DNA from: Thermoanaerobaculia bacterium
Lineage (GTDB): Bacteria; Acidobacteriota; Thermoanaerobaculia; Multivoradales; UBA5704
DNA: 64,000 nucleotides
NCBI GenBank assembly: GCA_036264085.1
Contig: DATARR010000045.1
Location: 19,649-83,648 of the forward strand
Direction: 5' to 3'
The notes below the pieces were generated by a model. It ran no database searches. It saw nothing but the letters and a program-made list of their open reading frames with translations, and was not told where the DNA came from. The position numbers and the translations under genes are program-made. Positions 1-64,000 of this stretch are shown here, piece by piece; the stretch's first letter is position 1, and the number at the start of each line of letters is the position of its first letter.

Positions 1-1
1 G

Positions 2-418
2 TACCGTTTCCTCGACGAAAAATCGACCGCGGCGCCAGCCGAGCCCCCGGCCGCCCCCGCGGCGGAGATCCGCCGGCCGGAGCCGCCGCCGCAGCGGGAA
101 TCTCCTGCGCCATCGCGGCCGGCCGAGCCGGCAGCCCGGGTGGAGGTGGAGCTGCCGCCGATGCCGCCCGACCTGGGGGGGCCCAGCTTCTTCGACCTGG
201 TGGCCATGCTGGCCGAGCCGGTCCCCATCTATCTGGGGGACGCTCGCCTGCCGGATGGCCAGTCGGCCGAGAACCCCGAGATGGCACGGTTCTACATCGA
301 TCTGATGGACGTCCTGCGGCAGAAGACCCTGGGGAACCTGTCGGCCGAGGAGTCCGCCTTCCTGGAGGATCTGCTGTACCGGCTGCGGGTCCGCTATGTC
401 CAGAAGAGCAGGGAGTAA
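2..418 (+). CDS. DUF1844-like small protein; the frame is open to the window edge and the first in-window start is at 140
   Basis: No stop between nt 2 and 140 in this frame. The C-terminal 'FYIDLMDVLRQKTLGNLSAEE..LEDLLYRLRVRYV' resembles the DUF1844 family signature. Confidence 0.5.
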   Translation, partial: YRFLDEKSTAAPAEPPAAPAAEIRRPEPPPQRESPAPSRPAEPAARVEVELPPMPPDLGGPSFFDLVAMLAEPVPIYLGDARLPDGQSAENPEMARFYIDLMDVLRQKTLGNLSAEESAFLEDLLYRLRVRYVQKSRE

Positions 419-2147
419 CCGGTTGCGCCGGGCGGCCGCGCTGGCCGCGCTGGGGATCCTCCTCGCCGCTGCGGCGGCGGGTGCAGCCTCCGTCTCCTCG
501 TCGCAGGTGACAGGGGTCGAGATGACCGCCCAGGTGCGGCAGACCCTCAAGCAGCTCGACGAGCAGTGGCTGCAGTGGGTGGTGCAGAAGAACCCGCAGC
601 AGGCCGGCGCGGCCGTGAACGACCTGCTGGAGACGGCGCGCCAGCTCGGGATGGCCCGCCTGCCCGACCTCTCGGCAGGCGCCACGGCGCAGGCCGTGCA
701 GGCGGCGCGGCAGAAGGATTTCGCCCGCGCCCACTGGTGTCTCGACGCTGCCGAGCGCCTCGATCCGGGGCGTCCGGAGACCGCCTTCGCCGCAGCCACG
801 GTGGACCGCCTGCAGGGCGACTGGGCCGGGGCTGTCAGCGCCTGGCTGCGCGCCCAACCCCGGCTCTTCACCCAGCCGCTGGAGAGCCGCCTGTGGCTCC
901 AGAACCTCGTCGTCTGGGTGCTCGTGCTGCTGCTGGTCAGCGGCGGCCTGTTCGTGGCCGTGCAGATGCTGGCCCGGGGCCAGGCGCTGTTCGGGGACCT
1001 GGCTGCTCTCTTCGGCCGCCGGTTGCCGCGGCCGGCCGCGCTGACCCTTGCCGCGCTGGCGCTGCTCTGGCCCCTGGCCCTCCCCTCCGGCCCCCTCTGG
1101 CTCGTCCTCTACGGGTCGCTCCTGCTCTGGGGCTACGGCTCGGCCAGCGAGCGCGCCGTGCTCGTCGTCCTCTGGCTGTTGCTGGGGGCGACTCCCCTGG
1201 TCATCGACCTGCAGCGGCGGTACGTGGCCGTGGAGCTGTCGCCCCCCGCTCAGGCCATGCAGAGCCTCGAGGAGCACCGGCTCTACGGCAGCCTGTTCTC
1301 CGACCTCGGGGTGCTGCGCTCGGTGTTGCCCGAGAGCGTCGCCGTCAAGCACCTGCTGGCCGACGTCCACCGCTCGCTCAACCAGTGGGAGATCGCCCGC
1401 GCCCTCTACCGCCAGGTGCTGGAGAAGGAGCCGGACAACACGGCCGCGCTGATCAACCTCGGGGTGTACGCTTTCGGCAAGGGGGACTTCAACGGCGCCA
1501 TCCAGAGCTTCCAGAAGGCGGCGGCGGTCGATCCCAGGAGCGCCGCCGCCCAGTACAACCTGAGCCAGGCCTACTCGGGGGCCTACATGTTCGAGGAGCA
1601 GAAGACCGCCTTCGCCAAGGCGCAGGAGATCGACGCCCCCCTGGTCGGCGTCTGGATGAGCAACCAGACGCAGCGCGTGGTGTCGGTGTCCGGCGGCCTG
1701 GCCCGCATCCCGGAGATCCGGCGCGAGCTGCAGACGACCTGGCACGGCGGCGAGGACCGCGGCACCGGCCCGGCCCTGTTGCGCCGCAGCCTCTCCCTCT
1801 TCGTGGCCTTGAGCCTGATCCTGGTCGCCGTGGCCCTGCACCTGGCGCGGCGGCCGTTCGGCTACACCGAGCGGACGGGCGACGTGGTGCTGGAGGGGTC
1901 GTTCGACCGCTGGGCCCGCGTCTTCCTGCCCGGCCTGGCCTCCGCCGAGATCGGCGAAGGGGGCCGCTCGTACCTCGCCATCCTCTTCATCACCGGCCTG
2001 TTGATGCTGCCGCTGTTCGGAAAGATCGGAGTTCACATCCCTTGGAGGTATGATCCGGGAAACTTCGCATCCGGGATCGTGGCGATCCTGGGTCTTGCGC
2101 TGTATCTCGGGTTGCGCCTCCGCCAGGAGCTGCGCGACGCAGTCTGA
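396..2147 (+). CDS. TPR-repeat membrane protein
   Basis: 583-aa ORF with high third-position GC. It has an N-terminal signal/TM and several hydrophobic segments. TPR-like units include 'ARALYRQVLEKEPDNTAALINLGVYAFGKGDFNGAIQSFQKAAAVDP'. Confidence 0.6.
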   Translation: MSRRAGSNRLRRAAALAALGILLAAAAAGAASVSSSQVTGVEMTAQVRQTLKQLDEQWLQWVVQKNPQQAGAAVNDLLETARQLGMARLPDLSAGATAQAVQAARQKDFARAHWCLDAAERLDPGRPETAFAAATVDRLQGDWAGAVSAWLRAQPRLFTQPLESRLWLQNLVVWVLVLLLVSGGLFVAVQMLARGQALFGDLAALFGRRLPRPAALTLAALALLWPLALPSGPLWLVLYGSLLLWGYGSASERAVLVVLWLLLGATPLVIDLQRRYVAVELSPPAQAMQSLEEHRLYGSLFSDLGVLRSVLPESVAVKHLLADVHRSLNQWEIARALYRQVLEKEPDNTAALINLGVYAFGKGDFNGAIQSFQKAAAVDPRSAAAQYNLSQAYSGAYMFEEQKTAFAKAQEIDAPLVGVWMSNQTQRVVSVSGGLARIPEIRRELQTTWHGGEDRGTGPALLRRSLSLFVALSLILVAVALHLARRPFGYTERTGDVVLEGSFDRWARVFLPGLASAEIGEGGRSYLAILFITGLLMLPLFGKIGVHIPWRYDPGNFASGIVAILGLALYLGLRLRQELRDAV

Positions 2148-2182
2148 ACGTCCGCCCGCGCGAGCGGCGCGGCTGAGGGCCT

Positions 2183-3379
2183 GTGCTCATGGCCGTTGAG
2201 GGTACCCTAGACCTCTTCAAGCTCCCGGAGATCATGCAGTTGATCTCCCAGCAGAGGAAGACCGGCATCCTGACGGTTCAGGGGCAGCAGGACATCGTCG
2301 CCATCTCCTTCCTGACCGGCCGCATCGTGGCCGCCGATGCCCTCAGCCAGACGCTGGAGGAGGGGCTGGCCCAGGTGCTGGTCAGGGAGGGGATGATCAC
2401 CGCCTCCGACCTCCACCGGGCGGCCGCCGAGCACCAGTCCGCCGGCGGCCGGCTGATCGACGTGCTGGTGGAGCGGCGGTACCTGGAGCGCGCGCAGCTC
2501 CTCCAGGCCCTGCGGCTCCAGACCTGGCGGCTGCTCGAGCAGCTCCTGCGCTGGAGCGAGGGGGACTTCAAGTTCTACAGCGGCGACGAGGTCTCCTACG
2601 AGGAGGGGATCGACCCCATCGCGGTGGAGGAGCTGCTCATCCATTCCGCGCCGGCCCTGCCGGCCCCGCAGGCCCTGCCGCCGCCGGCCCGTCCCGCGCC
2701 CGCCCCGTCCCCGCCGCCCGCTTCCGCTCCGGCGCCTCGGGCCGCGGCGCCGGCTCCCCTGCCCCCGCCCGTGCCGATCTCCGCCCCGCGGCCCGTTCCC
2801 CGTCCCGCCGCACCCCAGCCCCCATCGCCGGCGCCGGCGACCGCCGCCCCGCCGCCGGTGGTGCCGTTCGGAGACGAGACCGGACAGTTCCGCCAGATGA
2901 AGGTCGAGCCCCGCCCGCCGGCGCCCCTCTTCCTGCCCTGGGTGGGGCGGGCCCTGGCCGGGTTGCTGGCGCTGCTGGTGGTGGGCTCCCTGTGGCGGGT
3001 GCCCGACTCCGTGATCATCCCCTTCTCCTGGCAGGAGCGGGAGCGGGCGGCCCTGGCGCGGGACCAGCGGGCGGCCCTCTATCTCAAGATCGACCGCGCC
3101 GCCAAGACCTGGTTCCTGCTCAAGGGGAGCTTCCCCGACCGGCTGGAGGAGCTGGTCCAGACGGGCCTGCTGTCGCGGGACGACCTCAAGGACCCCGAGG
3201 GGCACTCCCTGCGCTACGCGGCGGGAGAGGAGAGCTACACCCTGCAGCCGGTGGCAGGCGGCAAGCCCGTCCCCGGCGCCGAGGCCAGCGAGGCCATCAC
3301 CGGCAACTTCCTCCTCGACCCCGAGGTCCTCAACGTCCCGCCGGAATCCCAGGCGGCGCCCCTGGTACTGCTCGACTGA
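2183..3379 (+). CDS. DUF4388 (PatA-like N-terminal) domain protein with a Pro/Ala-rich linker
   Basis: The N-terminal 'GTLDLFKLPEIMQLISQQRKTGILTV' is typical of DUF4388. A long PA-rich low-complexity segment is followed by one TM. Confidence 0.6.
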   Translation: MLMAVEGTLDLFKLPEIMQLISQQRKTGILTVQGQQDIVAISFLTGRIVAADALSQTLEEGLAQVLVREGMITASDLHRAAAEHQSAGGRLIDVLVERRYLERAQLLQALRLQTWRLLEQLLRWSEGDFKFYSGDEVSYEEGIDPIAVEELLIHSAPALPAPQALPPPARPAPAPSPPPASAPAPRAAAPAPLPPPVPISAPRPVPRPAAPQPPSPAPATAAPPPVVPFGDETGQFRQMKVEPRPPAPLFLPWVGRALAGLLALLVVGSLWRVPDSVIIPFSWQERERAALARDQRAALYLKIDRAAKTWFLLKGSFPDRLEELVQTGLLSRDDLKDPEGHSLRYAAGEESYTLQPVAGGKPVPGAEASEAITGNFLLDPEVLNVPPESQAAPLVLLD

Positions 3380-3436
3380 TCCTCCGGGCCTCCCCCGGGC
3401 CGGAATAAATCTGCGTCCAAGTTTGTCAGATAGGGC

Positions 3437-5465
<2,029 letters not shown>

Positions 5466-5480
5466 GCCGGGGGTGAGTCA

Positions 5481-5936
5481 ATGGCGCCACTGAAGAAGAT
5501 CTACCTCGAAGAGCTGGCCCGCATCCAGGACCGTATCAACAGCCTCTTCGAGCAGGCGCTCCTCACCTCGGACTACGAAGACCGCGAAGGGGGCCTGCCG
5601 GGCACCTGGGTCCCCGCGGTCGACGTCCTCGAAACCGAGGACGGCTACCTGGTATTCGCCGAGCTGCCCGGCGTGCGGCGTGACGATATTCAACTGCAGG
5701 TGCGGGACCGGCGGCTGGAGCTCTCCGGCCGCCGGCAGCCTTTGGCGGAGAACCGGAGCTTCCTCCGCATGGAGCGCAGCTACGGCCCCTTCCGCCGCAC
5801 CTTCGACCTGGGATCGCCGGTCGACGTCGAGAGCATCTCGGCCGGCTTCGAGAAGGGCGTCCTGCGCGTCCACATCCCGAAGCTCGCCGCGGGCGGCGGG
5901 CCGGCCCAGGTCGAGAGCGCAGAGGAGAGTGGCTGA
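5481..5936 (+). CDS. Hsp20/alpha-crystallin family small heat-shock protein
   Basis: 151 aa. 'PAVDVLETEDGYLVFAELPGV...ERSYGPFRRTFDL...GVLRVHIPK' is the alpha-crystallin domain pattern. Confidence 0.85.
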   Translation: MAPLKKIYLEELARIQDRINSLFEQALLTSDYEDREGGLPGTWVPAVDVLETEDGYLVFAELPGVRRDDIQLQVRDRRLELSGRRQPLAENRSFLRMERSYGPFRRTFDLGSPVDVESISAGFEKGVLRVHIPKLAAGGGPAQVESAEESG

Positions 5937-6319
5937 TGGCCAGCCGCAGGAAACCCGACCAGAAGTACGTGATGATCAGCGTGGTGGCCGAGCGCTACGC
6001 CATCCACCCGCAGACCCTGCGCCTCTATGAACGGGAAGGCCTGCTCAAGCCGACCCGCAGCGCCGGCAACACCCGCCTCTACGACGAAGAGGCGATCCGC
6101 CGCCTGGAGATCATCCTCACCCTCACCCGCGACCTCGGCGTCAACCTCGCCGGCGTCGAGGTGATCCTCAACATGCGCGAGCAGATGGAGCGCATGCAGG
6201 GCGAGGTCGATCGCATGGTGGAGTTCATCCGCCGTCAGGCCGAGGAGCGGCGGGCCGACCCCAGCCGCCAGCACGCCCTGGTGAAGATCCACAGCGGGCC
6301 CTTGAGCAAGCTGCGATAG
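5936..6319 (+). CDS. hspR: MerR-family heat-shock regulator (HspR-like)
   Basis: MerR-type HTH 'YVMISVVAERYAIHPQTLRLYEREGLLKPTRSAGNTRLY'. Its start overlaps the hsp20 stop (TGATG), and it sits at the end of the dnaK operon as in actinobacterial hspR. Confidence 0.75.
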   Translation: MASRRKPDQKYVMISVVAERYAIHPQTLRLYEREGLLKPTRSAGNTRLYDEEAIRRLEIILTLTRDLGVNLAGVEVILNMREQMERMQGEVDRMVEFIRRQAEERRADPSRQHALVKIHSGPLSKLR

Positions 6320-6345
6320 CGAACCGGCATGCTACGATTTCCAGC

Positions 6346-7209
6346 ATGCCGGCCAGCGAAGTCCTCGAAGAGCCCTGCTCGGAATGCGGCGGCCGGGGGT
6401 GGGTCGTCGTCGCCGACGGCCGGGCGGGCACGGCCCGGCCGTGCGTCTGCCAGCGGCGCGACGTCGTCCCCCGCTTGATCCAGGCGGCGGGGATCCCCGC
6501 CCGCTATCGTCACTGCCGGCTGGCCAACTTCCACGTCTCGAGCGACAGGTCGCGCCAGGAGCCGCAGCTCGTGGCGGCCCGCAAGGCCGCGCAGGGGTAC
6601 GTCGACGGGTTCATTCAGGAGGGGATCGGCTTCCGCCAGTCGGGCCTCCTCTTCGTGGGTCCCCCGGGCGTGGGCAAGACGCACCTCGCCGTCGCCGTCC
6701 TCCTGGAGCTGATCGAGCGCTTCGAGCTCCACGGGCGGTTCGTGGAGTTCACCTCTCTCATCCACCAGCTCCAGTCCACCTTCGATTCCGACTCCCAGGA
6801 GTCCAAGCGGCAGGTCCTCGATCCCCTGTCCGAGGTCCCCTTCCTGGTCCTCGACGAGCTCGGAGCGCAGCAGCCGACGCCCTGGGTGAAGGACGTCCTC
6901 TACCTGATCATCAACGCGCGCTACACCCGCCGGCTGCCGACCCTCTTCACCACCAATTACCGCCTGGACGAGGGCGCCGCCGCGAAGAAGGCCCCCGTGC
7001 GGGTCTCGGGCCGGACGACGATGGTGGCGAAAAACTCTCTGGACCGTGGGCCTGACACCGAGCCGGTCAAGGAGGAGACGGCGCAGCTCTCCTCCCGGCT
7101 CCCCCCCATGCTGGTCAGCCGGCTCTACGAGATGGCGCAGCCGGTGGTGCTCGACGCCGTGGAGGACTTCCGGCGTGAGCAGGCCGTGCACGGGGCGCGC
7201 CTGCGATGA
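6346..7209 (+). CDS. DnaC/IstB-like AAA+ ATPase with an N-terminal Cys4 zinc-ribbon
   Basis: 'CSECGGRGW...CVC' followed by Walker A 'GPPGVGKTHL' and Walker B 'LVLDELG'. 'LIINARY....TLFTTN' is typical of DnaC/IstB helicase-loader-like proteins. Confidence 0.7.
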   Translation: MPASEVLEEPCSECGGRGWVVVADGRAGTARPCVCQRRDVVPRLIQAAGIPARYRHCRLANFHVSSDRSRQEPQLVAARKAAQGYVDGFIQEGIGFRQSGLLFVGPPGVGKTHLAVAVLLELIERFELHGRFVEFTSLIHQLQSTFDSDSQESKRQVLDPLSEVPFLVLDELGAQQPTPWVKDVLYLIINARYTRRLPTLFTTNYRLDEGAAAKKAPVRVSGRTTMVAKNSLDRGPDTEPVKEETAQLSSRLPPMLVSRLYEMAQPVVLDAVEDFRREQAVHGARLR

Positions 7210-8159
7210 GGCTCTCGGCGGCCGACTGCCTGCGTCGCGGCTGGACGAACCTGGCGGCCAACTGGGAGCTGGTGCTGCTCCAGTGGTGCCAGTCCCTGCT
7301 CATCGTGATCCTGCTGGCCCTGAGCGTCTCGTTGCCCGTGGTCGCTCTCGGGGCGGACGCGTTGCTGGCCGGGCGGAGCCTGGAGCGGGTGCTCGCGGTG
7401 TTCATGGCGCGTCTCGGCCGGCTCTCTCCGGCGGTGACGATGGCCGGGGTCGCCATGCTGGCGGTGTGGCTGCTGTCGCTCCTCGTCCACTGCTGGTTCC
7501 AGGCCGGCACCTACGGTGTGCTCGCCGCGGCGGAGCGCCAGGCCCTGCCGGGTCCCCGCCGCCACCGCCTGCTGTTCCGCACCTTCAGCCTGCGGGACTT
7601 CGCCGGCTGGGGGGGCCTCTACCTCTGGCGGTTCTTCCGGCTGCTCGTCCTCTTCTGGGCCCTGGCGCTCCCCTTGGGGATAGCCGCCCTGGTCTGGCTC
7701 GTCAGCCTGGGAGTGGGCGGCGAGGTGTGGGGCAGGCCCGCGGTGCTGGGGATGGGCTGCGGCGGCGCGCTCCCCCTGGGCTTCCTGTTCCTCGTCGCCG
7801 GGCTGTGGAGCCACGTCGCCCGGGCCGGCCTGGCGCGCGAGGGCTCGGGCGTCCGCGTCGCCGTTCGACAGGGCCTGGCGGTGCTGGGCCGGCGCCTGGG
7901 GACGGTCGTCGTCCTCGTCCTCCTGGCGGTGATCGCGGGCCTGGCGCTGGCGCTCGTCCTCGTCCCCGTCTCGGTCCTCCCTGAGCTCCTCCTCACCGGC
8001 GCGCCACGGTTGCGGGCGCTCGTCCGGGTGGTGCTCTTCTTGCTTCAAGGCATCCCCAGCGCGCTGCTGGCCCTGGTCCTGGCCTCCTCCCTGGTAGCCC
8101 TGGTCCGCAGCGAGGGGCTGCGCGACATCCGCCGCCAACCCGAGGTGCAGACCGCGTGA
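7206..8159 (+). CDS. Polytopic membrane protein, function unknown
   Basis: 317-aa ORF with 6 or more hydrophobic helices. It is translationally coupled to both neighbours through 4-nt overlaps. Confidence 0.55.
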   Translation: MRLSAADCLRRGWTNLAANWELVLLQWCQSLLIVILLALSVSLPVVALGADALLAGRSLERVLAVFMARLGRLSPAVTMAGVAMLAVWLLSLLVHCWFQAGTYGVLAAAERQALPGPRRHRLLFRTFSLRDFAGWGGLYLWRFFRLLVLFWALALPLGIAALVWLVSLGVGGEVWGRPAVLGMGCGGALPLGFLFLVAGLWSHVARAGLAREGSGVRVAVRQGLAVLGRRLGTVVVLVLLAVIAGLALALVLVPVSVLPELLLTGAPRLRALVRVVLFLLQGIPSALLALVLASSLVALVRSEGLRDIRRQPEVQTA

Positions 8160-10417
8160 AATCGAAGCTTCTCCCCGTCCTTGCCGCCCTGGTCCTGCTC
8201 GCCGGCTGCGCGCCGAAGACGCCTCCCCGGGTGGTCTCCAAGGCGTCTCCGCCCAAGAGCCGGCCTGCGAAGCCGGCCGCGCCGCCTGCCGTCCAGCCGG
8301 CGGCGCCTGCGAAGCCGAAGCCGGCGCCGCGGCAGCCCGTGCCGTCGCCGGAGACGCCGGCGCCCGCCGAGGCGCCCTACGACGAGAAGGAGCCGCTGCT
8401 GGTCAAGGTGGGGCTGGCGAGCGATCTCGAGACGGTGACCTTCCCCTGCTGCGAGGAGCCGCTGCAGGTCGTGGTGGAGACCCAGGAGGTGGCCGTCGGC
8501 TCTTCGCTGAAGATCGAGCCCGCCGCGGCCTCGGCTCAGAAGGGGTTCTACCGCATTCAGGTGGCTGCCTTGCGCGACGAGCGGCAGGCCCAGGACCTCG
8601 CCGGACGTCTGGAGCGGGAGTCCGGCCAGCCCGGCGAGGCCTACTTCGACGCCGGCATCGACCTCTACCGCATCCGGGTCGGGCACTATCCCACGCGGGA
8701 GGCGGCCGAGGCCGACCTGAAGCGCCTTTCCACCCTGGGAGTCACCGGCGGCTTCGTGGTCAACGAGGGGGGGAGCGTCACCGAGCCCGCCCTGCGGCTC
8801 GTCCAGGGGCAGAGCTCCAGGGTCTATCCGGGCCGCTGGCTCTCCGTCGCGCCCGTCTCCGGTCCCAGCGTGCGGGTGCAGGGGAAGCGCTACCGCGGGC
8901 GGATGCTGGTCTACCTGAACGACCGTGGCGCCCTCAACCTGATCAACGAGCTGCCGGTGGAGGACTACCTGCGGGGCGTGGTGCCCAGCGAGATGGGCCC
9001 CGAGCTCTACCACCAGCTCGAAGCGCTGAAGGCGCAGGCGGTGGCGGCTCGCACCTACACTTTGCGCAACATGGGCGAGTTCTCGCGCGAAGGGTATGAC
9101 ATCTGCGCCACGCCGCGCTGCCAGGTCTACGGCGGCATGGTGGCCGAGCATCCGCTCTCCGACCGCGCGGTGGCGGAGACCGCCGGCCAGGTCCTGCTCT
9201 ACAAGGGGGAGCTGGTGGACGCCCTCTACAGCTCCACCTGTGGCGGCCACACGGAGGACGTGCACGTCATTTTCCCGTTGAAGAACGAACCCTACCTCAA
9301 GGGTGTTCCCTGCATGGAGAGCGGCATGGCGCGCATCGACGGCGACCTCGCGCCCGGGGTCCCCTTCCCGGCCGGGCTGACCCGCCGGCTCCTGCCGCCG
9401 GCCGCCGGCGCGTCGCCCGCCGCGGTCCTCGGCGCCCGGCTGGAGCACCTGGCCCTGCTCGCCGGCCTGCCGGCGCCCCGCGAGCCGCTCGCCTCCCTCG
9501 ACCGGCGCGAGGTGCAGCGCTACATCGCCTACGCCTTCGACCTGGCGCTCGACGCCCGGCTGTTCCTGGGGCCGGAGGACGTGCGCTACCTGCTCACCGA
9601 TCCGCCGGCCGACTGGAGCGACGAGGACCGCCGGCGGGCGGCCTACCTGCTGCGCAGCGGCCTGCTCAGCGGTCCGCTCGACCAGCCGCTCTCCTCCGAC
9701 CAGATCGAGCGCATGCTCCTCGCCATGGCCGAGCTGCTGCACGTGGTGCGCCGCGAGGAGACGTCGTTCTTCTCCGTCGTCGACGGCAGGCTCGCCGTCC
9801 GCTCGGGCAAGGAGGACAAGGTGTACGACCTGTCGCAGGGGGTTGCCACCTTCCGCCGCCAGGGGAGCGAGCTCTACAGCGCCGGCCTCAACCTCGTGCC
9901 GGGCGACCTCCTGACCCTCTTCTGGCAGGGGGACCGCCTCGTCGCCCTCACCCAGGAGCTGGATCTCGACGGCGTCGCCTTCGACCGCAGCAGCCCCTAC
10001 AGCTCGTGGACCCGCTTCCGCACCGACTCGCAGCTCGCGACGCAGGTGAACACCCGCTTCCCGGGCTTCCAGTTCAGCAGCTTCGAGGTCCTGGAGCGGG
10101 GGGAGTCGGGGCGGGTGGGCAAGATCCGGATCTTCAACGACCAGGGGCAGTCCGTGGAGGTGGACGGGCTCGCCGTGCGCTGGACCCTGGACGTGCCCGA
10201 CACCCTCTTCACCGTCAAGCGTCTGGCACCGAAGAACCAGGAGCCGGGCTGGCTGTTCAACGGCAAGGGCTTCGGCCACGGCGTCGGCATGTGCCAGGTG
10301 GGCGCCTACGGCATGGCGCAGCGCGGCCACACCTACCGCGAGATCCTCACCCACTACTACACCGGCGTCGAGCTGGGCAAGGTGCGCATCCGCAACCGGG
10401 GCGCGGCAACGCGGTAG
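8156..10417 (+). CDS. SpoIID/LytB-domain lipoprotein with a SPOR domain
   Basis: Lipobox 'LLAGC'. SPOR-like 'YRIQVAALRDERQAQDLAGRL...YRIRVGHYPTREAAEA'. SpoIID motifs 'EDYLRGVVPSEM...ALKAQAVAARTY...YSSTCGGHTED'. Confidence 0.8.
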   Translation: MKSKLLPVLAALVLLAGCAPKTPPRVVSKASPPKSRPAKPAAPPAVQPAAPAKPKPAPRQPVPSPETPAPAEAPYDEKEPLLVKVGLASDLETVTFPCCEEPLQVVVETQEVAVGSSLKIEPAAASAQKGFYRIQVAALRDERQAQDLAGRLERESGQPGEAYFDAGIDLYRIRVGHYPTREAAEADLKRLSTLGVTGGFVVNEGGSVTEPALRLVQGQSSRVYPGRWLSVAPVSGPSVRVQGKRYRGRMLVYLNDRGALNLINELPVEDYLRGVVPSEMGPELYHQLEALKAQAVAARTYTLRNMGEFSREGYDICATPRCQVYGGMVAEHPLSDRAVAETAGQVLLYKGELVDALYSSTCGGHTEDVHVIFPLKNEPYLKGVPCMESGMARIDGDLAPGVPFPAGLTRRLLPPAAGASPAAVLGARLEHLALLAGLPAPREPLASLDRREVQRYIAYAFDLALDARLFLGPEDVRYLLTDPPADWSDEDRRRAAYLLRSGLLSGPLDQPLSSDQIERMLLAMAELLHVVRREETSFFSVVDGRLAVRSGKEDKVYDLSQGVATFRRQGSELYSAGLNLVPGDLLTLFWQGDRLVALTQELDLDGVAFDRSSPYSSWTRFRTDSQLATQVNTRFPGFQFSSFEVLERGESGRVGKIRIFNDQGQSVEVDGLAVRWTLDVPDTLFTVKRLAPKNQEPGWLFNGKGFGHGVGMCQVGAYGMAQRGHTYREILTHYYTGVELGKVRIRNRGAATR

Positions 10418-10515
10418 AATCCATCATGAGCTTCGAAGAGAAAAATCTCCGGATCCCGAGGATGCCTTCACCCTTGAGGGACTACGTCCTTGAGAACAGG
10501 GAGGGTTGAGACGGG

Positions 10516-10962
10516 CTATCCGGACTTTAGGACTTCAATGTGGGCACGTGCAGAGCCGGACGCCACCACCCGCCGATCGAACGTCAGGAGCGTGGCGCCG
10601 TTCGCTTCAGCGACCCCGAGTAGATAGGCATCCGTCACCTGCTGATGTCCGAGAAGATGACGGAAAACGCTCGCGGTTTGGGGCAGCGCCGGCAAGGTTT
10701 CCAGATAAACATGCTGCTGATCGCGGGTTAAATCAGCCAGCAGATCGACCGCCTCGGCCGGCGTCTTGCGCACCTCGACGATCGTCGGGTTGGACGACAG
10801 ACGAACGAAACCGAGTTGAGTCAGGGCACATGTCGCCCACCGCGGCACCGGTCGCTGCTCAAGTCGCGCCAACACCGCGGTATGGAACTGGTGATTCGGC
10901 CAAGCCAGTGCCAAGAGAGCGTTGACGTCCAGCAGAAGCGGCCGATTCTCAGACGATGCCAT
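10516..10962 (-). CDS. vapC: Type II toxin VapC (PIN domain)
   Basis: 'LLDVNALLALAWPNH' N-terminal PIN acidic motif and 'GATLLTFDRR' C-terminal motif. It overlaps the upstream antitoxin gene. Local GC is lower than in the flanks. Confidence 0.75.
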   Translation of the reverse strand: MASSENRPLLLDVNALLALAWPNHQFHTAVLARLEQRPVPRWATCALTQLGFVRLSSNPTIVEVRKTPAEAVDLLADLTRDQQHVYLETLPALPQTASVFRHLLGHQQVTDAYLLGVAEANGATLLTFDRRVVASGSARAHIEVLKSG

Positions 10963-11197
10963 CCTCGTCGAGGGCTTTCTGGATCCGCGAAGCGGGGATC
11001 ATCCGAGTGCCTGCCGGTACCTCGAAGACGGGAAAGCGCGAAGCCCCTTTCCCCGACCTCTTCGATCGGCGTCCGGAGGGTTGGAGCGCCTGCCGAGCCA
11101 TTTCGGACAGCACTTGGCCGAGCCGCTTGCCGGTCGCGTGGGCGTGCGCCTGCGCTGCTTCGTACACATCGTCGTCAAGGGTGACAGTCGTCCTCAT
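10949..11197 (-). CDS. vapB: Type II antitoxin VapB-like; the ORF could extend to 11233
   Basis: 'MRTTVTLDDDVYEAAQAHAHATGKRLGQVLSEMAR' is a typical antitoxin N-terminus. It has a 14-nt overlap with vapC. Confidence 0.7.
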   Translation of the reverse strand: MRTTVTLDDDVYEAAQAHAHATGKRLGQVLSEMARQALQPSGRRSKRSGKGASRFPVFEVPAGTRMIPASRIQKALDEDGIV

Positions 11198-11295
11198 GGC
11201 CGCAAGGATACAGTGATGTAGCTGCATCGGCAATCGACGAAGCCCTGTGCCTCCGGGAAGGTGGTAAGCTCCGTGCTCTGAGTGGAGCCGAAGCC

Positions 11296-12303
11296 ATGGC
11301 CGTCCAAGACCTGTTCACCCGCCCCTCCCTGGTGCCGCGGCCCTCGGCGCCACACGCGGAACGCAATCCGGGCACGCCCCTGGAGCTGGACTGGGTGCGC
11401 GAGGTGCGGGTCAACACCAGCGCGGCCGAGCGCCGGGCTGCCACCCTGCCGAAGCGCCGTACGGTGAAGAAGGAGTGGCAGGCCGCCTGGTACCTGCGGG
11501 CCATCACCTGCATCGACTTGACGACGCTCGCCGGAGACGACACCCCGGGCCGCGTGCGCCGGCTCTGCGCCAAGGCGCGCCAGCCCGTGCGGCAGGACAT
11601 CCTGGAGGCGCTCGGCGCCGACCACCTCGACATCCGCGTCGCCTCGGTCTGCGTCTACCACAACCTGGTGGCGACCGCGCGCGAGGCGCTGGCAGGCTCC
11701 GGCATCCCGGTCTGCGCCGTCTCCGCCGGCTTCCCGGCCGGCCAGAACCCGTTTCCCCAGCGCCTGGCCGAGATCCGCGAGTCGGTGGCGGCGGGCGCCG
11801 GGGAGATCGACATCGTCATCAGCCGCGCCCACGTCCTCACCGGCAACTGGCAGGCTCTCTACGACGAGATCCGCGCCTTCCGCGAAGCCTGTGGGCCGGC
11901 TCACCTCAAGACGATCCTCGCCACCGGCGAGTTGGGGACCCTGCGCAACGTGGCGCGGGCGAGCCGGGTGGCCATGATGGCGGGCGCCGACTTCATCAAG
12001 ACCTCGACCGGCAAGGAGAAAGTCAACGCCACCCTGCCGGTCTCCCTGGTGATGGTGCGGGCGATCCGCGATTACCGCGAGCGCACGGGCTTCCGCGTCG
12101 GCTTCAAGCCGGCCGGGGGAATCTCCACCGCCCGCAATGCCGCCGACTGGCTGGCCCTGATGAAGGAGGAGCTGGGCGATGCCTGGATGCGGCCCGCCCT
12201 CTTCCGCATCGGCGCCTCCAGCTTGCTGGGCGACCTCGAGCGCCAGCTCGAGCACCATGCCACGGGCCGGTATTCGGCTTCGTACCGGCACCCCCTCGCC
12301 TGA
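11296..12303 (+). CDS. deoC: Deoxyribose-phosphate aldolase (long form)
   Basis: 'IDLTTL..DDT', 'VASVCVY', 'EIDIVISR' and 'ADFIKTSTGK' (Schiff-base Lys context) match DERA. Confidence 0.8.
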   Translation: MAVQDLFTRPSLVPRPSAPHAERNPGTPLELDWVREVRVNTSAAERRAATLPKRRTVKKEWQAAWYLRAITCIDLTTLAGDDTPGRVRRLCAKARQPVRQDILEALGADHLDIRVASVCVYHNLVATAREALAGSGIPVCAVSAGFPAGQNPFPQRLAEIRESVAAGAGEIDIVISRAHVLTGNWQALYDEIRAFREACGPAHLKTILATGELGTLRNVARASRVAMMAGADFIKTSTGKEKVNATLPVSLVMVRAIRDYRERTGFRVGFKPAGGISTARNAADWLALMKEELGDAWMRPALFRIGASSLLGDLERQLEHHATGRYSASYRHPLA

Positions 12304-12321
12304 GGGCATCGGAGGGCACTC

Positions 12322-14739
12322 ATGCCAACCATCGCCGAGATCTTCGAGACCCTGGAGTATGGCCCGGCGCCCGAGAGCGCCGACCCGGCCCTGGCCTGGC
12401 TGGAGGCTCGCGGCCGCGAGGTCCTCCCTTTCATCGGCGGCGCTTTCCGCAAGCCGGCTGCTGGCGAGTGGTTCGATACCCTGAATCCGGCCACGGCCAA
12501 GCCCCTCGCCCGCGTGGCCCAGTGCGGCGCGGCGGACGTGGACGCCGCCGTCGACGCGGCGCGGGCGGCTCAAGGTCCGTGGTGGGAGCTCGGAGGCCAC
12601 GGCCGCGCCCGTCATCTTTACGCCCTCGCCCGTCACGTGCAGAAGAACGCGCGTCTGCTCGCCGTGCTGGAGACCCTGGACAATGGCAAGCCTATCCGCG
12701 AGACGCGGGACATTGACGTTCCCCTCGTGGCCCGGCACTTCTACCACCACGCCGGCTGGGCCCAGCTCATGGCGCGCGAGCTTCCGGGCTACGTTCCCCT
12801 CGGCGTCGCCGGGCAGATCATCCCCTGGAACTTCCCTCTGCTCATGCTCGCCTGGAAGATCGCGCCGGCCCTCGCCATGGGCAACACGGTGGTGCTCAAG
12901 CCCGCCGAGTTCACGCCGCTGACCGCGGTCGCCTTCGCCGAGATCTGCCGCGACGCGGGCCTGCCGCCGGGAGTGGTCAACATCGTCACCGGCGATGGCC
13001 GCACGGGCGAGCTGATCGTCCGCCATCCCGGGATCGACAAGATCGCCTTCACCGGCTCGACCGACGTCGGCCGCCTGATCCGTGAGGCCACGGCGGGCAC
13101 CGGCAAGAAGCTGTCGCTGGAGCTGGGTGGCAAGTCCCCCTTCGTGGTCTTCGACGACGCCGACCTCGACGGCGCGGTCGAGGGGGTGGTGGACGCCATC
13201 TGGTTCAACCAGGGGGAGGTCTGCTGCGCCGGCTCGCGCCTGCTCGTGCAGGAGGGTGTGGCCGAAACGCTCTACGCTCGCCTCCGCGCCCGCATGGAGA
13301 CCCTGAGGGTGGGCGATCCGCGGGACAAGGCCATCGACATCGGCGCCATCATCGCACCGGTGCAGCTCGAGCGCATCGAGCGGCTGGTGCGCCAGGGAGT
13401 GGAGGAGGGCGCGAAGATGTGGCAGCCGTCCTGGAGCTGCCCGCGCGACGGCTGGTTCTATCCGCCCACCCTGTTCACCGAGGTCGAGCCGGCGGCCACC
13501 ATCGCCCAGGTCGAGATCTTCGGCCCGGTGCTCGTCGCCATGACCTTCCGCACGCCGGAGGAGGCCGTCGAGCTGGCGAACAATACGCGCTACGGCCTGG
13601 CGGCGAGCCTCTGGACGGAGAACGTCAACCTCGCCCTGGACCTCGCCGCGAAGATCAAGGCCGGCACCGTGTGGATCAACAGCACCAACCTGTTCGACGC
13701 GGCCTCCGGCTTCGGCGGCTATCGCGAGAGCGGCTTCGGCCGCGAGGGCGGCCGGGAGGGGCTCTGGGAGTACGTGCAGCCGCGCTGGGAGGCCGAGGCG
13801 AAGAAGAAGGACGTTAAGGACAGCAAGGACGGCAAGGACTTCAAGGACGAAGAGGACGACAGGGACGAGGACGCTTCGGCCGGGCTGCCGCCCATCGACC
13901 GCACGGCCAAGCTCTACATCGGCGGCAAGCAGACCCGGCCGGACGGCGAGGCCAGCCGCAAGGTCCTGGGTCCCGACGGGCGCCTGATCGGCGAGGTGGG
14001 GGAGGGGAACCGCAAGGACGTCCGCAACGCCGTCGAAGCCGCCCGCAAGGCCGCGCCCGGCTGGGCGAAGTCGACGGCTCATCTGCGGGCGCAGATCCTC
14101 TACTACGTGGCCGAGAACCTCGCCGCCCGGCGCGATGAATTCGTCCGCCGCCTTCACGCCATGATGGGCGCCGGTCCGGACGCCGCGGGCGCCGAGGTCG
14201 ATCTCGCGGTCGAGCGCCTCTTCACCAACGCCGCCTGGGCGGACAAGTACGCCGGCCGCGTCCAGGCGACACCGCTGCGCAACTTCACCTTCGCCGTCCA
14301 CGAGCCCATCGGCACCCTGGCCGTCGTCTGCCCGGACGAGCGCCCGCTGCTCGCCTTCGTCGCGACCGTGGCCCCGGCCGTGGCGATGGGCAACGCCGTC
14401 GTCGCCGTCCCCTCCGAGCGCTGGCCCCTGGCAGCCACGGACCTCTACCAGGTCTTCGACACTTCGGATGTCCCGGCGGGAGTCGTCAACATCGTCACCG
14501 GCGGCCGCGATGCCCTGGCCGGCGTCCTCGCCGCCCACGACGACGTCGACGCCCTCTGGTACTTCGGCAGCCGCGACGGCAGCGCCGCCGTCGAGCGCGC
14601 CTCGACCGGCAACCTCAAGCGCACCTGGGTCAACTACGGCCGCGCCCGCGACTGGGCCGATCCGGAGCAGGGATCAGGCGAGGAATTCCTCCGCCGCGCG
14701 ATCGAGGTGAAGAACATCTGGGCGCCGTTTGGGGAGTAG
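12322..14739 (+). CDS. Fused aldehyde dehydrogenase: a catalytic ALDH domain plus a degenerate second ALDH-like domain
   Basis: The first about 490 aa carry 'ELGGKSP' and 'FNQGEVCCAGSR' (catalytic Glu and Cys). A KD-rich linker follows. The second domain aligns to the ALDH N-terminal half but lacks these catalytic motifs. Confidence 0.8.
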   Translation: MPTIAEIFETLEYGPAPESADPALAWLEARGREVLPFIGGAFRKPAAGEWFDTLNPATAKPLARVAQCGAADVDAAVDAARAAQGPWWELGGHGRARHLYALARHVQKNARLLAVLETLDNGKPIRETRDIDVPLVARHFYHHAGWAQLMARELPGYVPLGVAGQIIPWNFPLLMLAWKIAPALAMGNTVVLKPAEFTPLTAVAFAEICRDAGLPPGVVNIVTGDGRTGELIVRHPGIDKIAFTGSTDVGRLIREATAGTGKKLSLELGGKSPFVVFDDADLDGAVEGVVDAIWFNQGEVCCAGSRLLVQEGVAETLYARLRARMETLRVGDPRDKAIDIGAIIAPVQLERIERLVRQGVEEGAKMWQPSWSCPRDGWFYPPTLFTEVEPAATIAQVEIFGPVLVAMTFRTPEEAVELANNTRYGLAASLWTENVNLALDLAAKIKAGTVWINSTNLFDAASGFGGYRESGFGREGGREGLWEYVQPRWEAEAKKKDVKDSKDGKDFKDEEDDRDEDASAGLPPIDRTAKLYIGGKQTRPDGEASRKVLGPDGRLIGEVGEGNRKDVRNAVEAARKAAPGWAKSTAHLRAQILYYVAENLAARRDEFVRRLHAMMGAGPDAAGAEVDLAVERLFTNAAWADKYAGRVQATPLRNFTFAVHEPIGTLAVVCPDERPLLAFVATVAPAVAMGNAVVAVPSERWPLAATDLYQVFDTSDVPAGVVNIVTGGRDALAGVLAAHDDVDALWYFGSRDGSAAVERASTGNLKRTWVNYGRARDWADPEQGSGEEFLRRAIEVKNIWAPFGE

Positions 14740-14926
14740 GCCACCTACCCCCTCTCCCAATCCTCGATCACCGCCTCCGCCGCCCGCCCGTCCCGCAGAC
14801 CATCTCCTGGAGTCTCAGGGCGCAGCGGAGGCCCGACACACCCGTCTCGACGATGACCACCCTCGCCTTGGCCCACCCGTTCCTTGTCACGGGCGAGGAT
14901 GATGGCTGCTTCGAGCGAGCAATGGA

Positions 14927-15388
14927 AGCGATGGACACGGCCGATCTCTCGCAGGGCCTGTCCGCTGAGCCAATGAGCGTGTCCTGCGGCTGGCAGGACC
15001 TGTCCCCTGAGCCGTAGGGCCTGTCCCATGAGACGCAGGACGTGTCCGATGGCTCGCGGGGCCTGCCCCATGGCCGAGAGGACATGCTCCACGAGCTAAA
15101 TGACATGTCTTATGTCTCGCAGGACACGTCCCATGAGCCAAGGGACACGTCCGATCAGCCAAGGGACACGTCCCATGAGCCAAGGGACACGTCCCATCAG
15201 CCGTAGGACGTGTCCTCTGAGCCAGAGGACACGCGCCATGAGCCAGAGGACATGTCCTATGAGCCGCGGGACCTGTCCCATGAGCCATGAGGCGCGTCCT
15301 CTGAGCCGCAGGACACGTCCTGCGAGCCATGAGACATGCCCCATGAGTCCTGAGCTCTGTCCCAGGGGCCAGAAGACGTCTCCTTTGA
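14927..15388. repeat. Tandem array of 22 units of exactly 21 bp, consensus GCCnnrGGACAYGTCCcATGA with a GGAC-N2-GTCC palindromic core
   Basis: I cut the region into 21-mers by hand. The register holds with no indels from 14927 to 15388. The best-conserved units lie at 15116-15199. Confidence 0.9.
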
Positions 15389-15394
15389 GCCATC

Positions 15395-16075
15395 CTACCC
15401 CCGCTCCCGCTCCAAGAAGTAATCCAGCAGCTCCGACGACGAGCTCTCCATCTCCACTCCGAGGTGCTGCACCCGCTGGCTGATGAAGTTGAACATCCAG
15501 GCCGCGGGCACGGCCACCACCAGCCCCAGGGCCGTGGTCAGCAGGGCTTCGGCGATGCCTTGGGAGACGGTGGCGAAGCCGCCCTGTCCGTTCGTGGCCG
15601 CGATGTCCTTGAAGGCATGGACGATCCCGACCACCGTGCCGAAGAGGCCGATGAAGGGCGCGGTGGTGGCGATCGTCGCGAGACTCCCCACGCCGCGGTT
15701 GAGCTCGGCCGTCGTCTGCATGGCGGCGCGGGCCAGGGCCCTCTGCGTGGCCTCCATCACTTCGGCGGCGGTCAGTCCCCGGGCGCTCTTCTGCTGGAAG
15801 GTCGAGAGACCGGCGGCCACCACCCGGGCGACGTGGCTGTGGGGAAACCGGCGGGCGGCCTCGATCGCCGTCTGCGGCACGCCGCCCTCGGCGAGATGGG
15901 GGGAGACCGCCCGCGCGAAGGCGATCGACTGCCGGCGCGCCCGCGACAGCACGATCAGCCGCTCCAGGGAGACGCCGAGGGACCAGACGGAGAGGAGGAC
16001 CAGGAGGACGATCACCACGAAGCCCGTGGCGCTGATCTTCCCGGCGAGGGCGAAGAGGGCGCTGGAACCGTTCAC
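15395..16075 (-). CDS. MotA/TolQ/ExbB proton-channel family protein
   Basis: 226 aa with three TM segments and the conserved C-terminal 'APFIGLFGTVVGIVHAF......GIAEALLTTALGL' ExbB/TolQ signature. Confidence 0.8.
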   Translation of the reverse strand: MNGSSALFALAGKISATGFVVIVLLVLLSVWSLGVSLERLIVLSRARRQSIAFARAVSPHLAEGGVPQTAIEAARRFPHSHVARVVAAGLSTFQQKSARGLTAAEVMEATQRALARAAMQTTAELNRGVGSLATIATTAPFIGLFGTVVGIVHAFKDIAATNGQGGFATVSQGIAEALLTTALGLVVAVPAAWMFNFISQRVQHLGVEMESSSSELLDYFLERERG

Positions 16076-16206
16076 GAGAGTGCTCCTTTCCCGCCCTGAG
16101 AGGCGCGAAGTCCAGGTCGAGGATCTCGAGCCTCGTCCTGCATGGCTGGTCGGGAGCGCTCCCCGTCTGGATTAGAGGGCAGGAGGCGGGATTTGGTTCC
16201 GGGGAA

Positions 16207-17133
16207 TCACCGCGACCGGTGCTGCACGAACACGGCGAGCTCGCGCAGCGGGTCCGCCTTGCGGCCGAGGGGGGCGAGGGAGTCCACGGCGAAGCCCAGC
16301 AGCTCGGCGGCCAGGGCCTGGGCGCCCGGCACGCCGAGGAGACGGACGAAGGTGACCTTGGACGCGTCCTTGCCCGTGTCCTTGCCTGTCACCTCGGGCG
16401 TGCCCAGGACGTCGAGGAGGTCGTCCGCGATCTGGAAGGCCAGCCCCAGGTTCTTCGCGTAGCGCGCGATCACCTCGAGGTCGCGGCGCTTGGCGTCCGC
16501 GGCCATGGCTCCCAGCTCGCCCGCGGCCATGAACAGGGCCCCCGTCTTGTGGCTGTGGACGTACTCCAGGACGTCGAGGTCCATCTCCTCCGGCCTGGCC
16601 AGGAGGTCGAGGGCCTGGCCGCCGATCAGGCCGTCGCTGCCGATGGCCGCCGCCAGGTGGTGGACCACGTCCTCGGCGGTGTAGCGGCGCAGCGACAGGC
16701 GGTGGGCGGCCTCGGCTACCAGGGCGTAGGCGCGGTTGAGCAGCCCCAGGGCGGCGAGCAGGGCGACGCTCTCGCCGAAGGCCCGGTGGACCGTGGGCCG
16801 GCCGCGACGCAGGGCGGCGTCGTCCATGGCGGGGAGGTCGTCCAGCACCAGCGAGCAGGCGTGGACCATCTCGACGGCGCAGGCGAGGTCGAGCACGGGC
16901 TCGGAGCGCACGCCGAAGAGCTCGGCCACCGCCAGGGTGAGCACGGGACGCACCCGCTTGCCCGCGCCGGTCAGGGCGTAGTGCATCGCCTGATGGACGG
17001 GCTCAGGCCGCGCGGTGGGAGGCGGCAGGAGCTCCGGCAGGTGGCGGTGGACCCGCGCGGCCCAGTCGGCCAGCCGCCCGCCGAGAGCCGCCGGCGCCGC
17101 TTCAGGCAAAGGACTTGATGCCGGCGTCCTCAC
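16207..17133 (-). CDS. Polyprenyl diphosphate synthase (FPP/GGPP synthase family)
   Basis: First Asp-rich motif 'LVLDDLPAMDD' and second 'FQIADDLLD'. Confidence 0.85.
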   Translation of the reverse strand: MRTPASSPLPEAAPAALGGRLADWAARVHRHLPELLPPPTARPEPVHQAMHYALTGAGKRVRPVLTLAVAELFGVRSEPVLDLACAVEMVHACSLVLDDLPAMDDAALRRGRPTVHRAFGESVALLAALGLLNRAYALVAEAAHRLSLRRYTAEDVVHHLAAAIGSDGLIGGQALDLLARPEEMDLDVLEYVHSHKTGALFMAAGELGAMAADAKRRDLEVIARYAKNLGLAFQIADDLLDVLGTPEVTGKDTGKDASKVTFVRLLGVPGAQALAAELLGFAVDSLAPLGRKADPLRELAVFVQHRSR

Positions 17134-17440
17134 TGTCGTAGACGTCGAACACCGTGATGAGCTGAGTGATGGTGAGGATGTCCGTCACCTTGGCCGGCAG
17201 GTTGACCAGCTTCAGCTTGGCCCCCCGGTTGGTGGCCGTGGTGTAGGCGCTCACCAACTCGCCGATGCCGGAGGAATCGATGGTGGAGACGCCGGCCATG
17301 TTGATCAGGACCTTGGTGGCGCCGCTGTTCATCACCTCCTGCACCGCGTTGCGCAACTGCACGTCTCCCGAGCCGATGGTGATCTTGCCCTTGAGGTCCA
17401 GGATGGTCACGTCGCCGACCTGCCGCTTGCTCACGTCCAT
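17102..17440 (-). CDS. STAS-domain anti-sigma-factor antagonist (SpoIIAA/RsbV-like)
   Basis: 112 aa. 'VTILDLKGKI...VLINMAGVSTIDSSGIGELV' contains the phosphorylatable Ser context (DSSG). A GGAGGG RBS lies upstream. Confidence 0.8.
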   Translation of the reverse strand: MDVSKRQVGDVTILDLKGKITIGSGDVQLRNAVQEVMNSGATKVLINMAGVSTIDSSGIGELVSAYTTATNRGAKLKLVNLPAKVTDILTITQLITVFDVYDSEDAGIKSFA

Positions 17441-17463
17441 TCTTCAGTTCCCTCCTCTAATCG

Positions 17464-17997
17464 CTAATCGCTGATATCACTGCTGGGGTCCGCCGGCGGT
17501 CCGGTGAAGCGCTTGCGCAGCGTCACCATGGTGCCGCCGCCGGGGCCGGAGCCGTAGGTGATGTCGTCCATGAAGCTTCGCATATAAAAGATGCCGCGGC
17601 CGTTGGGGCGGAGCAGGTTCTCCGGCGCCAGCGGATCGCCGAGCAGCGAGGGATCGAACCCCACGCCCTCGTCCTCGACCCGGATCACCAGGTCGCTGCC
17701 CTCCACCGCCAGGTCGACGTGCACCTGTTTGGCCGGATCCTGCAGGTTGCCGTGCTTGATCGCGTTGGCCAGGGCCTCGCGTACCGCCACGTCCACCCAG
17801 TGCTGGGCGTCCTCGTCCATGCCGATCCGCTGCAGGCAGTCGCGCAGCACCACCTGGACCAGCTCGATGTTCTCGAAACGACTCCCGACGGCGAGATGGA
17901 AGCGGTAGTCCACGGGCATCGGCGCGATCCTCGGCCCGGAGTCTAGCAGATCGTTCCGGTCGCGAGAGGGTTCCCGCTCCGGACCCTCGAGCCTCAT
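17464..17997 (-). CDS. Anti-sigma regulatory Ser/Thr kinase (RsbW/SpoIIAB-like HATPase); alternative start at 17919
   Basis: 'REALANAIKHGN' (N-box), 'VEDEGVGFD' and 'GRGIFYMRSFMD'. The ATG at 17997 overlaps the CPBP stop (ATGA). Confidence 0.75.
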   Translation of the reverse strand: MRLEGPEREPSRDRNDLLDSGPRIAPMPVDYRFHLAVGSRFENIELVQVVLRDCLQRIGMDEDAQHWVDVAVREALANAIKHGNLQDPAKQVHVDLAVEGSDLVIRVEDEGVGFDPSLLGDPLAPENLLRPNGRGIFYMRSFMDDITYGSGPGGGTMVTLRKRFTGPPADPSSDISD

Positions 17998-19022
17998 CCG
18001 CAGAGCCCCAGGAAAGCCGCCGCCTTGCCCGCCGTCCCCTGCATCAGCTTGAGGACCGCCGGCACGACCACCAGGAGCTGGACGCCGTCGAACAGGGCAT
18101 GCGCGGCGATGGCGGCCCAGACGCTCTGTCGCCAGCGCACCAGGAAGGCGTAGATGAGCGACAGCAGGGCGATGCCCACCAGCATGAACGGCTGGCCGTA
18201 GGAGAGGTGGGCGAGGACGAAGAACGCGGTCGACAGGACGATGCCGACGCGCGGTTGCAGGAAGCCGCGGAAGAAGCTCTCCTCCACCACGCCGGCCGAC
18301 AGGCTGACGGCGAACCGCACGCCGAAGGGAAGGGCGGCGATCAGACCCACCAGGGCCGGCGGCTGATGAGGCACGGCGTCCTTGAAGCCCAAGGCCAGGA
18401 GCACGCCGGCGATGGCGATGATCGCCGCGAGCACCGCCAGCCAGGCCGCGAGCCCCAGCGACAGCCCGATGCCGATCTCCCGCGGCACGTCGGGAGCCAG
18501 GAACCCGAACTGGGCCAGGAGCTGCCGCCCCAGCGGAATCTCCGGGGGCGGCGGCAGGATCGCCGGGAGGGGGGCCGCGGGGCTCGTCTCTGCCAAGGGC
18601 AGCGCCGGGCTCGTCTCCGGCGACTCCTCATGGACCGGGATGAGCCCCGTCCCCTCTGGCGCCGGGATGCCGGAGGACAGGCCCGCCGGCAGCGGCACCT
18701 GCGCCGGTCGCGGGCGGCCGGCGAAGCCCAGCAGGAACCAGACCGCCATCACGGCCACCATCATCAGGTGGAGCTCGAAGAGCTGGAAGGTGTCGATCTT
18801 CGACAGGTTCGGCGGCTCGATCTTCACGCCGGCCACCGCGGCCGCGAGGGGGAGGAACACCCCCACGGCGAGGAAGGCGGCCACGATCATGCCGGCCAGG
18901 ACCCGGCGCCACGGCTCGCGGAAGCCGGGCGGCAGCAGGCCCCGCGCGGCGCACAGCGCGTCGAGGGCGAAGGCGGCGACGAGCCCCAGGCCGGCGGCGA
19001 TGGCGAGTGTCAGGGGCGACAT
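17994..19022 (-). CDS. CPBP-family intramembrane glutamic protease (CAAX-protease-like)
   Basis: 'EESFFRGFL', 'HLSYG' and 'HALFDG' motifs within a polytopic membrane protein. Confidence 0.75.
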   Translation of the reverse strand: MSPLTLAIAAGLGLVAAFALDALCAARGLLPPGFREPWRRVLAGMIVAAFLAVGVFLPLAAAVAGVKIEPPNLSKIDTFQLFELHLMMVAVMAVWFLLGFAGRPRPAQVPLPAGLSSGIPAPEGTGLIPVHEESPETSPALPLAETSPAAPLPAILPPPPEIPLGRQLLAQFGFLAPDVPREIGIGLSLGLAAWLAVLAAIIAIAGVLLALGFKDAVPHQPPALVGLIAALPFGVRFAVSLSAGVVEESFFRGFLQPRVGIVLSTAFFVLAHLSYGQPFMLVGIALLSLIYAFLVRWRQSVWAAIAAHALFDGVQLLVVVPAVLKLMQGTAGKAAAFLGLCG

Positions 19023-19257
19023 CAGACCTTCTGCCTCTGCCGGTAGCTGCGCAGCATCAGGAGGGCGCTGTTGAGCCGCTGCATCCGCCGCTGGCGGAGC
19101 TGGATGGCCGCGAGGTCGTCGAGGGCGGGCTGATCCCCCCGCAGCTCACGCAGGTGGCGGTCGATCTCGAAGACGAGCTGGTCGAGGTCGCCGCGGGTCA
19201 GGTTCTTGAAAGTCCGTTCGGTGACCAGCAGATACCCCTCCGCCACGTCCCTCGTCA
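19022..19257 (-). CDS. Small hypothetical protein (78 aa), translationally coupled to the CPBP gene
   Basis: 'MTRDVAEGYLLVTERTFKNLTRGDLDQLVFEIDRHLRELRG...'. Its TGA overlaps the CPBP ATG (TGATG). The start choice is uncertain. Confidence 0.4.
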
Positions 19258-19354
19258 TCGCGTATGCGCTGCCCCCGGGGAACGCCATAGGCCGGGGATG
19301 ATATCCCGGCAGCGGGAGTCTGACCAACCCCCGATTTCCTGGTACAGTGAGAGC

Positions 19355-19855
19355 ATGCCACGCCGCCTGCTGCCCGTCGCCGCTGTCGCGCTCTTCCTGA
19401 CTGCCGCCGCGCTGGCGCAGGAGCCGGCGCAGACGCCGGAGCCCAAGCCTGCCACGCCGGAGGCGCAGCCGGCCAAGAAGCCGGACGCCTTCAAGTATTT
19501 CTTTGGCAGGAGGGACGAGAAGGACAACAAGGACGCCAAGGACAGCAAGGACAAGAAGGACGCCGGAGCCAGGACCGAGGCGGCTCCGGTGAAGGCGGCG
19601 GAGCCCGCGGCGGTGAAGGAGGCTCCTCCGGCGCAGGCCCCGGCGCCCGCGCCGGTCCCCGAGCCGGCGGTCGCGAAGCCTGCTCCCAGGGTGGATGCCT
19701 TCCAATATTTCTTCGGGAAGAGCGCCCAGCCGGTCCCGGCCGCCGGGACCAAGAAAGACGAGCCTGGCGAGAAGAAGCCCCTCGACGCCTTCGACTACCT
19801 GTTCGGCAAGAAGGAGCCGGAGAAGAAGGAGCCCGCCAGGCCGCCGGGCTCGTAG
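19355..19855 (+). CDS. Secreted low-complexity protein with three 'DAFxY(F/L)FGK' repeats
   Basis: Signal peptide 'MPRRLLPVAAVALFLTAAALAQE'. Motifs DAFKYFFGR, DAFQYFFGK and DAFDYLFGK are separated by PA/KD-rich spacers. Confidence 0.55.
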   Translation: MPRRLLPVAAVALFLTAAALAQEPAQTPEPKPATPEAQPAKKPDAFKYFFGRRDEKDNKDAKDSKDKKDAGARTEAAPVKAAEPAAVKEAPPAQAPAPAPVPEPAVAKPAPRVDAFQYFFGKSAQPVPAAGTKKDEPGEKKPLDAFDYLFGKKEPEKKEPARPPGS

Positions 19856-19897
19856 ACGTCCAGATCGTCTGCTTGACAGCTTGGCGCGCTTCCGGGG

Positions 19898-21832
19898 ATG
19901 CTGCGGAGCGTGAACGTCTCAGCACCTCCCACGGAGCCTCACCAGCCTTCGCTCTCCGAAGTCCACGGCTCCGTCGAGATCCCGCGCCAGCTCTCCTTCT
20001 GGCGCCGCTTCTTCGCCTTCAGCGGCCCGGCCTACCTGGTCAGCGTCGGCTACATGGACCCCGGCAACTGGGCCACCGACATCGCCGGCGGCTCCAGGTT
20101 CGGCTACGGCCTGCTCTGGGTGCTGGTGATGTCCAACCTGATGGCCATCCTCCTCCAGAGCTTCTCGGCCCGGCTCGGCATCGTCACCGGCCTGGACCTG
20201 GCCCAGGCCTGCCGCGCCATGTTCCACCGCCGGATCTCGTGGGTCCTCTGGCTTCTGGCCGAGGTGGCCATCGCGGCGTGCGACCTGGCGGAGGTGCTGG
20301 GCTCGGCCATCGGCCTCCAGCTCCTCTTCGGCATGCCCCTGCTGCTGGCCGTCTTCATCACGGCGCTCGATACCTTCGTCCTCCTCCTTCTGCACCATAA
20401 AGGCGTGCGGCTGATGGAGGCGTTCATCCTGACCCTGGTGCTCACCATCGGCGTCTGCCTGGCGATCGAGGTCTTCCTCTCCCGGCCCGAGTGGGGGCCC
20501 ATCGCGGCCGGCATCGTGCCCCGGCTGCCGGGGGAGGGGGCACTCTACCTCGCCATTGCCATCCTGGGCGCGACGGTGATGCCGCACAACCTCTATCTCC
20601 ATTCGGCCCTGGTGCAGTCGCGGCGCAATGCCCACACGCCGACCGGCATCCGCCAGGGGATCCGCTTCAACATCATCGACTCGGTGGTCGCCCTGAACGG
20701 CGCCCTGCTGGTCAACGCCGCGCTGCTGGTGCTGGCCGGCGCGACCTTCTTCAAAGCCGGCCTGTTCAACATCGCCGAGATCCAGGACGCCTACCGTCTG
20801 CTCGAGCCGCTGCTGGGAGCCCGGATCGCGCCTATTGCCTTCGCCGTGGCATTGATCGCCGCCGGCCAGTCCTCGACGATCACGGGGACCCTGGCGGGTC
20901 AGGTGGTGATGGAGGGGTTCGTCCACATCCGCCTGCGCCCCATCGTCCGGCGGCTGCTCACCCGGGCGCTCGCCATCGTGCCGGCGGTGGTGACCATCGT
21001 CTTCTTTGGCGAGCGGGCGACGGGCAATCTGCTGCTGCTGTCTCAGGTGGTCCTGTCGCTGCAGCTCTCCTTCGCCGTCATCCCCCTGATCCAACTGGTT
21101 TCGGATCGCCGGTGGATGGGGCAGTACGCCATCGGCCCCTGGGCGAAGGTCGGCGGCTGGGTGGTGGCGTCGGTCATCGCGCTCCTGAACCTCAAGCTGG
21201 TGCTCGACGCCCTCGTGGACGGGATCAAAGGGGCGGGGAGCCACGCCTGGGTGCTCTGGTCGACGGCGGTGCCGCTGTCGCTGGGGCTGATGGGTCTGCT
21301 CGTCTACGTGATGGTCGTGCCCGCCCTGGAGCGCCGGCGGGGGCTGCCGGTGGGGGCCCTGGTGGGCGTCCACGGGCCGAGCCAGGTGCCGGAGATCGCG
21401 CCGCCGCGCTCGCCGCGCCTCATCGCCGCGGCGGTGGACTTCTCGCGCGCCGACAAGGTCGTCCTCTCCCACGCCGTAACCCTGGCCCGCGCCGGCGGCC
21501 GGGGGGCCAAGGTGCTGCTGTTCCACGTCGTCGAGTCGGGCGGTGCCCGGGTGATGGGCGGCGAGCTGCGCGACAGCGAGGCGCGGGCCGACCAGCAGCG
21601 CCTGGAGCTCTACTCCGAGGAGCTGGAGCAGTTGGGAGTGGACGCGAGCTACGACCTCGGCTTCGGCGAGCCCGCGGACGAGCTCGCCACCCTGGTCGAG
21701 GAGCACCGGCCGGACCTCATCGTGCTGGGCAGCCACGGCCACCGCCGCATGGGCGACCTCGTTCACGGCACCTCGGTGGAGCGCCTGCGGCACCGGGTGA
21801 AGGTGCCGGTGATGGTGATTCCGGCGGAGTAG
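19898..21832 (+). CDS. mntH: Nramp-family divalent metal transporter fused to a C-terminal universal stress protein domain
   Basis: 'GPAYLVSVGYMDPGNWATDIAGG' and 'MPHNLYLHS' are Nramp motifs. The C-terminal about 150 aa, 'VLLFHVVES...DLIVLGSHGHRRMGDLVHGTSVERLRH..KVPVMVIP', form a Usp domain. Confidence 0.85.
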   Translation: MLRSVNVSAPPTEPHQPSLSEVHGSVEIPRQLSFWRRFFAFSGPAYLVSVGYMDPGNWATDIAGGSRFGYGLLWVLVMSNLMAILLQSFSARLGIVTGLDLAQACRAMFHRRISWVLWLLAEVAIAACDLAEVLGSAIGLQLLFGMPLLLAVFITALDTFVLLLLHHKGVRLMEAFILTLVLTIGVCLAIEVFLSRPEWGPIAAGIVPRLPGEGALYLAIAILGATVMPHNLYLHSALVQSRRNAHTPTGIRQGIRFNIIDSVVALNGALLVNAALLVLAGATFFKAGLFNIAEIQDAYRLLEPLLGARIAPIAFAVALIAAGQSSTITGTLAGQVVMEGFVHIRLRPIVRRLLTRALAIVPAVVTIVFFGERATGNLLLLSQVVLSLQLSFAVIPLIQLVSDRRWMGQYAIGPWAKVGGWVVASVIALLNLKLVLDALVDGIKGAGSHAWVLWSTAVPLSLGLMGLLVYVMVVPALERRRGLPVGALVGVHGPSQVPEIAPPRSPRLIAAAVDFSRADKVVLSHAVTLARAGGRGAKVLLFHVVESGGARVMGGELRDSEARADQQRLELYSEELEQLGVDASYDLGFGEPADELATLVEEHRPDLIVLGSHGHRRMGDLVHGTSVERLRHRVKVPVMVIPAE

Positions 21833-21921
21833 GCTCTCGCCCCTTTCCGAGGAAAAAGCATTCGGCGTCCGTCTCCTACTGGAAATGAACCCTGTCGGGT
21901 TCGCTTCCCTTCGGAGGCCCT

Positions 21922-23547
21922 ATGCGTATCACGCTGGCAGCACCGCTCGTCGCATCACTCTTGTTCTCTGTCCCCACGACCGGGTGGGCGGGAGAAGTTA
22001 CCCCTGGGGACGGCACGCTCCTCGTCCATCACCGGACCGGGAAAGTTGAAAACGCTACCAAGAGGCCCGACCAAAAAGAATTCGATTTGGACTCCACGGC
22101 GCCGCACACCGTCTTGCTGTTCCCGGACGAAAAGGTCAGGGTCTTCGTCGGGGACCCCAACCCCTTCCTGTTCGCCTACAAGCTCGACAGCGCGACGCAG
22201 ACGCCGAACGCGGACTTCGAGGCTGCGGGAAAGCTGGCGGACGCACTGGGCGGAATCCCTGATGCGCTCGGTACTCTCGCGGGAGCGAGCAAACCTGGCG
22301 GGACCTTCTCAATGGCAATGGCAGCTCCGCAGCTCAGAGCAGCGTTTGCCCCGATGTTGGATGAAAAAGGGCGTCCCGACGCCAGCGAAATCCAAGACTT
22401 GAGGAAACGCGTTCAAACCCTTTTAACACTGGCAACAGATCCCAGCGAGAAGACTGAGTTGAGCCAGATCGATTTACAATTGACTAAAATGAATGATAGG
22501 CTCCAGGACAAGAACAAAGCCGTTTCCGACTCCGAGCTCCAGGCATGGAGGGCTGACATTCAGGACAGCCTCAATATCATTGCGGCAAAGCAGGCTGTCG
22601 GAGTGGCATTGGGCAAGCTGGATCAGAACTTTTGGAACAAATTTGTCGATAGTATCAAGAGCCTTAGAGAAAAAACAGCGGCGATCCCGCAGCTGATTGG
22701 GAGAGCTACGGGTAGCCCCAAGCAGGTTGAGGACCTCAAAGCGGAGGTCGAAGGCTGGAACTTTGCAGACATAGAGAAGACCATCAACGACGGATACGAA
22801 AAGCTCGATCAGGCTGAAAGTGAGATTCAACAGGCATTGAGAAAGGCGCCGGCCTTCAAATTCGCGAGCATCGACAGCCGGCTTGTCGCACTCGACGCCG
22901 CGCGAGGTCAAAAATATCAAGTGGATAAGGCGATCGGTCTCGTCAACGAGTTTATAAAGACGCTGAATCAAGTTGACAAGCCCCTTCAGATCGGAGATCC
23001 TGTCTCGTACGATCATACCAAGGACACGACGTTCAAGTTCTCGATTACGCCGAGCACAGAGAGAGCGAAGCAGGTTGCCGCCACCGGACGGAAGACCGGC
23101 ACGTTCACTCTCGTTTTCAAAGCCCGTTCGCTGGCGGGTCTGAAATTTGGCGCCGCTGCCGTCTATAGCTTTGTGAAGAAGCCCTCGTTCAAGACTGTGG
23201 CGGCGGATGGCAAGTTCAAGATCGTCGAGGACGACAGCGAGTACTCAGCGCAGAAGGTCGCGGCCATGCTGACGATCGTGCCGCGCTCATGGTCCGATCC
23301 TACGTTCGGAGGAGCCATTGAGCTAGGGGTCAATCCAGGGAAGGACGAGGTCGGTCTCTTCCTAGGAGGCGCTCTGCGGATTCAGGAAAGGATCCATTTC
23401 GGGGCCGGTTTCACCTATCAGCAGGTTCCAGCTCTCAAGGGTCAGAAGCCCGGTGACCTGCTCGATAAAGCGGAGGATCTAAAGGTGGGCCGCGAGTTCA
23501 AGGGAGGTGCCTACATTTCCCTGGGGATATCGGTCAAAATCAACTAG
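21922..23547 (+). CDS. Secreted hypothetical protein encoded by a markedly lower-GC gene, with a beta-rich C-terminus
   Basis: Signal-like 'MRITLAAPLVASLLFSVPTTGWAGE'. There are many A/T-ending codons, unlike the neighbours. The C-terminal alternating pattern '...GGAYISLGISVKIN' looks like beta strands. Confidence 0.6.
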   Translation: MRITLAAPLVASLLFSVPTTGWAGEVTPGDGTLLVHHRTGKVENATKRPDQKEFDLDSTAPHTVLLFPDEKVRVFVGDPNPFLFAYKLDSATQTPNADFEAAGKLADALGGIPDALGTLAGASKPGGTFSMAMAAPQLRAAFAPMLDEKGRPDASEIQDLRKRVQTLLTLATDPSEKTELSQIDLQLTKMNDRLQDKNKAVSDSELQAWRADIQDSLNIIAAKQAVGVALGKLDQNFWNKFVDSIKSLREKTAAIPQLIGRATGSPKQVEDLKAEVEGWNFADIEKTINDGYEKLDQAESEIQQALRKAPAFKFASIDSRLVALDAARGQKYQVDKAIGLVNEFIKTLNQVDKPLQIGDPVSYDHTKDTTFKFSITPSTERAKQVAATGRKTGTFTLVFKARSLAGLKFGAAAVYSFVKKPSFKTVAADGKFKIVEDDSEYSAQKVAAMLTIVPRSWSDPTFGGAIELGVNPGKDEVGLFLGGALRIQERIHFGAGFTYQQVPALKGQKPGDLLDKAEDLKVGREFKGGAYISLGISVKIN

Positions 23548-23610
23548 GTGATGCCTTCGGACAAGGTTTCGTTAGACTCGGGGGAGGTAAGCTGTATTCT
23601 TTTCCTCCCC

Positions 23611-23703
23611 CGCAGCACCACGTACGCCGACGGCACCGCCAGCAGCGTCACTAGCATGGAGAGCCCCAGCCCGCCGATCACCGCTAGGGCCAGGGGCTTC
23701 TGC
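23611..23703 (-). pseudogene. Remnant copy of the last about 30 codons of the RND permease gene
   Basis: About 90% identical over about 90 nt to 24491-24583. It translates to QKPLALAVIGGLGLSMLVTLLAVPSAYV, against QKPLALAVIGGLGLSTLVTLLAVPSAYV in the intact gene. Confidence 0.75.
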
Positions 23704-23753
23704 ATCTGTGATTCCAGCGGAGTAGGCGCTCCAGCCCTCGCCCTCTGGGGTCG

Positions 23754-24188
23754 TCAAGGGACGAGCGGATTCCGCGTCTTCAGCTCCGGGAAACGCGAAA
23801 AATCGCGGTCTGCTGACCAGAGCTCGGAGACGCCATGGCTGAGACAGAGGGCGGCGATGCGGGCGTCGTGCACCTTGGCGCCGGTCACCTGGCCAGCGGC
23901 CAGCAGTCGCCCGAGCACCGGCCAGTAGCCGGCGGGCTCGCTCAACAGCAGGACGCTCGGCGAGGCGAGCAGAGCAGTGACCTGCTCCAGTGCGCGCGGC
24001 AACTCAGTCGGGGGGCGGTAGATTTTAGGGTGGGTGGAGATGGCGAGGAACTCGTGTACGCAGGGCCAGGGAATCGCCCAGGTAGCCGTGCCCTCGATCA
24101 AGAGGCGCAAGGCCTGCCGCGCCGGCTCAAACCAGGGAGAATCGCGGCGATGAGCGTAGACCAACAGGTTGGTGTCGACTGCGATCAA
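23754..24188 (-). CDS. vapC: Type II toxin VapC (PIN domain); the ORF could start at TTG 24230
   Basis: 'LIAVDTNLLVYAHRRDSP' and 'LWSADRDF' are PIN motifs. A TTG start overlaps the antitoxin stop. Confidence 0.75.
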   Translation of the reverse strand: MIAVDTNLLVYAHRRDSPWFEPARQALRLLIEGTATWAIPWPCVHEFLAISTHPKIYRPPTELPRALEQVTALLASPSVLLLSEPAGYWPVLGRLLAAGQVTGAKVHDARIAALCLSHGVSELWSADRDFSRFPELKTRNPLVP

Positions 24189-24430
24189 GCCCCTCTCCCC
24201 GCGTAAATCCGGTCGCGAAGCGGCTCCCAACTCCCTTCTTCAATCTCGGGGGCGAGACCTTCTCCGGATACGCTGAGGTCGGGCCACTGGTAGGATGTTT
24301 TCTGCTCTCGCCGCGCCAGAGCGACCCGCAACCCTTCCTCGATCAGAGTGCGCATCGTCGTTCCCTCGCGCTGGGCGACCTCCCGCGTACGCGTGAACAG
24401 ATCCTCGGCGATTTCGACGGTCGTTTTCAT
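24185..24430 (-). CDS. vapB: Type II antitoxin (RHH/VapB-like)
   Basis: 'MKTTVEIAEDLFTRTREVAQREGTTMRTLIEEGLRVAL' has the ribbon-helix-helix pattern. It lies immediately upstream of and overlapping the PIN gene. Confidence 0.7.
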   Translation of the reverse strand: MKTTVEIAEDLFTRTREVAQREGTTMRTLIEEGLRVALARREQKTSYQWPDLSVSGEGLAPEIEEGSWEPLRDRIYAGRGA

Positions 24431-24459
24431 ATGGGTCGACCATATCATCGATATGGGCA

Positions 24460-27400
24460 CTATGGAAGAGCCCCGCGCCGCTCCTCCCGGTGCAGCGCCA
24501 CGTACGCCGACGGCACCGCTAGCAGCGTCACCAGTGTGGAGAGCCCCAACCCTCCGATCACCGCCAGGGCCAGGGGCTTCTGGAGCTCGGCGCCGGCTCC
24601 GAGCCCCAGGGCGAGCGGCAGCAGCCCGAAAAGGGTGCAGAGGGTGGTCATCAGGATCGGCCGCAGGCGTACCCGTGCGGCGGCGACGACCGCGTCGACG
24701 AACGGCTGCCCCTCGACGTGCAGGCGGTGGGCGTAGTCGAGCATCACGATGCCGTTCTTCACCGCCAGGCCGACCAGCAGGATCAGCCCCATGGAGGAGG
24801 AGACGTCGAGCTCCGAGCCGGCGAGCCGCAGCAGGAGGAAGGAGCCGCCGAAGGAGAGCGGCGCCGCCAGCAGCAGGATCAGCGACGGGGTGAGGGAGCG
24901 GAACTCGAAGACCAGGACGAGCAGCACCAGCGCGGCGGCGGCGCCGAAGACCAGCATCAGCTCGCGGAAGGCCTGGCGTTGCGACTCGTATTGGCCCCCC
25001 ACCTCGACGGAGTAGCCCACCGGCAGCTTGAGGCGGCGCAGGCGGGTCTGGATCTCGGTGGCGGCGCCGCCCAGGTCGCGGTTCTCCAGCCGCCCGGTCA
25101 CCAGGGCCACCTGGCGCAGGTTCTCGCGGGTGAGCTCGCTGTCACCCGTGGCCACCGTCGGCCGGGCCACGGTCGACAGCGGCACGATGCGGCCGTCCGG
25201 CGTGCGCAGAGTGAGGCGGGCCAGTCGCGCCGGGTCGTAGCGGTCGGCGTCGGGGTAGCGCACGCGCACGGGCACGGTGCGGTCGCCCAGCCGCAGGTCG
25301 GTGGCGCTCTCACCGAGCCAGGCGGCGGCGAGCTGGTTCTGGACCTGCTCGACGGTGAGCCCGGCGCGCCCGGCGGCCTCCGGATCGATCTGCCAGGTGG
25401 TCTCGGGCGCGCCCTGCTGCGGCCCCACCATGTCCACCACCCCCTTCACCCCCTCCATCTCGTGCTGGACCTGTTCGGCGAGGGCGGTGAGCGTGCGCGA
25501 GTCGTCGCCGAAGATCTTCACCTCGATCGGGTTGGCGGCCCCCTCGAGGTCGCCGATCATGTCCTGCAGGAGCTGGACGAACTCGGTGTCCATGCCCGGG
25601 ACGAGCTCGGCGATCTTCGGGCGCAGGCTGGCGATCACCTGCTCGGCGCTGCGGCTGCGCTGCGAGCGGGGCTTCAGCCGCACCAGGACGTCCCCCTTGT
25701 TGGGCTGGGTGGCGAAGAGGCCCAGCTCCGCGCCGGTGCGGCGGGAGAAGGCCGCCACCTCCGAGGTTTGCGCAAGCAGGTTCTCGATCTTGCGCACCTG
25801 CCGGTCGGTCTCCGCGAGCGCCGTGCCCGGCGGGGTGAAGTAGTCGATGACGAACCCCCCCTCGTCCATCGGTGGCAGGAAGCCGCTGGGGATCCCGCGG
25901 TAGAGCAGGTACCCGGCCACCGCCAGCACGAGGCCGGCGGCCACCGCCAGCCAGGGGCGGTGCACCGACGCCGTGAGCGTCCGCGTGTAGGCTCTGTCCA
26001 GCCGGCCGGGCTTCTCCTCCCGGGCGTGCTCGCCATGGCGGTAGGCGAAGCGGGAGAGCAGCGGGATGAGGGTGAGCGAGAGGAGGAGAGAGACCAGCAC
26101 CGAGACCGACAGGGTGAGCGATAGGGCGCGGAAGAACTGGCCGACCACGCCGGAGAGGAAGCCGAGGGGAGCCAGCACGACCACCGTCGTCAGCGTGGAC
26201 CCCACCACCGGCGCGAACAGCTCGTCCGTCGCCTCCTCGATCGCCGCCTCCCCCCGGCCACCGCGCAGCCGCCGGTGGATGTTCTCGACCATCACCACCG
26301 CGTCGTCGATCACCAGGCCGATCGCCACCGCCAGGCCGCCCATCGACATCAGGTTGATCGATTCGCCAAAGAGCCGCATGAAGAGGAAGGTCGCGAGCAC
26401 GGTGAGCGGCAAGGTGATCGAGGCGATGATCGTCACCCGCCAATCGCGCAGGAAGAGGAGCAGCACCAGCACGGCCAGCACGCCGCCGATCAGGATGGCG
26501 TCGCGGACGTTGGCGATGGCGGTGGCGACGAACTCCGCCAGGTCGTAGACCTTCGACAGCCGCAGGCCCGAGGGGAGGGTATGAGCGAGGTCGGCGAGCG
26601 TCTGCTCGATCCCCGCCTTGACGGCCAGGATGCTCGCTCCCGGCTGCTGCGAGATGCTGACCACGGAGGCGTCCCGGCCGTTGCCGGTGATCAGGGAGGT
26701 GCGGTCCGGAGCGCCGGGAAAGACGTTGGCGACATCGGCCACCCGGATCGCCGCGCCGTTGCGCACGGCGACGGTGGTGCGGGAGATGTCGGCGGCGGAG
26801 CCCCAGAGCGCCGACGCGAGCACCAGGTGCTCCAGGCCGCCGGCGGCGTAGTGACCCACGGGCGCCAGGCGGTTGGCGGTTTTGAGCGCCGTCGTCACGT
26901 CGTCCACGGTCAGCCCGGCCGCGAGCAGGCGGTCCGGGTCCGCCACCACCTCGATCTCCCGCGTGTCGGTGGCGGAGACCTCGACCCGGCCGACGCCCGG
27001 GACCCGCGCCAGCGCCGGCCGGATGACGTAGAAGGCGTAGTCGTTGAGGTCGGGGGTGGGCAGGCCGCCCGTCAGGTTCAGGCTGAGCATGGGGAAGGAG
27101 GAGACGGTCAGGCGCTCGACGGCGAGCGTCGTCTCCGCCGGCAGGTCCTGGCGCACCTCGACGACGCGGTTCTGGAGCTGCTGCAGGGCCGCCGACATGT
27201 CGGTGTTGGGATCGAACTGGGCCGAGATCTCGGTGGCGCCGCGGAAAGTCCGCGAGCGCACCCGGCGGATACCCGGTACCTCCATGGTCGCCTGCTCGAG
27301 CGGCCGGGTCACCGACGTCATCATCGACCGGGCGGGCAGCGAGCCGCTGTGGGCGATCACCAGCAGGCGGGGAAACTGGAGCGGCGGATAGATGTCGGAA

Positions 27401-27498
27401 GGCAGCGACTGCAGGACCAGCGCTCCGGCCCCCGCCAACAGCAGGGTGATCAGGAGGACAGCGCGGCCCTGGCGTTCGGCGAAGCGGGCGACGTTCAC
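24460..27498 (-). CDS. Efflux RND transporter permease subunit
   Basis: About 1012 aa from a GTG that overlaps the MFP stop (GTGA). It has the typical 12-TM RND architecture ('...VIDDAVVMVENI...', '...AVKNGIVMLDYA...'). The longer ORF in the track is an out-of-frame run-on. Confidence 0.85.
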   Translation of the reverse strand: MNVARFAERQGRAVLLITLLLAGAGALVLQSLPSDIYPPLQFPRLLVIAHSGSLPARSMMTSVTRPLEQATMEVPGIRRVRSRTFRGATEISAQFDPNTDMSAALQQLQNRVVEVRQDLPAETTLAVERLTVSSFPMLSLNLTGGLPTPDLNDYAFYVIRPALARVPGVGRVEVSATDTREIEVVADPDRLLAAGLTVDDVTTALKTANRLAPVGHYAAGGLEHLVLASALWGSAADISRTTVAVRNGAAIRVADVANVFPGAPDRTSLITGNGRDASVVSISQQPGASILAVKAGIEQTLADLAHTLPSGLRLSKVYDLAEFVATAIANVRDAILIGGVLAVLVLLLFLRDWRVTIIASITLPLTVLATFLFMRLFGESINLMSMGGLAVAIGLVIDDAVVMVENIHRRLRGGRGEAAIEEATDELFAPVVGSTLTTVVVLAPLGFLSGVVGQFFRALSLTLSVSVLVSLLLSLTLIPLLSRFAYRHGEHAREEKPGRLDRAYTRTLTASVHRPWLAVAAGLVLAVAGYLLYRGIPSGFLPPMDEGGFVIDYFTPPGTALAETDRQVRKIENLLAQTSEVAAFSRRTGAELGLFATQPNKGDVLVRLKPRSQRSRSAEQVIASLRPKIAELVPGMDTEFVQLLQDMIGDLEGAANPIEVKIFGDDSRTLTALAEQVQHEMEGVKGVVDMVGPQQGAPETTWQIDPEAAGRAGLTVEQVQNQLAAAWLGESATDLRLGDRTVPVRVRYPDADRYDPARLARLTLRTPDGRIVPLSTVARPTVATGDSELTRENLRQVALVTGRLENRDLGGAATEIQTRLRRLKLPVGYSVEVGGQYESQRQAFRELMLVFGAAAALVLLVLVFEFRSLTPSLILLLAAPLSFGGSFLLLRLAGSELDVSSSMGLILLVGLAVKNGIVMLDYAHRLHVEGQPFVDAVVAAARVRLRPILMTTLCTLFGLLPLALGLGAGAELQKPLALAVIGGLGLSTLVTLLAVPSAYVALHREERRGALP

Positions 27499-28598
27499 TT
27501 TGCGGGCTCCGCCGGCTCCGTCGATTCTGTCGATTCCACGGTCGCGCCGTCCGGCAGGGCCGTCTGGCCGCGCACGACGACCGGCTCGCCGGCCTTGACG
27601 CCGGAGAGGATCTCCACCTGGCCGCCCGCCACCACGCCGACTTTCACTTCGCGACGGTGGGCCTTCTTCTGGCCGTCCACCACGAAGACGTAGCTCGCCG
27701 TCCCCTCCTGCACCAGGGCGTCGGCGGAGACCAGGACGGCGGCGCGGTGCTCCTCGCCGTAGATCTCGACCTCCACGGCCAGCCCCGCCGGCCGGCGCGT
27801 GGGCGTGTCGAAGGCCAGCCGCACCAGGGCGGTGCCGGTCGCCGGATCGACGGACGGCGGCCGGGCGATGACGCGAGCCGGCTCGTCGGGGAAGCTGGCG
27901 CCGCGCACCCGCGCCGGGTTGCCCGTCGCCACCCGTCCGAGGTCGCCCGCGGGCACCGCGGCCTCGACCTGCAAGCGGGACGGATCGATGACGCGCAGCA
28001 GCGGGTCCGGGGCGCCGGCGGCGACGAGGTCCCCCACCTGGTGCGTGCGGGCGACGACGACGCCGTCGAAGGGGGCCCGCACCACCTCGCGTCCGGCGAG
28101 CTGGCCGGCGGCGGAGGTGGTGCTCCGGGCTTCGGCGACGGTCGCCTCGGCGAGGGCGAGGTCGCGCTGGGCGTCCTCCACCTCTTTGCGGGCGGCGATA
28201 CCGCGCTGGAAGAGACCGGAGAGGCGGGTGACGTTCTGCTGCGCGGTCTTGAGCTGTGCTTCGGCCCGCGCCAGGTCCGAGCGCTTGGCGGCGGCGTCCG
28301 CCTCCAGGCTGGGGATCTGGAAGCGGACCAGCAGCTCGCCGCGGCGCACCCGGTCGCCCACCGCTTTGGTCAGCTCCGCGATGCGGGCGTCCTGGGGCGG
28401 CGTGACGAGGAATTCGGCGCCGGCCGCCGGCTTCACCTGGCCGGTGGCGGCGACCACGGGGCGGATGGGACCGGAGAGGGCCGTCGCCAGGGTGACCGGC
28501 ACGGCCTGGGCGGTGTCGACCGCCTCGGGAGAGGCCTTGTGGCACGCCGGCAGGGCGAGCAACCCCAGGAGGAGACAGGACGAGGACGGGATTCTCAC
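27495..28598 (-). CDS. Efflux RND periplasmic adaptor (membrane fusion protein)
   Basis: Lipoprotein signal 'LLALPAC'. The coiled-coil hairpin and beta-barrel pattern is typical of HlyD_D23-type adaptors. It overlaps both neighbours. Confidence 0.8.
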   Translation of the reverse strand: MRIPSSSCLLLGLLALPACHKASPEAVDTAQAVPVTLATALSGPIRPVVAATGQVKPAAGAEFLVTPPQDARIAELTKAVGDRVRRGELLVRFQIPSLEADAAAKRSDLARAEAQLKTAQQNVTRLSGLFQRGIAARKEVEDAQRDLALAEATVAEARSTTSAAGQLAGREVVRAPFDGVVVARTHQVGDLVAAGAPDPLLRVIDPSRLQVEAAVPAGDLGRVATGNPARVRGASFPDEPARVIARPPSVDPATGTALVRLAFDTPTRRPAGLAVEVEIYGEEHRAAVLVSADALVQEGTASYVFVVDGQKKAHRREVKVGVVAGGQVEILSGVKAGEPVVVRGQTALPDGATVESTESTEPAEPAK

Positions 28599-29881
28599 GG
28601 CAGCGGCGCTCCGATCGCCCGCTCCAGGTCGGCGAGCGCGTTCTGATAGTCGGTCCCCGCCTGCACCGCCTGGAGGCGCAGGTCGTGCACGGACTGCAGG
28701 CTCTGGAGCAGGGCCACGAGGCCGGTCTGGCCCGAGCGGTAGGAGTCCTCCGCCATGCGCTCCACCTCGGCGGCCCGCGGCAGGATCTCGTCGCGGTAGC
28801 GCAGCACCGTCTGCCGCAGGACCTCGGCGTTGGCGGCGGCGGCGGCGACCTCGCCGCGCACCCGCGCCGCTGCGGCGTCGCGCTCGGCCTGCAACCGCGC
28901 CAGCGTCGCCTCCTCCAGCCGCACCTGGGCGAGGCCGCGGTTGAAGAGGGGCAGCGTCAGGGTGAGCCCCGCGCGCCAGCCCCAGGTGAAGTCGGGAGGG
29001 GAGTAGTGGGTAACCCCGGCGGCGGCGGTCACGTCGCGCACGGTCTCGGCGCGCGCCAGCTCCACCTGCGCCCTCTGCGCGGCGATGCCGAGGTCGAGCA
29101 CGGCGAGCTCGGTGCTCGCGCCTTGAGCCAGGCGGACCGCCGCGTCCACGGGCGGCACCCGGCCGGCGTCCAGCTCGGCGCTCACGGTGACCGGGCTGTC
29201 GAGCGGCCGGGCGAGCAGCGCATTGAGATCGGCGCGGGCGCCTGTCAGGAGGCCGCGGGCCTTGTCCGCCTCGTTCGCCGTCTGGGCCGCCGTCAGCTCG
29301 GCCTGGAGGGCGTCGAGGCGGGGCACGTCGCCGGCCTCGAAGCGGGCGCGGGCGGCGTCGCGGGCGCTCTCGGCCAGGCGCTGCAGCTCCGCCGTCTCCG
29401 CCGCGCGCCGCTGCGCCGCCGAGAGGGCGAAGTAGGCGCGGCGCACCTGGTTGCGGGTGGTGGCCAGCAGGCGCGCGAGCTCCGCCTCGCCGCTCCTCGC
29501 CTGGGCCTCCGCGAGGGTGATCCGGCGCTGGCGTTTCCCCCCTCGCTCGATGGGCAGGGAGAGCGTCGCCGCGTCGCGCGGGAAGTCCCTGGCCTCCTCG
29601 ATCGCCAGCTCCGGATTGGGCCGCTGGCGCGCCACGTCCCCGCGCGCCCGCGCCTCCTCCCGGCCCAGCCGCGCCGCCGCGAGGGCCGGGTTGGCCGCGA
29701 GGGCGGTCGCCATGGCCTCGTCCAGCGATAGGGGGGCGGGTTGCGGCGCGGCCGGTTGCTGGCCGTGCAGGGCCACGGTGGACGCGAGGAGGGCGGCCAG
29801 GAGGGCGGGAATCGCGCGCGGGGTCTTCACAGGGTCGGGTTCAAGGGTCGGGATCGTAGATCCGCCTCGGGGCCGTAGCAT
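28595..29881 (-). CDS. TolC-family outer membrane efflux protein; alternative GTG start at 29830
   Basis: Two-repeat OEP architecture with long helical segments. It is the first gene of an OMF-MFP-RND operon. Confidence 0.75.
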   Translation of the reverse strand: MLRPRGGSTIPTLEPDPVKTPRAIPALLAALLASTVALHGQQPAAPQPAPLSLDEAMATALAANPALAAARLGREEARARGDVARQRPNPELAIEEARDFPRDAATLSLPIERGGKRQRRITLAEAQARSGEAELARLLATTRNQVRRAYFALSAAQRRAAETAELQRLAESARDAARARFEAGDVPRLDALQAELTAAQTANEADKARGLLTGARADLNALLARPLDSPVTVSAELDAGRVPPVDAAVRLAQGASTELAVLDLGIAAQRAQVELARAETVRDVTAAAGVTHYSPPDFTWGWRAGLTLTLPLFNRGLAQVRLEEATLARLQAERDAAAARVRGEVAAAAANAEVLRQTVLRYRDEILPRAAEVERMAEDSYRSGQTGLVALLQSLQSVHDLRLQAVQAGTDYQNALADLERAIGAPLP

Positions 29882-29980
29882 AGTGTGCTCAGCGGTTCCA
29901 AGAAAGATCGTTCGTCAGATGGGAGGTCAGAACGACCCCGGCCTGCCATTTTGGCCGGCCGGGGTCGGGTCAGGGTGAAA

Positions 29981-30403
29981 TCAGTGGCCGGGGTGATGCT
30001 CCTTCGCGGCCTCCTTTTTCTCGTCCTTCGCGGTCTCGTGGTGAACCCCGAGGACCTTGCCGGTGATCGCGTTCACGTTGACCTCCTGGATGCCCGGCTT
30101 GCCGGGCACCGCGATGTCGAAGGAGTAGATCAGCTTGCCGTGCTCCCTCTCCAGCTCCTCCGACCGCACCTCGCCGTTCGGCACCTTGGCGAGAGCGGTG
30201 GTGCGGGCCGTATCCAGGGTGATCTTGGCCTCCTTGGCCAGGTCGGCTGGAACGTCCGAGCGCACGGCGGGCTTGGTCTGGGTGGTCGTCGTGGTCTGGG
30301 TGGTCTTCGTCGTCTTGGACTGCGCGCCGGCGGCGAAAAGGCTGCCCGCGGTCAACAGCGAGCCGGCCGTGCAAGCGATCATCAGGGTGCGTTTGAGGTT
30401 CAT
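29981..30403 (-). CDS. PepSY-domain secreted protein
   Basis: Signal peptide, a Thr-rich linker, then 'ITLDTARTTALAKVPNGEVRSEELEREHGKLIYSFDI...VNVNAITGKVL' (PepSY). An AGGAAGG RBS precedes the ATG at 30403. Confidence 0.7.
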   Translation of the reverse strand: MNLKRTLMIACTAGSLLTAGSLFAAGAQSKTTKTTQTTTTTQTKPAVRSDVPADLAKEAKITLDTARTTALAKVPNGEVRSEELEREHGKLIYSFDIAVPGKPGIQEVNVNAITGKVLGVHHETAKDEKKEAAKEHHPGH

Positions 30404-30488
30404 GATGTCCTTCCTTTCGGTTGGATGTTGCACATGTCATACTCTGCAAGGGTGCTGCCACCCGCCGGCGGCACGAAGGGAGGGCTTC

Positions 30489-31319
30489 ATGAAGATCACC
30501 TGGGGTCACCGGCCGGCCGGCTTCCTGCTCGTTCTCATACTCCTGACCAGCTCCACGGTCTCCTATAGCCAGGAGGCTGAAACTACGCCGGCTCCTCCGG
30601 CGAAGGAGCCGAGCTTACCCCATCTCGTGCGCGTCGACCTGCGGGACGTGCTGGGCGCGCCGCTCTCCTGGCGCGGGCCGCAGTGGGAGCGGTTCTCCTT
30701 CGCCGTGGCGGGCATCGGCGCGGCGGCCCTGCTGGATCGGACGGTGCGCGACGCCGAGCTGCGGGATCACAACCGCGTGACGGACCAGGTGGCGAAGGAT
30801 TTCGAGAGGTTCGGTACCACCTACGCCCTCGGCGTTCTCGGCTCCTTCTACCTGGTCGGCCTCGTCCGGGACGACGCGCGGGCCCGGTCGGTGGGAGAGG
30901 ACGGCGCCATCGCCAGCCTGATCGCCGGCGGCATCGTCACCCCGGTCTTGAAAGTCGTCGTCGGCCGCAAGCGCCCGCGGGATACGGACAAGACCTTCGA
31001 CGTCAGGCCGTTCAGCGGCGCGTCGTCCTTCCCGTCGGGGCACGCGACTGAAGCCTTCGCCGTGGCCTCGGTCGTCGCGACCGAGTACGACTCCGGCTGG
31101 GTCAAGGTCGTGTCCTACGGCGCCGCGACGCTGGTCGGCTTCGCCCGCGTCCATCATCAGGCCCACTTCCTTTCAGACGTCACGGCCGGAGCGATCATCG
31201 GCACCGCGGTCGGCCGGGCGGTCGTCCACCGCAACGCCGAGGAGCGCCGGCGGCTCACCGTCGGGCCCCTTCTCGGGCCGCACGATCAGCCGGGGATGGC
31301 CGTGGTCCTCAGCTTCTGA
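30489..31319 (+). CDS. PAP2-family phosphatase
   Basis: The three PAP2 motifs are present: 'KVVVGRKRP', 'SFPSGH' and 'RVHHQAHFLSDV'. Confidence 0.8.
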   Translation: MKITWGHRPAGFLLVLILLTSSTVSYSQEAETTPAPPAKEPSLPHLVRVDLRDVLGAPLSWRGPQWERFSFAVAGIGAAALLDRTVRDAELRDHNRVTDQVAKDFERFGTTYALGVLGSFYLVGLVRDDARARSVGEDGAIASLIAGGIVTPVLKVVVGRKRPRDTDKTFDVRPFSGASSFPSGHATEAFAVASVVATEYDSGWVKVVSYGAATLVGFARVHHQAHFLSDVTAGAIIGTAVGRAVVHRNAEERRRLTVGPLLGPHDQPGMAVVLSF

Positions 31320-32067
31320 GCACCCGGGCGAGCAGCGAGACGGCGACGTCGAGGTGCCGGTCCTTGAGCGGTCCCAGGATGCGGGCGCGGCCGGCGCGGT
31401 TGGCCAGCCGCTCGTCGTAGCGGGCCTGGGGGGCGCCCTGGCGCAGACGTGCGATGAGCTGCGCGAAGTTCGCCGCCACCGAGGGTTGGAGGGCCGTGCC
31501 CAGCGACTGGTAGTTGAGGCCGGAGGCGTGGAAGACCAGGGGCGGCCGTCCGTCGCTGTAGAGCTGCAGGAAGTCGTCCCGATCCTCCGTCGTCACCTGC
31601 TCGACCGTGCGCGTCTTCTTGGTGAGCATCAGCCCGCCCGAGAGGAGGGCCCGGCCGGCGCTGAACTTCCGCTGCTCGGTGGTCTTCACCTCCGTGCGCT
31701 CCTCGAGGTGCGTGCCGCGCAGGAAGAGGTCGAGCTCGCGGTAGGGGACCTCGGCGGTCTCCCCCCGGCGCGACACCACCGTAAGCGTCTGGCCGCCAAG
31801 CGTGAAGCCGCGCACCTGAAAACGGACGGCGTTCGACTCCACGTCCTCCGGGGTGATGAGGATGGGGGCGAGGCCATTGGCGCGCAGCCGTCCGGCGGAG
31901 GCCCAGGCGGGCTCGATCTCGCCGTAGTGGGCGACGATGGTCGGGCCGCCCTGCGGATCGCCTACCCGCGCCCGCGCCTCGTAGAGCGTGCAGCCGAGGG
32001 CCTCGGCGAGGGGAGCGGCCAGGGCCTCGCCGGCTCCCGGCGCGAAATGGATGGCGAGGACGTACAT
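31309..32067 (-). CDS. Hypothetical protein
   Basis: 252-aa ORF with genome-typical codon bias and no motif I recognise. Confidence 0.5.
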   Translation of the reverse strand: MYVLAIHFAPGAGEALAAPLAEALGCTLYEARARVGDPQGGPTIVAHYGEIEPAWASAGRLRANGLAPILITPEDVESNAVRFQVRGFTLGGQTLTVVSRRGETAEVPYRELDLFLRGTHLEERTEVKTTEQRKFSAGRALLSGGLMLTKKTRTVEQVTTEDRDDFLQLYSDGRPPLVFHASGLNYQSLGTALQPSVAANFAQLIARLRQGAPQARYDERLANRAGRARILGPLKDRHLDVAVSLLARVLRS

Positions 32068-32071
32068 GGCG

Positions 32072-32677
32072 TCAATCTCCGGGGGCTCTGGGGGCGGGAG
32101 CGGCGGCCGGCTGGCTCCGCGCCATCCGGCGCTCCCGCAGGCGATGGTAGAGGAAGATGCCGCCCCCGATGAGGAGGATGAACAGCAGGGCGTACTTCTC
32201 GACCGCCGCCGCCTGGCCGAGCACCCGCTCCACGGCCCGACCGAAGAAGAACCCGAGCAGCCCGATGAGAGTGGCCCACAGGGCGCAACTGAGCGCCTGG
32301 TAGAGGAGGAACTTCCGGGGGCTCATGGCCGAGAGGCCGAAGACGATGGCCGAGGCGATCCGCAGCCCATAGAGGTACTGGGTGAGGAAGATCGCGCCGG
32401 CGCCGTGGCGTTCGACGAGCTCGAGACTGCGCGCGATCTGCCGCTCGAAGCGCGGTAGATGATGGACCAGACGGGTCCCCTGGGTGCGCCCCAGACAGAA
32501 CCAGAAGACGTGGCCGGCGTAGGCCCCGGCGGCCGCGGTGACCAGCACGGGGAGCAGCGAGAGGATGCCTCGCGAAGCGAAGAAGCCCGCCAGCACGAGG
32601 ATCGTCTCGCCCTCCAGGAAGGTGCCGGCGAAGACGGCCAGGTAGCCGTAGTGGTGGAGGAGCGCTCCCGGGTTCAT
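32072..32677 (-). CDS. DedA-family membrane protein
   Basis: '[23 protein letters not shown]' and '[23 protein letters not shown]' match the DedA/SNARE-associated family. Confidence 0.8.
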
Positions 32678-33030
32678 GCCCACTCGTCCAGCAGACGCTT
32701 GAGCTCCAGCGGCTCCAGCGGTTTGACCAGGTGGAGGTCGAAACCCGCCTCGCGGGTGCGCTGGCGGTCGGATTCGCGGCCGTAGCCGGTGAGGGCGACG
32801 AGGCGAGCGTCGCACGTCGAGGGCTCGGCGCGCAGGCTGCGGGCCACGATGTAACCATCCATGCCGGGCAGGCCGATGTCGCAGAGGACCACGTCCGGCT
32901 GGAAGCTGCGGGCGACTTCGAGGCCCGCCGGCCCGGTGAGCGCGACCTCGGTCTCGTGTCCGAACAGCCCCAGCAGATCGCTGAGCGTCTCGGCGGCGTC
33001 GCGGTTGTCTTCGATGACGAGGACTTTCAG
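32674..33030 (-). CDS. Single-domain response-regulator receiver (CheY-like) with a non-canonical or frameshifted start
   Basis: '[16 protein letters not shown]...[16 protein letters not shown]...LVALTGYG...LVKP' is a complete receiver. The only in-frame start upstream of the domain is CTG at 33030. An ATG at 33062 is in the +1 frame. Confidence 0.7.
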
Positions 33031-33099
33031 GCTGCTCCCTCCGGTTCGTCCGGGTCTGACATATTCTTATAGAACGTTCTCGATTCACCGGAGGAGACG

Positions 33100-35343
33100 T
33101 TGAAGCTCGTTTCGCCCTGGCTCGTCCTGATCCTCATCCTCGCGTCGTTGCTGGCTTTCGTCGTGCCGTGCCACGCCGCCGTGCCCACCGCCCAGCGCAC
33201 GGCTCTCGTCGCCCTCTACAATGCCACGGGCGGACCCGGCTGGGCGAGCCGCGACGGCTGGCTCGGCAAACCCGGCACCGAGTGCTCCTGGGCGGGGGTG
33301 ACCTGCGACGCCGCCGCGACCACGGTCCTCCAGCTCTCCCTCAGCAACAACGGCCTTGCCGGCAGCCTGCCGGCGGCCCTCGGCAATCTCGCCGGCCTCC
33401 AGTCGCTGGAGGCGGAAAGCAATTCTCTCACCGGAGCGCTCCCCCGCGAGCTCGGCCGCCTCGCCAATCTTCGTACCCTCCGCCTCGGCCTCAACCAGCT
33501 CTCCGGCCCGCTGCCCTCCGAGCTGGCCGGTCTGGCCCTGCTGGAGACCCTCTCGCTGCCGTTCAACCACCTCTCCGGACCGCTGTCCCCGACGCTCGGC
33601 AATCTCGTCCGGCTGCAAATCCTGGACCTGTCAGCGAACCAGTTGACCGGCGCGGTGCCGCCGCAGCTCGGCAACCTGGGGTCGCTCACCTATCTGGACC
33701 TCTCGGGCAACGGCCTCTCCGGCGCCATCCCCCCCGACCTGGGGCGCCTCGCCGGTCTCCAGACCCTCTATCTCGGAGGGAATCAGCTCGCGGGCGCCAT
33801 CCCCCCGGAGTTGGGCAACCTTGCCGCCCTGGAGCAGCTCGGCCTGGCGGACGACCAGCTCACCGGCCGCATCCCGCCGGAGCTGGGGAAGCTCGCGAGC
33901 CTGATGTTCCTCAACCTGCAGCGCAACCAGCTCGCGGGCACGGTGCCGCCCGAGCTGGGGAACGCCACCACGCTCGTCGGCGTGCTGCTGAGCGGGAACC
34001 GGCTGGCCGGCACCATCCCGGGCACGCTCGATCACCTGACGAGCCTCGAGACCCTGTGGCTGGACCACAACCGCTTCACCGGTCCCGTCCCCTTCGAGCT
34101 GGGAGCCATCCCCAGCCTCGACGACAATGGCGGGCTCGACCTGCGCAACAACGCTCTGGCGACCGACACCGAGCCCGGCCTCCTCGGCGACCTCAACGCC
34201 AAGCAGGCCGGGGGCGACTGGGTCAGCTCCCAGGCGGCGACGGCGCCGTTCGATCCGGGCGTGACGCTCGCCGGGCTCGCCGACCGGCGGCCGGGGAAAT
34301 TCGTGCTCTGGACCCTCGACGTGGGAGCCGGGGCGCCGCCCCTCACGCTCTCCACTTCCGGCGGCACGGGAGACGTCGACCTCTACGTCCGCTTCGGCGC
34401 GCCGCCCACCACCGCGCAGTGGGACGCCTCCTCGGCCACCGCCGGCAACACGGAGTCGGTGACGGTCGCCGCGCCCCGGCAGGGGACGTACTACATCGGC
34501 CTCTACGGTCGTTCGCCATACAAGGGGGTGACGCTGCAGACGGGGGGACCGGCGGGCTGCTTCCCCGGCGGCACGAGCCTCTGTCTCGCTGACCACCGCT
34601 TCAAGGTGGAGGCGGCCTGGCGCACCGCGGACGGCCGTACCGGCGCGGGCCAGGCCGTGGCGCTCACCGGGGACACGGGCTACTTCTGGTTCTTCGCCGC
34701 CAGCAACGTCGAGGCCGTGGTCAAGGTGCTCGACGCCTGCACCTTCAACCAGCGCTTCTGGGTTTTCGCCGGCGGCCTGACCGACGTGCAGGTGGACCTC
34801 ACGGTGACCGATACCGCGACCGGCGCCGTCCGCACCTGGCGCAACCCACAGGGCTCGGCCTTCCAGCCCATCCAGGACACCGCGGCCTTCGCCACCTGCG
34901 GTACGACGTCGAGCACGGCACCGGCGGAAGAGACGGCGAGCCTCGCCAACAAGACGGCCGAGGATCTCGCGCGGATCGCCAGCGCCGCGGGCACCTGCGC
35001 CGCCGGCCCCACGAGCCTCTGCCTCTCCGGCAACCGTTTCCGCGTGGACGTCGTCTGGAAGACCGCGAACGGCCAGACCGGCGCCGGCCAGGCCGTGCCG
35101 CTGACCGCCGACACCGGCTACTATTGGTTTTTCGGCGCCAGCAACGTGGAGATGGTGCTCAAGGTGCTCGACGCCTGCACCTTCAACCAGCGCTTCTGGG
35201 TCTACGCCGGCGGCCTCACCGACGTCGAGACCACCATTACGGTGACGGATACGATGACCGGAGCGGTGAAGACCTACGTCAATCCCCAGGGGACGTCCTT
35301 CCGGCCGATCCAGGACTCGTCGGCGTTCGCGACGTGTCCGTGA
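33100..35343 (+). CDS. Secreted plant-type LRR protein with a PPC-like domain and two C-terminal repeat domains
   Basis: Signal peptide. Cap 'ALVALYNATGGPGW...CSWAGVTC'. Eleven exact 24-residue 'LxxLxLxxNxLxGxIPxxLGxL' units. 'GDVDLYVRFG...GTYYIGLYG' is pre-peptidase C-terminal-like. Two paralogous domains of about 115 aa end in 'AFATC'. Confidence 0.8.
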   Translation: MKLVSPWLVLILILASLLAFVVPCHAAVPTAQRTALVALYNATGGPGWASRDGWLGKPGTECSWAGVTCDAAATTVLQLSLSNNGLAGSLPAALGNLAGLQSLEAESNSLTGALPRELGRLANLRTLRLGLNQLSGPLPSELAGLALLETLSLPFNHLSGPLSPTLGNLVRLQILDLSANQLTGAVPPQLGNLGSLTYLDLSGNGLSGAIPPDLGRLAGLQTLYLGGNQLAGAIPPELGNLAALEQLGLADDQLTGRIPPELGKLASLMFLNLQRNQLAGTVPPELGNATTLVGVLLSGNRLAGTIPGTLDHLTSLETLWLDHNRFTGPVPFELGAIPSLDDNGGLDLRNNALATDTEPGLLGDLNAKQAGGDWVSSQAATAPFDPGVTLAGLADRRPGKFVLWTLDVGAGAPPLTLSTSGGTGDVDLYVRFGAPPTTAQWDASSATAGNTESVTVAAPRQGTYYIGLYGRSPYKGVTLQTGGPAGCFPGGTSLCLADHRFKVEAAWRTADGRTGAGQAVALTGDTGYFWFFAASNVEAVVKVLDACTFNQRFWVFAGGLTDVQVDLTVTDTATGAVRTWRNPQGSAFQPIQDTAAFATCGTTSSTAPAEETASLANKTAEDLARIASAAGTCAAGPTSLCLSGNRFRVDVVWKTANGQTGAGQAVPLTADTGYYWFFGASNVEMVLKVLDACTFNQRFWVYAGGLTDVETTITVTDTMTGAVKTYVNPQGTSFRPIQDSSAFATCP

Positions 35344-35393
35344 GGAGGGAAGCATCCCCCCGGCCCTCATTCCGTCGACCCGCTCTCCTCTGT

Positions 35394-35440
35394 GTCCGTG
35401 CCTGTCCTTGCCGTCCGTGCCCGTCCGTGAGCCGCGTCCG
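35394..35440 (+). repeat. Four to five GTCC(G/T)TG heptamers at about 10-bp spacing
   Basis: GTCCGTG at 35394, GTCCTTG at 35404, GTCCGTG at 35413 and 35423, and GTCCG at 35436. Confidence 0.7.
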
Positions 35441-35486
35441 ATCAACGTTGTCCTAGAGGGTGTCTGGAAGAGTGTTCTTTCTTAAC

Positions 35487-35524
35487 GTAGAGACGCCCAT
35501 GGGGAACCCCACGGGCGTCTCTAC
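35487..35524. terminator. Near-perfect 38-nt palindrome (GTAGAGACGCCC...GGGCGTCTCTAC) between convergent genes; likely a bidirectional terminator
   Basis: 12-bp perfect stem at 35487-35498 / 35513-35524. An inner GGGG/CCCC stem follows. No U-tract is present. Confidence 0.5.
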
Positions 35525-35599
35525 ATTGGGACCGCGCCGAGCCGCTTGATCCGAGTTGCGAATCACCGCATCCACGAATGCAGTGCCTTCACCTGCGAA

Positions 35600-35785
35600 T
35601 CAGCACGCGTCGGTGTCGCAGGGGCTGACGGTGAAGCTGGGATCGCAGGGCGTTTCCGCGGTCAGACAATCGCCGGTCATACAATCGGTCGAATGCACCG
35701 CGCCCACCGCCTCTTTGAGCTCCGCCGCCGCGAGTCTCCGCACGGTCTCTCTGGCCAACGACAGCCTCTTCGCCTTCTTCTTCAT
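35600..35785 (-). CDS. Putative RiPP precursor peptide (Lys-rich leader plus a Cys/Ser/Thr/Asp-rich core)
   Basis: 61 aa: 'MKKKAKRLSLARETVRRLAAAELKEAVGA|VHSTDCMTGDCLTAETPCDPSFTVSPCDTDAC'. A GGGAGGA RBS lies 5 nt upstream. It is divergent from lanA1. Confidence 0.55.
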   Translation of the reverse strand: MKKKAKRLSLARETVRRLAAAELKEAVGAVHSTDCMTGDCLTAETPCDPSFTVSPCDTDAC

Positions 35786-35922
35786 CGAGTCCTCCCGTCT
35801 GATGGAGCGCTGAGTCTACCACCTGCGGGGCACGGTCTCCCCGGCGAGGCGCACCCTATAGAGTAGGAGCTATGCTCCGCCGTGCTCCATGGGGGAGCGC
35901 CGGCTCGCCAGGAGACCTGACC

Positions 35923-36132
35923 ATGAACAAGATCGACGTCATCCGCGCCTGGAAGGACCCCGTCTACCGCGCCGGCCTGAGCCGCGAGGAGATCGCCAGG
36001 CTGCCGGGCCACCCGTCCGGCCTCCTGGAGATCAGCGAGGAAGAGCTCAAGTCGGCCTCGGGAGCCCTCATCACCACCGCCAGGGGCTGCACCATGAATT
36101 CCTTCGGCGGTTGGCGATCCTGCTGCCCGTAG
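35923..36132 (+). CDS. lanA1: Class II lanthipeptide precursor, mersacidin-type leader
   Basis: 69 aa with a GGAGA RBS. The leader 'IDVIRAWKDPVYRAGLS...LPGHPSGLLEISEEELKSASGA' matches the mersacidin MrsA 'IIRSWKDPFSR...NPAG' signature. Core: 'LITTARGCTMNSFGGWRSCCP'. Confidence 0.8.
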   Translation: MNKIDVIRAWKDPVYRAGLSREEIARLPGHPSGLLEISEEELKSASGALITTARGCTMNSFGGWRSCCP

Positions 36133-36188
36133 TAGCATGGCCATGCGACCGGCGCGTCCCGCCGGGAGCCGCTCGAAAGGAGCTTGAC

Positions 36189-36401
36189 ATGAACCGAGTC
36201 GACGTCGTGCGCGCCTGGAAAGACCCCCTCTACCGCGCCAGCCTCAGCGCCGAGGAGCGGGACCGCCTCCCCGGCCATCCGGCCGGCCTCATGGAGGTGG
36301 AGGACGAGCTGCTCAAATCGGTGGCCGCGGGGGCGCTGACCACCGCGCAAAGGTGCACCGAGGCCAGCTTCAACAACTTCCGGAGCTGCTGCCCGAAGTA
36401 G
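36189..36401 (+). CDS. lanA2: Class II lanthipeptide precursor, paralogue of lanA1
   Basis: 70 aa with an AAGGAG RBS. Leader: 'VDVVRAWKDPLYRASLS...LPGHPAGLMEVEDELLKSVAAGA'. Core: 'LTTAQRCTEASFNNFRSCCPK'. Confidence 0.8.
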   Translation: MNRVDVVRAWKDPLYRASLSAEERDRLPGHPAGLMEVEDELLKSVAAGALTTAQRCTEASFNNFRSCCPK

Positions 36402-36467
36402 CCGTTCCCAAGCCCGGCCCAGCGGGCCGGGCTTCCTCTCCCCGGAGCCTCCCGGGAGCCGCCGCAG

Positions 36468-47400: not shown

Positions 47401-49185
47401 TCAAACCCGGGGACCTTTCCGCTTCGCGGGCGGCTTGAGCCTCTTCAGGAGGTTGCGGGCCTGCTCGGCCTGCGCCGGGTCGAGGACCGTCTCCGCCAGG
47501 GGCTCCAGGATGGCGATGGCGCCTTGGACGTCGCCCCGGTTGGCCAGCGCGACCGCCTGGTTGTAGCGTTCCACGAAGTGGTTGAAGTCCAGGATCTTGC
47601 GGATCTCTTCGACCCGCAGCTCGAGGGTGCGGCGCCGTTCGGGCCGGCGCGTGGTATCGCGCACCCGCTCCAGGAGAGGGAGCGCCTCCGCGACTTTGTC
47701 CTGGATGACCAGCTCTTCGGCGTGGCGGTACTCCTCGTCCAGCAGGGCTTCGCGGGCGTCGATCACCACGTCGGGATCGGCCCGGGGAGCGAGGACGTGC
47801 TCGATCAGCTCCTCGGCCTGGGCCAGGTGGCCGGTGCGGGCATAGACCACGGCGAGGTTGTGCACGACGTCCATGCGCGTGGGGAGGAGACGGTGGGCCG
47901 TCTCCAGGACGTGGACGGCGGTTTCGTCCAGCGACTCGTCGGCCTGATAGGTGTAGCCGAGGCGGGCCCAGGCTTCGCCGAAGTTGGGCCGCAGGGCGAC
48001 CGTCCGGGTCAGGACGGCGCGGGCCGCGCGCAGCGAGCCGGGGGTGGGGTCGTCCAGCAGACTCTGGGCGTAGCGGTACTGGACGATGAAATCGTCCGGT
48101 GCGAGCTTCGCGGCCTTCTCGTAGAGGGGGCGCGCCTCCTGGGGGCGATCGGCGAGCTCCGCGAGATAGCCGAGACCGCCGAGAGCGGCGCCGAAGTCCG
48201 GCCGCGCCGCCAGGGCGGCGCGGAAGTGCTCCTCGGCGGCGGCGCGGTGCTCGGGACCGAGGTTGGCGAGCAGGTCGCCGAGGCGGAAGAGGACGTCGGG
48301 CCAGGCCATGGGCCGGACCTGCATCGCGAGGTTCGCCTCCGGCTGGATGGGGCTGCGGGTGTAGTAGAAGGCGACGCTCTTGACGTAGGTGTGCACCTCC
48401 CGCTCCAGGGCCGCGGGATCGCTGCCGAAGACCTTGGGGAACGCCTCCTTGCCGGCGGTCCCGGCCCGGTCCAGGCGCAGGAGGTCGAGGAGCTGGTCCC
48501 GGCGCTGCGGGCTGCCGGAGAGGAGGTAGTGGGTCAGGGCCCAGGACTCGGCGTAGAAGGCGCCGCGGCGGGCCTTCTCGTTGTACTCCTTCGAATTCTC
48601 GTCCAGGGTGAAGAGCTGGGCGAGGGGGATCCAGGGGTTCTCCCGCAGCCAGCGCACGTGCTCGGGGATGGGCAGACCGACGAGGGCTTCGTTCTTGGAC
48701 GCCTCGAAAGTGCTGTAGTACTCGGCGAGCCCCTCGTGCAGCCACAGCGGCAGGTTGGCATTCCGGGTCACGTAGTGGATGTACTCGTGGTAGACGCGAG
48801 CCGTCTGGTTGCCCCGGTGACTGCCGTCGATGGCCACGTAATTTCCCTGGGATCGCGACATGAAGTAGCCGCCGGAATCCCGGGGCCTGCCTTCGTAGAG
48901 CTGCTGGTAGGGCCGGAAAGAGGACGCGTTCTTGAAGACGTAGAGCCAGGTCGGATAGGGAGCGTCGAGGGCGAGTCCCGGCGAGAGCTGCGACAGCGCA
49001 TCGCGCAGCCGTTCGAGGTCCGCGCCCGCCCGGCGGGTGTCTTTCTCGCCGGTCTCGCTGAACAGGGTGAAGTTGGCGGTGCGGACTTCGATCCAGGAGT
49101 CGTTCTTGGCGGGCAGGGCGTGCGCGGGGGGGGTGAGGAGGAGGGCGCTCAGAGCGCTGGCGAAGGCGAGGCGGGGGTGGTGCAT
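47401..49185 (-). CDS. Secreted putative zinc metallopeptidase (HEYIH) with C-terminal TPR repeats
   Basis: Signal peptide 'MHHPRLAFASALSALLLTPPAHA'. 'ARVYHEYIHYV' is an HEXXH motif, with 'WLHEGLAEY' downstream (peptidase MA / DUF1570-like). Several TPR units follow. Confidence 0.65.
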   Translation of the reverse strand: MHHPRLAFASALSALLLTPPAHALPAKNDSWIEVRTANFTLFSETGEKDTRRAGADLERLRDALSQLSPGLALDAPYPTWLYVFKNASSFRPYQQLYEGRPRDSGGYFMSRSQGNYVAIDGSHRGNQTARVYHEYIHYVTRNANLPLWLHEGLAEYYSTFEASKNEALVGLPIPEHVRWLRENPWIPLAQLFTLDENSKEYNEKARRGAFYAESWALTHYLLSGSPQRRDQLLDLLRLDRAGTAGKEAFPKVFGSDPAALEREVHTYVKSVAFYYTRSPIQPEANLAMQVRPMAWPDVLFRLGDLLANLGPEHRAAAEEHFRAALAARPDFGAALGGLGYLAELADRPQEARPLYEKAAKLAPDDFIVQYRYAQSLLDDPTPGSLRAARAVLTRTVALRPNFGEAWARLGYTYQADESLDETAVHVLETAHRLLPTRMDVVHNLAVVYARTGHLAQAEELIEHVLAPRADPDVVIDAREALLDEEYRHAEELVIQDKVAEALPLLERVRDTTRRPERRRTLELRVEEIRKILDFNHFVERYNQAVALANRGDVQGAIAILEPLAETVLDPAQAEQARNLLKRLKPPAKRKGPRV

Positions 49186-49200
49186 GCAACGAAAGAATAC

Positions 49201-49307
49201 CCAAGGAGAACACGGACGAACAAGGACGAACACGGACCAACACGGACGTGAACAGCGAAGATCGGCCGCTGTGCTTGAAGTCCTTGGTTTGTCCGTGTTC
49301 GTCCTTG
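49201..49307. repeat. Four direct CA(C/A)GGAC heptamers at exact 10-bp spacing plus three inverted copies; a 17-bp perfect inverted repeat lies within
   Basis: Direct copies at 49211, 49221, 49231 and 49241. Inverted GTCC(T/G)TG copies at 49280, 49291 and 49301. caaggacgaacacggac (49221-49237) is the reverse complement of 49291-49307. Confidence 0.85.
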
Positions 49308-49310
49308 CTC

Positions 49311-51839
49311 TCAGTCCCCCCGCCGCGGGTCCCCCCGCTCGCTGGCGGGCACCCGCCAGGTGACGCGGTAGGTTGTGGCGCCGCGCTCGAAGGCGAGGTC
49401 GCGCCATTCGAAGAGGCGGGCGAGGCGTTCGAGGATGCGGCGGCCGCCGTAGGACTCGCTGCGGTCGCGGACGGGGCCGCCGGGCGCGGTGGGGAGGTCG
49501 TTCTCGATCTCGAAGACGAGCTCCCGGCGCACCCGGTCGAGGGCGATGCGCAGCGCCGGCGTCGAGCCCGGCCGGCCGTGGCGGATGGCGTTGATCAGCA
49601 CCTCTCCCAGGAAGAAGCCGAAGCCCCCGCGCACCGGGCAGGAGAACCAGAGATCCTCCGGCCAGTCCATCTCCGTCGTGAAGACGGGCGCCGGCCCCGC
49701 GGGACACTCGGGCCGCTCGGAGAGCACGCCGTTGTCCCAGTGCAGGCGGGCGCGCAGGTCGGCGTCCCCGGCCGCCAGGGCGAAGACGCTCGCCAGACGC
49801 TCGATCGTCGTCCGCGCCTGGGCCGCCTCCACGGAGCTGTCCGGCGGCAAGGGCGGCTGGGCGTCCCAGTGGTCGAGCAGCCAGGCCGTGGTGCGCAGAC
49901 GGCGGTCGACGTAGCCGGCGAGCCAGGCCACGAATTCCGGGGTGGCAGCCGCTCCGGACGTGCTCCGCAGGCCGTGGGCGAGCACCCGGATCAGCGCGTC
50001 CACGCCGTGCGAGAGGAGGCCGGCGAGCTTGCGGCGCTCGTCCCGGCGGGTGTCGTCCTCCAGGTCCTCGGTGAGCAGGGCGAGGTCCACGTCCGGCTCC
50101 AGCACGAAGAGGACGCCGAGGCGGTGCCGCTCGTCCGCCTTCAGCGCCTCGATGGGCGCGGTCACGGCCACCGAGCGGACGATGGCGTAGCGCTCCTCCT
50201 CGCCGCCGTCCTCCCCCCGCACCCGCACCGGCACGCCGTAGGCCCGGCGCGGCTCGGGCCTCGCCACTTGCATGCGCTCGTAGTGGGCCCGCGCCCGCGG
50301 GTCCGGCGATACCATGTCGCCGAAGCGGGAGCCGGGAAGCACGCCCAGGTTCTCCGCCGCCTGATTCCCGAAGACGACTTCGTCAGTGTTGGGATCGACC
50401 ACCATCAGCGGCACCTGCATGGTGTTGAGAAGGTTCTGCTTTTCGGCCAGGGCGCCCTCGGCCTTTCCTTGAGCCCGCTCGGCCCGCCGCCGGTTGAGCT
50501 CGAAGCCCGCGAGGAGCGCCACCAGCATCACCGCCGAAAGCAGCACGGGCACCAGCGGCTGGTGGGACTGGGTCTTGGGAAACAGCACCACGAGCCAGGT
50601 GGTGGCCGCCACCTGGAAGGCCGCGACCGCGCCCTGACCCTCGACCACGCCGTGGAGCAGGTAGGGTGTGCTCTCGGCGGCGGTGCCGCCACCGGCCCGC
50701 TGCGCGGCGAGGGCGGAGACGGCGCTGCGCAGGGCCGCCGACCGGGAGCCCGGCAGACCGCCGAGGATGTCCGTCCAGGGGTGGGCTCCGGCCGGCGCCG
50801 CGGCGAGGTGGACGACGCCGGCCGTCATCGGCGGCTCGATGCCGCGGGCGAAGGCCTCCCAGTCGATGTCGAACGTCAGGTCGGCGCCCACCAGCCCGTG
50901 CTCGCCGGCGGCGGCGTCGCGCAGGGGGACGGTGATGGTGGCCACGAGCCCCTGGCCGCCGAGGTCGAGGTAGAGCCCCGAGTAGAAGGTCTGGTCCTCG
51001 GGCGTGCCGTAGTCGAAGCGGAAGTAGAACTCGTTGGAGACGAACGTCGGTCGCTCCGGCGAGCTGCGGAAGCCGCGCCCCTCGACGAGGGCGGCGCGGC
51101 GGCTCGCCTCGGGATCGAAGGGCCTGGCCGGGTCGTCAGCCATCGGCAGGGAGATCAGCGTGCCGTCCTCGGAGAGGGTGTAGAGGCGCACCACGCGCGG
51201 TGGCCGGCTCCCCGGCAGCGCCGGCAGCGGTTGCTCGGCCAGCACCCTGGGGAGTGCCGTGGCAAGCTCCAGGAGGTGCGGCGCGGTGAGGCCGAGAAAA
51301 CGGTTCGAAGGATTGGAGAGGTCCGCGAGGTTGCCGGACTCCAGGGCCGTGCGGCGCGTGATCACGAACCAGTGGCGGTCGAGCTCGAGGAAGCTCTGGG
51401 CGCGCAGGGCGGAGGCTCGGGGCGGATCGTGCAGCGGGTCCGGCGAGATGAGAACGGGGGAGACCGCGTCGGCGGGGCGCCGGACGGGGCTCGCCAGGAG
51501 CTGGCGCAACGGCGCGAAGAACGGCGGCACCGAGCGCGTGTCCTGCCACTCCGCCACCTCGCCGTAGAGCCGCGCCTTGACCGGGTCGGCGATGCGCTCC
51601 CGGTAGCGCCGCAGCTCGAAGTTGAGCCAGGCGGAGGCGCCCGGCGTTTCGAGGGGACGCGCCGGGACCTTCCCCTGCACGAGCTGGAAGATGACGTCCG
51701 ACCGGCTCTGGCCGATCCGCTGCTGCCACTCCTGCCGGATGGACATCGCGGCGAGCGCGACCAGGACGGCGAAGAGGAAGACGCCCAGGAAGAGCAGGCG
51801 GGAGCCCCAGCGGCGCGTGCGTTCCGGATCGGAGGTCAT
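49311..51839 (-). CDS. Membrane sensor kinase-like protein (Cache-like ectodomain, PAS, atypical H-box, HATPase-like C-terminus)
   Basis: TM, then an ectodomain of about 400 aa, then TM. PAS-like 'LLNTMQVPLMVVDPNTDEVVFGNQAAENLG'. H-box-like 'LAGLLSHGVDALIRVL'. N-box-like 'GEVLINAIRHG'. I prefer the start at 51839 over 51884, which would overlap the divergent gene. Confidence 0.6.
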   Translation of the reverse strand: MTSDPERTRRWGSRLLFLGVFLFAVLVALAAMSIRQEWQQRIGQSRSDVIFQLVQGKVPARPLETPGASAWLNFELRRYRERIADPVKARLYGEVAEWQDTRSVPPFFAPLRQLLASPVRRPADAVSPVLISPDPLHDPPRASALRAQSFLELDRHWFVITRRTALESGNLADLSNPSNRFLGLTAPHLLELATALPRVLAEQPLPALPGSRPPRVVRLYTLSEDGTLISLPMADDPARPFDPEASRRAALVEGRGFRSSPERPTFVSNEFYFRFDYGTPEDQTFYSGLYLDLGGQGLVATITVPLRDAAAGEHGLVGADLTFDIDWEAFARGIEPPMTAGVVHLAAAPAGAHPWTDILGGLPGSRSAALRSAVSALAAQRAGGGTAAESTPYLLHGVVEGQGAVAAFQVAATTWLVVLFPKTQSHQPLVPVLLSAVMLVALLAGFELNRRRAERAQGKAEGALAEKQNLLNTMQVPLMVVDPNTDEVVFGNQAAENLGVLPGSRFGDMVSPDPRARAHYERMQVARPEPRRAYGVPVRVRGEDGGEEERYAIVRSVAVTAPIEALKADERHRLGVLFVLEPDVDLALLTEDLEDDTRRDERRKLAGLLSHGVDALIRVLAHGLRSTSGAAATPEFVAWLAGYVDRRLRTTAWLLDHWDAQPPLPPDSSVEAAQARTTIERLASVFALAAGDADLRARLHWDNGVLSERPECPAGPAPVFTTEMDWPEDLWFSCPVRGGFGFFLGEVLINAIRHGRPGSTPALRIALDRVRRELVFEIENDLPTAPGGPVRDRSESYGGRRILERLARLFEWRDLAFERGATTYRVTWRVPASERGDPRRGD

Positions 51840-51864
51840 GACCGGACTCAGTATAGTAGCCGCC

Positions 51865-52896
51865 ATGAGCTGGGTCGGAGCCACGGGCTTCGCGCGGCGG
51901 CCGCTGGTCGTGGCCGAGGACCATCTGCATCACGTCTCGGAGCTGCTGGCCGTGCTGGCCGCGGCCGGCGCCGGACTGGTGGCGCAGACGACCGTGCTCT
52001 GCCTGGATCGGCCGGGGCCGGACACCACCCGCACCGCCGCCGGCTGGCTGGAGCGCTACCCAGGCTTGCAGGTCGCCGCCCGTTTCGACGGCGATGTGCC
52101 GGAGCTCCTCCGCCCCCGCCGCGCCATCCTCGACGCCGCCCTGTTCGAGAGCACCGAGAGCGCCAACCGTTTCGCCAAGACCCTCGCCGGCCTGCTCCGC
52201 CCGGGCGGCCTGCTGCTCCAGGACATCCAGCTCTCGACGCTCGCGTTCATCCCTCCGGACCGCTGGTGGGAGTCGATCTACCTCGCCACCACGGTGCGGG
52301 GGATGTTCGCCGAGAATCCGCCCACCGGCCGTTTCCTCTCCAACAAGCGGGGCTACGAGGCCACCTTCGGCCGTGATCTCCTCGACGCCGGTTTCGATCC
52401 GCGGGACGTGATGGACAAGAGCGAGCTTCAGGAGATGGTCCTGCCGGTGGTGCGGTCCTCGCTCGACCGTGCCTTTCCCCTGATCCTCCAGGTCCCCGGA
52501 TCCGGCGAGGCCTGGGTGGCGAAAACGGAGGAGGACCGGCGCGAGGTCGAGTCCGAGCTGGACCTGGTGGTGTGGCAGGGCTCCACGGTGGAGATCGGCG
52601 GCCGTCTCCTGCCACGGCTGTCCTGCAAGGCGGGGAGCCAGGAGGCGGTCACCTGGACCGCGCTGGTGGAGGACCGTCTGCGGGGCGGCGACGGGGTCCC
52701 CGTCCTGGACGTCGGAACGAGGATCGCGCCGGAGGGGGCCGGCCGGGCGGAGATCACCAACCTCGCCGCGCGGCACATCCACGGTCTGCGGGGCCGGCTG
52801 CGGGAGGGCGGAGCGATCGTGACCGCGCACCATGCGTACCGGCTCGCCGATGGGATTCGCATTGGCAGGGTGCAGCCGCGCAAAGCGGTGCCGTAG
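51865..52896 (+). CDS. Hypothetical regulator with a C-terminal OmpR/PhoB-type winged-helix-like region
   Basis: C-terminal 'VEIGGRLLPRLSCKAGSQEAVTWTALVE...ARHIHGLRGRLREGGAIVTAHHAYRL' resembles trans_reg_C. The N-terminal 'PLVVAEDH...VLCLDRPG' is only weakly receiver-like. Confidence 0.45.
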   Translation: MSWVGATGFARRPLVVAEDHLHHVSELLAVLAAAGAGLVAQTTVLCLDRPGPDTTRTAAGWLERYPGLQVAARFDGDVPELLRPRRAILDAALFESTESANRFAKTLAGLLRPGGLLLQDIQLSTLAFIPPDRWWESIYLATTVRGMFAENPPTGRFLSNKRGYEATFGRDLLDAGFDPRDVMDKSELQEMVLPVVRSSLDRAFPLILQVPGSGEAWVAKTEEDRREVESELDLVVWQGSTVEIGGRLLPRLSCKAGSQEAVTWTALVEDRLRGGDGVPVLDVGTRIAPEGAGRAEITNLAARHIHGLRGRLREGGAIVTAHHAYRLADGIRIGRVQPRKAVP

Positions 52897-52986
52897 AGAC
52901 GCCTTCCTCTACCTCCAGTTTTTGGGTACGGGAATGCGAAGGTCGCGGGATAGAGAGGCCCCCGGGCCTGCTCTTAACCTGCGGCC

Positions 52987-54501
52987 ATGACGAATCCACT
53001 GTTTGCCCGCAAACCCCTGAGCGTGCTGCTGGAAGAATTGAAGGGAGAGAACCGGCTGCGCCGGGTGCTCGGTCCCGTGCAGCTCACCAGCCTCGGCGTC
53101 GGCGCGGTGATCGGCGCCGGGATCTTCGTTTCCACCGGCGCGGTGGCCCGGCAGACGGCGGGGCCGGCCCTGACGCTCTCCTACGCCGTGGCCGGGCTCG
53201 TCTGCGTGTTCGCGGCGCTGTGCTACGCCGAGTTCGCCTCCATGGTGCCGGTGGCGGGCTCGGCCTACACGTATGCCTACGCCACGCTGGGTGAGCTGCT
53301 CGCCTGGATCATCGGCTGGGATCTCATCCTCGAATACGCTGTCAGCTCCGCCACCGTGGCCGACGGCTGGTCCGGCTACTTCCAGAGCGTCCTCAACGTC
53401 TTCGGCTGGAAGCTCCCCCACGCCATCGCCGGTCCGGTAGTGAACTACGACCCGCAGCTCGGACACGTGGTCGCCACGGGGTCCTATATCAACCTGCCGG
53501 CGGTCGCGATCGTCGTCCTGGTCACCGGCGTCCTGGTGATCGGCATTCAGGAGAGCGCCAGCGTCAACACGGCCCTGGTGGGAATCAAGGTGGCTGCGGT
53601 CCTCTTCGTGATCGGCGTGGGATTGTCCTACGTGAACCGCGCCAACTGGCACCCGTTCGCGCCCTTCGGCCTCACCGGCCTCCAGGTTTTTGGTCACACT
53701 CTCCTCGGCCAGAGCGACGCCGGGGGCAAGCCCGTGGGCATGCTCGCCGGCGCCGCTCTGGCCTTTTTTGCCTACATCGGTTTCGACTCGGTCTCCACCC
53801 ACTCCGAGGAGGCCAGGAACCCGCGGCGCGACGTGCCCATCGGCATCATCGTGTCGCTCGTGCTCTGCACGCTGCTTTATATCTGCGTCGTCGCCGTGCT
53901 CACCGGCATGGTGCCCTATGATCAGCTCGACGTCAACGCGCCGGTGGCCGACGCGTTCCGGCGCGTGGGGCTGCGCTGGGCCCAGTTCCTGATCGCTCTC
54001 GCCGGCATCGCGGGCATCACCTCCGTGCTGCTGGTGACGATGCTGAGCCAGGCGCGCATCCTGCTCGCCATCGCCCGCGACGGCCTGCTCCCGGCCGGCT
54101 TCTTCGCCGCGGTCCACGACCGCTTCCGCACGCCGTGGAAGTCGACGATCGTGACCGGAATCTTCGTGGGCTCGCTGGCGGCCTTCCTGCCCATCAGCGT
54201 GCTGCTGATGCTGGTCAACATGGGGACGCTGTTCGCTTTCGTGATCGTCTGCGCGGCCGTGCTCATCATGCGGCGCACGCACCCGGAGGCCGAGCGGCCG
54301 TTCCGTGTGCCGTTCGTGCCCGTGATCCCCATCGTGGGCATCGGGAGCTGTCTGCTGTTGATGTTCTCGCTGCCTTCGGAGAACTGGCTGCGGCTGATCG
54401 TCTGGCTGGCGATCGGCCTGATCATTTACTTCTCCTATGGCCGCAAGCACAGCAAGCTGAGGAGGCTGCGGGCCCGGGGCGAAGAGAGCGAGGCGGCATG
54501 A
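52987..54501 (+). CDS. APC-family amino acid permease
   Basis: 'LTSLGVGAVIGAGIFVSTG', 12 or more TM segments, and 'FAYIGFDSVSTHSEEARNPRRDVP' (APC consensus region). Confidence 0.85.
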   Translation: MTNPLFARKPLSVLLEELKGENRLRRVLGPVQLTSLGVGAVIGAGIFVSTGAVARQTAGPALTLSYAVAGLVCVFAALCYAEFASMVPVAGSAYTYAYATLGELLAWIIGWDLILEYAVSSATVADGWSGYFQSVLNVFGWKLPHAIAGPVVNYDPQLGHVVATGSYINLPAVAIVVLVTGVLVIGIQESASVNTALVGIKVAAVLFVIGVGLSYVNRANWHPFAPFGLTGLQVFGHTLLGQSDAGGKPVGMLAGAALAFFAYIGFDSVSTHSEEARNPRRDVPIGIIVSLVLCTLLYICVVAVLTGMVPYDQLDVNAPVADAFRRVGLRWAQFLIALAGIAGITSVLLVTMLSQARILLAIARDGLLPAGFFAAVHDRFRTPWKSTIVTGIFVGSLAAFLPISVLLMLVNMGTLFAFVIVCAAVLIMRRTHPEAERPFRVPFVPVIPIVGIGSCLLLMFSLPSENWLRLIVWLAIGLIIYFSYGRKHSKLRRLRARGEESEAA

Positions 54502-55748
54502 GCCGGCTGCGGGGTCTCGCCTCCGGGTTCGCTCGCACCTTCTGGGTGGCGAACGTGCTGGAGCTTTTCGAGCGCTTCGCTTTCTACAGCTCGAAGGCGG
54601 TGCTCACGATCTATCTCGCGCAGCGCGTGGGGCTGGGGCCGCAGGCGGCGGGATCGCTCGCCGGGCTGTTCTCGGGCGTGCTCTATTTCCTGCCCATCCT
54701 GGCCGGAACGGTGGTGGACCGCTACGGCTTCAAGCGCAGCCTGGCGGCGTGCTTTTCCATCTTCTGCGTCGGATATTTCCTGATCGGTCTGGCGGGGCTC
54801 CGGTTCGGCCAGTCGATCGTCGCCGCCGTGGGACGCTCCCCCTACGTCGTGGCCGTGCTGATGCTGACGGCGGTGGGCGGCTCGCTGATCAAGCCGTGCA
54901 TCGTCGGCACGGTGGCCCGCACCACCACGCCCGAGACCAAGTCGCTGGGATATTCGATCTATTACACGCTGGTCAACATCGGCGGCGCGCTGGGGCCGAT
55001 CCTGGCCCTGGAGGTGCGGCAGAGCCTGGGGATCGAGTACGTGCTGGTGGCGTCGTCGATCACCTCGTTCTGCTGTCTGCTGGGGACCCTCCTCTTCTTC
55101 CGTGAGCCGGCGCGCGAGCCCGGCGAGGCCGCGTCCACGTCGTTCGGCAAGGTTTTACGGGACATGGCCCTGGTCTTCCGCAACGCTCGCTTCCTGGGCT
55201 TCCTGGTGATCTTCTCGGGTTTCTGGATCATGTTCTGGCAGATCTTCTACTCGCTGCCGTTCTATCTCACCGAGTCTCTCCGCTTCGAGCGTTTCGAGCT
55301 GATCGAAACCGTGGACGCCTGGACGCTCATCGTGCTCACCGTGCCGGTGGCGGCGCTGGTGCGGCGCTGGCGGCCCATCCGCGCCATGGCGGCCGGTTTT
55401 TTCGTGGCCTCTTGCTCGTGGCTGCTCATCGCCGCGTTTCAGACCTGGCAGGCGGTGGTGGCGGCCATGGCCGTGTTCGCGCTGGGCGAGGCCATGCAGG
55501 CACCGCGCTTCTACGAGTACGTGGCCGACCTCGCGCCGCGCGACCAGGTGGGGACGTTCATGGGCTTCGCCTTCCTGCCGGTGGCGCTCGGCTCGGTGGT
55601 GGGCGGTGTCCTGGCCGGAGCGCTCGTGCAGCGGTTCATTCGCGGCTCGTCTCATCCCGGAGCCCTGTGGTGGGTGATCTCCGGCGTCGGCTTCGTGGCG
55701 ACCGGCGCCATGGTGCTCTATGACAGGTTCATGGGGAGAGGGGAGTGA
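54498..55748 (+). CDS. MFS transporter, POT/PTR2 (peptide:proton symporter)-like
   Basis: The start overlaps the upstream stop (ATGA). 'LELFERFAFYSSKAVLTIYL' resembles the PTR2 ExxERFxYY motif. About 12 TM segments. Confidence 0.65.
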   Translation: MSRLRGLASGFARTFWVANVLELFERFAFYSSKAVLTIYLAQRVGLGPQAAGSLAGLFSGVLYFLPILAGTVVDRYGFKRSLAACFSIFCVGYFLIGLAGLRFGQSIVAAVGRSPYVVAVLMLTAVGGSLIKPCIVGTVARTTTPETKSLGYSIYYTLVNIGGALGPILALEVRQSLGIEYVLVASSITSFCCLLGTLLFFREPAREPGEAASTSFGKVLRDMALVFRNARFLGFLVIFSGFWIMFWQIFYSLPFYLTESLRFERFELIETVDAWTLIVLTVPVAALVRRWRPIRAMAAGFFVASCSWLLIAAFQTWQAVVAAMAVFALGEAMQAPRFYEYVADLAPRDQVGTFMGFAFLPVALGSVVGGVLAGALVQRFIRGSSHPGALWWVISGVGFVATGAMVLYDRFMGRGE

Positions 55749-55780
55749 AAACGTGATCTTAGCCCAGGATCTCGAAACCT

Positions 55781-56071
55781 TTATGGCTGTGACCCTGGCG
55801 GATACGATACGCCGAGACCGTGCTTTCTGCGGATGGCTTCCCGGATGCCCTGCTTTGCTTCGGACGAGGAAGCGACACCATAACCCCCTGGCCCCAGATC
55901 CAGCTCCTTGTAGATCTCGTACGGGGTCCGCTGGGGATGCGCGGGCAACTGGTCGCGCAGGGCCAGTAGTCCCTGTTTGAAAACGGCGGAGATGGAGAGA
56001 CCGGTGCCCTTCACCAACTGCTCCAGCACCTCTTCAGTATCTTCGTCCAGACGTACGGTTCTCGATGCCAT
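55781..56071 (-). CDS. Ribbon-helix-helix antitoxin-like protein without a partner toxin
   Basis: 'MASRTVRLDEDTEEVLEQLVKGTGLSISAVFKQGLLAL' has the RHH pattern. Only 32 nt separate its stop from the convergent transporter gene. Confidence 0.55.
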   Translation of the reverse strand: MASRTVRLDEDTEEVLEQLVKGTGLSISAVFKQGLLALRDQLPAHPQRTPYEIYKELDLGPGGYGVASSSEAKQGIREAIRRKHGLGVSYPPGSQP

Positions 56072-56132
56072 CGGGTCCCACCTCCTTGTAAGACAGAGTG
56101 TATTACATCCGCTGCCTTGCCGTCCTGGGCGC

Positions 56133-57548
56133 TCACTCCGTGTACATCCGGATCGCCCGCTCGATCGCCTGGGTACAGACGGCGCAGTAGGTCTTGGGAT
56201 TGCGGCTGAACATGATGCAGTCCACCTCGGGCCGGTAGAGCCCCTTGGCCTCGTAGGCGGCGCCCTGGAAGGCTCCCACCTTGCCGAAGTACTTCTCGGC
56301 GTGGAGCATGGGCGTCGTCTTCTCGCGGATCTCCTGGAAGAGTGCCTCCATCTGCTCCTCGGGCGCCCCGTGCTCGCGCAGCTCCCGCCGCTTCTTCTCG
56401 TAGGCGAGGACGGTCTTGTCGTAGGCCTCCTGATTCCAGGGCGTGGGGAGCGGCGTGCCGGCGGACACGAGGCCCTTCCACTTCACGTTCTTTGGATCGA
56501 GCAGGGCCGTGACGTTCGGCTCCCAGGGCTCGCTGCCCGGCGGATTGAAGTTCTCGTAGGAGACCTGGGAGGTGTAGTACTCGTCCCCTAGGCCCGCGAA
56601 GGAGTGGCCGAATTCGTGGACCAGGAGATAGGCGGACTCGGCGCTGTCCACGGCGGCCGTGTTCCACAGATTGTAGATTCCGCCGCCGCCGTATTTGCGG
56701 CTGTTGGCGAGGAGGATCAGCGCGTCGTAGGGCGCCTGGGCCGCGATCTCGCGCACCGCCACGTCCGCGAAGGTGAGCATGTAGCGCTCGGAGTCGAAGG
56801 CGTTGTAGGCGAGGCCCAGAGGCGTCCTGCGCCAGGTGCCCGTGCGCGGATCGGTGACCCCGGAGGCGGGGGAGGCGAGGTCGATGGCCCGCACGTTGAA
56901 GTCCGCGCGAAAGCCTTTGAACGGCTCGGTGGCGAACAGGGCGTCCGTCAGCCGCTTGACGTCGGCGTGGAACTTCTCCTTCTCGGCGGCCGTGTAGCCG
57001 TCGCCGAGGATCAGCAGGTCGACCTTGACGGCCGGCGGGCCGTTCTCGAAGACGCTCCAGACGGTCCCCGTCGCGGGCACGGGGGAGCGGTCCACGAAGC
57101 GGCTGGCGGGGTCGGCGACGGTCGAGTAGATCTCACGGAAGGCGCCGTCCGCGGCCCGTTTCTTGAGGACGAGCTGCACCTTCCCGCGCGGCTCGGGGAA
57201 GCGCATGGATTCATGGAAAGTCCGCCAGGTGCCGGCTCCGGCTTCGCCCGTGGTCTCCCATTCGCCATAGATGCTGGAGAAGCCGCGCGACCAGACCGCC
57301 CGGTTGGTGGCGAGGTCGATCACCTCGAAGAGGTACTTGCCGAGGTTGGAGTCGTCCAGCAGCCGGGTGCGGCTGCCCGGCCACTCCCCTTCGAGGCGCA
57401 GACCGTCGAGGCTGACGTGCTCCTCCTTGGCGGTGCCGGAATGGAAGTAGTCGAAGCGCAGGGTCTGGCCGGTGAAGCGAGGATCGAAGCCGGGGGACGG
57501 AACCGCGGCGGCGAGGGCCAGGACGAGGCCGAGGAGGTGGATCGGCAT
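56133..57548 (-). CDS. M64-family (IgA-peptidase-like) zinc metallopeptidase
   Basis: Signal peptide. 'LLVHEFGHSFAGLGDEY' is the M64 HEXXH context. The N-terminal 'TLRFDYFHSG' is an M64 N-domain. Confidence 0.75.
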   Translation of the reverse strand: MPIHLLGLVLALAAAVPSPGFDPRFTGQTLRFDYFHSGTAKEEHVSLDGLRLEGEWPGSRTRLLDDSNLGKYLFEVIDLATNRAVWSRGFSSIYGEWETTGEAGAGTWRTFHESMRFPEPRGKVQLVLKKRAADGAFREIYSTVADPASRFVDRSPVPATGTVWSVFENGPPAVKVDLLILGDGYTAAEKEKFHADVKRLTDALFATEPFKGFRADFNVRAIDLASPASGVTDPRTGTWRRTPLGLAYNAFDSERYMLTFADVAVREIAAQAPYDALILLANSRKYGGGGIYNLWNTAAVDSAESAYLLVHEFGHSFAGLGDEYYTSQVSYENFNPPGSEPWEPNVTALLDPKNVKWKGLVSAGTPLPTPWNQEAYDKTVLAYEKKRRELREHGAPEEQMEALFQEIREKTTPMLHAEKYFGKVGAFQGAAYEAKGLYRPEVDCIMFSRNPKTYCAVCTQAIERAIRMYTE

Positions 57549-57603
57549 GGCGGAGTCTCCTTGTCTCGCTGATCTTATCGCTGGCCGTATACAGTTGGGC
57601 GCC

Positions 57604-58578
57604 GTGAGCGACGATCCCCTCCTTCGCATCTTCCGCGCCGACCGCGGCGACGCCCACGGGCGGCTGGACCGGGTGCTCATGCGCCATCTCGCGGACCGCC
57701 CCGAGGTGACGCGCGCGCAGGTCCAGGCCTGGATCGAAGACGGCCGCGTGCGAGTCAACGGCAGCGTGCCGGCCAAGCCCGCGAGCCGGGTGGCCCTGGC
57801 CGACGAGGTGGAGGTCGTGCTGCGCCCGCCCCCGCCCCGCCGCCAGCCGCAGGCGCAGGAGATGCCGCTTTCGGTGCTCTACGAGGACGAGCACCTGCTG
57901 GCCCTGGAGAAGCCGCCGGGAGTGGTGGTCCATCCCGCGCCGGGGCACCGGGAGGGGACGCTGATCAACGCTCTCCTCTGGCGCGCCCGGGAGTGGGGCG
58001 AGGGGCAGCGGCCCGGGCTGGTGAGCCGTCTCGACCGCGACACGTCGGGCGTGCTGATGGCGGCCAAGACCCCGGCCGCGCACGCCGCCCTGGCCCGCGC
58101 CCTCAAGCACCGCAACGCGGAGAAGGAGTACCTCGCCGTCGCCTACGGCAAGGCGCTCGCCGGCCGCGGACGGATCGAGCTCAAGATCGGCCGCGACCCG
58201 GCGGACCTGCGGCGCCGGATCGCTTCGAAGACGGAGGGCCGGGACAGCGTCACCCTCTACGAGCTGCTGGGGGAGTCCGGCGGCCTCTCTCTCCTGCGCT
58301 GCCGGCTGCTCACCGGCCGCACGCACCAGATCCGCGTTCACCTGCAGGCCCACGGGCTGCCGATCGTCGGCGATCCCCTCTACGGCGAGCCGCGCTGGAA
58401 GGGGATCGGCGAGCCGGCCCTGGCCGCCGCCTGCCGCGACTTCCCCCGCCAGGCCCTCCACGCCCGGCGGCTGGCCTTCGTCCACCCGGCGACCGGCGAG
58501 CGGCTGGAGATCGTCGCGCCGCTGCCGGACGACCTCGCCGGCCTGCTCGCGGCGGCCCGTCTTCAGGGAGACAGCTAG
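57604..58578 (+). CDS. rluD: RluA-family 23S rRNA pseudouridine synthase (RluD-like)
   Basis: N-terminal S4 domain 'RLDRVL...SRAQVQAWI..G.V.VNG'. Catalytic 'SRLDRDTSGVLMAAK' and 'HQIRVHL'. GTG start. Confidence 0.85.
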   Translation: MSDDPLLRIFRADRGDAHGRLDRVLMRHLADRPEVTRAQVQAWIEDGRVRVNGSVPAKPASRVALADEVEVVLRPPPPRRQPQAQEMPLSVLYEDEHLLALEKPPGVVVHPAPGHREGTLINALLWRAREWGEGQRPGLVSRLDRDTSGVLMAAKTPAAHAALARALKHRNAEKEYLAVAYGKALAGRGRIELKIGRDPADLRRRIASKTEGRDSVTLYELLGESGGLSLLRCRLLTGRTHQIRVHLQAHGLPIVGDPLYGEPRWKGIGEPALAAACRDFPRQALHARRLAFVHPATGERLEIVAPLPDDLAGLLAAARLQGDS

Positions 58579-59000
58579 GGAGCCACGGGCTCGACCTGGG
58601 TGACGAAGTACTCGGTTTCGCCGAAGCAGTCGCCGGGCACGCCCTTGTGCTGCTCATAGTGGAGGCGGACGCGCTGGCCGAGGCTCTGGTTGATGCGGCC
58701 GGCCACGGCGTCGTCGCGCACCGAGAAGCGGAAGAGCTCGGGCATCGTGCCGGGGAGGTTGACCATGGCGAGCTCGCCCTCCCAGGTCTTGCACACCCAC
58801 CCCTTGCGGGAGAACTTCTGGACGTACCCCGCCCGCTCCCCGTTCGAGTAGCTGAGGTGGAGGGCGCTCCAGACGTACAGGGCGAAGCCGCCGATCACGA
58901 CGATCAGGAACAGGAGGAGGAACAACAGCGGCTTGCCGCGCCTGCGCGGCCTGGGGGCGGGGGACTGAACGGTTGCGGCCATGGCGGTCTCCTTGGGCAA
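58575..59000 (-). CDS. Membrane-anchored hypothetical protein
   Basis: 141 aa with an N-terminal TM 'LLFLLLFLIVVIGGFALYVW' and a soluble domain I do not recognise. Confidence 0.5.
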   Translation of the reverse strand: MPKETAMAATVQSPAPRPRRRGKPLLFLLLFLIVVIGGFALYVWSALHLSYSNGERAGYVQKFSRKGWVCKTWEGELAMVNLPGTMPELFRFSVRDDAVAGRINQSLGQRVRLHYEQHKGVPGDCFGETEYFVTQVEPVAP

Positions 59001-59111
59001 GGGCCGGACGCCCGCTGGAGATCATTCCACAGAATGGCCGTTCCTGAGCCCGGGAGGCGTATCCTGGACGGGCGGCTCGCGATACCATGCCATGGCCTCC
59101 GGGAGAGCGCG

Positions 59112-59624
59112 ATGATCCGATACCTCGCAGAGCTGGGTCTGGCCTCGCCCCTGAAGCTCAACCGGGCGAACATCGGCTCGCTCGTCGCCAGGAGCGCGGA
59201 CCGCTATGGCGGCGACAGCGCCCGCGAGCTCGACGATTTCATCAAGGTCCTGGGGTTTGCGGACCGACTGGAGCTCTTCTGGGGGCTCTACGGAGTGTTC
59301 ACGAAGCCGCGCCAGGAGCCGCGCCGTTTTTCCAATCAGGCGCTCGCCGGCGCCCTCCTCCTCTACCTGCGGCCGCCGTGCCCCCTCCCCGCCTACGAGG
59401 CGCTCCGCGGCCTCCTCTGCGGCTGGGAGGTGAGCATCGAGGAGCTGCCCTGGTACCTCGCCCTGACCTGCGGCGAGGACGCCGTCTGGAACGCCATCGC
59501 CCAGCTCGACGCCGAGCCGCTCAGCAACCGCGAGCGGCTCGTCCTCCATGCCTTCCGCTACTGGGTGCTCCCCGGCTGGCGGGAGAACCCGCTGGCCCGC
59601 CTGCGCATCGGGGAGGGTGTCTAG
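59112..59624 (+). CDS. Hypothetical protein (170 aa)
   Basis: Genome-typical high GC3 in this frame. Its stop shares a CTAG with the stop of the convergent 1436-aa gene. Confidence 0.45.
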   Translation: MIRYLAELGLASPLKLNRANIGSLVARSADRYGGDSARELDDFIKVLGFADRLELFWGLYGVFTKPRQEPRRFSNQALAGALLLYLRPPCPLPAYEALRGLLCGWEVSIEELPWYLALTCGEDAVWNAIAQLDAEPLSNRERLVLHAFRYWVLPGWRENPLARLRIGEGV

Positions 59625-62600
59625 GGGGGAGGCGAGGGGGGAGGCGCCGCCGCCTCCGTCCGCGGCCGCGGCGGGATCACCACCCGCGGCGGCTTGGGCG
59701 GGAACCACACCCACGGCCGCCAGCCGCCGCCCGTGGTGAAGCTCTCCCAGGCCCAGCGCAGCCAGCGCAGGAGGGCGACGGCGAGCCACAGGGCCCAGGC
59801 GAGCATGGCCAGGCGATAGACCAGCAGCGGCACCGAGAGCATCCAGGCTCCGGGCGGCACGGCGCCGGCGCGGTCCGCGTACCAGCGGAGCTGGGAGGCG
59901 GTGGAGCCGTTGCCGGCGACCTGCATCTCGGGGGTGCCCAGCAGTCCCTGCTGGATGCTCCAGAAGAGGATGCCGAGCGCCACCAGGGTCCAGATCACGA
60001 GCACCAGTTGGACGAGGTCGAAGACCTTGTCACGGCGCACGGCGGCGCCCCGCTCCCGGCGCAGGCCGAGGACGAGGAGCCAGGCGGCCACCAGCCCCCC
60101 GGCCGCGAGCGGCACCTGGGAGAGGCCCACGCCCAGCAGCGCCCAGTCCCGGGTGCGCAGCGGCGTCAGGCGCACCCGGCCCAGGCCCCAGGCCGTCAAC
60201 AGGATCACCAGCAGCAGGCTCCAGAAGAGGACGGCCGGTCCCAGGCGGGGTCCGCCGGCGAGGAGGAGCCAGCGCCCCCGGGGTACGTCGACCGTCGTCA
60301 GGGCGTTGACGCTCGGCGTCTTCAGGTCCACCGCGGGCGTGCGGAAGAGCAGGGAGGTCCCTCGCCTCTCGCGCCAGGCGAGGACCGCCCGCTGCGCGCC
60401 GGGGTGGATGGGCAGGGTGACCCGCCGGCCCTCCTGGCGGATGGGCAGCGGCCGGCCGTCGATCGTCACCGCGGTCAGCTCGGCGCCTGGGGGCAGGACG
60501 ATCGTGTGCTGGCCGCCGCGGCTGCTGCGCAGGGCGAGGTCGAGGGAGACGTCCGTCGAGCGCACCCCGGGGGCCACGCCGAGCTGGCTGCGCACCAGGG
60601 TGAGAGTGCGGCCGGCGATCCCCTCCGGCCGGCTGATGACGAGCTCGACGCGCTCGCCGGGCCAGGGGTGCCACTCGGGGACCCGCACCGCCGCTCCTGC
60701 CGGGACGAGCACGGCGGGGATGCCTTTCGCCTCGAAGTGCCAGATGGGGCTCGCATCGAGCTTCCAGACCTCGGTCCACGCCAGGGTGCGCGGCGCGGTG
60801 AGCACCAGGGCGGGGCGGATGGCGAGCGAGGAGGTCCACGTCACCTCGTCCGTCTGCGGCCCGAGGCTCACCTCGACGGCGCCGTTCTTCACCCGGATGC
60901 CGCTCGTGGTCACCGACTCGCCGGGCAGCAGGGGGACCTCCGCCGCCGCCGGCGCACCCTCGGGCGAGCGGCGGGAGACGCGGGTCTCCACCTGCCAGGT
61001 GAGCCCCAGGCGCACTGTGCGCTCGACCTCCAGGAAAGGGGGGAGGGCGCTCGGCTGGAGGGCTCCGGCCGTCGCTGAGCCACCGGGACCGGTGCCGCGC
61101 ACCCGCGCGAGCTGCAGCGTGTCGTCCGCCTCGCCGTCCTCGTGGACGCCGGAGACGGTCCAGCCGCTGGCCGTGACCTCCACCCGGTGCGGCTTCAAGG
61201 GCAGGGGGATCTGCACGCCGTCGCGCGGCGGCAGCGGACCGGCGAGGAGGATCTCGTGGCGGCCGGGGCCGACCCGTACCCAGAGCCGGCCGTCCTCGGT
61301 GCGGGCGGCCCCCGCCGGCTGGCCGTCCACCTGCACCTCGGCGGGCACCCACTGCTGCGCGCCGCCGGGAATGGGGACGGCCACCTCCGCCGCCGCGCCC
61401 ACCTCGAAGCGGGCGCGCAGGCCGGCCGGCGAGACATCGAGGAAGAGGCGCGGGCTCGCGGCGCAGCCGGGGAAGCAGTCGGGCTTCTCGGTGAGCGCCT
61501 GGCGCAACTGGTCGAGCACGTCCATTGCCGGCGTGGCCGGCGGGTCCTCCGCCCGCGCCAGGGCCGGCATCAAGGGCAGGAGGAGCAGGACGAGGAGGAC
61601 CGCCGCGGCGGCCGGCGGCGTTCCGCCTGAGGAGAGCCGCCAGGGGAGCCGCAGACCCGCGAGGTCGAGGGTCAGCAGCGCCAGCAGGATCAGCAGCGCC
61701 GCCCGCACGAAGGCGAGGAGGCCGTTGGCGAGCGGCGAGAGGAGGAAGAAGCGCACCCGCTGCGACTTCTCGACCGGACCGCTCCAGCGCAGGCTCACCC
61801 GCGTCCACTCCCACTCCGGCAGGCCCGGACCGGTGTCGACCACGGCCCGCGGGTCCACCTCCTGGAGCTCGATGGGCTGCGCCGCCGGCGCCTGTTTCCC
61901 CTTGGCGATCTCCAGACGCATGCCGGCGCGAGGCTTGGGCGCCGGCGGGGGCGGCGGAGGCGGCGGCACGGTGAGAGCTGAAGGCGGGACGGCCGGGGCG
62001 TTCTGGCCGGGCTCGGGAACCTCCCCTCCGGCCCTGGTCTCCTCCGCCGCACCGCTGCGGCCGAACGAGCTCAGCGCGTCTGCCGAGTACGCCGAGCCCA
62101 GGGAGGCCTGGAGCGTCCGGTCCTGCACTTCGCCGCCGGCCTGGATCGACACCTCGGGCCGCTCCAGGGCGGGGTAGATCGCCTGGCGCACCTGCCTGGC
62201 CACGAAGGCGACGAGGACGAGGATCAGACCGGCCCGCGCGATCACCGACCCCGCACGCACCAGCGTCCGCAGGCGGCCGTCCGCGGGGAGGAGCCGGCGC
62301 AGCGCCTCCAGGGCGAGCACCACGATCCAGACCCACTGCGGCGCGTCCGGCTCCTGCCAACTGAGGACCATGGCGGCGAGCGCGATCAGCCCCCAGCGCG
62401 TCCCCCACAGGTGGCGGACGGCGAGGGCGATGATGAGGACGAGGAAGAGGTCGAGCAGCGTCCAGCGGCCGATCCAGGTGCCAGGCACTTCGTCGATGCC
62501 GGTGGCGCCCAGGATGCGCCAGCCCGGAGGGAGGTGGAGCTCGCCGGTGACCTGCTGGAAATCGTGGTCCCAGCCTACGGCGGGGAGGGCCCAGGCGTCC

Positions 62601-63931
62601 TCGATCCGCCCTTCGGCGCCGAGCACGACGGTGCCCTGGCGGACTTCGATCCCCGCCAGGCGCGAGCCGGCGCGGCGGGTGATCACCTGCTCGCGGCCGG
62701 CGATGGCCACGCGCTCCAGGCGGCTGGGCGGGGCCATCTCCAGGCGCCAGCTCCGGGTGAGGGTGCCGGCCAGCCGGTCCGACCAGGTGTAGCCGCCGCC
62801 GTCGAAGTCGAGCCAGAGGATACGGTGGAGCGCCAGCCGGTCCGGCGCCGGATCGGCGTCGCCCCGCCGGTGCTCGGCGAAGCGCAAGGTCTCGCCGGGC
62901 CGCAGACGATAAGCAGGCAGCTTCTTCCACTCCTCCGGCAGGCTCGTCTGCTGGGGATCGACGGCCGCCACCCCCTCGACGTCGGCGAGGCGCAGGCTGG
63001 GCTGGGCTTCGAAGACCCAGACCTCCTCGTTGGCCCACGGGCCGCCCGGCGCCGGCGCCGTGAGGGCGCTGACCGGGCCGTCGTGGCGGGCCGTGAGCTC
63101 CAGCGTCCAGGAGCCGGGGCGCACCTGCACGCGCAGCCGGCCGTCGGGCTCGATGCGGGCGGGCAGCGACGACGCCAGCTCCAGGGGGATGAAACGGTCG
63201 GGGAGGGCGCGGCCGAGGAGCACCTCGCGCGCCTTGCCGGAGACCGCGAGCTGGAGCCGCGTCACCAGCACGAGCGGCACCGCGTCGATCACCTTCCGGT
63301 GGACGATGACCTCCAGGCTCTCGGCCTCGGTCGCCGCGGCGGCGCTCGCGCGCTGGAGGAAGATCCGGCCGTCCGCGTCGCGATCGGGGAACGGCACTGC
63401 GGCGCCGCGCACGGTGAGCGATACGAGCCCCACCTCCTGCGACAGGTCGAGCGACTCGGGGAGCGAGTCCCAGCGGAAGGCTCCCGCCAGGGTGTGGCGC
63501 CCGGCCGGCAGCCAGATCCCCGGCGCGCCATCGTTCTCGACGGCGGCGGCGGGCCGGCCGTCGACCGTCAGCTCCACGGGCCAGTGCTTCTCCTCGCCGG
63601 GCAGGGGCACGAAACCCGGGATCTGAAGCGTCCACTCCTGGCGGAATCGTCCCTCCTTCTCGCCGAGATCGAGAGCCAGCCGGCCGGGCCAGTCGCACTG
63701 TGTCCCGGCCGTGCCCGCATCCGCCGCGCCGAGGAAGAACGGGCAGACCTCATGCTCGTGGCCGCGCATCACCCAGTCCGTCCAGGTCTGGAGCGGCGCG
63801 GGGATGCGGTCCTTCGGGATCGGGCCCGCCGCCAGCGACGGAGCGGCGAGGAGGGACAGAGCCAGCAGCAGAAGAGCGCGGCGAATCACGGGCCACCTCC
63901 TCGGAAGAGTCCTGCTCAGAGAGTTGGACAC
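59621..63931 (-). CDS. Very large (1436 aa) internally duplicated membrane protein, function unknown
   Basis: N-terminal signal peptide. Two homologous ectodomain modules each begin with a Cys pair and 'VP(L/I)PG...VDG(R/Q)PA', and each is followed by a TM cluster. A poly-Pro linker 'PPPPPPPPAP' joins them. Confidence 0.65.
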   Translation of the reverse strand: MSNSLSRTLPRRWPVIRRALLLLALSLLAAPSLAAGPIPKDRIPAPLQTWTDWVMRGHEHEVCPFFLGAADAGTAGTQCDWPGRLALDLGEKEGRFRQEWTLQIPGFVPLPGEEKHWPVELTVDGRPAAAVENDGAPGIWLPAGRHTLAGAFRWDSLPESLDLSQEVGLVSLTVRGAAVPFPDRDADGRIFLQRASAAAATEAESLEVIVHRKVIDAVPLVLVTRLQLAVSGKAREVLLGRALPDRFIPLELASSLPARIEPDGRLRVQVRPGSWTLELTARHDGPVSALTAPAPGGPWANEEVWVFEAQPSLRLADVEGVAAVDPQQTSLPEEWKKLPAYRLRPGETLRFAEHRRGDADPAPDRLALHRILWLDFDGGGYTWSDRLAGTLTRSWRLEMAPPSRLERVAIAGREQVITRRAGSRLAGIEVRQGTVVLGAEGRIEDAWALPAVGWDHDFQQVTGELHLPPGWRILGATGIDEVPGTWIGRWTLLDLFLVLIIALAVRHLWGTRWGLIALAAMVLSWQEPDAPQWVWIVVLALEALRRLLPADGRLRTLVRAGSVIARAGLILVLVAFVARQVRQAIYPALERPEVSIQAGGEVQDRTLQASLGSAYSADALSSFGRSGAAEETRAGGEVPEPGQNAPAVPPSALTVPPPPPPPPAPKPRAGMRLEIAKGKQAPAAQPIELQEVDPRAVVDTGPGLPEWEWTRVSLRWSGPVEKSQRVRFFLLSPLANGLLAFVRAALLILLALLTLDLAGLRLPWRLSSGGTPPAAAAVLLVLLLLPLMPALARAEDPPATPAMDVLDQLRQALTEKPDCFPGCAASPRLFLDVSPAGLRARFEVGAAAEVAVPIPGGAQQWVPAEVQVDGQPAGAARTEDGRLWVRVGPGRHEILLAGPLPPRDGVQIPLPLKPHRVEVTASGWTVSGVHEDGEADDTLQLARVRGTGPGGSATAGALQPSALPPFLEVERTVRLGLTWQVETRVSRRSPEGAPAAAEVPLLPGESVTTSGIRVKNGAVEVSLGPQTDEVTWTSSLAIRPALVLTAPRTLAWTEVWKLDASPIWHFEAKGIPAVLVPAGAAVRVPEWHPWPGERVELVISRPEGIAGRTLTLVRSQLGVAPGVRSTDVSLDLALRSSRGGQHTIVLPPGAELTAVTIDGRPLPIRQEGRRVTLPIHPGAQRAVLAWRERRGTSLLFRTPAVDLKTPSVNALTTVDVPRGRWLLLAGGPRLGPAVLFWSLLLVILLTAWGLGRVRLTPLRTRDWALLGVGLSQVPLAAGGLVAAWLLVLGLRRERGAAVRRDKVFDLVQLVLVIWTLVALGILFWSIQQGLLGTPEMQVAGNGSTASQLRWYADRAGAVPPGAWMLSVPLLVYRLAMLAWALWLAVALLRWLRWAWESFTTGGGWRPWVWFPPKPPRVVIPPRPRTEAAAPPPSPPP

Positions 63932-63961
63932 GATGGTACCTCACCAGGAAACCGGGAAGAA

Positions 63962-63998
63962 CACGGACGAGCACGGACGGACACGGACGAGCACGGAC
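63962..63998. repeat. Four CACGGAC heptamers at exact 10-bp spacing upstream of the 1436-aa gene; the array may continue beyond the window
   Basis: CACGGAC at 63962, 63972, 63982 and 63992. The orientation relative to the downstream gene is the same as at 49211-49247. Confidence 0.8.
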
Positions 63999-64000
63999 AA

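Follow-up and report, generated by a model that had tools for sequence, protein, structure and literature searches.

A phased array of 21-bp dyad repeats in Thermoanaerobaculia: non-coding DNA with constraint on each unit and a candidate row of operator sites

Introduction

Plasmid centromeres and copy-control iterons are the textbook examples of long tandem arrays of protein-binding sites. We know of almost no such arrays on bacterial chromosomes away from plasmid-type genes. The parC site of pSK41 consists of tandem 20-bp repeats bound by ParR, and sopC of the F plasmid comprises 12 units of 43 bp, each with an inverted repeat that is bound by a dimer; arrays of this kind can function as sinks for protein. 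In iterons, the direct repeats are usually asymmetric and have a rep gene and an AT-rich region for unwinding close by. Tandem ARG boxes, the sites of ArgR, are 18-bp imperfect palindromes separated by 3-bp gaps and hence 21 bp apart from centre to centre, with 2 to 4 AT-rich boxes per operator in the promoters of a regulon. Mycobacterial interspersed repetitive units (MIRUs) are intergenic as well, with few units of 40–100 bp that are homogenised and contain ORF-like frames touching the stop and start codons of the neighbouring genes. The parS site of pSM19035 consists of 7-bp heptads, which differ in orientation and are bound by omega/ParB. This ribbon-helix-helix (RHH) ParB needs at least four contiguous, gap-free repeats (PMC9499535).

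Here, we describe a row of 22 palindromic 21-bp units in a 64-kb window (the whole stretch of DNA that was analysed) from a poorly studied, largely uncultivated lineage of soil bacteria. Its unit has the same geometry as tandem ARG boxes, being an 18-bp palindrome with a 3-bp linker and with dyads two helical turns apart, and its architecture would be compatible with the cooperative dimeric binding of partition centromeres.

Array architecture

The array occupies positions 14929–15390 on the minus strand, with 22 contiguous units in the register of its family (equal to 14927–15388 shifted by 2 nt). In this register, the minus-strand unit reads GCTCATnGGACryGTCCynYG. Each unit consists of a GGAC-RY-GTCC core inside an imperfect 18-bp palindrome, followed by a polar 3-bp linker, GCT. 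When 14927–15388 is cut into consecutive 21-mers, 11–19 of the 21 positions per unit agree with the consensus GCCACAGGACATGTCCCATGA, while the in-phase 21-mers flanking the array show an agreement of only 3–8. All 22 units are free of indels, and degeneration is strongest in those at the edges. TRF detected two better-preserved stretches, 14993–15072 and 15122–15347, both with a period of 21, 72–73% matches and 0% indels, and also reported a 63-bp higher-order period. The initial annotation of this DNA, which described a phased array of 22 × 21 bp that had diverged at its edges by substitution only, is borne out by these results, including the period to be expected from TRF. Its central units were also said to be near-identical, which is true of three units (15137–15199, 19–20 of 21 positions) and does not extend to the rest, the mean pairwise identity being around 13 of 21. 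A perfect palindrome had been pointed out in the consensus; this was overstated, as the perfect palindrome GGACATGTCC occurs in a single unit and the commonest unit core is GGACACGTCC.

The exact core GGACNNGTCC is found in 10 of the 22 units, with one further copy in the 64 kb versus 3.0 expected. Five consecutive exact cores (15122–15215) lie in the best-preserved block of the array, at 15096–15347 on the minus strand. A two-unit pattern allowing at most two mismatches gave 11 matches, all within the array, against a shuffle expectation of 0.01. The GC content of the array is 61–65%, compared to 70% for the window, and there is no AT-rich tract. A weak 7-bp sub-period is visible as well, lags 7 and 14 having the highest autocorrelation among the lags other than 21. 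The 462 bp consist entirely of contiguous repeats without the spacers of a CRISPR array. The head-to-tail arrangement, together with a copy number that varies between relatives, does agree with a minisatellite or VNTR, a term that is descriptive only and silent on function.

Genomic neighbourhood

On one side, the array borders a MotA/ExbB-family gene (15395–16075, minus strand; Pfam PF01618, E = 7.4e-30), the stop codon of which lies 4 nt from the first unit. On the other side, a remnant of a flavin amine-oxidase gene (14745–14938, minus strand) is followed by a two-domain aldehyde dehydrogenase gene (12322–14739, plus strand; Pfam Aldedh). Other neighbours in the window are polyprenyl synthase, STAS and DeoC genes. 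In the remnant, the N-terminal ~45 codons are fused to the last ~20 codons, with 14938–14804 joined directly to 14803–14745. Compared to the array locus of the nearest relative, the metagenome-assembled genome (MAG) JAJKHS01 (locus L001), the oxidase gene has lost ~1117 bp (1.1 kb) at the 14803/14804 junction. The order at L001 is a cytochrome P450 gene, an array of 27 units, an intact flavin amine-oxidase gene beginning ~70 bp after the array, and the two-domain aldehyde dehydrogenase gene. The dehydrogenase gene is 93.7% identical at the nucleotide level to L001 positions 3411–5893, as is window segment 14804–12324 to its L001 counterpart, and 15328–14803 aligns to the L001 array and the start of the oxidase gene. 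With the aldehyde dehydrogenase as the synteny anchor, the array in the window is orthologous to that of L001.

Orthologues of the ExbB gene, 86–93% identical, come from soil Thermoanaerobaculia (Acidobacteriota) and place the window in this class. In JAJKHS01, the array and the ExbB gene are located on different contigs, and homology of the window to the ExbB locus of this MAG (L003) ends at 15394, the ExbB stop codon. At most other orthologous loci (L003, L004, L006 and L008), the gene a short way beyond ExbB encodes a phosphodiesterase-like membrane protein. Based on this end of homology and the different ExbB neighbour in relatives, the ExbB-array order is interpreted as a derived rearrangement with its breakpoint at the array edge. 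The adjacency to ExbB is thus, as judged from synteny, incidental: the array belongs to the amine-oxidase and aldehyde dehydrogenase side and was joined to ExbB by rearrangement. To describe the array as lying behind an orphan ExbB gene, as was done initially, is therefore misleading. Altogether, two structural changes touch the array in the window, namely the deletion in the oxidase gene and the breakpoint at the ExbB stop codon, and the array has persisted after the loss of the downstream oxidase gene. At three other ExbB loci (L005, L007 and L010), 21-bp arrays of unrelated units were seen downstream of the gene.

Related arrays

Members of the GGAC family were found by exact-pattern scans. 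Arrays of GCTCATnGGACryGTCCynYG units, with 19–27 units each, are present at no fewer than three, i.e. at least three, non-homologous intergenic loci in Thermoanaerobaculia. The first is the locus of the window and its orthologues L001/L131. The second is represented by the mutually orthologous L002 (23 units) and L128 (19 units), where the array has the stop codon of an M1 peptidase gene on one side and an RHH-MazF pair on the other. At the third, L132, 20 units are located between divergent genes. Each MAG yielded one array locus. The flanks of non-orthologous arrays have no sequence in common, and no conserved neighbour gene or leader was found, the Pfam contexts of the loci being unrelated; the window contains no homologue of the RHH antitoxin that lies beside the L002/L128 array. 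In both L001 and L128, ~70 bp separate the end of the array from the start codon that follows. The copy-number variation that was to be looked for in relatives is indeed present, with 22 units in the window against 27 in L001 and 23 against 19 in L002 and L128. Despite flanks that are 93% identical, the order of the units is scrambled between orthologous arrays; the motif and the phase persist.

A sister family has units of the form GCYCATTGGA-N4-TCCAATG, again an 18-bp palindrome with a 3-bp linker. It was found in other Thermoanaerobaculia assemblies (L129/L130, L151 and L169), beside MiaE, TrmO and ADH genes, and has higher-order periods of 63 or 104 bp. Unlike the GGAC family, these TTGGA-N4-TCCAA arrays show occasional 1-nt phase slips (L151 and L169). 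All tandem-repeat regions of at least 80 bp in 183 kb of Thermoanaerobaculia DNA have a period of 21 or a multiple thereof. Outside the arrays, 180 kb of related DNA contains GGACNNGTCC 4 times versus 7.0 expected, and the shorter GACRYGTC is, if anything, depleted (8 versus 18.4 ± 4.6 expected). In the same 180 kb, the GGAC unit has no isolated copies upstream of other genes.

In Rfam searches, the array gave only sub-threshold chance matches (E ≥ 0.19), and 12 related or look-alike loci gave no match at gathering score. BLAST against plasmid and phage records returned no match to the array and no description of such arrays was found in the literature, so the initial statement that no described family matches it stands. 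Taken together, these comparisons place the array in a family from soil Acidobacteria of the class Thermoanaerobaculia that is small, restricted to this lineage and previously undescribed.

Beyond this lineage, three GGACNNGTCC cores at 21-bp spacing occur in at least 118 stretches from many phyla, some of them inside large ORFs. In a control on viral contigs, a non-palindromic pattern of the same composition was found in 8 stretches, compared to 7 for the palindrome. Since chance alone would put the motif into about 1 in 3000 21-bp repeats, which amounts to hundreds of chance carriers overall, the cross-phylum stretches are taken as mostly unrelated. Based on the equal frequency in the viral control and on this arithmetic, a cross-phylum class of GGAC-N2-GTCC arrays is not claimed. 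The spacers of these stretches show a recurrent GAGCC, which is suggestive only, and three Diplocloster species carry dozens of short, terminator-like arrays.

Constraint on the units

Conservation was counted over 111 units from five GGAC-type arrays. Positions C11 (110 of 111 units), G14 and C16 (109 each) and G9 (105) are near-invariant; at positions 7, 18 and 19 there is hardly any constraint. The two halves of the unit mirror each other in conservation, with counts of 89/89 for positions 8/17, 105/109 for 9/16, 91/84 for 10/15 and 110/109 for 11/14, and the central 2 bp vary as expected for single steps from AT. Across non-orthologous arrays, the per-position conservation correlates with a Spearman r of 0.59–0.75. 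Departures from the dyad are single-sided, as illustrated by the 10–15 pair (A/T 71, G/T 10, A/C 10 and G/C 3). Pairing within a unit and with the next unit equals that of random partners, with no compensatory covariation. Single-sided changes without covariation are the pattern of operator half-sites and not of a selected stem.

Although each unit departs from the consensus at several positions, no indels were found in the 111 phased units, the sole exception being a 1-nt deletion in the decayed last unit of L001. The ratio of indels to substitutions in bacterial non-coding DNA is about 1:5 to 1:20, so tens of indels would be expected if the units were neutral. Units share 12.9–14.0 of 21 positions within an array and 12.9–13.4 between arrays, loci and species. 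As the likeness within arrays equals that between arrays, the units hover around a common motif and are not recent copies of their neighbours. Arrays at unrelated loci thus have in common a position-specific, dyad-symmetric and phase-preserving constraint; each unit is kept near a common dyad motif, and the 21-bp register is kept as well.

A possible row of operator sites

The best explanation is that the dyads of the array are operator sites, lined up in phase, for a putative dimeric protein, which would assemble into a long nucleoprotein filament. We favour it tentatively, with a confidence somewhat short of even, because conservation that is dyad-symmetric and base-specific, that leaves the centre free and that comes without covariation is what the half-sites of a homodimer look like. 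Protein binding, the type of protein and the consequence for the cell are all inferred from sequence. In such a row, a sequence-specific dimeric DNA-binding protein would occupy each GGAC-RY-GTCC core. An RHH-type protein would fit the compact 8–10-bp dyad, and the GAC-NN-GTC core suggests a site of the size that is read by one beta-ribbon of an RHH dimer. Because the 21-bp period places successive dyads on the same face of the helix, neighbouring dimers, two helical turns apart, could contact each other side by side and cooperatively, and the 460-bp array might then carry one long cooperative filament. This filament could act as a sink for protein, insulate or regulate the gene immediately downstream, or organise the chromosome.

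The constraint pattern, the lack of indels and of homogenisation, the retention of motif and phase where unit order is scrambled, the persistence of the array and the ~70-bp spacing to the start codon all count in favour of operator sites, as does the precedent of contiguous repeats in pSM19035 parS. The dyad-held units, the exact phase, the absence of homogenisation and the independence from neighbours point to a sequence-specific partner protein and an uncatalogued function. Against operator sites, no DNA-binding gene recurs beside the arrays, whose neighbours are P450, amine oxidase, peptidase M1, MiaE, TrmO and ADH genes, with the RHH-MazF pair at one locus type as the only exception; dispersed single sites of the motif are lacking too. 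To our knowledge, 20 or more sites is also far above the number in any chromosomal operator. A core cellular function is unlikely, since the family is sporadic, with few species, one array per MAG and different loci, and, to judge from the phase slips in the TTGGA-N4-TCCAA arrays, not every array keeps a strict helical phase. Selection acting on the repeat as such could, moreover, mimic the evidence from conservation, missing covariation, missing indels and missing homogenisation. Among the functions initially suggested, a protein-binding nucleoprotein array is nevertheless the best supported, by the dyad conservation and the absence of indels and homogenisation; a strict iteron or centromere is not supported, as neither rep or par genes nearby nor a plasmid or phage match were found and the arrays lie among chromosomal metabolic genes.

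A broader version of operator binding, which we consider rather unlikely, is that the arrays form a new class of chromosomal nucleoprotein-filament locus, i.e. one exactly phased row of 20–27 operators per genome with a role as a dedicated sink or titration device or a centromere-like or organising role, independent of the neighbouring genes. The array would then be coated by a small dimeric protein, possibly of the RHH type, and paralogous proteins would bind the TTGGA-N4-TCCAA arrays and the other 21-bp arrays of the clade.

Alternative explanations

The main rival to operator sites is a selfish or structural minisatellite of no benefit to the cell, which we regard as possible, although somewhat unlikely. 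The core would in that case be what the unit needs for being copied (molecular drive), the quasi-palindromic 21-mer would expand and contract by hairpin-assisted slippage or unequal recombination, and the arrays would be tolerated as junk and as rearrangement hotspots. The sporadic, lineage-restricted occurrence at non-homologous loci without a common flank fits this explanation, as do the fast turnover of unit order, the copy-number differences between orthologous arrays (22 versus 27 and 23 versus 19), the satellite-typical higher-order periods of 42, 63 and 84 bp, and the presence of 21-bp arrays with different units in the same clade. Long hairpins that would promote slippage are predicted on both strands (−267.5 and −248.8 kcal/mol, z ~ −10), two rearrangement breakpoints flank the array in the window, and the arrays fill the intergenic space up to stop codons. 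However, hairpin-based drive should keep complementarity, whereas specific bases are kept here and compensatory changes are not seen. Recent amplification predicts a likeness within arrays that was not observed, neutral decay should have left indels where 111 units have none, and the arrays are found at a single locus per MAG and not in multiple copies. If the arrays are selfish DNA after all, they show palindromic minisatellites as breakpoints for gene loss and rearrangement.

It is improbable that the array acts as RNA, i.e. as co-transcribed tandem hairpins or a long imperfect duplex that would serve as a processing or stability element (e.g. as a substrate of RNase III) or would act like a sponge on an RNA-binding protein. 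The predicted structure is very strong on both strands, and the flanking genes are co-oriented in the window, L001, L002/L128 and L151, making read-through plausible. The units, however, show neither covariation nor a strand-specific G-U signature, pair 5/20 favouring one strand and pair 6/19 the other. Their orientation relative to the genes is inconsistent as well, the units running with the genes in the window and in L001 but antisense to them in L002, the L132 array lies between divergent genes, and neither an Rfam match nor a promoter-like or terminator-like site was found.

An artefact of short-read metagenome assembly, affecting the array or its junction with ExbB, is very improbable. 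The array comes from a single JGI metagenome contig of 156 kb: a search for other assemblies of the same strain that might show copy-number polymorphism returned only the source contig, with the exact ExbB sequence otherwise unmatched, and the ExbB-array junction is present in no relative examined. On the other hand, the longest exact internal repeat is 31 nt, which is below the usual assembly k-mers, arrays of the same family with 19–27 diverged units were assembled independently from other samples, and the distal flank is collinear with L001.

Least likely is that the array encodes a heptad-repeat protein, (A-H-G-T-C-P-x)n, with translational coupling to ExbB; this is rejected based on codon usage, openness by chance, stops in sister arrays and the lack of homologues. 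As initially described, a 168-codon frame (14887–15393, minus strand; heptads A-H-G/R-T-C/R/G-P-x) has its ATG 1 nt past the ExbB stop codon; it is open across all 22 units, 21 bp being 7 codons and frameshifting indels being absent, and it is mostly open in L001 and L132 too. The significance of this frame had been overstated, as five of the six reading frames of the unit consensus are free of stops. When units were shuffled with their columns preserved, the heptad frame remained stop-free in 95% of cases, and the stops observed equal the shuffle expectation for every frame of all five arrays. In L001, L002 and L128, the frame is interrupted by one, two and one stops, respectively, with the units running on past them, and the only fully open frame in L002 is a different one from that in the window. 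The doubt already voiced about its codons proved justified: with a GC3 of 0.48 and a self-trained CAI-like score of 0.17, the heptad frame is the worst of the six frames and far outside the range of the ten Pfam-supported genes of the window (0.89–0.95 and 0.67–0.80). First codon positions, furthermore, coincide with the most variable positions of the unit, giving G/R/W, C/R/G or any residue. Three array frames had no Pfam match, the 168-aa frame had no homologue among 5.8 billion proteins at E ≤ 1e-3, the JGI gene caller made no call in the array on the source contig, and the junction that would couple the frame to ExbB is a derived rearrangement. The array is non-coding DNA, and the family offers a clean computational example of how constrained site arrays can be distinguished from heptad repeats that are coding and from minisatellites that are young.

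Comparison with known systems

Like the RHH plasmid centromeres, the array is a gap-free row of short sites in which contiguity and phase matter, and its weak 7-bp sub-period and compact dyad recall the heptads of pSM19035, a resemblance and not a membership. Unlike these centromeres, with which it has no sequence similarity, it is chromosomal, lies among metabolic genes and has 19–27 units instead of 4–10. No linked parA/parB or parR/parM genes were found among the Pfam-scanned neighbours in the window or at five other loci. When the 64 kb were translated in all six frames and scanned for motifs, a crude approach that is not a full annotation, no deviant Walker-A motif of ParA turned up, and the one ParB-like match was in a spurious frame.

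Titration arrays of the sopC/incA type are long tandem arrays, as is the one described here. Iterons differ from it in several respects: its GC content is 61–65%, its units are palindromic with a mirror-image dyad core and not asymmetric as for Rep monomers, no rep gene is nearby, and the context consists of chromosomal metabolic neighbours with no plasmid match. In contrast to ARG operators, the array has 22 GC-rich boxes and no dispersed single sites.

REP/BIME elements, like this array, are ~20-bp intergenic imperfect palindromes located at gene ends and associated with rearrangements. A genome with REPs has tens to hundreds of scattered copies, mostly in alternating orientation and with variable linkers, whereas the motif here occurs only as one strictly phased direct array per genome sample, with a single extra GGACNNGTCC in the 64 kb of the window. 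A ToxI-like type III toxin-antitoxin system is not indicated either, given that the genes downstream are an amine oxidase (a remnant in the window), an RHH-MazF pair, an ADH and others, and that no terminator-like site was found. MIRUs resemble the family in being intergenic tandem repeats with ORF-like frames and a copy number that varies between relatives; unlike them, the 19–27 old and diverged units keep their dyad core and exact phase without homogenisation. Although it lacks the genes and contexts by which those systems are recognised, the array is most like a plasmid centromere or a tandem operator array.

Genomic context of the array

The 21-bp GGAC array in the window (14927-15388) is flanked by two structural changes, a deletion in a flavin amine-oxidase gene and a breakpoint at the stop codon of the MotA/ExbB-family gene (15394). 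A minus-strand remnant of the amine-oxidase gene at 14745-14938 retains the first ~45 and the last ~20 codons, with the junction at 14803/14804. Approximately 1117 bp have been deleted compared to the intact 487-codon ORF (2005-3468) at locus L001 of the closest relative, MAG JAJKHS01.

At the mutually orthologous Thermoanaerobaculia loci L002 (5257-5966) and L128 (1475-1857), a ribbon-helix-helix (RHH; CopG/VapB-like) antitoxin and a MazF toxin are encoded as a pair ~70-400 bp downstream of the GGAC array, which is positioned where the operator of the RHH antitoxin would be expected. The window encodes no homologue of this antitoxin. At ~10516-11227 (L183 2195-2906), 3.7 kb from the window array, a PIN-domain toxin is paired with a weak VapB-like antitoxin, and the window also contains an IstB/AAA-like ATPase ORF (6346-7209).

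Outside the arrays, the core word GACRYGTC is rarer than expected, with 8 occurrences against 18.4 ± 4.6 in dinucleotide shuffles of 180 kb of Thermoanaerobaculia DNA (the window, L001-L010, L128, L129 and L132, minus arrays). A possible reason is that ectopic sites, or a restriction site, are being avoided.

Related and unrelated repeats

In 183 kb of DNA from the Thermoanaerobaculia clade, all tandem-repeat regions of at least 80 bp have a period of 21 bp or multiples thereof. Other Thermoanaerobaculia MAGs contain a sister family (L129 2273-2755, also in L130; L151 4690-5110; L169 5650-6200), whose neighbours are MiaE, TrmO and ADH genes. Its unit, GCYCATTGGA-N4-TCCAATG, consists of an 18-bp palindrome, with a variable 4-bp centre, plus a 3-bp linker, and its arrays show higher-order repeats of 63 or 104 bp and occasional 1-nt phase slips. 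In three related genomes, arrays with a 21-bp period are also present between ExbB and a downstream phosphodiesterase-like membrane protein (L005 7537-7755, L007 6723-6975 and L010 6681-6910). These units carry palindromes and are unrelated to the GGAC unit; one is GCCCCTCGCGRATTGCATCAC, and in another array GGGGAT...ATCCCC is part of a higher-order unit of 84 bp.

Elsewhere in the window, three short 10-bp tandem arrays (35393-35429, 49202-49248 and 63962-63998) have the word CACGGAC in common, e.g. GAACACGGAC x 4. The first two, which were compared with the ORFs, are both located at ORF boundaries. These arrays could be instances of a further dispersed direct-repeat motif, for example sites of the response-regulator type. 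In the aldehyde dehydrogenase at 12322-14739 (805 aa), two Aldedh-like halves are fused, and the linker between them, rich in Lys and Asp, is encoded by 9-bp repeats (AAGGACGAC x 7, 13807-13868). The window has comparable KD-rich repeats, also of 9 bp, at 19513-19561 and 41497-41617.

Three Diplocloster species each carry dozens of short 21-bp arrays (GGGACATGTCCATTYCRGTTT) of 3-7 units per genome, at many loci within L014-L126 (e.g. L022 2166-2257 and L063 3058-3191). Several, enclosed between an A-run and a T-run, begin directly behind stop codons and finish in inverted units. The arrays resemble expanded bidirectional terminator hairpins, and their origin is separate from that of the window array.
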